A stretch of 63,711 nt of DNA, counting the filler, from Reticulomyxa filosa (taxonomy: Eukaryota > Protista > Foraminifera), in assembly GCA_000512085.1 (NCBI GenBank). It is 18 parts of 18 records of this genome, joined end to end, with 100 filler letters (N's around TTAATTAATTAA, not from the genome) between each part and the next. Parts side by side here need not be neighbours in the genome. Positions count along the whole stretch, not along the records: positions 1 to 9,181 come from ASPP01028742.1; 17 more parts are not named here. The stretch is one strand, 5' to 3'. The notes beneath the pieces were generated by a model. That model was not told the DNA's origin, did no database searches, and saw only the letters and a list, made by a program, of their open reading frames with translations. Of the stretch, positions 1 to 63,711 are shown piece by piece (the first letter of the stretch is position 1; every line of letters begins with the position of its first letter). The translations under genes and the position numbers were made by a program.

Positions 1-1327
1 TTTTTTTCGTACAACATTTTTTTAAGAAAGATAACAGTGCTCTTGCAGATATCTGGTAAGTTTTGGATACACTGCACCTATTTTTCATTTGAATATATTG
101 ACGTATACAAAAAATCACACAAGTTGTAATACACATATACATACTGACAAAATTGAATTCCAATTGCTTAAGTTGACTTGTAATAGTTTTTTGGTTGTCA
201 GATCAGACCCATTGATATTCTTCAAGAGATCAAGATAATTATTGTCAATTGTCGGGTTAATAAATTTTTTGACTGTTTCATTCAAATTATCTTCACGAAT
301 TAGAATATCCCCGAGTTCAATTGAAGATTGCAGACAATTAAATGCAACCAAAACGTCAAATTGGATATTTTTCCAGACAATTGTAACATAAGGTGATTCG
401 CCTATTATATACTCGTGTTCGACACGGTATCCCTCTTTGGAGATTTTTTGTGCAATCTGTTTGACCAATGCAACCAAGCCCAAAAAAAATGGGCGATAGA
501 CCATGTTTTCAATAATGCTGTGACTTGCCATTTGAAGTGTATTATGTGGAACGCTAAGCAGAAATACTACATTTCCATTGTACGAATCAGCAATTGCTGT
601 TCCTTTTTGAACACTTCCTCCCAATATCATTCCAGCCAAATTTGCATTTCCCCAATCGCTGTTATCTTTACATAAATTGAATACATTGGATAATTTCATC
701 TCTTTATATAGATTTTGTGCAGCTTCAATCAAAGCTTGGATTTGATGCTTGCGGATTTTATATCGATTCACTGCGGCTATCACATTCGAAAATGCCATCG
801 ATTTCGAGGATATACCGAAGTCAATAAAACGTATATCGTGGATAATCTTATCCACTTTTTTAGGTGTTTCTTTGACAGATAGTATGGAATCAACATTTGT
901 GCTCGAGTGCTGTTCAATATTTTCGCCACTTCAAAAAAAACAACAGACCAATTCAAAAACAAATCTTAAAACTATCACACTTTTTTTTTGCAATATTTAA
1001 ATAAGGGAAAGAAAAAAAAAGAAACAGAAACTTTGCTTCCTTTTTGGGATCTCTATTTTACCTTCTTACGCTAATTGCGACAACAGGCAGTGGCTCTATT
1101 GCATCCGCTTTACGCTTACCATTGATAGCTTCTAACAATCGTGTCTGCAGGTCCGTTGGTAGTTTCGTTTTTCGGAAGATCGTCACCCATAATTCGTACG
1201 GTAATTTGATCAAACAGGACACTGTTGTACAGTATTCTTCAGCCAATAACATACATATTACTTCGGCATAATCCAAGAGCAGTTCTTTCAAGAAATTATG
1301 CATTTCGTTATTTTTTTTTTTAATCAT
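1..1327 (-). CDS. OAS-like nucleotidyltransferase with N-terminal SAM-like exon, 3' truncated by contig start; DxD replaced by NxN
   Basis: Exon 1 (1327-1062) spliced via GT(1061-1060)/AG(930-929) reads in frame into the 115..855 ORF. Motifs GGSVQKGTAIADSYNGNVVFLL and FDVLVAFN match OAS GGS.KGT.....D.DLV.FL and FDVLPAFD. The next exon (about 77-1) reads VQCIQNLPDICKSTVIFLKK, like OAS F....P..LKSLIRLVK. Confidence 0.8.
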
Positions 1328-3205
1328 TGAAAAAATTTAATCTCGGGATTATAAAAAAAGGGATTCAATAAAAAACCCGTTGTTACCAACATTGTTTTTT
1401 GAAAGTTTTCTTTGGAATCATTTGTTGACTTTCCAATCAACTCTACAGATATTTTATACAATTTCTTTAAAAAAAAAGGAAACATCTCTTTAATATCCGT
1501 TCATTATCTTCACTATATGAAAAGTAATTAGAATTTTGATATTTGCATATTTTGAAATAGCAATACATTTGTATAATCTCTTCCTTGTTATCGAGTGGAT
1601 GCGCACAAAAGGTAGACTTTTCTTTGTTCTTCGGATCTGCCATTTGTGAACATTTCAAAATTTGTGAGTTGGGATTTTGATTATCAGTTCTGTCCATCGG
1701 TATCGCAAATAGATATCGATCATTATTTAGAGCCTATGGACATTGATTGTTATTTAGATGCTATGAATATCGACCTCCGTCCTGATACGATGGATAGAAC
1801 TGATAATCAAAATCCCAACTCACAAATTTTGAAATGTTCACAAATGGCAGATCCGAAGAAACAAAAAAAAATGTATTACTATTTCAAAATATGCAAATAT
1901 CAAAATTCTAATTACTTTTCATATAGTGAAGATAATGAACCGGATATTAAAGAGATATCTAGACATGGATTATAAAAAAACGGGTTCCAACAAAAAACCC
2001 GTTGTTACCAACATTGTTTTTTGAAAGTTTTCTTTGGAATTATTTGTTGACTTTCCAATTTCATAAAAAAAGAGGAGATTAAATTTTTTCAATGACTAAA
2101 AAAACTGATGACGAAATGGACAATGGTAAACGTAAAGCGGATGTCGCAATTAGCGTAAGAAGGTAAAAGAGATCAAAAAGGGGCAAATTTCCAGTCTTCC
2201 CTTATTTAAATATCGCAAAAAAATGTTAGAGTTTTAATTTACCTATTTGTTTTTGAATGACCTATTTTTGTTTTTTTTGAAGTGACGAAAATACTGAACA
2301 ATACTCGATCACAAATACTGATCTCATACGACTGTCAAAGAAATACCTAAAAAAGTGGATAAAATTCTCCAAGTATACGTTTTATTGATTTAGGTGAACA
2401 AGACGACAGTGACAAAGACAACGAAGACGATAATGATGTGTCCTCGAAATTAAGTGCATTTTCGAATGTGAGAGCCACCGTGAAGCGATATAAAATCAGC
2501 AACTATCAAATCCGAGCTGTTGCGGAAGCTGCACAAAGTTTATGTAAATATATGAACTCATCAATGTATTCCATTTATTTGAGAATAACAGTGATTGGGG
2601 AAAGGCAAATTTCGCTGGAATAATATTGGGAGGCAGTGTTCAAAAAGGAACATCAATTGCTGACTCGTACGATGAAGATTTAGTATTTCTGCTTAACGTT
2701 CCATATGATATACTTAAAACGGCACATCACTGCATTATTGAAAACATGGTCTATCACACATTTTTTTTGCGCTTATCCGCATTGGTCAAACGGATGGCAC
2801 AGGAAATCTCCGAAGGGGGATACTGTATCGAACGCGAGTATACAATAAGCAAGACACCTTATGTTGCAATTGTCTGGAAAAATATCCAATTTGATGTTTT
2901 GGTTGCATTTAATTGTTTGACATCTTCAATTGAACTCTGGGACATTCTGATTTGGGGAGAAAATTTGAATGAAACAGTCAAAAAACTTAGTAACTCAGCA
3001 ATTGACAATAATTATCTTGATGTCTTGAAGAATATCAATGGGTCTGATCTGACAACCAAAAAATTATACAAGTCAACTTAAGCAATTTTGTCGTATGTAC
3101 ATATTTATACATTCAAATGAAAAATAGGTACAGTTTATCAAAAACTTCCCAGATATATGCAAGAGCACTGTTATCTTTCTTAAAAAAATGTGGCAAAAAA
3201 AAAAA
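1..3205. repeat. Large inverted duplication (palindrome); arms 1-1704 and 1784-~3205, spacer 1705-1783
   Basis: 1627-1699 is the reverse complement of 1788-1860 with one mismatch. Similarity continues with indels through both OAS-like genes to the contig start. Confidence 0.92.
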
Positions 3206-4031
3206 AAAGTTTAATAAACTTCCAAAGAGCTACTCATTGGAAATAATCGTTGCAAGTGTTCACAAAACAGTCGAAAGAAGAAAAAAGCAAGAAGAAGAAA
3301 AAAAAGAAGATGACAATGAAGAAAAAAAAAATAAATCTAATAATGAAAAAAAAGAAAGGAAAAAAGTAGAAGAACGAGAAAAAGATCAAATCAATCAGCT
3401 ATTGAAAGAAGTTCTCAAGGCAATGATTAAATTTAGTAAAGAAAAGATTATTGTCCACAAGAAGGCATGTTCAAATTCGACGAGTTACAAAATTTTATCA
3501 TGAATATGTTAACGGACATAAGTGCAAATCAAATCGCCCAATTAACGAGAGAAATGGAAGCAATGCACCCCGAACAAACAATATTTATTATTGATCCATA
3601 TTTGCCAGGCTGTTCTTTTTCTATTCTTTATAAATAAATTCATAAAAACCATTTTTTTTCACACTTTACACTTATTACAATGAACAGTCTTTTATTCGCA
3701 ATTCATTCCCGTTGTAGAACATGACTTTACAAAATGGGTGGATCTATATGTGGAACTCGAGTTCATTCTACATAAGTTGGAAGAGTATGGGTCACGTGAT
3801 CTATATTTTACATTTGATCAACAATATGGACTAATTTGATCGCTTTCCGGTCTCAAAAAGAGTATGGATGAAGTTTCTTCTAACACCAACAAAATAGCTA
3901 ACAGTATAGACAAAATGAGTTCGAGTATAGATAATATGAGTTCGAGTATGAAGGACATAAATTCGAATATGGAGAAAATGACAGCAAAGTTAGATACCTT
4001 AAGTTCCGCGAATACAAAGCATATTGCATAA
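2092..4031 (+). pseudogene. OAS-like nucleotidyltransferase, second copy, frameshifted (probable pseudogene)
   Basis: Reverse-complement paralogue of 1-1327. It carries GGSVQKGTSIADSYDEDLVFLL, FDVLVAFN, VQFIKNFPDICKSTVIFLKK, KLPKSYSLEIIV (OAS LPPQYALELLT) and IFIIDPYLP (OAS PVILDPADP). Several 1-bp indels relative to the left copy (about 2330, 2372, 2560) break the frame. Confidence 0.8.
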
Positions 4032-4659
4032 ATTACTTCATTTTTCTCAATGATCTATTTTCAATTGTGAGCTTTTTTAAATACTTATGTCAAAAATTTA
4101 TCTTTCAAATTTAAAGCAATTTCAATTTTATTGCTTAAAATATAATACTCAAAAAAAAAGCTCTAAACGAATCACTATAACAGTCTTATTGATGAAAAAC
4201 TTTTTTTAATAATACAAAAAGTTAAGTTAATTTTCAACGATTCAAAAATATCTAGAAAATGGCATTTATGATTTTTCAAATTTCATGGAAAAGAGATTTG
4301 TAGTCACTAAATTGAAACATTTATCAAGATATTACCAACATCTCCCAAACAGTTGTCATGATATTGACTGAAAACTAATTGGATTTTTACTAAGAAATTG
4401 TTTCAACGGTCAATGATTCATCCATATTTTGGGTTGAGAGCAATCGATTTTCATTGAGTTATTGGCGACTTGTTTGCAATAAAATCGTTGACGTCTTCCT
4501 TCTGGTTCGGTTGTAAAGTCCAATTTTTATCAAAGCAAGACCGCTGTTGAAGATTATGTAGTTTTTTAAAGTTTTATTCAATTATTCAAACAAAAAAAAG
4601 AATATAATTAAGTTTATCCAAAAACTACATTGTAAAAAAAAAATTTATGTGCTTGTTTA

Positions 4660-5960
4660 TAGGATATTTGGACAGTGTATTTTTTATCGAGAGTTGTGTT
4701 GAATCGATTGCGTGGGGAAAGCTTTGTGATTACTTTGGTCGGAAGCCAATTTTGTTGGTTGGGCTATTTGCAAGTCGCATTACCAGTGCTATATTTGGCT
4801 TCAGTGTCGTTTCCAATGGCCGCTGTTATTCGTTTTTTTTGGTGTGGTGATGACTATACGTATACAGTATGTGCAGCCACCAAAAAAAAAAAAATTATAG
4901 ATCTAATGTATGATACATTTTTATTTTTTTTGTAATGATAAAATGTGAATGAAACAAATAAAGGGGAGCATTGGACGGTAATACAGGCGTAGTGGAGCGA
5001 TGATGGGGGTGGCTTGTCTCTCATTTTATTTTTCATTGTTGCTACACTGGTATGTGAAACTTCAAAAAAAAAAACTCAAAATCGACAAACACAAAATGAT
5101 GCAACGACTGTTCCCCCTTAAAAACACTGATGAAAGATCGCCGCCAGAAAAAAGAACCATTTGTGATGTTATTAAATCAAAAACGTATATGGGTTACAAC
5201 TGTGTTTTATGGATATGCATCCTTTTTAGCTACTGGTTTGCAAGCTATGGTTCCATTATGGGTATGAGTTGTATTATACATATATACGTATACGTATATA
5301 AATAACAATTAAAAAAACAAATAATAAATAAGTAGTTACAAAAATGGTTTATTTTTAATTTCCTTAAAAAAAAAACTAATGCGAAAGGTGTTGGAAAAAA
5401 AAAGAACCAATGGATTTGATTGGAAAGAAAGTGAGATTATTACGGTATTTGCAATAGCTGGTCCTTGTTACACGATATCGCAATTGGTACTGTTTCTAAA
5501 GTTTGTCAAGTGGTTTGGCTACATTGGCACAAGTAAAATAAACTCATTTGTTTATGGCGTTTTGATTATACTTATCTCGCATTTGTCTGTGTTTCGCTAT
5601 CTACCAACAAATATTGCCATTGCTATTCTCGTCTTAGCAATGGTGGCATTGTTTGTTTTAAGAGTCATGGTTTTCACATGCTGATGCTTCTGGTTCTTTT
5701 TTTTTTTTTTTTGTAAACAATCCTTTTTCTTTCTATCTTTTTTTTGACTATCTAATCGGTCAATTTTGTGATTGTGATGGATTAGACGTTCGTGCAACTG
5801 CAAATGGAATTGGACAGACATTTGGGTCAATAAGTCGCCTATTAGCACCTGTAATATTTATTCGTATTGTGTTCTTCGCATTGACGCCATGAGAGACTTT
5901 GGTCGCTTGTACTTGCGTATGTGGCGCGCTGATGTCAAATGGTTCTTGTAAAGCATATGT
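4660..5960 (+). pseudogene. MFS transporter (ZIFL/tetracycline-antiporter-like), fragmented
   Basis: MFS motif A-like WGKLCDYFGRKPILLVGL. Later exons give NGFDWKESEI..VFAIAG and ATANGIGQTFGSISRLLAP, with frameshifts and stops between pieces. Confidence 0.65.
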
Positions 5961-6029
5961 AGGTTTTTGCATTCTCTGTACATTTCTCAAAAAAACATAC
6001 ATATATATACGTATACATATGTATATAAA

Positions 6030-7086
6030 AGAGTTGCTTTGAGAGACTCGACGGATATTGAACTGGGTTTATTATTTGTGGTAATCTTTGGATTGAGCCC
6101 AGTGTTATTTCATTACCTGTTTTTAGTATACGCATTGGAGCGTTACAACTCATTGACTGCGTACTTGGCAGACGACTTTGGCATTGTACGCGACGTACGT
6201 GCACCAACCGACGCATCGTTGCAATTGCTTCAATCTGCCAACTTTGCCTTTGATCTGTCTTCACCGACGCACGTGCATGGTCAACTGCATGCAAACGGTG
6301 CAGTCTCATTCAAACATGCACTCGCAATTGCAGTCGTATTTACAATCGCAGTTGCAATTGCCTCGGCAGTCACGAGCCGAAGGAGAATATTGTAAGCCAT
6401 AATGACACCATAGAAACAGAACTCTCTCTGAATAAAGAGCAGCCAGTGCCGCCACTTGGAAGAAGACAAAACAAGTTTGATTTCATTCTTGCAAAAACAG
6501 AGGCAAAAGTTGGAATTGTCCCGGCGTGCTGTTTTTCCTTGCCGCCGAGTTGGTATTGTTTTGGGTCGCTTATAATCCTTATCAGTTCATTGCGAAGCAC
6601 AGTGGCTTTGCAATATTTATCGTCGTCGCAATCAGCCATGGTCTTAGCGTCATCTTCTCCGGCATGTTGACGTACTTGCATTTCACCAATTTGCATTTGC
6701 ATTTGGACATGTTCTTTTCATGGACGCACAGTCTCATATTTTTAGAAAAGGAACTCGATGACTTTTCATTGAAACGACAATATGCGCATTTGGACTTTGA
6801 CCGATCTTGCTTTTTAACATGTTTGCAAGAACTTTGCTCCGATTATTTGATCGCGCGTTTCATTCAAACGCGACTCCAAAGTCCTATTGCCGACGTCGTT
6901 AATTTGTACCTTTTTGGCTATGTCTTTCAGTCCGATTATTTGTTGCACCAAAGTCCGACTCCAACTTTCCGATCGTGGCAGCCCATTACACTGGATCAAC
7001 ATTGTCAAGTCCAACATTCGTATTCTGGAGATGAACAGCAAACTATCTCGTTGCTCAAACAAATATGTGCCTTGTCGTCCAATTGA
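6030..7086 (+). CDS. Hypothetical multi-pass membrane protein (frame breaks)
   Basis: GC-richer coding-like block with hydrophobic segments in ORFs 5967..6395 and 6526..7086. No family recognised. Confidence 0.4.
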
Positions 7087-8872
7087 ACTCTACTTTATGT
7101 ATTGTGTGTATTGCCTTCGATTGTTTTTTATTCGTTTGAAAATAAAATGTACAGATTTTTTTACATTTGTCAATTGTGTGCAGTTTTTTTATTGTTCAAA
7201 AAAAAAAAAAGATATTGGCAATGTTTTTTTTAAAACAAATTTCCATTTTTAAAAAAATACAAGAATTAGTAGTTCAAAAAAAGGGTTATATAATATAATA
7301 CGAATATCGTCATTGTAACTTGTTGTCCAACACAAACGAAAAAAATGATAAATTGCAAAAAAAGTTGACTTGTACAGCCAACATGCTAAACGTCAAATCA
7401 TTAGTTTAATCTTGCACCATTGGCTGGATACGCGCATGTATATAACGATGATTAAATCAAAACAACATACATATCATCGAGGGAAATAGTTGTGATGACA
7501 TTGCATTAGCACATGAATATAAAAATAAGCAAGTTGATAAGTGATCAATTAGTATATTCTTGTTTTTTTTGTGTAGAAATGTTATTATTTGATTGCAATG
7601 TCATACATGTTATATAAGATACTTTATTAAATTCATTGAAAAAAGAATGGAGCAAATGTTCTCTTCAACAAACTAGTTTTAGTAGAAACTAAAAACAGCA
7701 AAATTAATCTTTAACAAACTGCTAATAAAATAAATGAATTAATTTTACAATAATAAAAACATTAGGTGCAGATTTTGAGCAAATATTTGTAAATATGGAA
7801 AAGCAATGTTGCAAACAATAACTTCAAAAAACTATATATGTCGAATAAAACAAGTAGGACAACTTTCTTTATAACATGTGTATGGAAGAAAAATAAGGCA
7901 ACATCATAAAAGACCGACAAGTTATGAGTAGATTGTGCAATTTTCGAGCTATATTAAAAGAAAAAAAATTTATGTATACATTTATAATTGATACACACAA
8001 AAAAATAAAATACAATTGATTACAAAAACAATATTTAAAATCATTCTCGAACAATCGAAATTTCCGCATTTGAAAACATTTTTTAAAATTATGTCTACAA
8101 GTCGTGTAGAATCCAAAAGTGTTTCCTTTAAAAATGTTTTGAAGTATGAGAGAAATTGTAATTTTGTCTAAATTTTCAAAATTTCAGAAAAATAAAAATC
8201 TGTGTGAATGGGATTGATATAATCTATCTTTTTTTTGAATTTTCCTGACAATCCTTTTTTTTGAGATGAAAACTCTTGTCAATAATAAAAATATTATTGT
8301 TGCTATGAGAAGACCACTGAAATATTGACGTTTAAGATAAGATTATTATCAACTACTGTAGAATGAAATAAAATTTTACATATCTGTAATTAATGTGTCT
8401 TTATTGTTTGAATTTTGTAAATTTTTTAAAAAGTTGCTGTTATTCTTTCCCATAACTATAACATTTTTTAAGTATTTTCAAAGAATATTTATTGAATATT
8501 TTAAGTCAAAAATAACAATAACTTAGCGCAATAATTCTTAAAGGCTTTTATTTTGGAAAGAGAAAATAGTTATTAATTTTTTAATTAAAATAACAAAATA
8601 TGAGTTATAATTCTTTGCAATGTACTGTTTCTAGATCATGTAATATATTTTGTTTCTTTGTTTTACAATCCTTTTTTAAGGGGCCATCAAAAAGAAAATT
8701 CTATTTAAAAAAACTATTGCGACTATTATATCAATAAAAAATCTCTGAAAACATAGAAAACATTCTCCACAAGAACAGGGCGGGACAAGGGACTTTAAAA
8801 AAAAAATTGTCTTTTTCGTCAAATTTCCGCACTTTTAATATCAATCAAATAGATGACTGAGTTTATTCCCAG

Positions 8873-9100
8873 GTGTCTCATTTGGCGCAATGTAAAAATT
8901 CTGCAACGAACGTACAAATTTGGTAGTAAACCAATATTGACACCTGTCATCACCGAAAAATATGGTGGATGGTTTGGCAAGACTTTTGGAAGAAATTCAA
9001 AAGATATGCAAAACGCTGTTTCTGGAGCGTTTGTTGGAATGAGTGAAGTCGTATTGTTGCCGTTGGATGTCTTAAAAATTAAATCACAAACAAATCCTGG
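8873..9100 (+). CDS. GGC1: Mitochondrial carrier exon, GDP/GTP carrier (Ggc1/Yhm1-like)
   Basis: KILQRTYKFGSKP...SGAFVGMSEVVLLPLDVLKIKSQTNP closely follows yeast Ggc1 KVLQRVYKYGGQP...GEIVLLPLDVLKIKRQTNP. The carrier signature PxDxxK is present. Confidence 0.8.
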
Positions 9101-9181
9101 TATGCTTTTATGTAGTGTTGCTTAACACTTGTAGTGTGTTATATTTCAAAAAAATATATGTATACAAATCATAAAAAAAAA

Positions 9182-9281
9182 NNNNNNNNNNNNNNNNNNN
9201 NNNNNNNNNNNNNNNNNNNNNNNNNTTAATTAATTAANNNNNNNNNNNNNNNNNNNNNNNNNNNNNNNNNNNNNNNNNNNN
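9182..9281. other. Artificial contig spacer (N-TTAATTAATTAA-N); same spacer starts at 11396, 13061, 24119, 27240, 28412, 31646, 33401, 35310, 36410, 38068, 39752, 42539, 44360, 57242, 60039, 61881
   Basis: Identical 100-nt N blocks with a central six-frame stop linker. Confidence 0.97.
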
Positions 9282-9319
9282 AAAAAAAAAAAAGGGGTAT
9301 TTTTTCAATTTAAAAAAAG

Positions 9320-10003
9320 TTCACCCAACAGAGTTCGCATGTCTTTCGGAACATCAGATTGTTCGTTTTGAATATTCTTTAAAAAGATATCTTTCATCGA
9401 CAACCACGTGTCTTGTTTCTTACATGACGGTACCACCGGTCGCAGGTTTTCAGTTGGATTTTTTTTTCTACGGTCGCGCACCCTTTTTTAACATCATCAT
9501 TAACATCAAATCTCATTGTTACATTTTTAATTTCCCCCTCTTTTTTTTTCAAAAAAAAATTTCAAAAATTTACAAAACTGTCTTTTAGACTTTGACATGT
9601 GTCGTACGGCTGCTTTTTCAATTCGCTTTGCTGCTTTTGTTGCCAATTTTTGGTGAGCGGTGATCATCTTTTCGGCTTGCTTTCCGCTATCTTTACGTGT
9701 TTTCGCATCTTTTTCATAATTCTTTGTTCGTATGTTCAATTTGAATCCATCATCCACCACATCGTCTCCAAAACTTGTCAATATCGCATCCTCTTCTCCG
9801 ACTCGCTTTCGATTGTCTCCTCCCATTCCTCGATTTCTTTGGCCAGGATTTCGTGCTGGCCCGGAGCCGAACCAGTCCGCTACATAATTCACTACATCAC
9901 GTTTGCTGAAAGGAACAAACGGTAAGTCACTGAAAAGTGTTTGTGCATCTGAAGGAGGGCCCCAACAATCATGCTTAACTTCTGGAAACTCAAAAGTAGA
10001 CAT
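9320..10003 (-). CDS. EIF3D: Translation initiation factor eIF3 subunit D, N-terminal part
   Basis: FEFPEVKHDCWGPP...FSDLPFVPFSKRDVVNYVADW matches the eIF3d N-terminus (GWGP...PY.PFSK.D.LGKVADW). Confidence 0.8.
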
Positions 10004-11531
10004 TATCACCACTTTTTTTCTTAAAAAAAGCAGTTTTCCCTTTCTTTTTCGTCAAAAAAAGAAATTTCACGTAAGTATTTTACTATTGCCAGGTCGATAA
10101 TAAAATTAGCACTGCTTTCCGTTTATTTATTACAGATTTAATTAAAAAATCATTTATGCTATATGCAAATAATTTCAATTCGCTACGCAACTGATACAGC
10201 AGATGTTTCTTTCGTTCGACAGATATTAATCTTGTTTACAACCGTGCAAACAGAAATCAATAATTTTTTTGCAAATTTTTATTTGTTTAAATTTTATTGC
10301 TTTTTTTTTATACATTTTTTTTAATGCTATTGTAATTTAGAATTGTTTTTTGTTTTTTAAAGATCCAAGTTATAGTGTAATTTTTTAAATAGGACTTGCT
10401 AAAACTGTACCTGTCGCAAAAAATAAAAGTGAGAAAGTGTTTGTGACAATTGTGGACATTATAATGTGATATTAGTTAGAAAATGTATGATTAACGCATT
10501 GTTTTTGTCAGTTGTGGAAACGTAAAGGTGCGAAAGAGCAAACACGCAAAAAAGGGAAAAAATTGAAAAAAGAGAATTTTACAAAAGTAGACTAAATGTT
10601 GATTATTTTGATTATTGTATGACACTGTTTACAACATTTTGAGAATAATAATTTTCATTTTGTCTACCACATCGGCATTACTTGTTCGCATTTTTGTGTA
10701 TGTGTTACTTGTTAAAAGTACATTTCTAAGTTGCTTTTGAATAATATCAAACTAAGTTTAATCAGTTATTGTTTGATATTATAGTAATTATAAATATCGG
10801 TTTATGGTTTGCTGACTATCAATGACTTGCACAAATTGAAACACGAAAATATAACAAAATGATAATGACAATAATTAACAAAAACAGAATAATAAAATGC
10901 AATTATTATAATTAAGTTTCTAGAAAATGTATTTTAATATTCACTTAAACATTGATGCTAAATAGCTTATCATTGAATTACGTACATATACTAAATTCAA
11001 TGTTTCTTTGCAATACTAACAATTCAAACTTTTCTTCAAGTAATTATGTCATTATTACATTTCTTTTTCTAATTCGAAAATTTAGATATAATATTTTGTT
11101 TTTACTAAATGAAATTTGTGGTCACTATGTTAATATTATTACAAACAAGTACAATATATCATTCTGTCGTTTGATTATGTTTCTTTATACATACAATAGT
11201 TCGATATACTATAATAATACATATATTTCATAGTAGTTTTTATGTTTATATACACTAATAGTAACTACATGTCCAAAACAATGTAAAGTATATACACAAA
11301 AAAGAAAATATGTCAAGTGAAAGAATAACAAAACAATATATATTAAGTGATACAGTAAATTGCAAAAAAAACTGACATACCTAAATGGCACTATANNNNN
11401 NNNNNNNNNNNNNNNNNNNNNNNNNNNNNNNNNNNNNNNTTAATTAATTAANNNNNNNNNNNNNNNNNNNNNNNNNNNNNNNNNNNNNNNNNNNNAGAGA
11501 AGTGGTGGGATGTTATATACATATAACATAG

Positions 11532-11569
<38 letters not shown>

Positions 11570-11570
<1 letters not shown>

Positions 11571-13011
11571 ACTAAAAGAGGGACGGGTGCACTCCCCCAC
11601 ACAGACGGATAGACCCATTCGAAAGCGGTTGGACTGTTGCTGTTAACCAAGGGCGGAGTCCCAGACATGATTGGATGTGTCGACGGACTTCCCCCGATCA
11701 CGAATGGCGACGAAAAGGCCGTCGGAGAATAGTTGACGCCCACATTTGTATTCAAAAATTTCCCACCTATCGATTGTGGCACAATCACTGGAGTTGGGTT
11801 AAGCACTGTACCGGTGTTGTTGATGCTATTCATATTATTCATATTATTTATATTATTTATATTATTCATATTATTCATATTATTCATGCTATTTATATTA
11901 TTCATGTTATTTATGCTATTCATGTTGCTAATGCTGTTCATACCGTTTATGTTGTTTATGTTATTAATGCTGCCGATACTATTTAGACTATTCATATTGT
12001 TGATATTATTAATACTATTGATACTATTAATATTTGCCATATTATTCATATTTGTCATGCTATTGATACCGTTTAAACTATTAATGTTATTCATGTTATT
12101 GAGGCTATTGATACTGTTAAGGCTATTGATACCATTGATTCCATTAATGTTATTGATGCTATTCATATTATTGATACTATTTATATTATTCATATTATTG
12201 ATATTATTCATATTACTGATATTATTCATATTATTGTTGTTATTGTTATTGGTTCCCTGGGTGTTCATTGTGTTGTGGACATGGGAATGGGAATGGCCAT
12301 GGCCATGCGCATAATTATGAGAGCGAGAATGCGAGTGATTGGGGTTGTTACCAACGTCATTGCCGCCATAGGTTGTGCTTTGGCCGTGGAAATGTCCACT
12401 CTAAACAAATGTTGTTTTTTTTTTTAATTTTTTAAAAAAATCACACACGTACACTTCATTTATTTCATTCGAAGTAAGGGGTGAGAAGGGGAGAGAAAAA
12501 GAAAAAAAAAAAGTAACTGGGTATGCCGATCCCCGATTGTTGAAGCCATTGTGCCGGCCTTTGTTGTTGTTATGTGTTCTGTGGGTGAGCGTACTTGAAT
12601 CACTGCCATTGCACAGGAGCGGAAAAAAAAAAAACGTTTTCCAAAACAAAACAAAAAAAAAGTAAAATTAACGAATAATTTTGATCATTTAATGCATTTA
12701 ATTATTATTATTATTTTTTTTTTTTAAAATATGCAATAAAATAAAAATAAAAATAAACTAAACTAATAAACAACTTTGGCCAACAAGGCTTTGGTGGAAC
12801 CTTCTAGAAATATTCCGTTGATCCTTTTGACAGCTTCTTCCGCATCTTCAGCGTTGGCAAACCTCGCGAAAGCTTCTCTATTTTCATCGTTCACTTTCAC
12901 ATTCGTAACCTTTCCATACTTGGAAATGAATTTCTCCATATCCCTCAAAGTCATGTTGCCAGGCAAATTTCGAATTTGCACACACAAGCGATTTCTCGGA
13001 TCACCAATATC

Positions 13012-13012
<1 letters not shown>
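11570..13012 (-). CDS. RRM RNA-binding protein with long Asn-rich low-complexity region (multi-exon, partial)
   Basis: RRM: LCVQIRNLP...KYGKVTNVKV...AFARFANAEDAEEAVKRING. About 140 aa of N-N/S-I/M triplet repeat at 11820-12250. Confidence 0.8.
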
Positions 13013-13042
<30 letters not shown>

Positions 13043-13287
13043 GTTCCCTCCCCCCTTTTGNNNNNNNNNNNNNNNNNNNNNNNNNNNNNNNNNNNNNNNN
13101 NNNNTTAATTAATTAANNNNNNNNNNNNNNNNNNNNNNNNNNNNNNNNNNNNNNNNNNNNTTTTTTTTTTTAAAAAAAAATTTTTTTTTTTTTTTTTTTT
13201 TTTTAAACTTTGAATTTCAAGTGCATCATGACATCTCGTGATCTTGGATCTACAGATCAACATAACGATACTAGTGTAAGTAGCGAG

Positions 13288-14285
13288 TTACAAGGAGGCA
13301 AGTTCTAAGCCTGTGTCCTGAAACTTCATGAAAAACTGTATCACTGCAGCAGCGCTGAAAAAGATGCTAAAGTGCAATGCAAGCACGACAAGTACGAATT
13401 TTGTGCTTCCCAAATACTTACGATAGCGTAACGTCCATCTCGTGCTGCTGCTGTTATCGCTACCATGACTATTACCGTAGCCCACGCTGGGATACGTATT
13501 AGTTGTTGTTTCTGTCACTGTTACAGGAAGCGACTCTGGAGTTGACATCATTTCGGTGATGGGGGGTATATTATCTCTCTCAGGAGTACCTACCGCAATT
13601 TCTATTTCATGTTCAGGCTCAGATTTGAATCGATCCCAAGCTTTATCTTTGTGTTTAGATTTATATTTTTATTCGTATCTGTATTTTTGTTTGTGTTTGG
13701 ATTTGTCCCTACATCGGACATATTACTGCGCGTAGGAATTGGACCATCACTATCATTATAGTCGGATACAAAGCATGCATATTCATTTGGTGATATGTTA
13801 TCCTCTCTTACTTCGCTTATTCGTAGTCGCCTCAAATACAGCTGCTTTTCCCACACCAATCCATTCAGATCTTTTCCCAATTGCCAATCGTAATACAAAA
13901 ACCAAAAGCGGGGAATCAACATTGTTTCGTGAATTAATACCGACAATGAAAACCAATCGTATACTTTTTGGTCCTTCGAACTGGTGTTAAATAGTAAATT
14001 GTAACGGCAAAATGGAAGCACCACTTTTTTTTTTTCCCAGTTCTCTTTTTTTCGATCCCTCCCTTTTTTTTTTTTTTTTTGAAAATATGTACCTATTTCA
14101 ACGACAGTACAAATGGCTAGCACAATTGTCGCCAAAGGCCTTCTTCGATAAATAAAATCCAATTTCTGATATTTCCAAAAGTTGAACAACAGATAACATA
14201 TCACTGGTGCAAGTAAAACCTCTCTCCAAAACAGCAGCACCACAAAAAACGTCATAGCCTCATTTTTGTTAAAAAATACAACCAT
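13288..14285 (-). CDS. Multi-pass membrane protein, GPCR/7TM-like, partial
   Basis: Hydrophobic helices with FIYRRRP and RFWFLYYDW motifs. An intron is read through by the ORF track at about 14020-14092. Confidence 0.5.
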
Positions 14286-14475
14286 CTTTGCTCGAATATT
14301 TGCTTTATTTACACGAATGCCTTGTATTTACTCTTGTTGACTTTTTTCAGAAACTACTTTTTTTTTAATACCCTCTTTCAAGCAAGTTCTTTTTAGTAAA
14401 TAACTTTTTCTTAATATTTATCTTGAAAAAATGTACTATTGTCTATTAAAACACATAAGATGTGCCAGTAAGCTG

Positions 14476-14745
14476 CAGTAAACGCAAAAGCAAGTTGACA
14501 CCTACACGGAGTCTTATAGAGATTATTGATTTTCTTCACGAAAAAATAACATTCAGACCTATTTTTTTTGAAAAATATCTACGAATCGTGTAGTCTTTAA
14601 ATATAATTTTGGTTTTTATTAAATCTTTCCAATGATTACAGTAACCAAAATGATGTTTATTTTGAAAAAAAAAATTTTCATGAAGAAAATCAATAGTCTC
14701 TATAAGGTGCCATTTTAGGTGTCAAATTTCTTTTGCATTCTACTG
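14476..14745. mobile_element. MITE-like element with ~80-bp degenerate terminal inverted repeats (Tc1/mariner-type ends)
   Basis: 14476-14558 (CAGTAAACGCAAAAGCAAGTTGACACCTA...TTATAGAGATTATTGATTTTCTTCA) is reverse-complementary to ~14661-14745. Ends are CAGT...ACTG, followed by TA on the right. Confidence 0.7.
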
Positions 14746-15424
14746 TATAAATGTGCCTTGAATCGCATTCTAATAGTTTTCAAATTTAAAAAATTGTTAT
14801 TTTTGTCATCATTGTATTTCATGTATGTAACACTTGTAGTCTCATGATGTTGTAGTAAGTAATTCTCACACTACAAGTGAACTTTGGAACCCTTCATTCT
14901 AACAACACACTACTCACTTTCACGATTTTGTTGAATCTTGTTGTTTGTTTTCTCTTTTATTTAAATTTTACTCTTTTGTTTTAAATTGCTCAAAAGAGTG
15001 CAAATCTTTCGCATTACAATTTGCGCACCTCTTTCAGCAGAAAACCCACACATTCAGTGTAAATTTGTGCTGTTAATCAATTTTTTTGCGTGCTTTGTGT
15101 TTTAGAACTATGTCTAACTTGGCGCTTCGTAATTCGATTTTCTAACCTTTTATAATTAAAAAGTTTTTAATTATTGCTGTTTTTGCTTACTTATTTGCTG
15201 ATTTTAAAGTTGTGTCAAAGATTTTGAAATTAGCTCGGTTACTCGCTGTCCTTCAATTTAAAAATTTTTTGCCGTTACACAACTGCTTTTCTCTTAAACG
15301 TTTCAGGAGTCACCAAAGTAAAAGTTAAATACAATATGAACCTTTTTTTAAGCACGCTGGCCCATTGCAGAGACATAAGCTTGAATCAAATAAAAATAAA
15401 CTAAATTACGCTTTCAAAGTAATA

Positions 15425-16553
15425 ATGACAAATTGGCTTCATGTTTCGTATGCCATTGTGACTTACTTTTCGTTTGTGGTGATCCTTGGTGTATTCCTGT
15501 TATACTGTTATTTTTCATACTCTTTGCTCAATCAAAAATCGAAAGATACGAAAAAATTGTTAATTGGCATAACATTGGCGTGTATTTTGGGTTATTTGTG
15601 GGTAGAAATAATGGTAATAGCAGAAATCAATATGGATGCGGCATTCTGTAATATGCGTGTGAAAATGTTAACAGCGGCGTTTTGTTTGTCAAAATTTTGT
15701 TTATATTACTTATTTTTGTATCGATTACACTCAATTTTCGGAAAGTCAGAGTATGCATATCCTGTGAAAAACCTCATTATTTTTGCGGCCTTACTTGCAT
15801 TACTGTTTATCTTTTATCTCGTGTATGGTGCATTTATTGTGTACGGACGAGTGTCCGAATTCAGTCACTGTACATGGACAGGTCCATCTTGGTTCGTCCT
15901 TCTTTTTGGTGGTTTGGATTTGGTGATCAGTTTCATATGTTTGTTGTTGTTTTTAAGGTTAACACATATACATATATTTTTTTGTTTTGTTTGTGCCCCC
16001 CCCCCCTTTTTTTTTTCCATTTGCTAAAAATGATTGATGCTCATTTTTTTATAACACTTTTTTTTCTCGCTCCTGAAAAGACCTTTAGTGAAGATGTCAC
16101 AAATCCAACCGGAAAATCATTTCTTGGTTTTAGTGCTAAAGTATGCTATTTTAACGACTACCTCTGTCGGAACTACCTTTGCTGCGCTATTGTTGCTCGT
16201 TTTGTCAGGGGGAAAACTATTCCATGCGAATCGGTTGGATGATGTTACGTATACTTTTTCCAAAATTCATTGATGCATCTATACGCACGTTTTGTTTTAT
16301 GGATGAACGAAAATAATTAAAGATGATCAATTGCATTTGCTTGGTGTTAATGAACAAGTGGTTTGACAACTGGTATCGCAAATTGTGCCGTGGATGTTTT
16401 TATTGCTGTACTCTCCCGTTCAGTTCACGCAAGAACTTGCTCCTTTTTCTTAGACGTACTACGATAGAGCCTTCCCGTCAGAATAGTACTCAACCTACCG
16501 GAGTTGATATGGAAATTTCTCCTTCCAATATTCAAACACAAGATGTTAATTGA
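15425..16553 (+). CDS. 7TM GPCR-like receptor (3 exons)
   Basis: About seven hydrophobic helices across ORFs 15365..16027, 16088..16273 and 16323..16553. Cys at top of TM3, LFLYRL at end of TM3, and INCICLVLM...WYRKLCRGC in TM7/helix 8. Confidence 0.7.
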
Positions 16554-17719
16554 CACTTTTTTGGGTTTCTTCAGCTTTTTTTCTTGTTTGAAAGTTGTTG
16601 TAGTTTTTTCCTGGAAAATGCAGAATATTTGTTACATTGATCCAAATCATTTTTGTGGTGTCTTATTTTCATAAAAAATCAGTGCGGAAAAAAAGACGCA
16701 CAATAATTTCAAACTGTCTTTGAAACCTCCTTTCAGTGTTAATGTTTTTGAAAAAGTTTGCAATGTAGATATTATTATTTTATTCACAATTTTGCTCTGG
16801 GATCTGTGAATGCTTCAACAGCGCATAACTGTTGCAGTAACTTTGAAGAATAACAGCTCTAATTCATGTTATATGCCCCCATTCGAAAGGTGAGGATTTG
16901 ACTTAGATTTGTTGAGTGTTGAGGTGTGACTGCCACGGCCCACAGTTTGGCCATGTAATATAAAGTTGTTTACCTCTGATAATTTGGCAAGAAGTTTTCA
17001 AGTATTTCTAAGCTGATTTATTGTTTGGCATGCAAAACTTGCAAAGGTAAAACGGTTGTTACTGCATAAGTTTAATTGTCGCACACACAAAGCTTGGAAG
17101 GAGATGATTTAGATTCAACAAATTTCCACAACGAAAATAAGCCAATCAATAAAATCTACTCCCACAGTCAAGCAATACAAACAGAAAAAAAAGTACAACG
17201 ACATTTTACAAAAGAAAAACCAAAAAAACTTAGAACATAACAAAATTGGAGGAAAAAAACATAACAAGGTTAATCTGGAAAAAAAAATATTTAATATATT
17301 TTTGATAACAAGTGAAAACTAGTTCAATTCCAATGGATAAAACTGTCTACCAAATCCAAATGGTATGAACCGAGAGAAAGAGGCAAAGGGAGAAAGAAAA
17401 TGTATCTCCAAAAGCAACAAAGATTCTCAAAAAAAAGAAAAAAAGAGCCTCTTCATAGCAACAAGTAATGAATTAAAAAAAACCAACACCAAAAAAAAGA
17501 TAACAAATAAACAAACAAATGAAAAGAAACACAAACAAATAAACAAGATATAAAAAAATTTTTCATCAGAATGGATATTTCCTCCAAGATATTGTTGTGT
17601 GTGTGTATATTGCGCACCCTCATCCTCCTTCTGCACTCGTTTTTCAAGGATGGAACTAGAGTGGCAAAAAAAGAAGTAGAGGCGCAATAGAGAATAAGGA
17701 AAGTAACGCAACAACTCCT

Positions 17720-20700
17720 TTAAGAAAATTTGAGTAGTTCTTGCAAATTAGATATCCAAAAGTGACAGTCATTTGCATCGATACACTCCAAGCATACATG
17801 TTTTCGTTTCAATTTGATGGATTGGAACACAAACAAATAAATGATCATAAAACACTTGTTTTTTTCGAAGTTGGACAATAGGACATGTCTGTTTCCAGGC
17901 AAGACATTTTCCACCCAATCAAAGGGGAACTGTTCAAACACTTCTCCCTTTTCGCTTTCCACAATGACCCAAATGCGCCACCGATGGTTGATATTGTTGT
18001 TTTTTGTAATTAGTTTTTTGTCTTCATTTTCATGTTCGTCATCATTACCTGTGGCATGTTCCTGTTCGCCATCGTCTGGAGGGACAAGAGATGAGTCCGA
18101 GTTGGGTATTTTTTTCAAATGTTTGGCAATGAGTTTTTCGTCTTCTCGCTGGCGTTTAATTTTGGTCCAGTCTTGCGGATCAGCATGATCTGCCCCTAGA
18201 TCGTGGTCATTGTCTCGAGGTCGCAGCTGAATGCGTAGCTTTACATAATGCGTTGACACTTGTTGTCCGCGATGTTTGGCATCCATCTTGTCAACGCCCT
18301 CACTGCCGTGATGACGTGTCTTGGTCGTCTTCATGCGTGCACGCACACTGAGCGGTGCATTCATGGTATGCTGTCGCATCGTGGTGCCGGTGATCAAAGC
18401 GACGAGTTCACGCGAAATGGAAGCGTTCAACTCGTGGACGTGTTCAATAGCCAATGGCAAGCATTTGTGAACAATGGCCTGTTCAAACGCGAGCCAATTC
18501 GATAGCATCATTTGTGCTTCTTTCCCTTCCAATTGTAACGAGTACACGACTGCCTTCAACACGCGATATCCATTACTCTCCGTCAGGTCATGCCACGTGC
18601 GCTTTTCTGCACCGAGCATGTTTGCGATAATCTTCAAGTAGTAGTCAATCAACAGTGCATGATTTTCCCGAGTGGCCGAGTGCGAGATGAGTTGCGACAT
18701 GGCCACAACAGCAAACACGCCATCGCGCTCCACCAAATGCGACGCCGGTTTGTGGTACACGGACAATCTCCACACCACCACTACCACGCGCAGCAACATG
18801 TCCATCACTTTTTTTTTCCATTGTCCCTTCTTCATCCACTTTGGCGCTTCGCCGGATGCGAATCGACGGCTGCCGACGAACTTGAGCAACTGTCCAAGCT
18901 TCCGCAACAGCCAAAATAGAAACGTTCCATATCTCGAGGCACATTCAAATGCATATGATTTGTTGTTGATCTGGATCTTGTATATCACATTGTCTTCGTT
19001 GCCACTTTCTTGTTTTTCTTTCACTTTTTCTTCATTTTCATTTTCATTTTCATTTTCTTCTTCTTCTTCTTCTGGTCGTTTTTGTGTGTACATTGGATTT
19101 AGATTTGGATTTAGATTTGGATGTTGGTGTTGAATCAATTTGGTATAACGATTGGTATCGACGAGGGCGTCAATCATTTCCAAGTACTCTCTCAACGCAT
19201 CACTGTGGGATTGCAACAGGTCTGCAAAATGCAAAGGCGAGGACGTGGCTGCGATAGTGGGATCAATGTTCGAAGGTGTGGGGTCTTCTTGTGTCAAGGC
19301 TTCTATCATCGACTTAAACACGTGGTAGCGACTACATACTTGGTAGATGCGAATGAGTCTGAGCAGCGACGGATCGATTTCAAAGTCAATGTCGCTCAGA
19401 TCACTGTTATTGTATTCCTCCGCTTTTTCTCTTTCATCCTCGCGCATTTGCTTTTTCATTTTCATTTTTATTTTCATTTTCTTCGATGCGCTCTTGTCAC
19501 TATCCGATTGCTGTTTATCTGTCGATCCTGGTTTCGTCAGTCGAAAGTTCTTCCACAATTGCGGCTCGATTTTTTTGCATACGCGGATCACTGGCCAAAT
19601 CAAGGTCACGTTGTTACGTGAAGTAAGCACGTGCATCATGTAGTGCACCATGCCGCTTCGCAGCAATACCTGCTGGTGCTTTCGTCGTACCTCTCGCGTC
19701 AACAAAACTACTTTCGTGTCATTGTCACCTGAATAATTGCGTTCCTCTTTCCCCCCTTGAACGGACATCAAGTTCCCCAAAGTTGCAGAAATTTTTGGAA
19801 GTTCTGTGTCCAGATCCGCAAACATGTATATACATACATATACACATATATACATACATATACATATACATATATGTACATATATATACATATATGTACA
19901 TATATATATGTGTATATGCATATGTATGTATTAATCATACCTGATTTATTTACATTGTTTTTAACACTTGGAGAATAGACATCATAGTGATGATGACGAA
20001 GAGACTCTTTGGGATGAATGGAAGTGACTAAGATATGCAACAATTGTAAACACATTTTCATTAATAAGTATTCATCGGTGTAGACCAACATGACATTGTA
20101 AATATGCTTGTACAACTTGTTGTTCATGAAGGACAGGACGTCATTTGGGTCGCGCATCATATTGCCCATGCATCCCAACGACGATTGTTGGATGCTCACA
20201 ATCGTTTCTTTTTCAATCTTGTCCCATTCCTCATTCCACGCGTCTTTCTTTTTTTTTTCTTGCGTTTTTTATTGTGAGGATGCTCGACCTCGTCCCACTC
20301 TTCCAACGTGTCGTCCTTTCCCTTTTCCGGTCGTTGCAGCTTCATGCGATAAATCTGTATGTACTTCTCCATCACATTGATTAGAAATGCCGATGTGTTG
20401 AATTGATACCACATCGTCCAACTTGCATTGCGATTGTTACTCAAATTACACAATGCTATGCATCCGCATTTGACGATATCGCCGCGATCTAGATTGTCAT
20501 TGATGGTCGACATAATCTCTGTGACCACATTGGCTTGCATCAACATCGGGACGTTGTCCGCGACCGAGGCCAGATTCGCTATACACGTCAGTGCGCTGAT
20601 AATTATGATCGCGTCGATGTTGCTGTTACATCTGCGATATTGCAATGTCAGCACGCACGCCTTGTCCCCACCACTTTTGCATATCATCTTGCTATTCGTG

Positions 20701-23700
20701 TTGTTCTTTTCACTGCTACTTTCCGAATGCATGCAACTTATCAAGGTGTTGAAGCAATACAGGCACAAGTCGTCCACACGATTGTAGCGATACAAAATTG
20801 TTAGAATTAACCGGATTCCTTTCGTTTATTCATTTGTTTATTTATTTGTCTTTGTCATATATGTCTTATTATGTATAATACAAACCATTGGAAGATTGAA
20901 CAAGGGCCTGTTTATTGACGACATGATTGTATGTGATAATTTCCAAAATGTAACAGCACTTGCGAAGGACATTGACATCGGAATGCAAATACAGTTCACA
21001 GATTTCTAACACAAAGCCAATGACTCCTACTTTGTACAACATGGTTTTCATGTCGTTGTCGTCGCAGCTTCCTTGACACAGTGCGCAACAAATATTCAAG
21101 CAACAGTCGATCATCTCTTTGTTGAGACGACTCTTTTCCAACGACACCAATTGAAACAGGTCGGCAAAGAATTGTCTGCAGTTCTCTTTGATTACTTCGC
21201 GAAGCTCTTTGCCACTGACAGCCAGGTCTTGTTCCATCCTTTGGTGATTGAGCGCGTGGATCGAAGATGGAAAAATGTCAGGTATCATCGTTCGAGGATC
21301 GCCAAGGCTGTTCGCATTGGCATTCGAATCCGACATCATGGCAACGACGCCGACACCAGTATACCCTTTGACATTTTGATTGGACGAGTGCAAGCGCAAC
21401 ACAATCTCTTCCACGATTTTGATCCATTCATTTTCATTACGCGCATAATGCAAATCTTTCAACAGCTGTTTTCCATCGACAATGCACTCTTTTGTGCCCT
21501 TTTCGACCGCTCGTCGTTCCCTTTGCATGGGCTCGGGCATTGGTGTGCGACTGCCTTTGCGGATGTGATCGTCATTGTTTATATTTGGACTAGTGTTTGC
21601 AGAGGGTTTTATCGGTCTTGCATTAGGGTCATTTGGATTTGCTCCAATTGTTGCAGGTGCATTGTGCAGCATCTCTTTCGAATGCGGCACTTGTCCTTGC
21701 TTGCGTTGTTGTTGTTGTTGTTGTTGTTGTTGTCGTTGTCGTGGTGGTGGAGATCGTTGTGCACGTGCGAGTTCTTTTGCTATCGCATCGTTGCTCGTCG
21801 TTTGCACTTCATCGTCTTGTTTATACTCTTCCAATCGTGGTATCGCATATTCATTGGTTTGCGTCGAGGACTGCGATACTTGAAGATTATGTGTATTTTG
21901 AGGAGAAGGAGGTGAATGATTTATCGGTACACTTTCTTTTTTTTTTTAAATTAAAACAATTTACAAAATTGATCCCAAATTATACGTACACATATATATA
22001 TATATATAAACAAATATAAATATTTATATTCAAATAAGTTGAATGTCAAATAGGAACCTTTGGAAGGAGGGGTGTTCAATGTCTGTGGTATCGGGGATGT
22101 AGTAGGTGTCTTTGGGAACTGTGATAGAACAGGGATGACAATTCGTGTGAGAGGTGTACCTCTTTCTTTGGGGTTATTTTGGATTGGCGCATTAGGTGTT
22201 CGACTGCGAGGAGGCGGGTTGACAGATGCACGATCTGGACTCGTGTTCTTAGGGTCACGCGAATTGTTCCGACGTGACTGTTTCGATTCTTGAGACTGCG
22301 TCTTTTTTTTACGCGCATTCTTTTCGTCATTGTCACTCCATGCTTTGGAATCCTTGGATTTTTTGTTTGTTTCGACGCCTCCTCCTTTTTGGGATGGAAC
22401 GACTTGCGTCGGCACATCTTGACGTTGAGGAGGGTGGTCATGACTCTTTTGTTCTTCCTCTGGTTTTGAATGCGCGTTGGCATTCTTGTCATTGGTGGGG
22501 ACCAATGTCGGAGATGGAGCAATGTGTCGCGTTGGAGCGAATTGCAAGGTTTGCAACAAGCGCTGTACGATTTGATTTTTGCGCTCTTCTTTCTGCTCCG
22601 GAGTCATTGGCGAGACGGACACGGCATTGGCCACCGCACTTTGCAGCGCTGAACTGGTGGGATCAGAACCCGGCTGTTGAATATTAAACATATCCACAAC
22701 ATTGATCAAGGCAGTACGCACTTGAGGGTCGCTCAAGACTTGCTGCATCATCTCTCTTTTTTCGCGCTCTTCCACACGTGCTTTCATCGTTTCTTTTTTG
22801 TTACGAGAGTTGCCACGGACATTGGTTCGACTTCCATTTCCTTCTCCTCCTCCTCCTCCTGCTTTATTTGGATATGCGAGGGGTCTCTTCGTTGTCCATT
22901 TGCGCATGGTACGGACAGCACGATTTGGATTCTGAGCTGTCGTTTCATTGTCGGTGTCTGTTTCCGTTTCGAACTCACTGCCACTGCTTGCTCGGTCTTC
23001 CAATATCGGTGAGTCTTTGATCACGAGTTCGTCCATTTTCTTTATCGTATGCGGCGGTGGGGACAGCACGCTGCTTTGCTCTTTTGCTTCTTCCGACAGG
23101 TTGTTCAGCAGCTGGAATTGCTCGTCACCAAACGTGTAACCATTGTTTCCTCTTACTGTCGGATCGCGTTTTTTTGTGTCTTGGTTATATTGGGATGTCA
23201 ATGTTTTGTTGTTTACTTGCTGTTCGTCTTGTTGATTGTCATTATTGTCATTGTTGTCATTGTTGTCATTATTGTCATTATTGTCATTATTGTCATTATT
23301 GTCATTGTTGTCATTATCATTGTTATTGCTATTTTTTGCGCTTTGTTGTTGTTGGTCGTTCGTTTCTGATCCTTTGGCATTATGGAATCGTGCCATCTTT
23401 TCTTCTTTGTGTTGATCACTGTCTTCGGGTGAGGTCACTCGGTCTTGGCTGGATCCACCACTGTGATGGCTTCCGTCAGATGACGCCTCCGTGTGCAACT
23501 CGGTATCACTTTTTGAAATTTGCTCGTCTTTTGATTCCAATGAGTTTCCACCTTTTCCTGCAGCTTGTTGTTTGGACTGGACTTGAGATCCTTCCTTCAC
23601 CGCATATTTTCTCTCTTTTAGCAATTTCTCTTTTGTATCCTGTTTCTCTTCTTCTTTCTCTTTTTCTTTTTCTTTTTCCCTTTCCTTTTCTTTTTTTTCT

Positions 23701-24060
23701 TCTTTTTCTTTTTCCTTTTCTTTTTCTTTTTCTTCTTCCTCTTCATTGCTGTGGCCAGCTTTTATCCCAGAGGTTGATGACAGTTTTTGCTTTTGCTGGT
23801 CCGAGAATATTCCGGCGCTTTCTTGTTCCTTTTTATCCTGATGCACGGATTTTTGCTGTGTAATCGAATTCGTGTTCTTGGTTATGTGTCTGCTGATACG
23901 CATGGCTGGAGGTGGTTTTATTTCGTTACGACGGTTGTCTATGTCTTTCCTTGTGCTTTGCATGGTCAATATCCCATCTGTGGACACGGTGAGAGAAGGA
24001 GAAGGATTGATCCTTTCAGTGGAATGTAAACCACTCAACGTGTTGCCTAATAACGGATAT
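17720..24060 (-). CDS. Large multi-exon armadillo/HEAT-repeat protein with low-complexity N-terminus and PH-like C-terminus
   Basis: Four long collinear ORFs separated by short introns. ARM-like repeats (ALTCIANLAS, GCIALCNLSN, SLGCMGNMM) and a terminal CFMI...LECIDANDCHFWISNLQELL segment typical of PH domains. Confidence 0.7.
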
Positions 24061-24218
24061 CGATTGGAAACACCTTTTTTTTTTCCCCCCCCCCCCCCCC
24101 CTTTTTTTTTTTTTTTTTNNNNNNNNNNNNNNNNNNNNNNNNNNNNNNNNNNNNNNNNNNNNTTAATTAATTAANNNNNNNNNNNNNNNNNNNNNNNNNN
24201 NNNNNNNNNNNNNNNNNN

Positions 24219-25380
24219 ATGTTTGTCCTTTCAATCCTAATTGTGTGTTTGTAAGACACCATGAATGACATAATTTATATTCCAATGAAACTTGCATATT
24301 TGGATAATGAGGAATATGTCTGTAAATATCATTCAATAATACATTTTCATTCATATTCGATGAAATTTGTGGCTCATACTTATCAAAATTACATTTAAAT
24401 CTTACCACTCCATTCTTTCCATATATAGATAGACTCTTGTTTTATTTGTAATTGATGTTTGAGATGTTCAAGTCCTTGTTTCAAAGTTACTGAATAAGGA
24501 TTCACTGGCTCAAGAATGGTTAAGAATGAGATTACAGTATTTGATACAACTTGTTTCAATTTCAGAATAATCATTATATAATTGAATATGAACATTTAAT
24601 TCCAATGATGATTTTCTTTGGATTTCCAACCTGTAATGTTTTTAACTTTATTTTTTTGAATTTAAATGCTTTATTTAAATCTAATAATACAATTCTTTCG
24701 ATATTCATAATAAAATAAAATTAAGGTATTTTTTCCATTTTCCATTCGATAACATATGTACTATATCTGGAATACTCATTCTTGTTTTGTAACTATATTG
24801 AATATATTATTTGTATACATTTATCCATTTGTCAATTGTAAAATAAAAATATAAATAAATAATACAATGGTTGTTGATCAATCCACGTTAACATAATATT
24901 TGAATAAACATGACAATTGAAAAAATAATTTGGTAAAAATGATAATATCAATTACCATCACTTTCTTTTTGGAACCCACATTCTTTTAAAAATGATTCCA
25001 TATTCTCAAATAATGAATCCACATTGGCATTGAATCGAAAACACTTTCGTTTTAAAATTTGATACAATGAATTTGTATTGATTTGACGATATTTAATATT
25101 TTTTGGTTGAAATAAGATATTTCATAATATATATATACAAACACATTTCTCTCTTTATTTTCAATTCATTGTTTTCCTCTATTCTATTCATACAAAATCC
25201 AAACTTTCTCAAATGGATTCATTTCTTATCATAGTAGAAAGAATATCTTCCAAGTTTATTAATGTATCAAAATAAATTAGATTACATTGTTTCCATGTTT
25301 CCAAAATAGTTGTTTTGTCCATTTTATTATCAACTTTTTCTAATAATTCCATTAAATACAGTTGTTGTTGAGATGTTGTT
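24219..25380 (-). pseudogene. Degraded fragment of an AT-rich hypothetical gene
   Basis: Short collinear ORF pieces (24395..24595, 24219..24408) with frameshifts. No family recognised. Confidence 0.3.
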
Positions 25381-26901
25381 CTACAATTAATGTGCTAGTT
25401 CGAGAGAAATGATATTTGAACAAATATGTTATCAAATGTATGTAGTCTTAAACTTATTCTCTACGATAAAATCAAGGATAGTGGCTGTTTCCTTCAAGTC
25501 TCCTTTACATAAGTTCCAGATTCTTGAGATAAATTCTTTTTCAATTGTGTTAAATGATTGTTGAAGGCTTTCCATTTTTGAGGTACTCCGTTTATTTTGT
25601 TACTTTTTTGAAAGAACTCTTTTTCGAACTAGAGTACCGTCAGAAAAAAAGTGCACATATTTTTTTAAATTTATATTGACAAATTTCTCAAACAGTTTTT
25701 CAAGGATTTCATTTTGCTGGCAAAGATTTTTTGATCTTTCATTCCGGAGTGGCACTCCACTTTTTTGCTGAAGATTCGTTTTCTACACTCTAAAAAATTT
25801 TGATGCATGAGCTATTTTTCACAATTCATACAATTCATTGGAATATAATAAATTGATATAAAATATGATATATGTTACAAAATCTTCACTATTTCTTTTG
25901 TGAATAAATATTCTTTTATTTAGAAAAATATTATGTAAGATTGTTTATATAAAGTTGGATGTAATTTCAAACGTGAAAATTGAAACAAAAAAAGGGTAGT
26001 AAGTAAAAGGTAGACAAAACTACAATAAATAAATACCTTTCATAAATAGTCACAATAATTGAGTCTTTATTGGAAAAAATAGCGATATTATAATGAATTG
26101 TGCGAAGTATTTGGTAAATGCAACAGCCATTTGTTATTGATTATCATCCAAATATTATTTGTATAAATACATTTCAATTTATTAAACACAACTTCATTAT
26201 CTTTTTATGTCTTTTTTTGTTTTATTAATAACAGACAATCGAAACTTCAGTACAAAATTTTTTTGGATCAGTTAAAAAACTGCATGCAAATATGAATGGA
26301 ATTATTATTTTTGTAAAAACTCTGTTATTAATGAACGAATATTAAATGTAGTTCAAAAAAGAAAAAGTTTTTGTTATGAAACTAGTTTACAAAAATTAGT
26401 TGTAATTATTCTTTGTTGTTATTCACAAGATATTTCCAAAAAAAGAACGTAAGGAGTAATTTCAATAGAAGTGTGATGCACTCCAATATATAATAATAAA
26501 CACAATAAATTTGCATCTCTTTTTATTACAGCTGCTATATTTATATTGATAATTCTAGAGTAATAGTTACTTTTCTTTTGAAGTGATTATAATTTTTATC
26601 TTTATTTTCATGACTTACTATTGTGCCATAATGTCAATGTATCATTAATCTGTTCTCTTTTTCATTGAAATTGTCTTCAAACAATATAATCTTTGATTTA
26701 TTGCTTTCGGCAGTTGAATGTGCAAAAGACTCAACTATCACTTTAAACAGGATTAAACACGAAAATTAATGTAATTTCAAAAATAAAAATAAATAAATCA
26801 ATTGAAACGTAAACAAAACCATTTTATAAAAATAGAGTTTCATGTGATCCCCTTTTAAACACAACGTTTTTTTTGGAGAAAAAAAAAGAAAGAAAAGGAT
26901 A

Positions 26902-27239
26902 ATGTTAGCCTTGAATATGGAAAGAGCTGAAAAAAAGTTGGAAAATGAAAAAGAAATATTTTCCAGTTCTGGATGTTATAACAAAGACTGGCTTTTGTTA
27001 ACAAACAAGCCACAGAAATTAAATAATTTAACCTGCTTCATTTGCAAAGAAATTGCAAACAATGCAGTGGAATTGCATTGTGATAAGCATGAAAATGCAG
27101 GACAAGTGTATTTGATTGGAGAAGAGTGTTTGCAAATCTATTTGAAACAAAGCAATGGAAAATGTCCAATTCAACAACACGATAATTGTGAATTTGTGAA
27201 GAGTAAATCCTCAAGACAACAAGTTTTAGATTTATTGGT
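26902..27239 (+). CDS. RING-like zinc-finger protein (TRAF-like N-terminus), truncated
   Basis: CFICKEIANNAVELHCDKH...IGEECL...GKCPIQQH has a RING-variant Cys/His pattern. Confidence 0.7.
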
Positions 27240-27339
27240 NNNNNNNNNNNNNNNNNNNNNNNNNNNNNNNNNNNNNNNNNNNNTTAATTAATTAANNNNN
27301 NNNNNNNNNNNNNNNNNNNNNNNNNNNNNNNNNNNNNNN

Positions 27340-28411
27340 AATAAGTAAGTATACCTTTTCGTAAATTGACCATTTTTTTTTTCCACGCGCGGAATAAAAG
27401 CATGCAAGCACACAAGCCAAAGATGATTCCATAGATACCGCCACACAAGAGACCTTGATGCAATGCCTCGGCCAGTTTGATGAGATTGGACGTTGTGTCG
27501 ATGGCCCACTGTTGTCCGGACGAGTAGTCTTCTTGCACAATGGGATTGCTCGGTGGCTGTAAGGCCTCGATCTGAGACTTGTACACTTTCGCGTCCTGGA
27601 TGAAGTTGCCGACACGACGATACCAATAGCGAAAGATATAGGCCTGTCCCAAGATGCCCAATAAGCCTATCAAAGTAATGATGGATGTATTGAAAGTGGT
27701 CTTTTCTAGCTTCATTCAAATCAAATAACCTTACCAAAAAAAAAAAAAAAAAAAGAGGTTGTAACTCACCAAGATAGGCGGCTCCATAAATCCTGGACGG
27801 GTAAACAATTTTGCTCAAATGTTCCAACGTGAATTTATCTTGCCCAAGTTTTTCTTCCTTTTCGAAATAAACGGTCGGCCAAAAGAACTCTCTCAACATG
27901 AATGCATTGCCACGATCGATTTCACGAGTGTTGGACAACAAACTCCCAGCCCCATTATCCGTGTTATTGTTATTATTATTGTTATTGTTGGCCGCCATGC
28001 CTTTGCTCTCTTGTTGTGCTCGTTTCCCACTAACTGCGGCGGGCACTATCGCCTCTTCGTTGTCTTCTTTCATTGCCGGTAACGGGACTTGGCTGTCATA
28101 CAAAACGGCGTCTTGACTTAGACTACTGCTCCGTGATTGCAGCGACACCAACTCAGGCACATGCTCGTTGTTATCCAGTTGTAGCGATTGCAACTTTTGA
28201 TGCGATCTTTCTGCAAATATTATACTCCTTCGCGCGTTGTCAATTTCAGTCACCTCTTGTGCTATCGATTCCCGTTGCTTCGATAATAGCTGTTCGGACT
28301 GGGTAGGCCTCAATACTGAAGTCGTCGCAGGTCTGTCCTTATCCTCAATCACCGATCTGGAGACTGAGCGGGGCGCTCCTGTTTTTGTTTCGTTGGATTG
28401 GACATTGAGTA
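27340..28411 (-). CDS. Hypothetical membrane protein, internal fragment (2 exons)
   Basis: Open frames 27770-28411 and 27340-27712 are joined by a GT-AG intron and encode several hydrophobic helices. Confidence 0.55.
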
Positions 28412-28511
28412 NNNNNNNNNNNNNNNNNNNNNNNNNNNNNNNNNNNNNNNNNNNNTTAATTAATTAANNNNNNNNNNNNNNNNNNNNNNNNNNNNNNNNN
28501 NNNNNNNNNNN

Positions 28512-28880
28512 TTACCATTGTTGGCCTTACCATTGTTGGCCTTACCATTGTTGGCCTTATCATTGTTATTGTTACCATTGCTCGCGTTACCATTGTTGTT
28601 TGATTTGGCAAATTTTCCATGGTATTTTTTGTCTTCACTGATACAACTCGTATGCTTAACATAATCTTCACCAAATTTTTTCCCACAATCGACACTATTA
28701 ATTTTGATAAAATTTATGTTATTTTCTTTAATGTTTTGTAGAATTTTACTGTAATTATGCATATTTTTTAACTAATTTTCCCTACCAGCTGAATGTTTCG
28801 TAACCGCATTTACGGAAATGCGCGTCCACTTGCTTTTTTTTTACAGTCAATTGACAACCGTCACAAGTGAAGGATACCAT
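28512..28880 (-). CDS. LYAR: LYAR-type C2HC zinc-finger nucleolar protein, N-terminal part
   Basis: Exon 1 MVSFTCDGCQLTVKK.QVDAHFRKC (homopolymer indel) plus exon 2 VDCGKKFGEDYVKHTSCISEDKKYHG match the LYAR finger pair. Confidence 0.85.
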
Positions 28881-29994
28881 ATTGTTGCCCTAAAAATAAA
28901 GCAGAATTTCAAGTTAGCAAAATCAGTTTTTGATATGAATCTTAGTTCCGTTTGGGGACTGTTCAACCAAAGTTTTAGTTTTTTCAAGAACAAAAAGGTA
29001 ATAAATTTTTTAATGTGCTTATTTTGCTTGAATTATGCTGGAAAAGCAGAAATTTTTTTCCAAGTTTTCTAATTTAATAAAGCAAAACAAGCACTGGGGG
29101 CAACGTCTAGTACGAAACTAAAAAAGGGGTTTGCAGTTGCTTCAATTCCTTTCCAACCGGAATTGACTACGTATCCATTACCGGCAGTAAAAAAAAATAA
29201 AGACACATTTTTTGACAATGACAGGTAACATCAAAAGAAATAAAATCAATATACGAAAACGTCTCCACTGTTGGTTGAAAATTCTTTTAACTTGTTGACA
29301 TTTTGTTTCGCCATGAAAAAAGTGGAAAATTAAGCGCCAAAGAAATTTTATGTCGTCTTTGATTTGTACAAGAAACAGCTCAGAGTCATTATAATGATAT
29401 TCGAGAAAAAAAGCTAACAAAGCAAGTAGACAAGACCATTCCCTCAAAAAAAAGATGTGCGCTTGCGTGGCAGTGAAGGGTACAAATTGAGTGTATTTCA
29501 AGCCTTTAAAACAAAGCAAAAGTTAATTATTCGCTTTTATCTATTTTTTTGTCCCCAAGGTGATTTGAAACAATAAGAATTTCCAAATTTAGGAACAAAT
29601 TATACAATACATTCGGTTACCTCACGTAATATACAAAGTTTAACTTTTTTGGTGAACATACTATCAAATACTTTGTTTTAATGCGTTTGGTATGTAAAAT
29701 ATCCATAGTTATACAGCCATCGAATATGCAAATTATCATATACATTATGAAAAAATTGGGCTTTGTGGAGGAATGGATCAGAATGACAAAAAAAAAAATG
29801 GTGCTGAGGAACAAAAAGGCTATACAGATGAAGCCAATTCTGGAGAAGAAAATAGTAAACATATAATTTTGGTAATTATTATTTCTTTAAAAAATGCTGA
29901 AAACATTTCTTGTTTTTTTTTTTGTGACTTCTTACCATCCAAGCAAATAATTAAATCCTGGACGATAAATTCATGACTCACTGATAGGATAGAC

Positions 29995-31068
29995 TAAAAG
30001 ATCAATTGCATTTATTACAGGATGTTGGCTCCGCAATGCAAAGATTGACTGGGGATGGATTAATGAGTTCAATCTAATTATTACTAATTATGTTGAGTAA
30101 ATTTCGTTTCACTTCAATTTTTTTTCATCACTTTTTTCAATTATTTTTCACGTTTGCCATATTTTTTGTGTTTGTAATCAAAAGGCAAAAAAATTCAGAG
30201 AATTGAAAATTTTGCAAGGTCATTTAGATCGGGTCAATGTTTCACAATTTTCTCCGGATGGTAGTACTATTGTGTCTTGTTCAGATGATAAAACAATTCG
30301 GATATGGGATGTATTATCTGGAATGGAGATATCAAAATTTAAGGAATATTTAGATATTGTTACATTGATTCATTTTCACCAGATGGCTACTCAATTCTTT
30401 CATGTTCTGATGATAAAACAATCCGAATATTTGATATATCATCAGGAAAAGAGCTTCAAAAAATCTTTGGATCTTTTGATGGACTTAATTATGCAAGTTT
30501 TTCACCAGATGGCCATAAAATTGTATCATGTTTTTACGAAAACACTATACGAGTATGGGATGTAAAATCAGGAAAAGAAATTCAGCAGCTAGAAGGGCAT
30601 TTGAATATTGCAAATGGAGCTCAGTTTTCGCCAAATGGCCAAAAAATTGTGTCATGGTCTTGGGACAAAACTATTCGTGTGTGGGATACTGCTTCAGGTA
30701 CAGAAGTGAAAAAATTCGAAGGACATTCACGATGGATTACAAAAGCGCAATTTTCAGCAAATTGCAACAAAATTGTGTCTTCCTCAAATGATGGAACAGT
30801 TCGAATATGGGACGTGACGTTACAAAAAGAAGTACACAAATTAGAAGGGCATACTGATTATGTAACAGGGGCACAGTTTTCGCCAAATGGTCACACTGTT
30901 GTGTCATCTTCTTATGACAAAACAATTCGATTATGGGATATCGCATCGGGAAGAGAACTTCAAAAATTGGAAGGACATTTAGATGCGGTAACAGGAGCAG
31001 AATTTTCTGCGGATGGAGAGTTCATTTTGTCATGGTCTTTGGACAAAACAATTCGAATTTGGGGATGA
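29995..31068 (+). CDS. WD40-repeat protein (frameshift near 30365)
   Basis: Repeated GH...V...FSPDG..IVS.S.DKTIRIWD units. Confidence 0.9.
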
Positions 31069-32858
31069 CAATAATATAACTCAAACTTAACAAAGAAACA
31101 TTGTAATGGAGAAAATATTTGTATATGCTTGTAAAATATTGAAATGTTGTGTGCAACAAAAGGGAAACGATTGTGCATTTGGATTTGCATCAAGTGAGAA
31201 TTACATTAATGATACGCTCAAAATCTTGAGCAATACTGCAGAATATGACAGACGAAACTTTTGTTGTGCAAAACAACAATGTTTCATAAAAAAATTTAAA
31301 CACGCAAATTTCATTACAATTATCAAAAACCCAATAAGCAAATTTCACGAAGATATTCATGTTTTCATTGTTCAATATGTCAAAGTTGTCGACATGCGAC
31401 CCGTTAAGAAAGTTTTCATCTGAAATCACGAAAGCCATAAAAAATAAAGAAATGTTATCGTAACATTATATTAATTTCATGTCACCTTTGCCGCTAAAAG
31501 GAATGTGACAATCAATACAATTTCCTTCCTTTCATTCTCAATCATGGAAGGAGGAAAAAAGGTATTATCCCAGCAGGGAGAAAATTATAGACAAAAGGAC
31601 GACAATGGTAAAACGCGCAAGGAACAAAGAAAAAAACAAACAAAANNNNNNNNNNNNNNNNNNNNNNNNNNNNNNNNNNNNNNNNNNNNTTAATTAATTA
31701 ANNNNNNNNNNNNNNNNNNNNNNNNNNNNNNNNNNNNNNNNNNNNTCAGAAAAACAGACTGGGGAGAAATACTGCGCAAACATGCTATGTTATGGCTCTA
31801 GATCGGGTCCAATCCGGCTTTGGCAGGGAAACTCCTTCTAATCTTACTTTTTTCTCAGTCTTGTTTTGAAAGTAAAACCATGAAATAAAAATTGAAGTGA
31901 AAAAACCAACTTTTGACCGACTCATTTTTGTACTTAAAAAAAATGCATGTTAGAAGAAGGTTACCTTCTCCAAATTAAAAAAAAATTAAATTTGTATGAC
32001 CAAAATCGATTGATGTTTGAATATGTACTGTGAAATTTTTTTATCATTGTCTTTGTTTTTTTAAATGTGAAAAGATAACAACAGTTAATTCATAAATGAA
32101 TAACGTAAAATGGAACATCAATCACATTCTACAATAATCTAAGAATAAAATTAATTTCAAAAAGTGAGATTTATTAAAATTCAATGCCTGACGCCATGCA
32201 GCATGAAGTTGATCCTTTTGAATAGATGTTTATTTTCAATCTCATTAATTATATCGAATTAAAAATATTCTAAATTAACAGTAAATAGCGATAATGATTA
32301 TTCGTTCAAAGAAATCCAACAAAAGGGGAGGCCAGAGCAGGACAAAATTAAGGTATTTAAATATAAGGGAGTATGGAAGAGGAAAAACAATCAAATATTG
32401 ATACGAACATAGAAAAAGAAGTGACAGAAGATAGATGGAGGCCACCAAGCGCCATAGATTATCAAGAAAATGAAAATCCCAGTCATTTAGGCAAAGTAAA
32501 AGGGGGGAATGACCAACAAAAACATCCGGAGCAACTACCTCAACTAAAAAAAAGCGAAAAATCGCCACTGGACAACCAAAATCCATCTCCAGAATCGTCG
32601 TATGAAATTTATTTTTCATTTTCCGATTCTTTTGACTTGAGATTTCTTTTTAATCATTTTTAAAAAAAAAGCGTTTCCATTACAAACACAACAACGGAAG
32701 CGCTTCGTCTGTTTTGACCAGTCAATCCAAAGAAATGGCAACTGAGAAAGAAAAAGCAAAAAATGGTTAGTAAAAAAAACAACAACGAGTTTTCGCAACC
32801 CAAGGAAGAAAGAGAGAGGAAAAATTTCACATTTTGGGAATACACAAAAAAAAAAAAA

Positions 32859-33112
32859 ATGATGACAGAAGAAAAGAGCCGTTCTCGAAGTCGTCACAAA
32901 CGAACAAAAGGACATGCAAATGACAGTTCTTCACTGTCTCGTTCGCCTTCACTTTCTAAGTCAAGGTCGACTAGTTATTCTCGTCATATGTTCTTTGATT
33001 ACTAAATTATTACCCACTGCCCTCACTAGCTTGTTTGTTTGTTTGTGACTACTTTTGACGTCTTAACAGGTCGTCACGTCATCCGAAGCAATCTCGAAAC
33101 AATCGACGCAAG
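32859..33112 (+). CDS. Ser/Arg-rich protein N-terminal fragment
   Basis: MMTEEKSRSRSRHK...SRSPSLSKSRSTSYS followed by a short exon near 33070. Confidence 0.4.
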
Positions 33113-34800
33113 TTGAGTGTGCAATCTACTACAACAATCCCATTGTGTATACATGCATATAATATTTATTAAATATTATATACATATGTATGCATTGTAT
33201 ATGTGTATATATATTTTTTTTTGGAGCAGTGAATGCAAAAGATGTGGTGTGTGGTTTTGAAATATTTTTTTGTTATCGTCAATTGGTTTTTTTTTTTTTT
33301 TTTTTTTTTTGTATTTTTGTTGTTGTTGGAGGGGGAACAAGAACTCAACTTTGAGCCCCTTTTTGGGTTTGGGAAAAAAACAGCGCAGCCAACTTGACCT
33401 NNNNNNNNNNNNNNNNNNNNNNNNNNNNNNNNNNNNNNNNNNNNTTAATTAATTAANNNNNNNNNNNNNNNNNNNNNNNNNNNNNNNNNNNNNNNNNNNN
33501 CTCAAAACAAATTTAATATTATTTCTAGATTGCAAATGAAGTGTGTAATGACTGTGATGTAACTAAAAGTCTAAAGATAGCTTGATTTTTTGTTTATTAG
33601 TTGAGTAAGCTAGAATCAAGTCAAATCAACAACAATAACAGCTTTGATTATTGAAAGAGTTTTATTAATACTTGTCCAGACATAATTAACAAGTTTTTAT
33701 TAATCTATCTTTGTATAATCTATTACGACTATGTTTGATATGAAGCTATGTCTAGTAATGATAATAATGTTTGCAAAAAGATAAAATTCTGACTTTATAA
33801 AGTTGTATTCTATATCAAAGATGATCAATTAGACTAATTGCTATCACATAAAAGCTATTAAACGCAATTTGAAGCTTTGCAATGCATACACAATCTGATG
33901 AAGATAATGCATCAACAAATTATATTATTTATCAACTATTATTTCTTTCGAAATGACAATCCGAGGATATTTATATCAAATGAAAATCCGAAATAGGTAA
34001 TCACCACTTCCAAAGTCTACGACCTTCTCCATGCACAAATGTATCACGACCAAACTCGAAAATGCCAATACAACAGTCTTCTAATTATGCAAAATCTTTC
34101 TTTAAGTGATCATTACCCAAAACGCAAATTCATTAATTTTAATAATGTAATTGAATATCAACAATTGAGATACTAATAAAAAATATTACATTAAATTTAA
34201 ATGCTGTCACACATTATCATTAAATTAAAAAGATTTGGCATTCAAACAAATGGTTGTTGTAATTTTTATAAGTATTTTTTTCCAATAGTTTTCGCAAGTT
34301 CAGTTAAATAATTTATAGCTAATTGAATTCAATTTTTTTTAATGAAAGAGATTAGTTTTAGCCAAATGCAAAATTAGAACTATAAAAGAAACGATATAAT
34401 TTTTAAGTTATAAGCAAAGTTCTAATTGACCATTTTTTTGCTGTTGTTGTCGTTCGTCACTTCCTTTGTTTTATTTTGTTCTCTAAATTTGCTTTCTTTA
34501 TTGATTTGACAATAAAGAAAGTAAAAAGTTAAGTTTCTTGTTTAAATTTTTTACTTTATGTTACTTCGGACTTGGGCCTAAGAACAACAAAGCAAAAAAA
34601 AGTTATTATTGTTCTGGAATAATATCTTAAAAACTAGACTGTCTTTGAATTGACTATAGATTCCGCATGTTTCAAATCTTTGTCGCAAATGTCTATAATC
34701 TCAGTTTTGTTTCCACTTCTAGCTCCGAAAAAACTTTTCTGCGGATTCGGACTGTGTTTGTGTTTTTATTTATTTATTTATTTTAAATAAAAATGTTGAG

Positions 34801-35140
34801 ATGGAGTGATTGATGTAGATGTAGCAAGTCATACAAAAATTGAGGCAGCTATAGCTTAATGCGTAAAGCCCGCTGTACTTGATGGCACTTGTCCGCATTA
34901 GGGCCATCCACCTTTGAAAAATTCTTTTGAATTTTCTAGGGGTGGTGCAACTTCAAAAGGGTTGCTAGGCTGACCATTATGTTGGGTTGAGTCTTGGGTG
35001 TCTATGCGCCAAGTTGCAGGGCCACATGCATTCTTGCATACACACTGGCACACGTACATCTACTAATGTGTGCGTTCATGCAATTCGGCAACGCCCAATC
35101 GAAATTAGCAGATATATTGGTTCTAGTCTAAGCACTCCAT
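34801..35140 (+). ncRNA. Candidate structured RNA, unassigned
   Basis: GC-enriched island with a terminal 8-bp helix and consecutive hairpins containing G-U pairs. No Rfam motif recognised by eye. Confidence 0.35.
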
Positions 35141-35507
35141 TTAATTAAAAAATTTGTATTTGCTTAATGAAAAAAAACATTATATAAATTTGCTAACATA
35201 CTTGATATTTATTTGGTGTATAATATACAGTAGGTTGCAAAGAAAACTGAACGCCTAAAACATATCTTATGATGATAATTGATTTTCTCAATGAAAAATC
35301 AACATTTAGNNNNNNNNNNNNNNNNNNNNNNNNNNNNNNNNNNNNNNNNNNNNTTAATTAATTAANNNNNNNNNNNNNNNNNNNNNNNNNNNNNNNNNNN
35401 NNNNNNNNNAAAAAAAAAAAGGAACGATGTACTTTAAGATAATAACATATGCCCAAAAAAAAAAAAAATTGCACGTTGACAAAACAAAAACAAAAGTTCC
35501 CAGATAC

Positions 35508-36409
35508 TCACTTTTTTTGGTATTTTTTTGTATACAATACCATCTTCTCGAACAACTGGATTACTTCTGCACATGATATCGCAACGGTATTTCCATCAGA
35601 TGAAATATCCATACCTAACATACTTCTATAATAATACGATTCAATATATTGTATAACCACTTTTAGTTTTACATCCCAGAATTGTATACCATTTGACCCA
35701 CAAGCTACAATTGTTTGGCTATCTGATAAAAATCTTACATCATTTGTTTCACCTCTTATCTCGTCACTTGTTTCAAATTTTGCAATCTCCAATCCTGTTT
35801 GTGCATTCCATATGCGGATCGTTTTATCACTTGAACATGAAACAATAAATTTACCATCTGAAGAAAATGATGCTTTCTTCACAGTACTGGCATGCCCTTT
35901 CAATGTATATACTTTTTCACCTATTTTTATATTCCATATTCCAATTGTAGTGTCAGCAGAGGATGATACAAGATATTGCCCATCTGGTGAAAATTCCACA
36001 TTGAGGATTGCATTAGTGTGTCTTTCAAGTTTTTTAAGCAATATTCCAGAATTAACATCCCAAATACGAATTATACCATCACTTGAAGACGATACTATGA
36101 AAGTTCCTTCTGGTGAAAATTGAACACTTGTTAAACCATTAAAATGTCCTTTTAATATCATTAACTCATTTCCAGATTTCAAATTCCACAGTCGAATCGT
36201 ATCATCTTGTCCACATGATACAACTAATTTACCATCTGGTGAAAATTGTGCATGTGTTACACTTCCAAAATGTCCTCTTAGTAATTGGATTTCTTTACTT
36301 GATTTTATATCCCATATTCGAATTGTTTGATCATTTGAAGAAGAAACAAGTTTGGTTCCGTCTACTGAAAATTTTGCACTGTTTACATTCTCTAAATGTC
36401 CAGTCAATC
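35508..36409 (-). CDS. WD40-repeat protein (5' truncated)
   Basis: 299-aa ORF with six to seven WD40 repeats. Confidence 0.92.
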
Positions 36410-36509
36410 NNNNNNNNNNNNNNNNNNNNNNNNNNNNNNNNNNNNNNNNNNNNTTAATTAATTAANNNNNNNNNNNNNNNNNNNNNNNNNNNNNNNNNNN
36501 NNNNNNNNN

Positions 36510-36941
36510 TTTGCTGATCACGTTTGCCGCCTGGCGCATGCTGAACGATGCGCCGGCAGAAGCGTCGCCGGGTGTCGAGAAGATCGAAAACCGCGAGGTG
36601 CTGAAGCAGCGCGCCTTCTACCCGCTAACCTTTCCGCTGACAGTGGGCCGGGCTCGATCTCGGTGGCCATTACGGTGGGGGCATCGCTCAGTAGTGCTGG
36701 CCGCGGCCTGGAAAAATTTGCCGTAGCACCGTTGGCCGCCGTGGCGGCGGTGGCAGCCATTAGTGTGCTGACCTGGTGGTGCCTGACGCATGCCGACAAG
36801 CTGATGCGTTACCTGGGCCGTACCGGTTCGGTGGTGTTTCTGCGCCTGACGGCCTTCATCTTGCTGTGCCTGGGGGTGCAGATCATCTGGGAAGGTTTTT
36901 CCGGTCTGGTGGAGCCGCTGCTCAAGAGCATCGGCAAGTAA
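36510..36941 (+). CDS. MarC family inner-membrane protein (bacterial, partial; 1-nt frameshift at about 36645)
   Basis: FYPLTFPLTVG(P)GSISVAIT...LMRYLGRTGSVVFLRLTAFILLCLGVQII is the MarC signature. GC-rich codon usage. Confidence 0.85.
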   Translation, partial: FADHVCRLAHAERCAGRSVAGCREDRKPRGAEAARLLPANLSADSGPGSISVAITVGASLSSAGRGLEKFAVAPLAAVAAVAAISVLTWWCLTHADKLMRYLGRTGSVVFLRLTAFILLCLGVQIIWEGFSGLVEPLLKSIGK

Positions 36942-36959
36942 AATAACCGTGTAGCAAGC

Positions 36960-36982
36960 AAGGGGGCATGGCCCCCTTTTTT
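36960..36982. terminator. Probable bidirectional rho-independent terminator
   Basis: AAGGGGGC-ATG-GCCCCCTTTTTT hairpin between the convergent MarC and SemiSWEET stops. Confidence 0.75.
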
Positions 36983-37251
36983 CATGCTTGCGGCTCGCGG
37001 CGTAGCTCGCGCCATTTCATCACCAGAATGATGGACGCCAGCAGCAGGGTAATACCATTGGCCAGCATGATGGGCAGGGCGCCCAATAGCCAGCCGTAGG
37101 CCAGCCAGGCAGCGACACCGATCACCAGCATCAGGTACATGGTGAACGAGATGCTGCGCGTGTCGCCGGTACGCAGGGTGCGGATGACTTGCGGCAGGAA
37201 GCTGGTGGTGGTGAGGAAGGCGGCAATATAGCCGAGCAGGTCGGTGGTCAT
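36982..37251 (-). CDS. SemiSWEET (MtN3/PQ-loop) sugar transporter, bacterial
   Basis: 89 aa: LGYIAAFLTTTSFLPQVIRT...DTRSISFTMY...WLAYG...PIMLANGITL. Confidence 0.92.
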   Translation of the reverse strand: MTTDLLGYIAAFLTTTSFLPQVIRTLRTGDTRSISFTMYLMLVIGVAAWLAYGWLLGALPIMLANGITLLLASIILVMKWRELRREPQA

Positions 37252-37409
37252 GATCGTTGTGGGGTGGCGTGGTGATATAGGCAGATTGTGCCTGTACTCT
37301 CTGCGTTTGGGGCAAGGTGTGCACGCAGTGTTTTGCCGATAAAACCTCAATCCCCCGACAGCGGCGGGATATACCGCTACAATGTTGCCTCGCTAAAAAC
37401 GGGGTGTGT

Positions 37410-38067
37410 ATGTTTACGCTGGCTTTTCTGTGCGTGTTTGCGTTTCTGGCGGGTTTGATCGACGCCGCTGTCGGTGGTGGCGGCCTGATCCAGATTCCGG
37501 CCTTGTTCAATGCCCTGCCGCAGGCCTCGGTGGCGACGCTGTTCGGTACCAACAAGATGTCGTCTGCCGTGGGTACCGTGTTTGCGGCGCGCTCCTACCT
37601 CAAACGTGTGAAGATACCGTGGCGGCTGGTGCTGCCGGCTGCGGGCGCGGCTTTCGTGATGTCGTTTGCCGGTGCGGCGGCAGTCAGCTATATCCCGCCC
37701 AGCGTGATGCGCCCGCTGGTGCTGGTGCTGCTGATCGTGATGGCGATCTACACCTTCCGCAAGAAGCAGCTGGGCGCGGTGCACGAGCCGGTAGCCATCG
37801 GTCGGCGCGAAATGCTGGTTGGTCTGGCCATTGGCGGCGGTATCGGCTTTTATGATGGCCTGTTCGGGCCGGGCACTGGCAGCTTTTTGATGTTCCTGTT
37901 CGTGCGCTTTTTTGCCTTCGACTTTTTGCATGCGTCGGCCTCGGCCAAGGTAGTGAACCTGGCCACCAACATCGCCGCGCTGTGTTTCTTCATCCCCAGC
38001 GGCAACGTGCTGTTTGCCTATGCCATCCCGATGGCAGTGTGCAATGTGGCAGGGGCGTTGGTGGGTT
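37410..38067 (+). CDS. TSUP (TauE/SafE, YfcA-like) transporter, bacterial, 3' truncated
   Basis: AGLIDAAVGGGGLIQIPAL...GTNK...IGFYDGLFGPGTGSFL...ASAKVVNLATN. Confidence 0.92.
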
Positions 38068-39925
38068 NNNNNNNNNNNNNNNNNNNNNNNNNNNNNNNNN
38101 NNNNNNNNNNNTTAATTAATTAANNNNNNNNNNNNNNNNNNNNNNNNNNNNNNNNNNNNNNNNNNNNGTGCCATTTAGGTATGGCAGTTTTTTTTGCAAT
38201 CTACTGTAAAACAACGTGGTGAATACTTTGATTTTTTTATTTATTGCTATTTGCTTGTAAAAAAATATAAGTATTTGCTATCAATGGTGCTTATGCTTGA
38301 AAATATTATTCGAAGCAAAACAAACTTCGTTAAATGGTTGGACAAAACAAAAAATGCCGAGATATGCAAGCAACTCATCTTTATCAGATGATAGTCTGAT
38401 GGGATACAATTATCAAAAAACTGTTTTTTTTCTTTTCTTGCATTGTGCGCATAATCTCTTTTTCTTTGAAAAGTTGCACGTCTTTTTTTGTAAAAAAAGG
38501 GGATCATGAAACTTTTATGCACAAGTTTGAGCATTCTAAGATTATGGATAAGCATTGATTCCCTTGTTGAATCAATTTTTACGTTTTCTACAACCTTATT
38601 TTGTAAAGAACATTTGTTATATGCCCGTATTATGAATGACAAACAACACAGACTTGCTTGTTGAAAATATTTTACATTATTCAAGTGGAATAAAAGGATT
38701 TTTAAAGATTTTGCGTTTTGGGAAAGCCATAACGCAGAAAATGAGCTGAAAGGAAATGGCCTACCTGGATTTATTCTGGGAGCATTGTTGTTATCAAAAT
38801 TATCAAAATTATGCGCTCGTAGTACTCGATTGCTGTCATGAAAAGATCCAAACAATAATCTCTTAAGTGCACAAAGGATTTTCCCCGACGCACTTTTGCT
38901 GTCACTCTTGGTTCACTTCCCTCTTCTTCTCGGCCTTTCATCGCATAAAAGGTTTTTTTTTCAGAAATTCAATGCAATATTGTTTGAAATCCATGATAAT
39001 AAAATGCAGCAAATTTCACTTTCCATGTTTTGTTTTCAACGCAAGGAAACTCTTAAAAAGATATGTTTACCAATGTAAACGTATTATTTAAATTATGTGA
39101 TAAAAGTATCTATTTGCTGGATCTTTAATCTAGTGAACAAATTCGAACATTCAGCAGACATAAAGTTCAAAACTAAACACAAAAACAAAAAAAAACATGG
39201 CTTCAACAAAGTTTTTATCATTATTCGGTTTAAATAAAAAAGAAAAGGAATAGATTTACAAATTTTAAAAAATATTCCAACTTACTTTGAGAATATATTA
39301 AAAATTGGTGTTGAAACACTTTGATGATATAAAAAGTAAAACTGAATAACGTTTATAATTTCTTTTCAATGAGAAGACAAGACTTTTTATTTTCATTCAA
39401 TAAAATAGAAGTTTAGATTTTTTTCAATTTGCTTTGTATCAAAGTCCAAAAATAGACTAGAAATGATAATACCAACCAAGAAAAAATAAACAAATTATCA
39501 AATGCTGTTATTTAAAAAGTAGCATGAGATTATTAATTGAATATGATGAAAATAACAACACTTTTCAATTTCATCAAATTTCTGTTTGTAATGATATTTC
39601 ACCATTATTTAGGTACACACGAAGGAAAGAATTCTTTCTTTTTGTCGTTGCAAATAATTAACAAATCTCCAAAACTATACAAAGAAAATGTGAGTATATT
39701 TGATGAAAAAATGAATAATTTCGATTTTTTAGTATTTTCTAGCGAACAAGGNNNNNNNNNNNNNNNNNNNNNNNNNNNNNNNNNNNNNNNNNNNNTTAAT
39801 TAATTAANNNNNNNNNNNNNNNNNNNNNNNNNNNNNNNNNNNNNNNNNNNNTACATATATATATATATATGTATATATATATATGTATATATATAAATGA
39901 ATGTATGCTCTGCTTTTTGTTGTAG

Positions 39926-40898
39926 AGATTCGATTGGAACAGAAGAAGTGGATTGGGAAAGCATGGCTTATACTATCTTACGTCGCAATATTATGAACCC
40001 TATCCCATCACACGATGTGCCGTTGCAACTGTTGAACGAGAACTTTGTCGAATCTTTGTTTGCCGCAAAAGACGACGCTCTCAGCTTGTTCGACTCGAGT
40101 GTGGTCAATGATCATTCCGTCTTCATGGCCGATCTAGATGAAAAGACGCAAAGTTCTTTTTTCCCAATACTTGCCCATGTTTACCAAAAAAAAATGGAGT
40201 TCCTTCAACTCCGTCTTAAATCAAATGATTCAATACAATATATACATATATATATACACATATACATATTTGTATATATGTACAAAGAGAAGGATGGAGA
40301 CAGAGAAAAGTGGGAGCATTTCAAAAGAGAATTCAAGTCGGACTTGCATCCATTGGCGGTGAAAGGACTCGACTTGGTGATCGAATGTGGTGTGGACATA
40401 AGTGTAGTCTACAGCTATTTAAGCGACTACTTTGCCAGCGAAGGCAAGTGGGTCAAGTGTTTGAAGATATGCTTGCAAGTCGGACACTGGGAGTGGGCGC
40501 ATGAAATTTGTGTCGATCATTTGGCCAGCGAATTCTTGCTGACAGATCGTGCCGATGAACTGCAGTACTATCTGCAGCAATTGTTCGACAACAGATCCTC
40601 GATCCGACTTTGGGACAGCTTTGGTGATGTCTATTTCTCCTACTTGCAGCTTATTCGTAATGTTCACAACTCTCAACTGCGGGCACAAATTCCCTATTTG
40701 AAACAGAAGATTGACACTTTACTTGAATTGCATGCCCTAGAAGATGCTAAAAAGTTATCGCGTTTTTAAACTTGTTTTTTCTTAATCCAAAGTAATTCTC
40801 TTTTGTCTTTGTTTTTGTACAGAGTGTGCCTCACTGAAATGGTACAAAGATTGGAGATTATTAAGCGATTTTCATCTCAGCAACCTAGTCAACCATAA
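39926..40898 (+). CDS. NUP96: Nup96-like nucleoporin C-terminal region (multi-exon)
   Basis: GHWEWAHEICVDHLASEFLL...LQQL...SSIRLWDSFGDVYFSYL matches the Nup96 C-terminal pattern (W..AH......LA...I..W..GG.VY.DY). Confidence 0.65.
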
Positions 40899-42253
40899 GC
40901 TTTTTCTTTTTTTATTTTTGTTTGGTTATCCTTTATGTGTTTCTTTTCTTTTCTGGTCTCGTCTTGTCTTGTCTTGTTTCTTTTCCTTTTCTTTTCTATA
41001 TTTTCACTTGTTGGATTTATTCCCTGCCACATTGCCTCTGCTCTTTTTTTAATCCTTGTGTGATTGGGTTTCTGTGAGTTTATTTAACCAAAAATTTTTC
41101 ACTAACGTTGTTTCTTGCTTATTTCCTATAAAGAGGTTCGAGAAGCAATATGAAAACTATATTCACCAGTTTTGCTGTTGTAAGTCAATTTGAGAAGCAG
41201 AATAGAAAGATAAAAATTAAAAATGTTTGCTTTTTCATTTTTACAAGGAGAAATTAATTCACATCAACTGTACTTGCCATCCAACGCAGTTTTTAAAAAT
41301 GTACCTATTAACTTGTTATTTTCATGTAAGTGTTTTGAATTTGACTTTAATAAAAAACACAGTCAGAAAAAATGTGGGTAGAGTCGAAGCGAATTGTGCT
41401 TTGTAAAAAAATATTAATACTTGAAAAGCTTGCTTCAATTTAAGAAAATGAAGTTATCTTGACTGAGTCTATTATGACTCGGTACGACAGTATTTTGTAC
41501 TATAAATATACAATAAACTTTTAATGCTAGTTTGAAATATGACGCTTTTAATTTTATTTTATTTAAACTTAGTTATTATTAATTACACATCAAAATAGTA
41601 GATTTAGTATAATTATAAATTATCACAGATAGAATCAATAAGCTAGAAAAATTTTAATTTAAATTTATTTACTTATTTACTGCAAGGCGACAATAAATAT
41701 TTTAGTATTAAAGCTTATATTTAGTTACTAATAGAAAAGGTAAAAATTATAATAAAGTACACATTCAAATATCAAGGTAATCTTTGATTGTTGTATCAAA
41801 TAATAGCCGATGTTATCATGACAGAACAGCTATTTTAAGTGAACAAATCCAATAAAAAATTGTTTGAAATACTACATACAGTGGGACATCTCTTTTGTTG
41901 TCGGAAAAATTTAGTTTTTAGCAAACTGCGATCACAACGTTGAGAACTCTTCCAGACTTGACCAAAAAAAAATTTTTTAAAACGTTGATTTTTTTACATA
42001 GAAGATTAATTTTTTTTGAAAATTAATTTGAGCAGCAAACACTAATTTTGTCTTATTTCAAAAGCATTTTCAAAAATTAGTATTCACAAAATTGTACAAT
42101 TATAAAATTGTCCTTTGGATCCAAGATATCAAGTGTATGAAAAGACGGTAAGAAGTAAATTGAAAGTCCGAAAGCGTGTGAGAGGAGATTGTTTCTAAAA
42201 AATTGTGATTTCAATCAATTCGGACATTAGAAATACAGTAGTTCATCAAAAAA

Positions 42254-42505
42254 ATGGCGAGTGGTTTGCCAATGCCGATGGATTCTGACGATGAGAATAA
42301 TGGGAATAAAGGTGACGATAGTCCGTCGGCGCCCGACCAGCCGGTTTCGTTGGACCTCCCTCCATTGGAGATGAAAGAACACGACAGTGACGCAGAAACC
42401 TCTCCCAAAGCGACGAAAGCGGGGAATTTCCGACGTGTATTCACCCCAAAGACGGGTGTTATCGAGAGCAAGTTGCGGACATTTTCAAGTGAAAACCCGG
42501 GAGTT
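42254..42505 (+). CDS. Hypothetical protein, first exon
   Basis: ATG after AAAAAA, GC-richer acidic/Pro-rich ORF, truncated by contig end. Confidence 0.5.
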
Positions 42506-42849
42506 TTGATCTTACTTTTTTTTTTTTTAGAAAAAAAANNNNNNNNNNNNNNNNNNNNNNNNNNNNNNNNNNNNNNNNNNNNTTAATTAATTAANNNNNN
42601 NNNNNNNNNNNNNNNNNNNNNNNNNNNNNNNNNNNNNNGGAAAAATATAAAGAATTATAAAAAAAAATGAAAAATCTTGAAAAATGAAAAAAAAAAGTTT
42701 GCAATTGGAAAAAGTAAAAAAGATTAAGAATAGAATAAATGAAAAAAGTTAAAAAGATAAAAAAAAGATAAAAAGTAAAAGGGAAAAAGAAGGTGAAAAA
42801 TAAAAAGAAGAATGGAGTAAAATAAGAAAAATGAGAAGATGAAAACGAA

Positions 42850-44359
42850 GACTGTTCGTTCTAGCGTCTTAATTTGGTGGAAGGTGAGCGAAATTCAAGA
42901 AACAACTGGTCGCTTATCGAAAGTATCGTATAAGTGTGTTATGAGCAACTTTGGACTTAGATCGTGATTATATCAATAGGATGAATCTTAACAACGAACC
43001 CGCTCAAGAATGAAAAAAATAGTGCTAACTCAATCATCAAACCGCAAATAGAAATATTATATATACGAAATGCTGCTCAAAATGTGTCTTATCAAAAGGT
43101 AGAAAATTTTTCTTAATTACTAAGTCAATATACTATAGTCACCAAGAAAAAAAAAAAGATATTGAGATACGCTCAAAGTAGAAAAGATGTCGCAGCGGCA
43201 GAGAAAATTGGAAATCGTTGGCAATGAGAAAGCATGAGAACGTTCAATGTGCGAGTGTTCAACTTGGAGTAGTTGTGTGCAATTTCGTCAGTACACTGAC
43301 AATCGAGAAAATGAATAGAAAAAAAAAGAGGATGATAATGAAGAAAAGAAAAAAATATCGAAAGGTTATCGATTTGGGTCTGTTTTTTTAAAAAATGTTT
43401 GCAGATTTACTGAGTGTGAGTATGCACTGGATCTTCACGTCCGCGAGTGTAAATTTCGTGTTTCCATGCTTTACTACCTTCGCACAGAACGCCCCGACCA
43501 AGACAATAGATAAGTGTGTGGAAATATCTAGAAGTGATAACAAATATTTGAAAAGAACTTGGCAATCATATGTGCACGCAAGTATATGTGCCACCGCAAA
43601 GAGTAAATCAAGCTTAGATTTACATGTCCTAACAAGCAAATGAAGAGCAGTTGTTATAAAAATGACGCTAACTACTAGTGTCAAAACTGGCCGTTACGTA
43701 CGCAACTTCGCAACATTGGCTTTTTAGTCGTCCGTGTGCTGATGTGGGAAATGGTAAGATCACGAGTGGTATAAGCATTAGTGATGATAAAAAGATAGAA
43801 AGATAGAACTGGATCAGCTTGGCAAAGATCATTGACATTTATTCGACTGCACAATGCATTCTATTCTTGCAGTGATGATCTCGTATGACTGTGAACAACA
43901 GACGGCGTGTTGGATGCGATTCAATACTTTGTATTCGTTGATTATCACATTACTTGGAAGACAACGAAGGACAGGTCCCAAATTGAGTGGATTCGAATCG
44001 AAGTGATTTTAACTTGAGAATCGCAGAGCGAGCTCAAAAATCGTTGAACCTGTCACTCAAGGACGCAAGAACGAATAAGTCAAACAATGAAGAAAAAAAT
44101 AAGAATTGTATTTACTCATGCCATTGAATCGCTCATCATAATATTATCGAATGGATACAAACATCTTTAAGAACGGCCATTATAACTCCAATGTGTCCTC
44201 CTCATAAGGACAGCAAAACTGCAAGAGCATCGTATTTTGAAAATATTCATCACAAGATGGCATTGGAATAGTTGAAAAAAGTTGTCCACAGTTCAATCGT
44301 GGACAATACTTCCGTTAAGTTTGCTTTCGTAGTTGGGCAGCACCAAGATCTAGAAAGAA
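42850..44359 (+). mobile_element. Highly degenerate non-LTR retrotransposon ORF2 remnant (tentative)
   Basis: TAKSKSSLDLHVLTS resembles the APE endonuclease S.IDL motif. RTAIITPMCPPHKD (about 44172-44215) resembles RT domain-1 A.I.PI.K..KD. Many stops. Confidence 0.35.
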
Positions 44360-44459
44360 NNNNNNNNNNNNNNNNNNNNNNNNNNNNNNNNNNNNNNNNN
44401 NNNTTAATTAATTAANNNNNNNNNNNNNNNNNNNNNNNNNNNNNNNNNNNNNNNNNNNN

Positions 44460-44900
44460 TCATAAGATATGTTTTAGGCGTTCAGTTTTCTTTGCAACCT
44501 GCTGTACTAACGACGCTAAACGAGCCTTACAAGAGAAAAATATTTGTATTGGATTTAATTTAGCGTAGTGTGAATACTTTGATAAATTTCGAAGTAGACC
44601 AAGATCACGTTTCCACCAATGCAGAATTGTTTTGGATTGGACCACTTCGCAAAAGATTGTGTGAAGAAAAAGAAATGCAAGTATTGTGGAAGATTCAATC
44701 ATTCATCTGACTATTGTTTCCACAAGAAGAACAAGAAAAGACAAAGATGCATATTGTGCAAGGATAATCACGCGAGTGATTTAATTATTTGTCCTGTTAT
44801 TCAAAAGACAAGACAACAAATTGGAATCAAGTTATCTCGACGTGAACAACAAATTATTCAAAAGAAGGATCAACTGAAACAGACCGAAACAAAGAAAATA
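44460..44900 (+). mobile_element. Non-LTR retrotransposon ORF1 (gag-like) triple zinc-knuckle remnant
   Basis: (C)QNCFGLDHFAKDC-KKKCKYCGRFNHSSDYC-RCILCKDNHASDLIICP is the three-CCHC pattern of I/Jockey/Tad-type ORF1. Confidence 0.75.
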
Positions 44901-45480
44901 TTGATTAATTTGGAAAGAAAAAACAAAACTATTTTGTATAGTATCGATTATTCAGCATTTAATGGTAATCAATTCATTTTTTTGGCCAACTAGTAATGGA
45001 ATTTTTATATATGATATTGAAGCAATAAACAAATCCAATCATTCAATAAACATTCATCTAGTGTAAAATTTTCATAATATCATTATCATAACAATCATTG
45101 CATTGTCATTTGTTCTTCCTCATGAGACCATTCGTTTTGGGGATATCAAAGAAATCAACAATTGCAAGTATTCAATGGACACACTGATTGTGTTTATGAA
45201 ACTGAATTTTCATTATTTAATTGTTATAGATATTTGCGTTGTTGATCAGTAAATAATACTATCCGTTTATGTGATGTTGGAACATCTAAATCATACATGT
45301 TTTCAATAGACATGAAAGCACTGTTTGCTGTGTTGATATTTCGCTATTGCAAAGCAGGATATTGAAACAACAAAACAATTGATTGTATTCAAAGAACATG
45401 AAGCAAATGTAAAGAGTGTAAAATATAGATCAAATGAATTAGTAAATGCAATATTATCTGAACCAGATGATAACATATTA
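44900..45480 (+). pseudogene. WD40-repeat pseudogene
   Basis: YSIDYSAFNGNQFI..., FNGHTDCVYE.EFS; same subfamily as 60567-61310 and 61981-62460, with multiple stops. Confidence 0.8.
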
Positions 45481-46302
45481 TTACAAACTTAACCCAATTG
45501 TACGCAAATAAAACATAATTTATCATTAACATCTTTTCTTGTGAAACATGACAAGTCTTCAAAAATAAAATTTATTACTAATTTTTTTGAATAAAATAGC
45601 AGCAATTTGTGATAAAATAAAAACACTCTGGTTCTTGTCAGAAAATTACAATCTATTCCTAAAAAATAATATTATTCATAAAATTCAACAAATATTGGCA
45701 GTCACTAAAAAAATTTAAAATTTGTTTGTCATAAAACATAATTTAGAAAAGTGAAATGTTTCTTTTCATATCTTACAACAAAGAATGATTAAAATTTTCA
45801 ACATAAATATATCACAATTTTTGGCTTCTCTAAAAAATATTCACTATGAAATTCATGTTACTAACAACTTCTATTGTATATATTGAATTAAATGACATCA
45901 AGATAATTTCACCTCATGTTTAATATTCAAACTACGTGATCTTCACTATGAATTGAATCTGATTATTTGCAAATAGTAAAAATTTAGATTTGTATTGAAA
46001 ATAAACATTGACAATTGTATGCTAACTATGTACCCGACTGTATTATGAAACATATATACTTTTGACTATGAGTTAATCTTGGATCAAGTGTCGAAAATCC
46101 AAAATCTTATGGATAAGTTGATAAATCAGGAAAAACTGTATATATTACATCAATCGATTGAATAACTATATATTTTGGTTAACTTAAAAAACGGAAGGAT
46201 AAAAACAAAGCACCATAGTTTAATTTTTGCCATTATTGTGGTGATAATATAAATAAAAGAATGAATTTGACAATGACAAATACGAGAATTCTACACAAAA
46301 AA

Positions 46303-48790
46303 TTATAGAGTATGTGATGTCAGCTGTGAGATCGATTCGTGTTTCTTTTTTAAGAATGTCATCAAATTTTCCCATTTATTGGATAGTTTTAGGTCTGCTT
46401 CTTGTTGATTGTTTGAATTGGACAATGTCAACAAATGTAGTAACAATTCACCAAGACCTTCCAAATCTAAAGTTGATAGATTTCTGCCATACAATTGATT
46501 TTTCATGAAAGAATCCCAAATGTATTTGCATTTGTCTGCTGTTTCTGTGTTTTTCCACGATGGATTTTGCTCATTTTCAGCTTTGTTTTTATTTAATTGA
46601 TTTGTTTGAATAATTGGCAAATATCCCAATACAGAATAGCAATCAATAAATTGAAGGAATTGTTTCACATTAATTCGCATATTTTTTCCACAAAATTTGG
46701 TAAAAACAGTGTCCAATATAGGAAATCGTTCAAACAATCTGAATTCGTTAACAAAGTGGTATGAGTCATTTGGGCTTGTGTTTGAACTCTGTAAGACAGA
46801 CAAGCTCGGAAGTTCATATCGTTGATAACGAAAGTAGCCAGTAGTAGTGGATTTAGTGCATTGCTTTTGGTCTTGAATAAAAAATGCAAATAACATTCTC
46901 GCCTGTTTATTCTGCGACAAATGTTGGCGAAAATGAGCAGGCATGCCTTCCAAGATATTTGGATTACTCAAAATTTCAGCGACTGTAGTATTGGAATTGT
47001 TGGTTGCAGTGATATTGCTCGACCGTACGCCACCATTTTTTATATCCCGCAAGATATGCCAAACTGTGTCAAAGACTCGTTTTTTCACATGAAAATCCAA
47101 CAAAGAAGTAATTTTGACAGATGGGCAATCATTGACTTCAAGTAGCCATAACCTTTTTATTATTATTATTTTGTTGCAATTGGAATCAATCAATAAAAAA
47201 GAAAAGAAAAAAAAGCGTTGTTGAAGTTGATCAACTTAAAATCTTCATCCAACAAAATATCAAAGCCAATGATATGAAAACATGGACACTTTTGATCAAA
47301 ACTGTCGAAAAAAGTGGAGTATTTGAGTTTTAATGGCAGAATGAAGGTGAGCAAAGTTTTGGTGATGATATTATCAACATGTTTCCAAAACGAGTTGAAA
47401 TTGATTTTCTCTGGCCCATATTTGCAACTTAATTCAGTTAATACATCATCAATGCTGCGTTTGACTTGAATTTTTTTTTCCTTTTCATTTTGGTGTTTGT
47501 GTTCATTATCATTGTCATTGCCATTGTCATTATCATTGTCATTATCATTGTCATGGTTGTTATCAACATTGTGTTGATTGACATGAAAATTGGTAAAATG
47601 CATACAAATATTCTCTCTATTCTGAAGATCGACATGTTGATATTTGGACGTACAAATGCGAACGATGCCTTCTCTCAAGACAAAAAACTCAAAGGGTTCC
47701 AATGATGTGACAATTGCAAAAACGCGAAAATCGAATTTGAAGCCGTTCCAAAGCAGCGGACGGTCATTGTATTCCTGCAGCACGAGCGATTGATCCGACT
47801 TTAGTTTGATGTTTTCGATTCGCTGATATTTGGCACGTCGATAAAGCAGACGTTGTCTGGCAAGTCGTTTGATTTCTTCTTTTTGCTTGGCAGCGTTGCG
47901 TTCATCCAACAGCTGATCAGCGGCCCGTTCAATGTCTTTGTCATTGACGACGAGTTTGATACCAGTGCCTTGTCGTCCGGAGCTGGTTTTCACCAAGTAC
48001 CAAGCAGATTGCGACGGCGACGACGACCCCTTTATCTTGTTATCACTTTGAGTTTGGATTTGCCATAGCAATTGTTTCGCTTCGTGTCTCGTCGAATGAC
48101 TGAAAGGCAATGTGGTCGGATAAAAGTCATATGCCTGCGGGTACAATCGCTTCAGCAGATTGAGACGATGCGCCATTTCGTGCTTTGTACATAAGCGTTG
48201 CATATACGGAAATCTTGACACGTAGATATTCTTATCAATATTTATTCATTGTTTTTAAAAAAAAAAATTAATTCAAATTCAAACTGGTTCAAATTATTCA
48301 AATGCAAAAAAAATAAACAAACTTCTAAGACACCATTGCTCATTTGATACAATGCCAATGACTTCATCACTTCTGCACACGACTTTCGTGTTGATATAAT
48401 CACCGTACACGGCTCCAATGCTCGTTGACTTGTCGCTGCTCTCAACACTGGCCGGCTTCGACGACACATGCCTTGTCGCTCCCAATATCGCGCAATCCCC
48501 TCGCTCTTGCTCGTATCTTCTTTTGGCATTGCAAATAACGCGTGATAAAACAGTCCCACCATGCTCGACAACATCTGTCTTATCGGTGGGTGTGTGTCAA
48601 TTAGGTCCAACTTCCACTTGCTTATGTTCTCTATCTTCCCCTCTGCTGGGTACTGTCTCACCCAGTTCACTGGCGAAGGAAGCATGCGAGGATCATCTTT
48701 ATCGACATCAACATGTTCATCACATATGTCGACAACAATCTTTTCTGGGGAGTTAGCAGCGCCCAAGAATATTGGCTGTTCCATTAACAT
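46303..48790 (-). CDS. Tubulin-tyrosine-ligase-like protein (TTLL glutamylase family), 3 exons
   Basis: YDFYPTT, YLVKTSSGRQGTGIKL, VLQEYNDRPLLWNGFKFDFRVF, EGIVRICT, HFTNFHVN, CFHIIGFDILLD and WLLEVNDCPS are TTL-domain motifs. Confidence 0.93.
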
Positions 48791-49841
48791 AAGAACAGCG
48801 CCAAAAGGGATGGAGGGACAAAACAAAGGGGCGATTGCTCAAAACACACAACGCCGGTTGCAGCCGTGCACATTTTACTAACTGCTCTGTTCTTCACAAA
48901 ATGCCTTTGGCACGTATTCTAAGGGTAAGAGCTCTTAGATATCACATTTTCTATCTTCTTACAGAGAATACTAAAGCATTGATCATTACAATGTCCTGCT
49001 TTACTGATTTGTTTGGCACTGTTCGGCTATAACAAGAACAAATTGATGACTTGTTCAACAGATAAGCGCACTTAAGAACAAAATGCTGTGCTCAAGCGTG
49101 GATGTTCTACTTTATCAGACTGAGCGCTATCGATAGAAAAAGCTTAACTTTTTTGAAAACCCATGTGACGTGTTAACTTGCAGTTTTCTAACACAGCAAC
49201 ACTTTACAAAAGTAACAACATTATTCGTCGACTGATCATTAAAATAGCTAAAAAAAAGAAACGTCGTACAATGTAATTGCAATGTAATTTTGTTTGAAAT
49301 CTTAATCAGTAACCATTGAACTTCGTGTACCCCTGGGACTAGTTTAGCAGCCCTTGCACTAGCTCTATTTCTATTGACACATTTACTCTTGGCATTTAAT
49401 TCAAAAATAGAAACCATAGAAACATTTCTATTTGCTTGATTTTATATTGCAACTTGTACTGTTTCTTAATTATTGTTTTTATTAAGTCGTGCAGTTTTGT
49501 TTTCAATTAATTAGTCTCCAATTCGCGATCTTTTTGGGAGGTATTACTATTTGTATTTCTAAAATTTGGGCATTTCTTGCCTATCTATGCAGCGGTGTAT
49601 TTACGAGATTGGAATAGTAGAAATTAAATAATATTATACTACATAGTATTGTCTTCTTTTAGTGAAACTGTTTACGCTACTGTAAAATTTTTTGAACAAA
49701 TTTGATATGCATACGCATTGAATTTTTTCAAACAAAAGTACGACTGGCTTGGTAACTAGTTGGGAAGGGAGGCCAGTGAACTAGCGGTATATTTTTTTTT
49801 TAAGTGGTGTGCACTATAGCTGTGCGATTGGAAAGAAATTG

Positions 49842-51702
49842 ATGCATTCTTGTCGTTTTTTGCGTCAATGTGGTGTTTTCTCCAGGACTCGCACGTGTTT
49901 GAGATGGAACAATCAAGTGCGTCGTTTTTCACAAGCAGACGAAGAAGTTGGAGCAGTGTACATTTCGGAAGGAGATGTGAACTTGTCAGGACACCGCAGA
50001 CGATGGCAAGAAGAAAATGGTATATTTTCTCACCCACAGACACGCGAATTGCTTGCAAAGGACAGCGAATACTTTGGACACCAGTCATTGTCGTCTCCGT
50101 GTTTGAACGCGATAACGAAGGTGAAGGGTATCTACCTGTATGACACACAAGGTCGTGCCATTATGGACTTTCATGGTAACTCGTGTCACCAAATCGGTTT
50201 CAGCAACGACTATGTTATCCAACAGCTGATCAAGCAATTGCAATCGGATCTCTCTTTCTGTACACGACGGTGAGTCACAGAAAAAGAAAGGGAGAGGAAA
50301 AGAGAGAGAAAAAAAAAAATGAACAAAAAAATAAAGGTACACAAATGAAGTAGCGGTGGAATTAGCTAAGAAGTTGTGCGAAGCAGCGCCGTTCAGTGGA
50401 AAGGCGCGAGTGTTGTTCACGCCATCGGGATCGAGTAGCAACACAATCGCACTAAAAATAGCGCGTCGTGTGACAAACAAGTACAAGGTGATAAGCATGT
50501 GGGACTCATTTCACGGCGCAAATTTGGATATGGCATCGTACTCGGGACAGCCACTGTTTCGCTCGGGTACTGGTCCATTGCTTGCCGGTAAGCCGTCACT
50601 AAGTGTCATGTACAATGACATAAAAGGGGGCTTTTTGGATATTAGAGGGGGGGGGAGGGGATTGATATAATCTATTGTGTTTTTGTGTTACACCATATAC
50701 ATACGTACATTGTACGTGAGAAAATTTATTTTAATTTGTTATGCCATAGGGGCGCTATTTGTGTTGACGCTCGCATAGGTTCCGCGGTTGTGCCCCCATG
50801 TGAGCCATCGACTCATTGTTGGTTCAATTGCCAAAACAAGTGCAACATTAAGTTACTTTTTTTAAATTATATACATAACGTGGGATAAATTGGATAACAA
50901 AAAAATAATATATCGGTTTTCGTTTTTTTTTTTCTCAAAAAAAAAAAGATGTGCGGATTATCTTGGATACGTAATGGAAAAAGAAGGCGACGTCGCCGCG
51001 GTGATTGCCGAACCAATTCGCTGGGGAGGGTACATCCCTCCGAAAGAATATTGGCGACGCATTCGACAGATTTGTGACGAATTCGGCGCATTACTAATCT
51101 TTGACGAAATCCCCTTCAGTCTGGGCCGCACTGGACATGGTCTGTTTGCTTGCAATTTCTATCACGAGAGTAGTAATGATGATGGGATATCTCCCGATGT
51201 ACTGGTCTTAGGAAAAGGCCTCGGCGGTGGCATCCTGCCCTTATCCGCCGTTATCATGCGCAGTGAGTTCAATGACGCCATCAAAGACATTGCCTTGGGT
51301 CATTACACACACGAAAAAAATCCTTTGTTGTGTCGTGCTGGCTTGGCCACGTTGGAGTTCATCCAAACGCATAATCTGGTCGCACATAGCAAAACCTTGG
51401 GGGATTGGACGCTCCGACAGTGCACCACACAGCTGTCCGAAAAATATCGGTCCATTATTTATGACATTCGTGGAATTGGTCTCTTCGTTTGCATTGAACT
51501 GCGGGATCAACACACCGGAGACAAGCTGTCCGACTTGACCGATCGCGTCATGTACGAGTGTCTCACTCGAGGGCTCAGCTTCAAAGTTACAAACGGAAAT
51601 GTCATCGTCTTGTGTCCGCCCCTTATTGTCACGCAGGAACAAATGCAACAAGCCATTGATATCATTGACCAAAGCATTGACAAGTGTTGGCAAAATCATT
51701 AA
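49842..51702 (+). CDS. pbfA: Class-III PLP aminotransferase, PbfA-like ((R)-1-hydroxy-2-aminoethylphosphonate ammonia-lyase), intron-containing, putative mitochondrial presequence
   Basis: SEGDVN, HQSLSSPCL, MDFHGNSCHQIG, RRYTN, RVLFTPSG, KVISMWDSFHGA, LIFDEIP, LGKGLGGG (PLP Lys) and GHYTHEKNP. Intron 50270-50336 restores RRYTN. Confidence 0.8.
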
Positions 51703-52084
51703 TTTTTTTTTATTTTTTTTTTGGTTTTTTTGTTGAAAACAAGACGGAAAAATATGCTTGTGTGAAAAACGAAATCAAAACTCCAGTGCACTTGTAGCAA
51801 ATCCCTTTTTTTTTTTGGTTTGATTTGATATCCTTTTTTTGTCGCTGTTATTGTTTACAAAGCTCTTGCGTTGTTTTTCACTCTTTTGTGATTGTGGTGT
51901 GCTTTATTGGACAAGTTCGATGCAATAATAAACTGTTTTTACTTTAACTATACCATTGTGCAAACTTGCAGTCTTTTTTTTTACTAAACTTTTTCGGTCT
52001 CGACATAAAGTTCATTGAACTTTTCTATTTGGGCGATTCTTGGAACTCCCGCGCTAACGACAAATCACATTTCTGAGTGAGAAC

Positions 52085-54108
52085 ATGACATCAATAGGCA
52101 TTCCAGGCCATCGTGGCTATGCTGTCGCCAAAGAAATAGCCAAAGAACTTCCGCATAAATGGAATAGCACTTACTTGTACCGTGACTTTTTGCGGGTGAT
52201 TACGAGGAAGTATGACGAGCCCATGCGCAGCCGGTATAAGGCTCTATTACGAAAGTCCTTCGATTCGCTTGAATGGGTGAATGAAGAGGCGCGACTAAAA
52301 ATGATGGGCAGGTTTATTTCTCTCACAAAAAAAAAAAGCATTTTTCCCCTTTTTTTTTATCAATGAAATTTCTGGAAATTAAATAGCAAGTCTAATCTAC
52401 GAAACAAATGCATGTGTGTATGTGTATGACAAACAGTGGACCAATGGCCTTGGGCTCTCTATCCATTGAAGAAGAGCTTTACATTCAGGGCAATAAAAAT
52501 CCTGAACACCCGGGACGCTATGAATTTTGGGACAAAATCGCGTCTGCATTGAATCACAATATCTATCATTCAAAGGCGTTTGTAGTTCAAAGGGATCTGT
52601 GGTATTACTTTGGCATATCTGACAACCAACAAAACCTGCTGTTTACCAAAATACAAAAAATGGCCAAGTCGATGAATGAGCAATATACGCAAGAGTCCAA
52701 CTTTGAAAAAATTGTTTCGTCCATTCGTTTGTTCGTTTTGTTTGTGAAGAAGTGAGACCTTGGTGCATAAATTGTTTGCACAAACAAAACAAATGTAGGC
52801 AGCACGTGAATGGCTTTTGAAACGAATGGAGCTGTTTGAAGAGTCCACTAGTCAATCGAATGCATCACAGCAAGGAGCTTTGCAAGACGAGGAGAAGCAG
52901 TCCCAACAACACAAAATCCAAAAAATTTTTGACTATTTGGACACTGACAAAGACGGGTTTATCAACTATCAAGACCTTGTCTCATTCTTGCAGGTTCCCT
53001 TTTTTAAAAAAAAAAATATATATTTATTTATTTGTTTTTTTTACCGTGTTATTATTTGCATTTTTTTTTTTTTTGAACTTTTCTCAAAATTATAATAATA
53101 TCCGATTTGTCAACAGAATGAAAACAGCCATTCTTTTGAACAAATTGACCCACATTTGTTGTACAGTCGAGATAACATGCGGATATATCCCGAGAGCTGG
53201 TATTACATGTGCGATCAGCTGCGTGGAGATGGCGATTACAAACAGGGACTAACTGCGTCGCACATGTGGCAGGCGTATTTAGAATATTCGTTTTTCGATT
53301 TGGACTTCCACTGGGAAATGTTCCGAATTCGTAAAAATGTGATCGACTCTGTGCACAGTGATAGTCACTCCAATGACGACAACTCACGCCATACTGTGTT
53401 TGAAAAAGGAACGAAAAATTATAACTTGTATTGCGACGTCCAATTCAATGTGCCTTCGCCTCATCTCATTGTCAACCACGCCATCGCCAGCGGGTCTCAT
53501 CTTTATTGTCACGAATTTCTGGAAGATCCATGGACTGTCACATGGGACAAGTTGCAAGAAATTCAAGGCAAAATCAATGCCCCTTCTACTTTCCTTCAAT
53601 CCAAAGATGTATGCAAATGTATATATACATATATATCTATTTATTTGTTTTTTTTTAACTTGACTTTCTCTGAATGAATGAATAAATATATGTCTTCTTA
53701 CTGGTTTCTTCACAGAAACGAGAGATTGATGCAAAAGACGTAATGTATTACGACCCCGAAGAACACACGTCCGAAATACTTGCTCATTTACCAAAAGACC
53801 ACGAATGGTGGCATGTTGTGTACGAATGTAAATTAGAGGACTGTCCTTCGGACTGGCTGGATAATACTCTCGCCACTTATGTCAAAAAACAAGCACGAAA
53901 TCCACAACACAGAAATGAACTCATTGAAGAATGGACCTACAATCGCATGGAAAAGTACATGCAAAAATGGATATGGCAGCGCTTTATGCAATTCGGAACG
54001 AGACCTGCTTACGCTACTTGTTGTTGGGATGATCATCGCTTGCTTGGCAGCTGGAAGCGAAAACTTTGTCTTGACAAACATTCAAAAGAAGAAAATTTGC
54101 TTTTGTGA
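52085..54108 (+). CDS. Multi-exon protein with LYR-motif-like N-terminus and EF-hand
   Basis: LYRDFLRVI...YKALLRKSF and IFDYLDTDKDGFINYQDL; collinear exons. Confidence 0.65.
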
Positions 54109-54426
54109 GACATACTTTTTGCATTTTACATTTGTTGTTATGACACAGTTTGTTTTCTAGCCAAACACCTAAGAAAAGTTTTGCTGTAATTTTTCTTATC
54201 TTTTTTTTTAACTCGTTATTTCTTATTTTGGTGTTAGGCCCTTACAGAAACTGAGATGTTTTGCTCTTTCACAAATGCAACAATTTAAGCTATTCATATT
54301 TTTTCTGACTTTTTTGAAAAATCACTAAGGAAGTTATCCTCATCTAAAAGAGACAATAACAAAACACTTTGTTTTTCCAAAGACGGCGCACACATCTTTG
54401 TGATATATGTATAAATTATAGTACGT

Positions 54427-57180
54427 TTATTGAGTGTTGCTTTGTTCTACAAATGAAGTTTCAATTATTTGCATGAGAGTTTGAAAGGATTTCACTTGTT
54501 TAAGAGGTGTTCGTGAGTGATAGTCCACGATACCAATCACTGCTTTCCTCAGGCCTATATGTTGAGCTGTTTGAATACACGGAATTAATCCATTGACAAT
54601 AGTCTATGAAAAAAAGTGCAGTATAGTGTGTCATTTGTATTTGGGACATCTTTTAATGATTACCAAAAAAAAAAGAAAAGATAACCGGAATTCCAAAAGA
54701 AGCATAGAATTGTTTGGATAATGGAGAAATCAAAGCATAAGGCGGAGCATGGACAACTTCGACTTGACGCAATGTCAATTCGCCAAAGTTTTTTCGTTTG
54801 GCAGTTTTGTAGAGTATGTCATTTCCGTCCATTGGTTCAGTGATAGGTATGAATCGCGGACCCAAGCGCTCATCATTTGGTCCAGTTAGACAGCTCCATC
54901 GACTTTCATCCACATAATTAGACACCAAAACAACGCCATTGCGAGGAGGTAAATTAAATTTTTCATTGTCAGTGCCAAGCAGTTCAGTTAAGAATACAAT
55001 ATTTTTAATCCCACATTTCCATAAAACTCGAACAAAAAAGTTCAAATTCCATAAGGAAGGCGAGTATCTGTAGAAATTGCGCAAGGCTTGATCATATGCA
55101 GATCTTTTTTTAATATTTTTTTTTGATGATTCGAAGGGGTCGTTTCCATGCAAATGTTCTTTCATGTTGTCTCGATCCCTTTCAACAAACCATTGGGGAG
55201 CAACAACCGCATAATATTTGCTTTTATCTTGACAATTTTTGTATATTTTTAGTGTCCAATCCAATGGATTGACATTTTGATAATGAAAATGAGTGTAAGC
55301 AACCCCACCACAATAATGATCCATAAACCCTGGAATTTGTGCTAAATTGATTGACAACACCTCTGTACCTTTGTTTTCTTGCTGATACAAAAACGGATGC
55401 GAAAAATGTGAAAACAGTACATTTTCAATTTTTTCGTGTTCCGTATCAAACTTCCATTGCTTTGAAAGCCAGTCACGAGCATTGTTTATCGTTATCCATT
55501 CAATTTCCACATCAAACAATACCTGTTTACAATTTTTTTTTTTTGGATTGTGGAGGTAGTCAATAAATAAACAAATAACAAAAAAAAAACGCAGGTGTAG
55601 TAGAACAACTCACTTGATAAGTAGGAATATTGACCGGAAAATCAACACCTTTGAGGAGTTGCAGCTGCTGTTCGTGAACATAAGACTTTGTGAGAGAGTG
55701 CTGTGTTTTCGATGAAGTAGGCAGCTTTGCAATGAGGTCATTGGATATTTGTTTGATAAAAATAGACACGTCATATATGTTATGTGTGCACTCTTGCATC
55801 ATTTCCAGCGATGACACATGTTGCAAATCACGATAATTGGCGACGAAGGCAACATTGAACCCATCATGTCCCAACTGTCTTGCTAGCACTGCTAACTCGG
55901 GATTGCTGATTCCAACTAATTCGCAATGGGCTTTCTGACAGACGGTTAACTCAGCTTTCGATGGCAATTGTGGTCCAGGCCACCATCCGTATCCGTACGT
56001 CTTTGTTTTGCTTCCATGCTGACAGACGCGGATTTGTATAGATTAATAGACGAATATACAAAATCGCAAAAAAAAAAAAAAAAAAAGAAATCTTAACAAT
56101 GTCAGCAATACAAGAAATGACAGTGGCATAACTACAGTCCGATTTCGTGTGGTCACTTGTCCCTCTCTTGTAATCGAAATGTAACTCTGGAAATTTAGTC
56201 GATTCCTTGAGCTCCTTGTCTGTCTTTTCGGACTCTTCGATGACATTGCTTGGGAACAAAGGGAAGGGATACCGTGGAAATCCTCCGTGAAAATCGATAT
56301 AGTCATGTATCAATGCAAATTGATGCATCGACATCTCGTCGTCTTTTTCTTTTTCTTCATTGCCTTTGCCATTGCCTTTGCCTTTGTCTTTGTCTTTGTC
56401 TTGTTTGTTGTTTTGTGTGACTTTGTCCACTTTCGAACTTTCTTTTTCAAGTGCACTTGCGTCGGCATACATACGATGGCTGTCAAACGCCATGAATAAA
56501 TTCATGAAACACAAGTTGTTGTGTCCAATAACACCATGCAACAAATTGACGATATAATTGTATTCATCAAAACTCAATCCGTCCAACTGAATTTTGTGTT
56601 ATGTTTTGTTATTCTAATAATAATAATAAAATAAAAAAAGAGCCAAATGAAAGAAAGTGGTATCGACAATGAAACGGCATTGTCGTAGTGTATGTGTGTA
56701 GTATTTGTGTAACGGGCAAATTGGCCAACAGCACGATCAATGCGTCTCGACTAAGACCAAACGTCAAAACGGCTCGTTTGGAGCCTGTGCTGAATGCAAT
56801 GGTACTAAATCCAGACAAAAGATTGAGGGGAAATGACAGCGGACAGTCCAACCATTTGCCAACATCAAAGCGAAATGGCTCATGAATGGTCCACACAGGA
56901 ATGGGTCCATTACGATTGGTCAATCGCGACACGCAATGTTCAGACAAAGCATATCTCGTGTCCAAACTGACATTGTTGGTCGTGATTGAAGTTTTGTTCG
57001 ACTTTGTGTCGATACGTAAATCCAACACTTTGGTCAAAAAAATGCGAAGATGGTCAATATCCGTACACAAATCTTGATAATGAAACAGGTCGTGATATGG
57101 ATACACTTCGCTGTACCAATTCATTAAATCGTGACTCAACTACATATATTGTGCGATATTTTGCATTATTGCCTATTGCA
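54427..57180 (-). CDS. Divergent tandem purine nucleoside phosphorylase (PNP)-like protein, multi-exon
   Basis: LTGPNDERLGPRFIPITEPMD (PNP GPNDERFGPRF). C-terminal PNP motif appears twice: PSKAEL...ELVGISNPELAVLARQLG...VAFVAN and GLIPCIQTAQHIGLRKAVIGIV. Confidence 0.65.
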
Positions 57181-57405
57181 ACACGTCTATACGTTGAAAC
57201 AAAAAAAGTGGAGGGACAAAAAAAAAAAAAAAAAAAAAAAANNNNNNNNNNNNNNNNNNNNNNNNNNNNNNNNNNNNNNNNNNNNTTAATTAATTAANNN
57301 NNNNNNNNNNNNNNNNNNNNNNNNNNNNNNNNNNNNNNNNNAAAAAAAATAATTTTTTTGGGTCTCACAATTAAAAAAAAAAAAAAAAGGGGGTCTATAC
57401 GACAT

Positions 57406-57990
57406 ACCTGGTGACAGTCCGCCATGGACGCAAAAGATACGACCATTGACAATACAACCAACAGGCAACAGATCAAAGGTATCAGTACAATACCGCCAGA
57501 CATTCGCGTTTCCATATTTTTGAACAACTTCTTCGTAAAAACCATAAACGCGTGTTACTTGGCGCGATTCGTGATTGCCACGTAACAGTGTCACGTGACT
57601 TGGATATTTGGCTTTTAAAGCAAATAGTAGTGACAGTGTCTCTACACTATGATATCCTCGGTCTACAAAGTCGCCCATAAATATGTAATTTGTCGCTGGA
57701 CATTCCCCGCCCACACGAAACAGTTCCAATAAATCTGTGTGCGGTGTGTATTATACCAATGCATTGTATTTTCTTTTCCATTTATTTTTTTTTTATGCTA
57801 TTTTTTTTGGCGTACCATAAAATTGTCCATGAATGTCCCCACATATTGTCACTGGCGCTTTCACTGGTTGTAAGTTCGCTTCTTCCATCAGAATATCTGA
57901 TAATAGTGTACACAAATCTTTAAGATCCGCTTGGGACAGAGGTTTTGCATCCTTCAATTGTTCTATAGCTTTATCTAAATCTAAAGGCAT
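57406..57990 (-). CDS. PPP6C: PPP-family Ser/Thr phosphatase, PP6/Sit4-like, partial
   Basis: GDIHGQ, GDFVDRG, RGNHE and [18 protein letters not shown] and LKAKYP favour PP6 over PP4/PP2A. Confidence 0.85.
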
Positions 57991-58447
57991 TTCTTTTTAC
58001 TTTCAACAAATTGTTGAAATTTTCAAATTTTTTTTTTTTTTGCCTCCTGGAGAACTTAGTTCGAATCAAATGGAACAATAAAACCACAAACTATAAAGCA
58101 GGTCATGTTTTCTTTGATTAAAGGGAAATCTATTCCTCAATTTGAATCTCTCTTTATTTTGGCCGAAGATATATATCCACCAATCCAAGAACTATAAAAT
58201 AGCAATTGTATCGGGTATAACAATGAATTGGTGCAATGATTATTAGGAAATTTCTTAATAAATTCAACATAGTAAATTTTTTTGTTCAACCAAAGAAAAA
58301 TTGTCTAATTTTCAATTATTTCGGTTTAGTTTTATTCTGTTTCAATAACGAGCTACACATGACTCAGTATTAAAAATAGTTATGTATTTCGTGAATAAGT
58401 TTTCATCAGATTAGACAATTGTATTTTAAAACAATTTATTGCTTCAA

Positions 58448-58855
58448 ATGAATTATCCAACGCCTTTTTTAGAAACGTATCAAAGCAAGTCTCACAACAA
58501 AGTACCAACGTTGTTGGGCGGGATATCCCCGAAAGCATGGGCGACAGTCGCTGCACTTGTACTTGCTATTTTATGTGTAATCTCGTGTATACATGCGTGT
58601 TATCGTACTCTCCAAAGACACAGAGCAGCAAGTGGCATTCACGGATTAGACACTGAAAGTGAAATGGACGATTTTTCTCTCGGTTCAGAAAACAGCAAAG
58701 AGAAGAGTTTTCCCAAGGAGGAACATATTATCACAACGAATATCGATAGCACTATCTCGGATAGCGACTCCAGTTCTCTGAACTACAACCATGAAGGCAA
58801 CTTCAATCCTAACCTGGATCCCATTTCTCCACAAAACAACAAGGATGACAGTTAA
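58448..58855 (+). CDS. Small single-pass membrane protein
   Basis: One TM (WATVAALVLAILCVISCI) followed by an acidic, Ser-rich tail. Confidence 0.55.
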   Translation: MNYPTPFLETYQSKSHNKVPTLLGGISPKAWATVAALVLAILCVISCIHACYRTLQRHRAASGIHGLDTESEMDDFSLGSENSKEKSFPKEEHIITTNIDSTISDSDSSSLNYNHEGNFNPNLDPISPQNNKDDS

Positions 58856-59553
58856 GAATTACAATAGTCAAATAAGTAAAGACAATAGTTGTTTTAAATT
58901 TAGAGTCAGCAACAACCCAAGAGATTGTAAAAGTAAAAAAATATGATTAAAAATTGAATATACTATTTTTTTTTAAAGTGTTGTATTTTTTAGAATATCA
59001 CTTGACATAGTTCACTCGTAATTGTTAGTTATATCTTAAACTTGTAGTTGAAAATATGAATGTTTTATTTTCAAGTTTGCATGAAAAAAAGAATTAAATT
59101 GTAGACCAAAATCTAATTTGTTGGAAATTAAAGCAATTTTTTTTTTTTTTGCAAAAGACAAAACACAAAAAAAACTTGAACTTTTGGGTGTTCAAATTCA
59201 ATAAAAAAGGGTGTTTCTCACTTCCAACCCCTTCTTTCAAAGGGGGTGGGAACACAGAATTCACAACTAAATGCAACTTACAAAACGAAATGCATTTTTT
59301 TTTTAGGGATGAAAAAAAGGCAAAAAAAAAAGACATTTGACCAGACTTGCGATTCAACACCGGCAAGTTTACGAATTGGCCATTTTTTGCACTTTATTTT
59401 TAATTACTTTGAAAATGCCAACATGAATGGACGCTAAATACAATTGAGAGATGGCTCACAACTCAAACTTATTTTTTTTCTGTTTTAATTTATAACAAAC
59501 AACAAATAATACTGAATAAACAAATAATAAAAAAAACAATGTAATGGCAATAC

Positions 59554-60010
59554 TCAACGAAGATCATGATTGGAAGGAACTGCGAGTTTGAAGAGTGAAC
59601 GGGAAAAGCCCATTTCATCTTCAACAAGTACTTCAAAAGGTTTATTGTGTTCAAATGTAATATCGGACCAAACCAAATCTTGTGGTTGTTTTTTTTTCTC
59701 CGTGAAACATACACGAATCACGTCCGCTGTTCAAACAATAAGCACAGTTTATGTGTATCGAGTTCTGACCTTTTTTTTTTAAAAAAACAAACAAACAAAA
59801 CTTGGACGCAGTGTCGTTGTCGGGAGAGCTAACGCTGATGACGTAGATTCGTTTGTTAGGGTCCATCCTTTCAAAACAATGGGTTTATTCCATCTGTTCT
59901 GCAATTCAAACCCTACCCAATCTCCTTCAAATTGACACGTCACACAGTCCAAAGGAAACACCGATTGTGATTCAATCGAAGGTTCGCGAATCGATTTCAA
60001 CACTATTGGC
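59554..60010 (-). CDS. Lamin-tail-domain (LTD) protein, C-terminal exons
   Basis: FELQNRWNKPIVLKGWTL...LPTTTLRP spliced to TDVIRVCFTEKKKQPQDLVW follows the LTD consensus. Confidence 0.65.
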
Positions 60011-60566
60011 TATTATTTAGTTTTTAAAAAAAAAAAAANNNNNNNNNNNNNNNNNNNNNNNNNNNNNNNNNNNNNNNNNNNNTTAATTAATTAANNNNNN
60101 NNNNNNNNNNNNNNNNNNNNNNNNNNNNNNNNNNNNNNTGCCTTCTGCTGTTTCTTAAGGGTTTGAACTCTCGTAAAGAGATGTTCTTTCGATGAAATCC
60201 TTACAAACACAATTAAAACAGATACACAGACATAAGTAAAATTATATTGCTCTTCTATGATGAATATTTTTAACTTGAAAATTTTTGCATGTAGAATTGT
60301 TGTTACTGATTATTGTGATGCACAAATATTTTACAAAATATAACATTTATTTTCCATTTCAAAATGTTTCTTATGTAAATTTAAGTTCAGTTTTTCTTTT
60401 TATAAACAAAAGTTCAAGCATTTTTTCATCTTGCATCATCAAAGATTATCTCAAAAGAAAATTAAAAGAAGTTACAAGAATGAACTTAAACTTATCAATG
60501 AAAGTTTAGTCCAACTTGTCTTTAAGTTTTTATTTTATTTATCTTTGTAACATGTAATTGAAACAG

Positions 60567-61310
60567 GCAAAAGAAGAAGAAGAGATTCAATTAATTATTC
60601 ATCATTGGATTCGAACATTCAACATTCAATCAGGATGGGTCAAAGATTTCGATAAGCTCGTTGTCAATTATGTTAGTTCATTTGTTCTTTCTTTTTTTAA
60701 ATGCTATCAAAGTATTCAAATATTTATTTGACATAGGCGTCTACTGACACATTTCATTCATCATCCAAATTAATCAATACATTCACTGGATATACTGATT
60801 CGGTGTATAGTATTGATTTTTCAACATTTGATGATTGTCGATTCATTTGTTCTGGATCACGTGATAAAACAGTTCATGTATGTGATGTTGATAATAACAA
60901 ACAAATTCAATCATTCAATGGACATTCAGATCAAGTGTCTTATGTAAAATTTTCGCAATATTATTATCATAATCATCATCAAAATGTCATTTATTCTTCG
61001 TCGTTTGACAGAACCATTCGTTTTTGTAATATCAAATATAGTCAACAATTACAAATCTTCAATGGACACACTGACAATGTTTGTAGTATTGAATTTTCAC
61101 CATTTAATGGTGGCAGATATTTGTGTTCTGGATCATATGACGAAACAACCTTTATGTGATGCTGAAACATCCAAATCATTACATGTTTTCAATTGACATT
61201 CAATATATGTTTGGTGTATCGATATTTCACCATTACAAAGCAACAACAGCAGCAATGAAAGTAATAATATTAGTGTGATTGGTGGTAATGGATATACTAT
61301 TTGTTCATCG
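60567..61310 (+). pseudogene. WD40-repeat pseudogene
   Basis: IIHHWIRTFNI..GWVKDFDKLVVNY leader followed by WD40 repeats with frameshift and stop. Confidence 0.85.
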
Positions 61311-61980
61311 CAAACTATATTTTAAAACATCAAAATACGATGTTGTTATCTATCTGGAGCCACAAGATCTCAACCCACCACTTTGAATACCCGTCTGGAA
61401 CCCAAGTAATAACTACCAACTCCAAATACCATAACTTCCACATCTCGATACTACACAAATATCAACGGTAATCCCATCACTGGCATCTTGGAGGCCGAAC
61501 GACACTACGCTTTTGATACAAAAAAAAAAAAAGAGAAAGTTCATTCTTAACAGTACCTTTGTATTTTTTTGCATTTTTGTCAAAGCAAAAAAGTTAAATC
61601 TTTCATTAGTTGATTTATTGCTTGAAAATGTTATTAAAGATTGCTTTTTCGGAATTAATTTCAATTAAATTTTTGAAATTGTTGTCTCCCACTATCAAAG
61701 ACAGAGTTGCATGACAATCCTTACTCTCAAAGCTTAATTAACACAGTGCCTTAAAAGAAATTAGCCTTTTACGTTGCATATGTTTTGAGAAAATTAGATT
61801 TCTTTTCTCCAACAATACAATTATTCAATAGATTACTTATGTATGATTTTCAATCCAAAAAAAATCTAGTCGTGCCAAAANNNNNNNNNNNNNNNNNNNN
61901 NNNNNNNNNNNNNNNNNNNNNNNNTTAATTAATTAANNNNNNNNNNNNNNNNNNNNNNNNNNNNNNNNNNNNNNNNNNNN

Positions 61981-62460
61981 TGTTTGAAATCCCAAAAACG
62001 AATTGTTTTGTCATATGATGAAGAGCAAATGACATTTTGACGATGGTTATGATAATGATATGATGAAAATTTCACACAATACACATCAGATGAATGCCTA
62101 TTGGATGATTGAATTTGTTTGTTGCTATCAACATCCCATACACGAACAGTGTTATCAAGTGATCCAGAACAAATGAATTGACAATCACCAAATATTGAAT
62201 AATCAATACTATTCACCGAATTAGTATGTCCAGTAAATGTATTGATTAACTTGGATGATGAACGAAATGTGTCAAACATGAAGACAGTGGATACCTATGT
62301 TAAATAAATATTTGAATGTTTTGATTTGCATTTAAGAAAAGAAAGAACAAATAAACTAACATAATTGACGACGATTTTATCAAAATTTTTGATCCATCCT
62401 AATTTAATGTTCAATGTTCGGATCCAATGATGAATAATAATTTGGGTCTCTTCTTCTTTT
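61981..62460 (-). CDS. WD40-repeat protein, partial
   Basis: IIIHHWIRTLNIKLGWIKNFDKIVVNY leader exon; FTGHTNSVNSIDYS...CSGSLDNTVRVWD. Confidence 0.88.
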
Positions 62461-63711
62461 GACTATTTTGATCATAAAGCAAAATGATAAAAACAATAAT
62501 AATAAACCTAAAGAAAACAACTTAAACGAAACTTTCATTACTAAGGCAAAGTGTCTCTTTTTTTCCTTGAGATGATCTTTGATGAAATTTTTTTTAAGCT
62601 CACGAAGGGTTAATAAAATTGAAGTGAATTTCTTTTATAAATTTTGTAAAAAAATAAATGTTTCATTTTGTAAAATATTAACTATACAAAGAGAATATGA
62701 TGAAAAAAATGAAAGACTTATAAATTTCTTGGTCATTGAATTTGGAGGCATTCTTTGTTCAATTTTTTTCATTGTTTTCTTAATTTTTTTTATGACAAAG
62801 AGCTCTTCAAAATTACTTTTTTTTGCAAATATGCAATTAGTCTATAAATACGTTCAGAAAAACATAGCAATGATTTTGTCGCAATTTGGTGAACAATAAA
62901 AGAAAAATTGGATAATTTTTCATTGTTCATCCAATCTCTCAAAAGTTCAAAATATTAACACTTTAATGCACTTTCCTTGTCACAATAATTTCCAAAAACA
63001 TAAAAGATTGAACAAAATTTACTTTTTTTTGCCAGTCAAAAGGTGTGAAAATTTTTTTTTTTGATTTGTTTGTATTTACGACAAGCATTCAAGGTATATT
63101 GCAACGTTTTATTTATAGATTTGATAAATAGAAATTTTTTGAATCTTTTCAAATAATGCACCCACCAACTATGTTTTTTTTCCTAAAAGAAAATTCTACA
63201 TGACTATTTTTAGGTGTAACATGTTATATAAACTTCATTGTTGAACTCTCAGATAAAATGATAAATGTATTACACAATGAAAGTAAGATATAAATTCATT
63301 TTTACAAACAAACAGATTATCAAATTTAATTCAAAAGAAGATGAATAATGCTTCATTTTTTTAATTTTCCATGTTTTTGAATTTGATGTTTTTATTTTTT
63401 TTGGAAAGACAAAAGTGCAATATACTTATTATTGTTCGGTGACTCAAACAAAATACAAATTACTTCTTTTCACAAGAACTAATTAATAAACTTGATACAG
63501 AATTGAACTAATATTTTTTTTTTCGCGAGATATCTCGCTTGATTAGTAAAACAAAAAATTGAACATAATTGAATAAAAAAAGCTAGTTGTCACATCGTGC
63601 TTTAGAAAAATTTTATAAAATGTTTTCAATATACGTAGTGCAAAACAAAACATCACATAATCCAACCAGTGGCATTTTGGAAAGAGGGACACTTGGACTA
63701 CTCAAATATAC

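What the first reader, a model, noticed from the sequence alone, without database searches (positions are those of the whole stretch)
1..4031. Head-to-head palindromic pair of OAS-like nucleotidyltransferases in a non-animal eukaryote: candidate nucleotide-signalling immune locus
Seen: two divergently transcribed paralogues form the arms of one inverted duplication. Between them they carry OAS hallmarks in order (GGS.KGT...DxDLV.L, FDVL.AF, F.K.FP..CKS...LKK, LP.SY.LE, IIDP). Established: OAS/cGAS/CD-NTase enzymes make signalling nucleotides in antiviral defence, and the OAS effector RNase L is a vertebrate protein. Inference: this protist has an evolving OAS-type system with an unknown activator, product and effector.
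Basis: partly seen in the sequence, partly recalled or inferred. Interest (0 to 1): 0.88.

Follow-up and report, generated by a model that had tools for sequence, protein, structure and literature searches.

The report
OAS-like gene pair in a foraminiferan
Two diverged head-to-head copies of an OAS-type (antiviral nucleotidyltransferase) gene in the protist Reticulomyxa filosa are real. However, the family was already catalogued there, one copy is a decayed pseudogene and the other has lost two catalytic residues, so this is probably not a working signalling locus.

Summary
The window is a whole 9,181-bp contig of Reticulomyxa filosa.

The OAS assignment also holds. A profile built only from R. 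filosa paralogues finds OAS2 and OAS1, and no other nucleotidyltransferase, among PDB sequences. A confident model of a paralogue matches OAS structures first (Z 15). Profile-profile comparison with true OAS units gives 97% probability.

It is not new. Culbertson & Levin 2023 already placed RFI_32460 in their CD-NTase tree and scored R. filosa as OAS-positive.

The functional reading is weakened:
- The right copy keeps the D-x-D...D triad. It has at least seven frame-breaking indels, six of them outside long homopolymers, and has lost 65 N-terminal codons.
- The left copy is frame-intact over 1,127 nt, but its D-x-D reads N-G-N.
- dN/dS between the copies is about 1 in the catalytic lobe.

New details:
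- The family matches on 49 contigs, and most examined members lack catalytic acids.
- Three more loci are head-to-head inverted pairs.
- The left copy has a tentative SAM-like N-terminal exon.
- Contig C18685 probably continues the left arm.

No reads were available to test the assembly directly.

The parts
1..1699 (-). Left arm of the inverted duplication, truncated by the contig end at position 1. It probably continues in contig C18685.
   Evidence: C18685 aligns to window 4553..3282 on the opposite strand at 87.2% over 1,302 nt and ends in the same low-complexity stretch.
1062..1327 (-). Left gene (RFI_32459) exon 1: 88 codons plus 2 nt. It forms a helical N-terminal domain that is SAM-like only as a lead.
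   Evidence: ORF. GT donor at 1061-1060, read. Atlas feature hits to SAM_NCD1, SAM_TNK and SAM_1/2 score 0.83-0.89. The equivalent part of paralogue P0006 folds as five helices at pLDDT above 92. Pfam and PDB sequence searches found nothing.
929..1061 (-). Left gene intron 1 (GT...AG, phase 2).
   Evidence: Read. The reading frame is continuous across it.
145..928 (-). Left gene exon 2: the nucleotidyltransferase lobe. GGSVQKGT lies at 598-621, N-G-N replaces D-x-D at 568-582, and FDVLVAF lies at 340-360. The frame is intact.
   Evidence: Donor GTATGT at 144-139. The exon end is conserved in paralogues and used in database model P0006.
78..144 (-). Left gene intron 2.
   Evidence: GTATGT...AG, read. 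Homologous to right-copy 3093-3127.
1..77 (-). Left gene exon 3, first 25 codons (VQCIQNLPDICKSTVIFLKKMLYEK), open to the contig end.
1700..1787 (.). Unique spacer at the centre of the palindrome.
1499..1940 (.). Innermost arms plus spacer (95-99% identity). This stretch occurs only on this contig.
1788..4553 (+). Right arm of the duplication. It is paired inside the window up to 3204 and beyond that with C18685.
2092..2162 (+). Right gene (RFI_32460) exon 1. It is shortened by an in-frame loss of 195 nt, which removes the SAM-like part.
2283..3092 (+). Right gene exon 2: the nucleotidyltransferase lobe with GGSVQKGT (2629-2652), D-E-D (2668-2682) and FDVLVAF (2890-2910). It is broken by 1-nt deletions at 2331/2, 2373/4, 2561/2 and 3066/7 and by an 11-nt deletion at 3082/3.
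   Evidence: The outgroup paralogue L002 shares the left copy's frame.
3128..3611 (+). Right gene exon 3: the C-terminal helical lobe with FIKNFPDICKS, LPKSYSLE, a Lys/Glu-rich insert and FIIDPYLPG. It is read in three frames because of shifts at the A14 run 3195-3208 and at 3455/6.
3688..3839 (+). Right gene last exon, ending at stop TGA 3837-3839.
   Evidence: Database model P0003. Paralogue matches.

Best explanation
This is a genuine, old inverted (head-to-head) duplication of an OAS-superfamily CD-NTase gene in the foraminiferan Reticulomyxa filosa. It belongs to a large lineage-specific family.

Left copy (RFI_32459):
- Its reading frame has been kept intact.
- It carries an extra, possibly SAM-like, N-terminal helical domain.
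- It has lost two of the three metal-binding aspartates (N-G-N).
- It is therefore most likely a non-catalytic OAS-fold protein, in the manner of OASL or the inactive domains of OAS2 and OAS3. It would act by binding or scaffolding rather than by making 2'-5' oligoadenylate.

Right copy (RFI_32460):
- It keeps the catalytic triad.
- It has lost the N-terminal domain and accumulated at least seven frame-breaking indels.
- It is therefore a decaying pseudogene.

Shown here: the duplication, the family assignment, the frame breaks and the residue changes. Inferred: loss of catalysis, non-enzymatic function, and any immune role.
For: Family assignment:
- A profile made only of R. filosa paralogues (A3) hits OAS2 9h1z (E 4.4e-9), pig OAS1 1px5 (7.9e-5) and human OAS1 4ig8 (1e-4) among 177,635 PDB sequences. 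It hits no other NTase at E up to 10. The alignments run from the GGS motif to LPxxYxLELL.
- The same profile against 1.84 billion representatives returns 26 proteins. All five that carry Pfam domains are multi-unit OAS proteins with OAS1_C and NTP_transf_2.
- hhalign of the family against true OAS units gives 97.3% probability, E 2e-11, over 207 columns.
- The AF2 model of paralogue P0006 has pLDDT 76.5. Its top eight Foldseek hits are all OAS1, OAS2, OAS3 or OASL. VIA gives Z 15.0 and 14.9 for OAS1, against 13.9 for CdnD and about 13 for cGAS.
- Culbertson & Levin 2023 include RFI_32460 and score R. filosa as OAS = 1.

Reality of the palindrome:
- The arms are 88% identical with many indels.
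- C18685 extends the left arm at the same 87% identity.
- Three other family loci are head-to-head inverted pairs.
- By contrast, one short inverted repeat was found in 15 arbitrary contigs.

Right copy a pseudogene:
- Seven frame breaks, six of them not at long homopolymers.
- The left copy has none in 1,127 nt.
- The outgroup shares the left copy's frame.

Left copy inactive:
- YNGNV aligns to the OAS1 D-A-D.

Relaxed constraint:
- dN/dS is 1.0 in the N-lobe.
- Both branches show about 3.2-3.7 nonsynonymous changes per synonymous change.
Against: - No reads or RNA data could be laid on the locus. The frame breaks, the N-G-N codons and the palindrome junction all rest on one draft assembly.
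- With omega about 1 on its own branch, the left copy could also be a young pseudogene that has not yet been hit by an indel.
- The database gene model for the right copy (P0003) removes some breaks by calling introns. That has not been excluded experimentally.
- Pfam's own OAS1_C and NTP_transf_2 models do not reach E of 10 on these proteins.
- The only confident structure model is of a paralogue about 39% identical, not of a window protein. The window's P0003 model had pLDDT 55.
- Asp-to-Asn does not prove complete loss of activity.
Confidence: 0.66

Rival explanations
1. This is the first reader's view: an active OAS-type nucleotide-signalling immune locus. At least one copy is a working synthetase. 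In this view the right copy's triad is functional, and its apparent frame breaks are sequencing errors or unusual short introns.
For: - The right copy keeps GGS, D-E-D and the third D.
- One break lies in an A14 run, where draft assemblies err.
- The database model P0003 yields a 398-aa protein by calling introns.
- Other family members keep the triad: RFI_34063, P0007, P0010 and the C15496 ORF.
Against: - Six of the seven breaks are not in long homopolymers. One of these is an 11-nt deletion between short direct repeats.
- The left arm on the same contig has no frame break.
- The P0003 model drops conserved segments and reads FIKNFPDICKS in the wrong frame.
- The right copy has lost 65 N-terminal codons.
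- dN/dS is about 1.
Confidence: 0.12
2. Both copies are pseudogenes. The left one has simply not yet acquired a frame break.
For: - On the left branch there are 22 nonsynonymous and 6 synonymous changes, which is about the neutral ratio.
- Two catalytic aspartates are lost.
Against: - If indels fell on the left copy at the right copy's rate (at least seven), the chance of none in 1,127 nt plus the C18685 exons is about 1 in 1,000. This is my Poisson estimate.
- The C-terminal exons show omega of about 0.39.
- Other family members without catalytic acids keep long open frames, so a catalytically dead state seems to be maintained in this family.
Confidence: 0.15
3. Assembly artefact: the palindrome is a fold-back chimera or a mis-join of two separate paralogous loci.
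For: - This is a draft, highly fragmented assembly of 50,809 contigs.
- The innermost arms are 95-99% identical.
- No reads were available.
Against: - A fold-back chimera gives identical arms. Here they differ by 12% plus many indels, and they flank a unique 88-nt spacer.
- The same head-to-head inverted layout recurs at C45437, C25666 and C4733.
- C18685 continues the left arm collinearly.
Confidence: 0.05
4. Housekeeping or other NTase (poly(A) polymerase, TUTase, CCA enzyme, NF45/NF90 DZF, Nrap) rather than OAS.
For: - DZF, Nrap, GLD-2 and PAP appear lower in the structure lists: Foldseek E 1.5e-4 to 2.5e-3, and VIA Z 12.9-13.2 for the two that VIA lists, DZF and Nrap. This is about 2 Z units below OAS1.
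Against: - The sequence profile hits only OAS in the PDB.
- The profile hits only OAS-domain proteins in the big library.
- OAS gives the best E-values, the best Z and the highest identity, 17-19%.
Confidence: 0.03

Closest known systems
Vertebrate OAS1 (2'-5'-oligoadenylate synthetase 1; PDB 1px5, 4ig8, 4rwn)
   Same: - Two-lobe Pol-beta NTase fold followed by a helical lobe.
- Collinear motifs: GGSxxKGT, D-x-D-L-V-x-F-L, F-D-V-L-x-A-F, L-x-K-x-W and LPxxYxLELL.
- Best sequence-profile and structural match.
   Different: - 17-19% identity.
- Pfam OAS1_C and NTP_transf_2 are not reached.
- The left copy has N-G-N at the catalytic dyad.
- There is a Lys/Glu-rich insert in the C-lobe and an extra N-terminal helical domain.
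- dsRNA activation and product are unknown.
- No RNase L is known in this organism.
OASL and the inactive domains of OAS2 and OAS3 (PDB 4xq7, 4s3n, 9h1z)
   Same: - OAS fold retained while catalytic residues are lost, as in the left copy and most R. filosa paralogues examined.
- These are among the top structural hits.
   Different: - OASL carries C-terminal ubiquitin-like domains.
- OAS2 and OAS3 fuse dead and live units in one chain.
- Here the units are separate genes, and the extra domain is N-terminal and possibly SAM-like.
R. filosa OAS-superfamily sequences in Culbertson & Levin 2023 (PLoS Biol, PMC10732462)
   Same: - EP00480_P007837 has the same trimmed sequence as P0003, the right copy.
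- EP00480_P006249 is RFI_34063.
- The species is scored OAS = 1.
   Different: - The paper lists five R. filosa sequences.
- As far as I could find by term searches of its text and supplements, it does not describe the locus structure, the pseudogenisation, the loss of catalytic residues or the size of the expansion (49 contigs here).
Bacterial CD-NTases (CdnD and CdnC of CBASS; PDB 7d4u, 7ljl, 6u7b) and animal cGAS
   Same: Same CD-NTase/Mab21-type fold. For CdnD and cGAS, Z is 13-14, within 1-2 units of OAS1; CdnC appears only in the Foldseek list.
   Different: - No sequence-profile hit at E up to 10.
- No CBASS-type operon partners.
- Eukaryotic introns are present.

Membership tests
OAS superfamily of CD-NTases | Pol-beta-type nucleotidyltransferase fold with a following helical lobe, closest to OAS among solved structures. 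| tested here: met
   Model of paralogue P0006 (pLDDT 76.5). The top eight Foldseek hits are OAS1, OAS2, OAS3 or OASL. VIA gives Z 15.0, rmsd 3.6, 246 residues aligned to pig OAS1. Caveat: the window's own model (P0003) was poor, with pLDDT 55.
OAS superfamily of CD-NTases | Significant sequence-profile similarity to OAS that extends into the OAS1_C helices. | tested here: met
   Family profile against the PDB: OAS2 at 4.4e-9 and OAS1 at 8e-5, with no other NTase. hhalign against OAS units: 97.3% over 207 columns, reaching template position 249 of 383.
OAS superfamily of CD-NTases | Match to Pfam OAS1_C (PF10421) above its cut-off. | tested here: not met
   No OAS1_C or NTP_transf_2 hit at E up to 1 for the single window ORFs, up to 10 for P0001-P0003 and up to 0.01 for P0006. 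The published hmmscan table likewise shows only a weak NTP_transf_2 hit for RFI_34063.
OAS superfamily of CD-NTases | Placement in the OAS clade of a CD-NTase phylogeny. | not tested
   Taken from Culbertson & Levin 2023. Their catalogue scores OAS = 1 for EP00480, and their main tree groups the R. filosa sequences with dinoflagellate, diatom and animal sequences. Placement shifts in their alternative trees.
Catalytically active 2'-5'-oligoadenylate synthetase | G-S motif plus the three metal-binding acids, which I recall as D75, D77 and D148 of human OAS1. | tested here: not met
   Left copy: GGS present, N-G-N instead of D-x-D, third D present. Right copy: all present, but the gene is frame-broken.
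Catalytically active 2'-5'-oligoadenylate synthetase | dsRNA-dependent synthesis of 2'-5'-linked oligoadenylates. | not testable with these tools
   Needs a biochemical assay.
OAS-RNase L pathway | A 2-5A-activated effector (ankyrin, pseudokinase and KEN RNase) in the same genome. | tested here: inconclusive
   PF06479 was not found in the assembly. The tool's control genomes were also silent, and the assembly is incomplete.
SAM (sterile alpha motif) domain, for exon 1 of the left copy | Five-helix bundle recognised by SAM profiles. | tested here: inconclusive
   A five-helix N-terminal domain at pLDDT above 92 in P0006. Atlas feature scores of 0.83-0.89 to SAM families, and TM 0.54-0.58 to Ank-SAM proteins. 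No Pfam or PDB sequence hit.

The most novel reading that the evidence does not exclude
R. filosa maintains a large repertoire (49 contigs or more) of OAS-fold proteins that have mostly lost catalysis. They are repeatedly organised as head-to-head palindromic gene pairs whose inner arms are homogenised by gene conversion, and some are fused to a SAM-like oligomerisation domain. This would be a birth-and-death family of non-enzymatic nucleic-acid sensors or adaptors, a protist counterpart of OASL. The window would show one pair caught with one partner dying.
Probability: 0.25. Interest if true: 0.6.

Novelty: new member of a known kind. Interest (0 to 1): 0.33.

Why it matters
OAS-like CD-NTases outside animals are a current topic in the evolution of innate immunity. 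None from a protist has a known activator, product or effector.

This locus does not open that question, because neither copy looks like a working enzyme and the family assignment is already published.

What it adds is descriptive:
- In a foraminiferan the OAS fold has expanded to dozens of loci.
- Most examined members have lost the catalytic acids yet keep open frames.
- Several members sit in inverted head-to-head pairs.

That points experimenters towards the few triad-retaining members (for example RFI_34063 and the C15496 ORF) for enzymology. It also points towards a possible non-catalytic role for the rest.

Tried and rejected
- Pfam on single ORFs and on database models gave no NTase or OAS hit. 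This was superseded by the profile searches.
- A single-sequence PDB search with P0003 gave OAS1 only at E 1.2.
- AF2 of P0003 with nine sequences was poor (pLDDT 55). Its Foldseek list mixed cGAS, OAS1, PAP and CCA at E about 1e-3, so I did not rely on it.
- The look-up of sequencing runs listed no run. Neither the fold-back test nor an expression test could be done.
The tally rests on about 22 members.
- The idea that the pair is a dead-plus-live two-gene analogue of OAS2 was rejected. In the three other inverted pairs both partners lack catalytic acids.
- The inner palindrome is not a dispersed repeat or MITE.
- The KEN-domain search was uninformative.
- The ORF at 3864-4031 is only 55% conserved and is interrupted in C18685, so I treated it as non-coding.
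Full report
**What the window is.** Positions 1-9181 are the whole of contig C28742 of a 102-Mb, 50,809-contig assembly. The sources of the encoded proteins name the organism as the foraminiferan Reticulomyxa filosa. The two genes are RFI_32459 (partial) and RFI_32460.

**The observation.**
- The repeat finder reports a set of collinear inverted matches covering 1-1699 against 1788-3204.
- A global alignment of the reverse-complemented left arm to the right arm gives 88% identity over 1,370 aligned nt, with dozens of indels and an 88-nt unique spacer.
- The innermost 70-80 nt blocks are 95-99% identical. The coding parts are 80-88% identical.

**Gene models.** I searched exon by exon by reference and otherwise used the database gene models P0001, P0003 and P0006.
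- The left gene (minus strand) reads exon 1 at 1327..1062, exon 2 at 928..145 and exon 3 at 77..1, with GT...AG introns.
- It is open for all 1,127 coding nt up to the contig end.
- The exon 2 end (...NLSNWNSILS followed by GTATGT) is conserved in paralogues and is used in the database model of the C17936 paralogue.
- The right gene reads 2092-2162, 2283-3092, 3128-3611 and 3688-3839.

**Frame breaks in the right copy, relative to the left copy and to the outgroup paralogue on C33577.**
- 1-nt deletions at 2331/2, 2373/4, 2561/2 and 3066/7.
- An 11-nt deletion between short direct repeats at 3082/3.
- A shift in the A14 run at 3195-3208.
- A 1-nt deletion at 3455/6, seen against C18685.
- An in-frame loss of 195 nt from exon 1.
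- Only the A14 site is a typical homopolymer-error site, and the left arm on the same contig has no break.
- I therefore read the right copy as a true pseudogene. The published model P0003 hides the breaks by calling introns, and it reads the FIKNFPDICKS segment in the wrong frame.

**Is it OAS?** Pfam alone says nothing. Four other tests agree that it is.
- A profile built only from R. filosa paralogues (A3) was searched against all PDB sequences. It finds human OAS2 (E 4.4e-9), pig OAS1 (7.9e-5) and human OAS1 (1e-4), and no other nucleotidyltransferase at E up to 10. The alignments run from GGS through D-x-D and FDVLxAF to LPxxYxLELL.
- The same profile against 1.84 billion representatives gives 26 hits. 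The five with Pfam domains are all multi-unit OAS proteins (OAS1_C, NTP_transf_2, ubiquitin). Their significance comes from summing several 12-26-bit units.
- hhalign of a broader family alignment against true OAS units gives 97.3% probability and E 2e-11 over 207 columns, reaching into the OAS1_C helices.
- A confident AF2 model of paralogue P0006 (pLDDT 76.5) has OAS3, OAS1, OAS2 and OASL as its top eight Foldseek hits (E 1e-5 to 1e-4). Its VIA Z is 15.0 and 14.9 for OAS1, ahead of CdnD (13.9), Nrap (13.2), cGAS and OASL (13.0) and DZF (12.9).

**Prior knowledge.**
- Culbertson & Levin 2023 (PMC10732462) report OAS-like CD-NTases in 8 of 12 eukaryotic supergroups.
- Their supplementary alignments contain EP00480_Reticulomyxa_filosa_P007837. 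Its trimmed sequence is that of P0003, the right copy here.
- They also contain P006249, which is RFI_34063.
- Their catalogue scores EP00480 as OAS = 1.
- The family assignment is therefore already published. A text search for oligoadenylate plus Rhizaria finds only that work.

**Catalytic competence.**
- In the profile alignment, the OAS1 D-A-D aligns with D-G-D of the family consensus.
- The right copy has D-E-D and the left copy has N-G-N. Both keep the third Asp.
- Among about 22 family members inspected, five keep all three acids: RFI_34063, RFI_32460, P0007, P0010 and the C15496 ORF. The rest have substitutions such as S-C-D/N, E-S-S, N-S-A or C-G-Y/H.

**Selection.**
- Between the two copies dN/dS is 1.0 over 208 codons of the N-lobe, with dS 0.158.
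- With C33577 as outgroup, the left branch has 6 synonymous and 22 nonsynonymous changes. The right branch has 5 and 16. Both are near neutral.
- The C-terminal exons (right copy against C18685) give omega 0.39 on few sites.
- The contrast of zero against at least seven frame breaks argues that the left frame is being maintained.

**Extent and context.**
- C18685 aligns to window 4553..3282 in left-arm orientation at 87.2% over 1,302 nt. It ends in the same Lys/Glu-rich low-complexity stretch in which the window begins.
- It is very probably the missing continuation of the left arm, with a gap of about 78 nt. That would make arms of about 2.8 kb. Its two C-terminal exons are frame-intact.
- Genome-wide, the profile gives 71 matches on 49 contigs, mostly in long open frames.
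- Three more contigs (C45437, C25666, C4733) carry head-to-head inverted pairs with 71-86% complementary arms.
- By contrast, 15 arbitrary contigs totalling 42 kb contain one 82-nt inverted repeat.
- The layout is thus a recurrent property of this family, which also argues against an assembly artefact.
- Direct read evidence could not be obtained, because no sequencing run was listed.

**N-terminal domain.**
- Exon 1 of the left copy and its counterpart in P0006 form a five-helix domain (pLDDT above 92).
- Language-model features and Atlas structure neighbours point to SAM-type domains, but below the tool's reliability line.
- Pfam and PDB sequence searches are blank.
- Related first exons occur at 13 loci or more, mostly on contigs without an NTase match.
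- I report it as SAM-like only tentatively.

**Verdict.** This is a real locus with a correct family call, but the family call is already known. At this locus there is one pseudogene and one probably non-catalytic paralogue, rather than an active signalling system. The modestly new points are the palindromic organisation, the scale of the expansion and the widespread loss of catalytic residues.

Noticed in passing
L015 (G000:C18685:2325-3603) against window 3282-4553: A separate contig matches the right arm in left-arm orientation at 87.2% over 1,302 nt and ends in the same low-complexity stretch where the window starts. It is probably the missing 3' part of the left gene. Its last two exons are frame-intact.
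   Followed up: partly
window 1353-1437 and 1975-2059: An 85-nt piece just upstream of both start codons lies in direct orientation (94% identity) inside the otherwise inverted arms. This implies a local inversion in one copy's promoter-proximal region.
   Followed up: no
window 1499-1699 and 1788-1940: The innermost arms are 95-99% identical, against 80-88% for the coding arms. This suggests gene conversion near the palindrome centre. The stretch is unique to this contig.
   Followed up: partly
G000 contigs C45437, C25666 and C4733 (L034-L036): Three more head-to-head inverted pairs of the same family. Both partners have long open frames, but both lack all catalytic acids (C-G-Y and H at the motif positions).
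   Followed up: partly
window 4647-5900: Exons of a major-facilitator-type transporter (MFS_1, E 8e-6 on the first ORF) lie downstream of the duplication on the plus strand.
   Followed up: partly
window 5967-7086: A stretch of higher G+C content (about 43%, against about 30% elsewhere) with ORFs of 142 and 186 aa. They have no Pfam match.
   Followed up: no
window 8853-9125: Start of a mitochondrial-carrier-like gene (weak Mito_carr hit, E 0.05) that runs towards the contig end.
   Followed up: no
L029-L033 and eight other G000 contigs: The SAM-like first exon of the left gene has relatives at 13 loci or more in the genome. Most are on contigs without an NTase match, as if it were a shuffled N-terminal module.
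   Followed up: partly
L057 (TARA Oceans scaffold, 18,962 bp): P0026, one of only two relatives not from R. filosa besides canonical OAS proteins, lies on a scaffold of 21-28% G+C packed with small ORFs that have no Pfam hits. It may be a giant virus or a very AT-rich protist.
   Followed up: no
It is only 55% conserved and is interrupted by stops in C18685, so it is probably not coding.
   Followed up: partly
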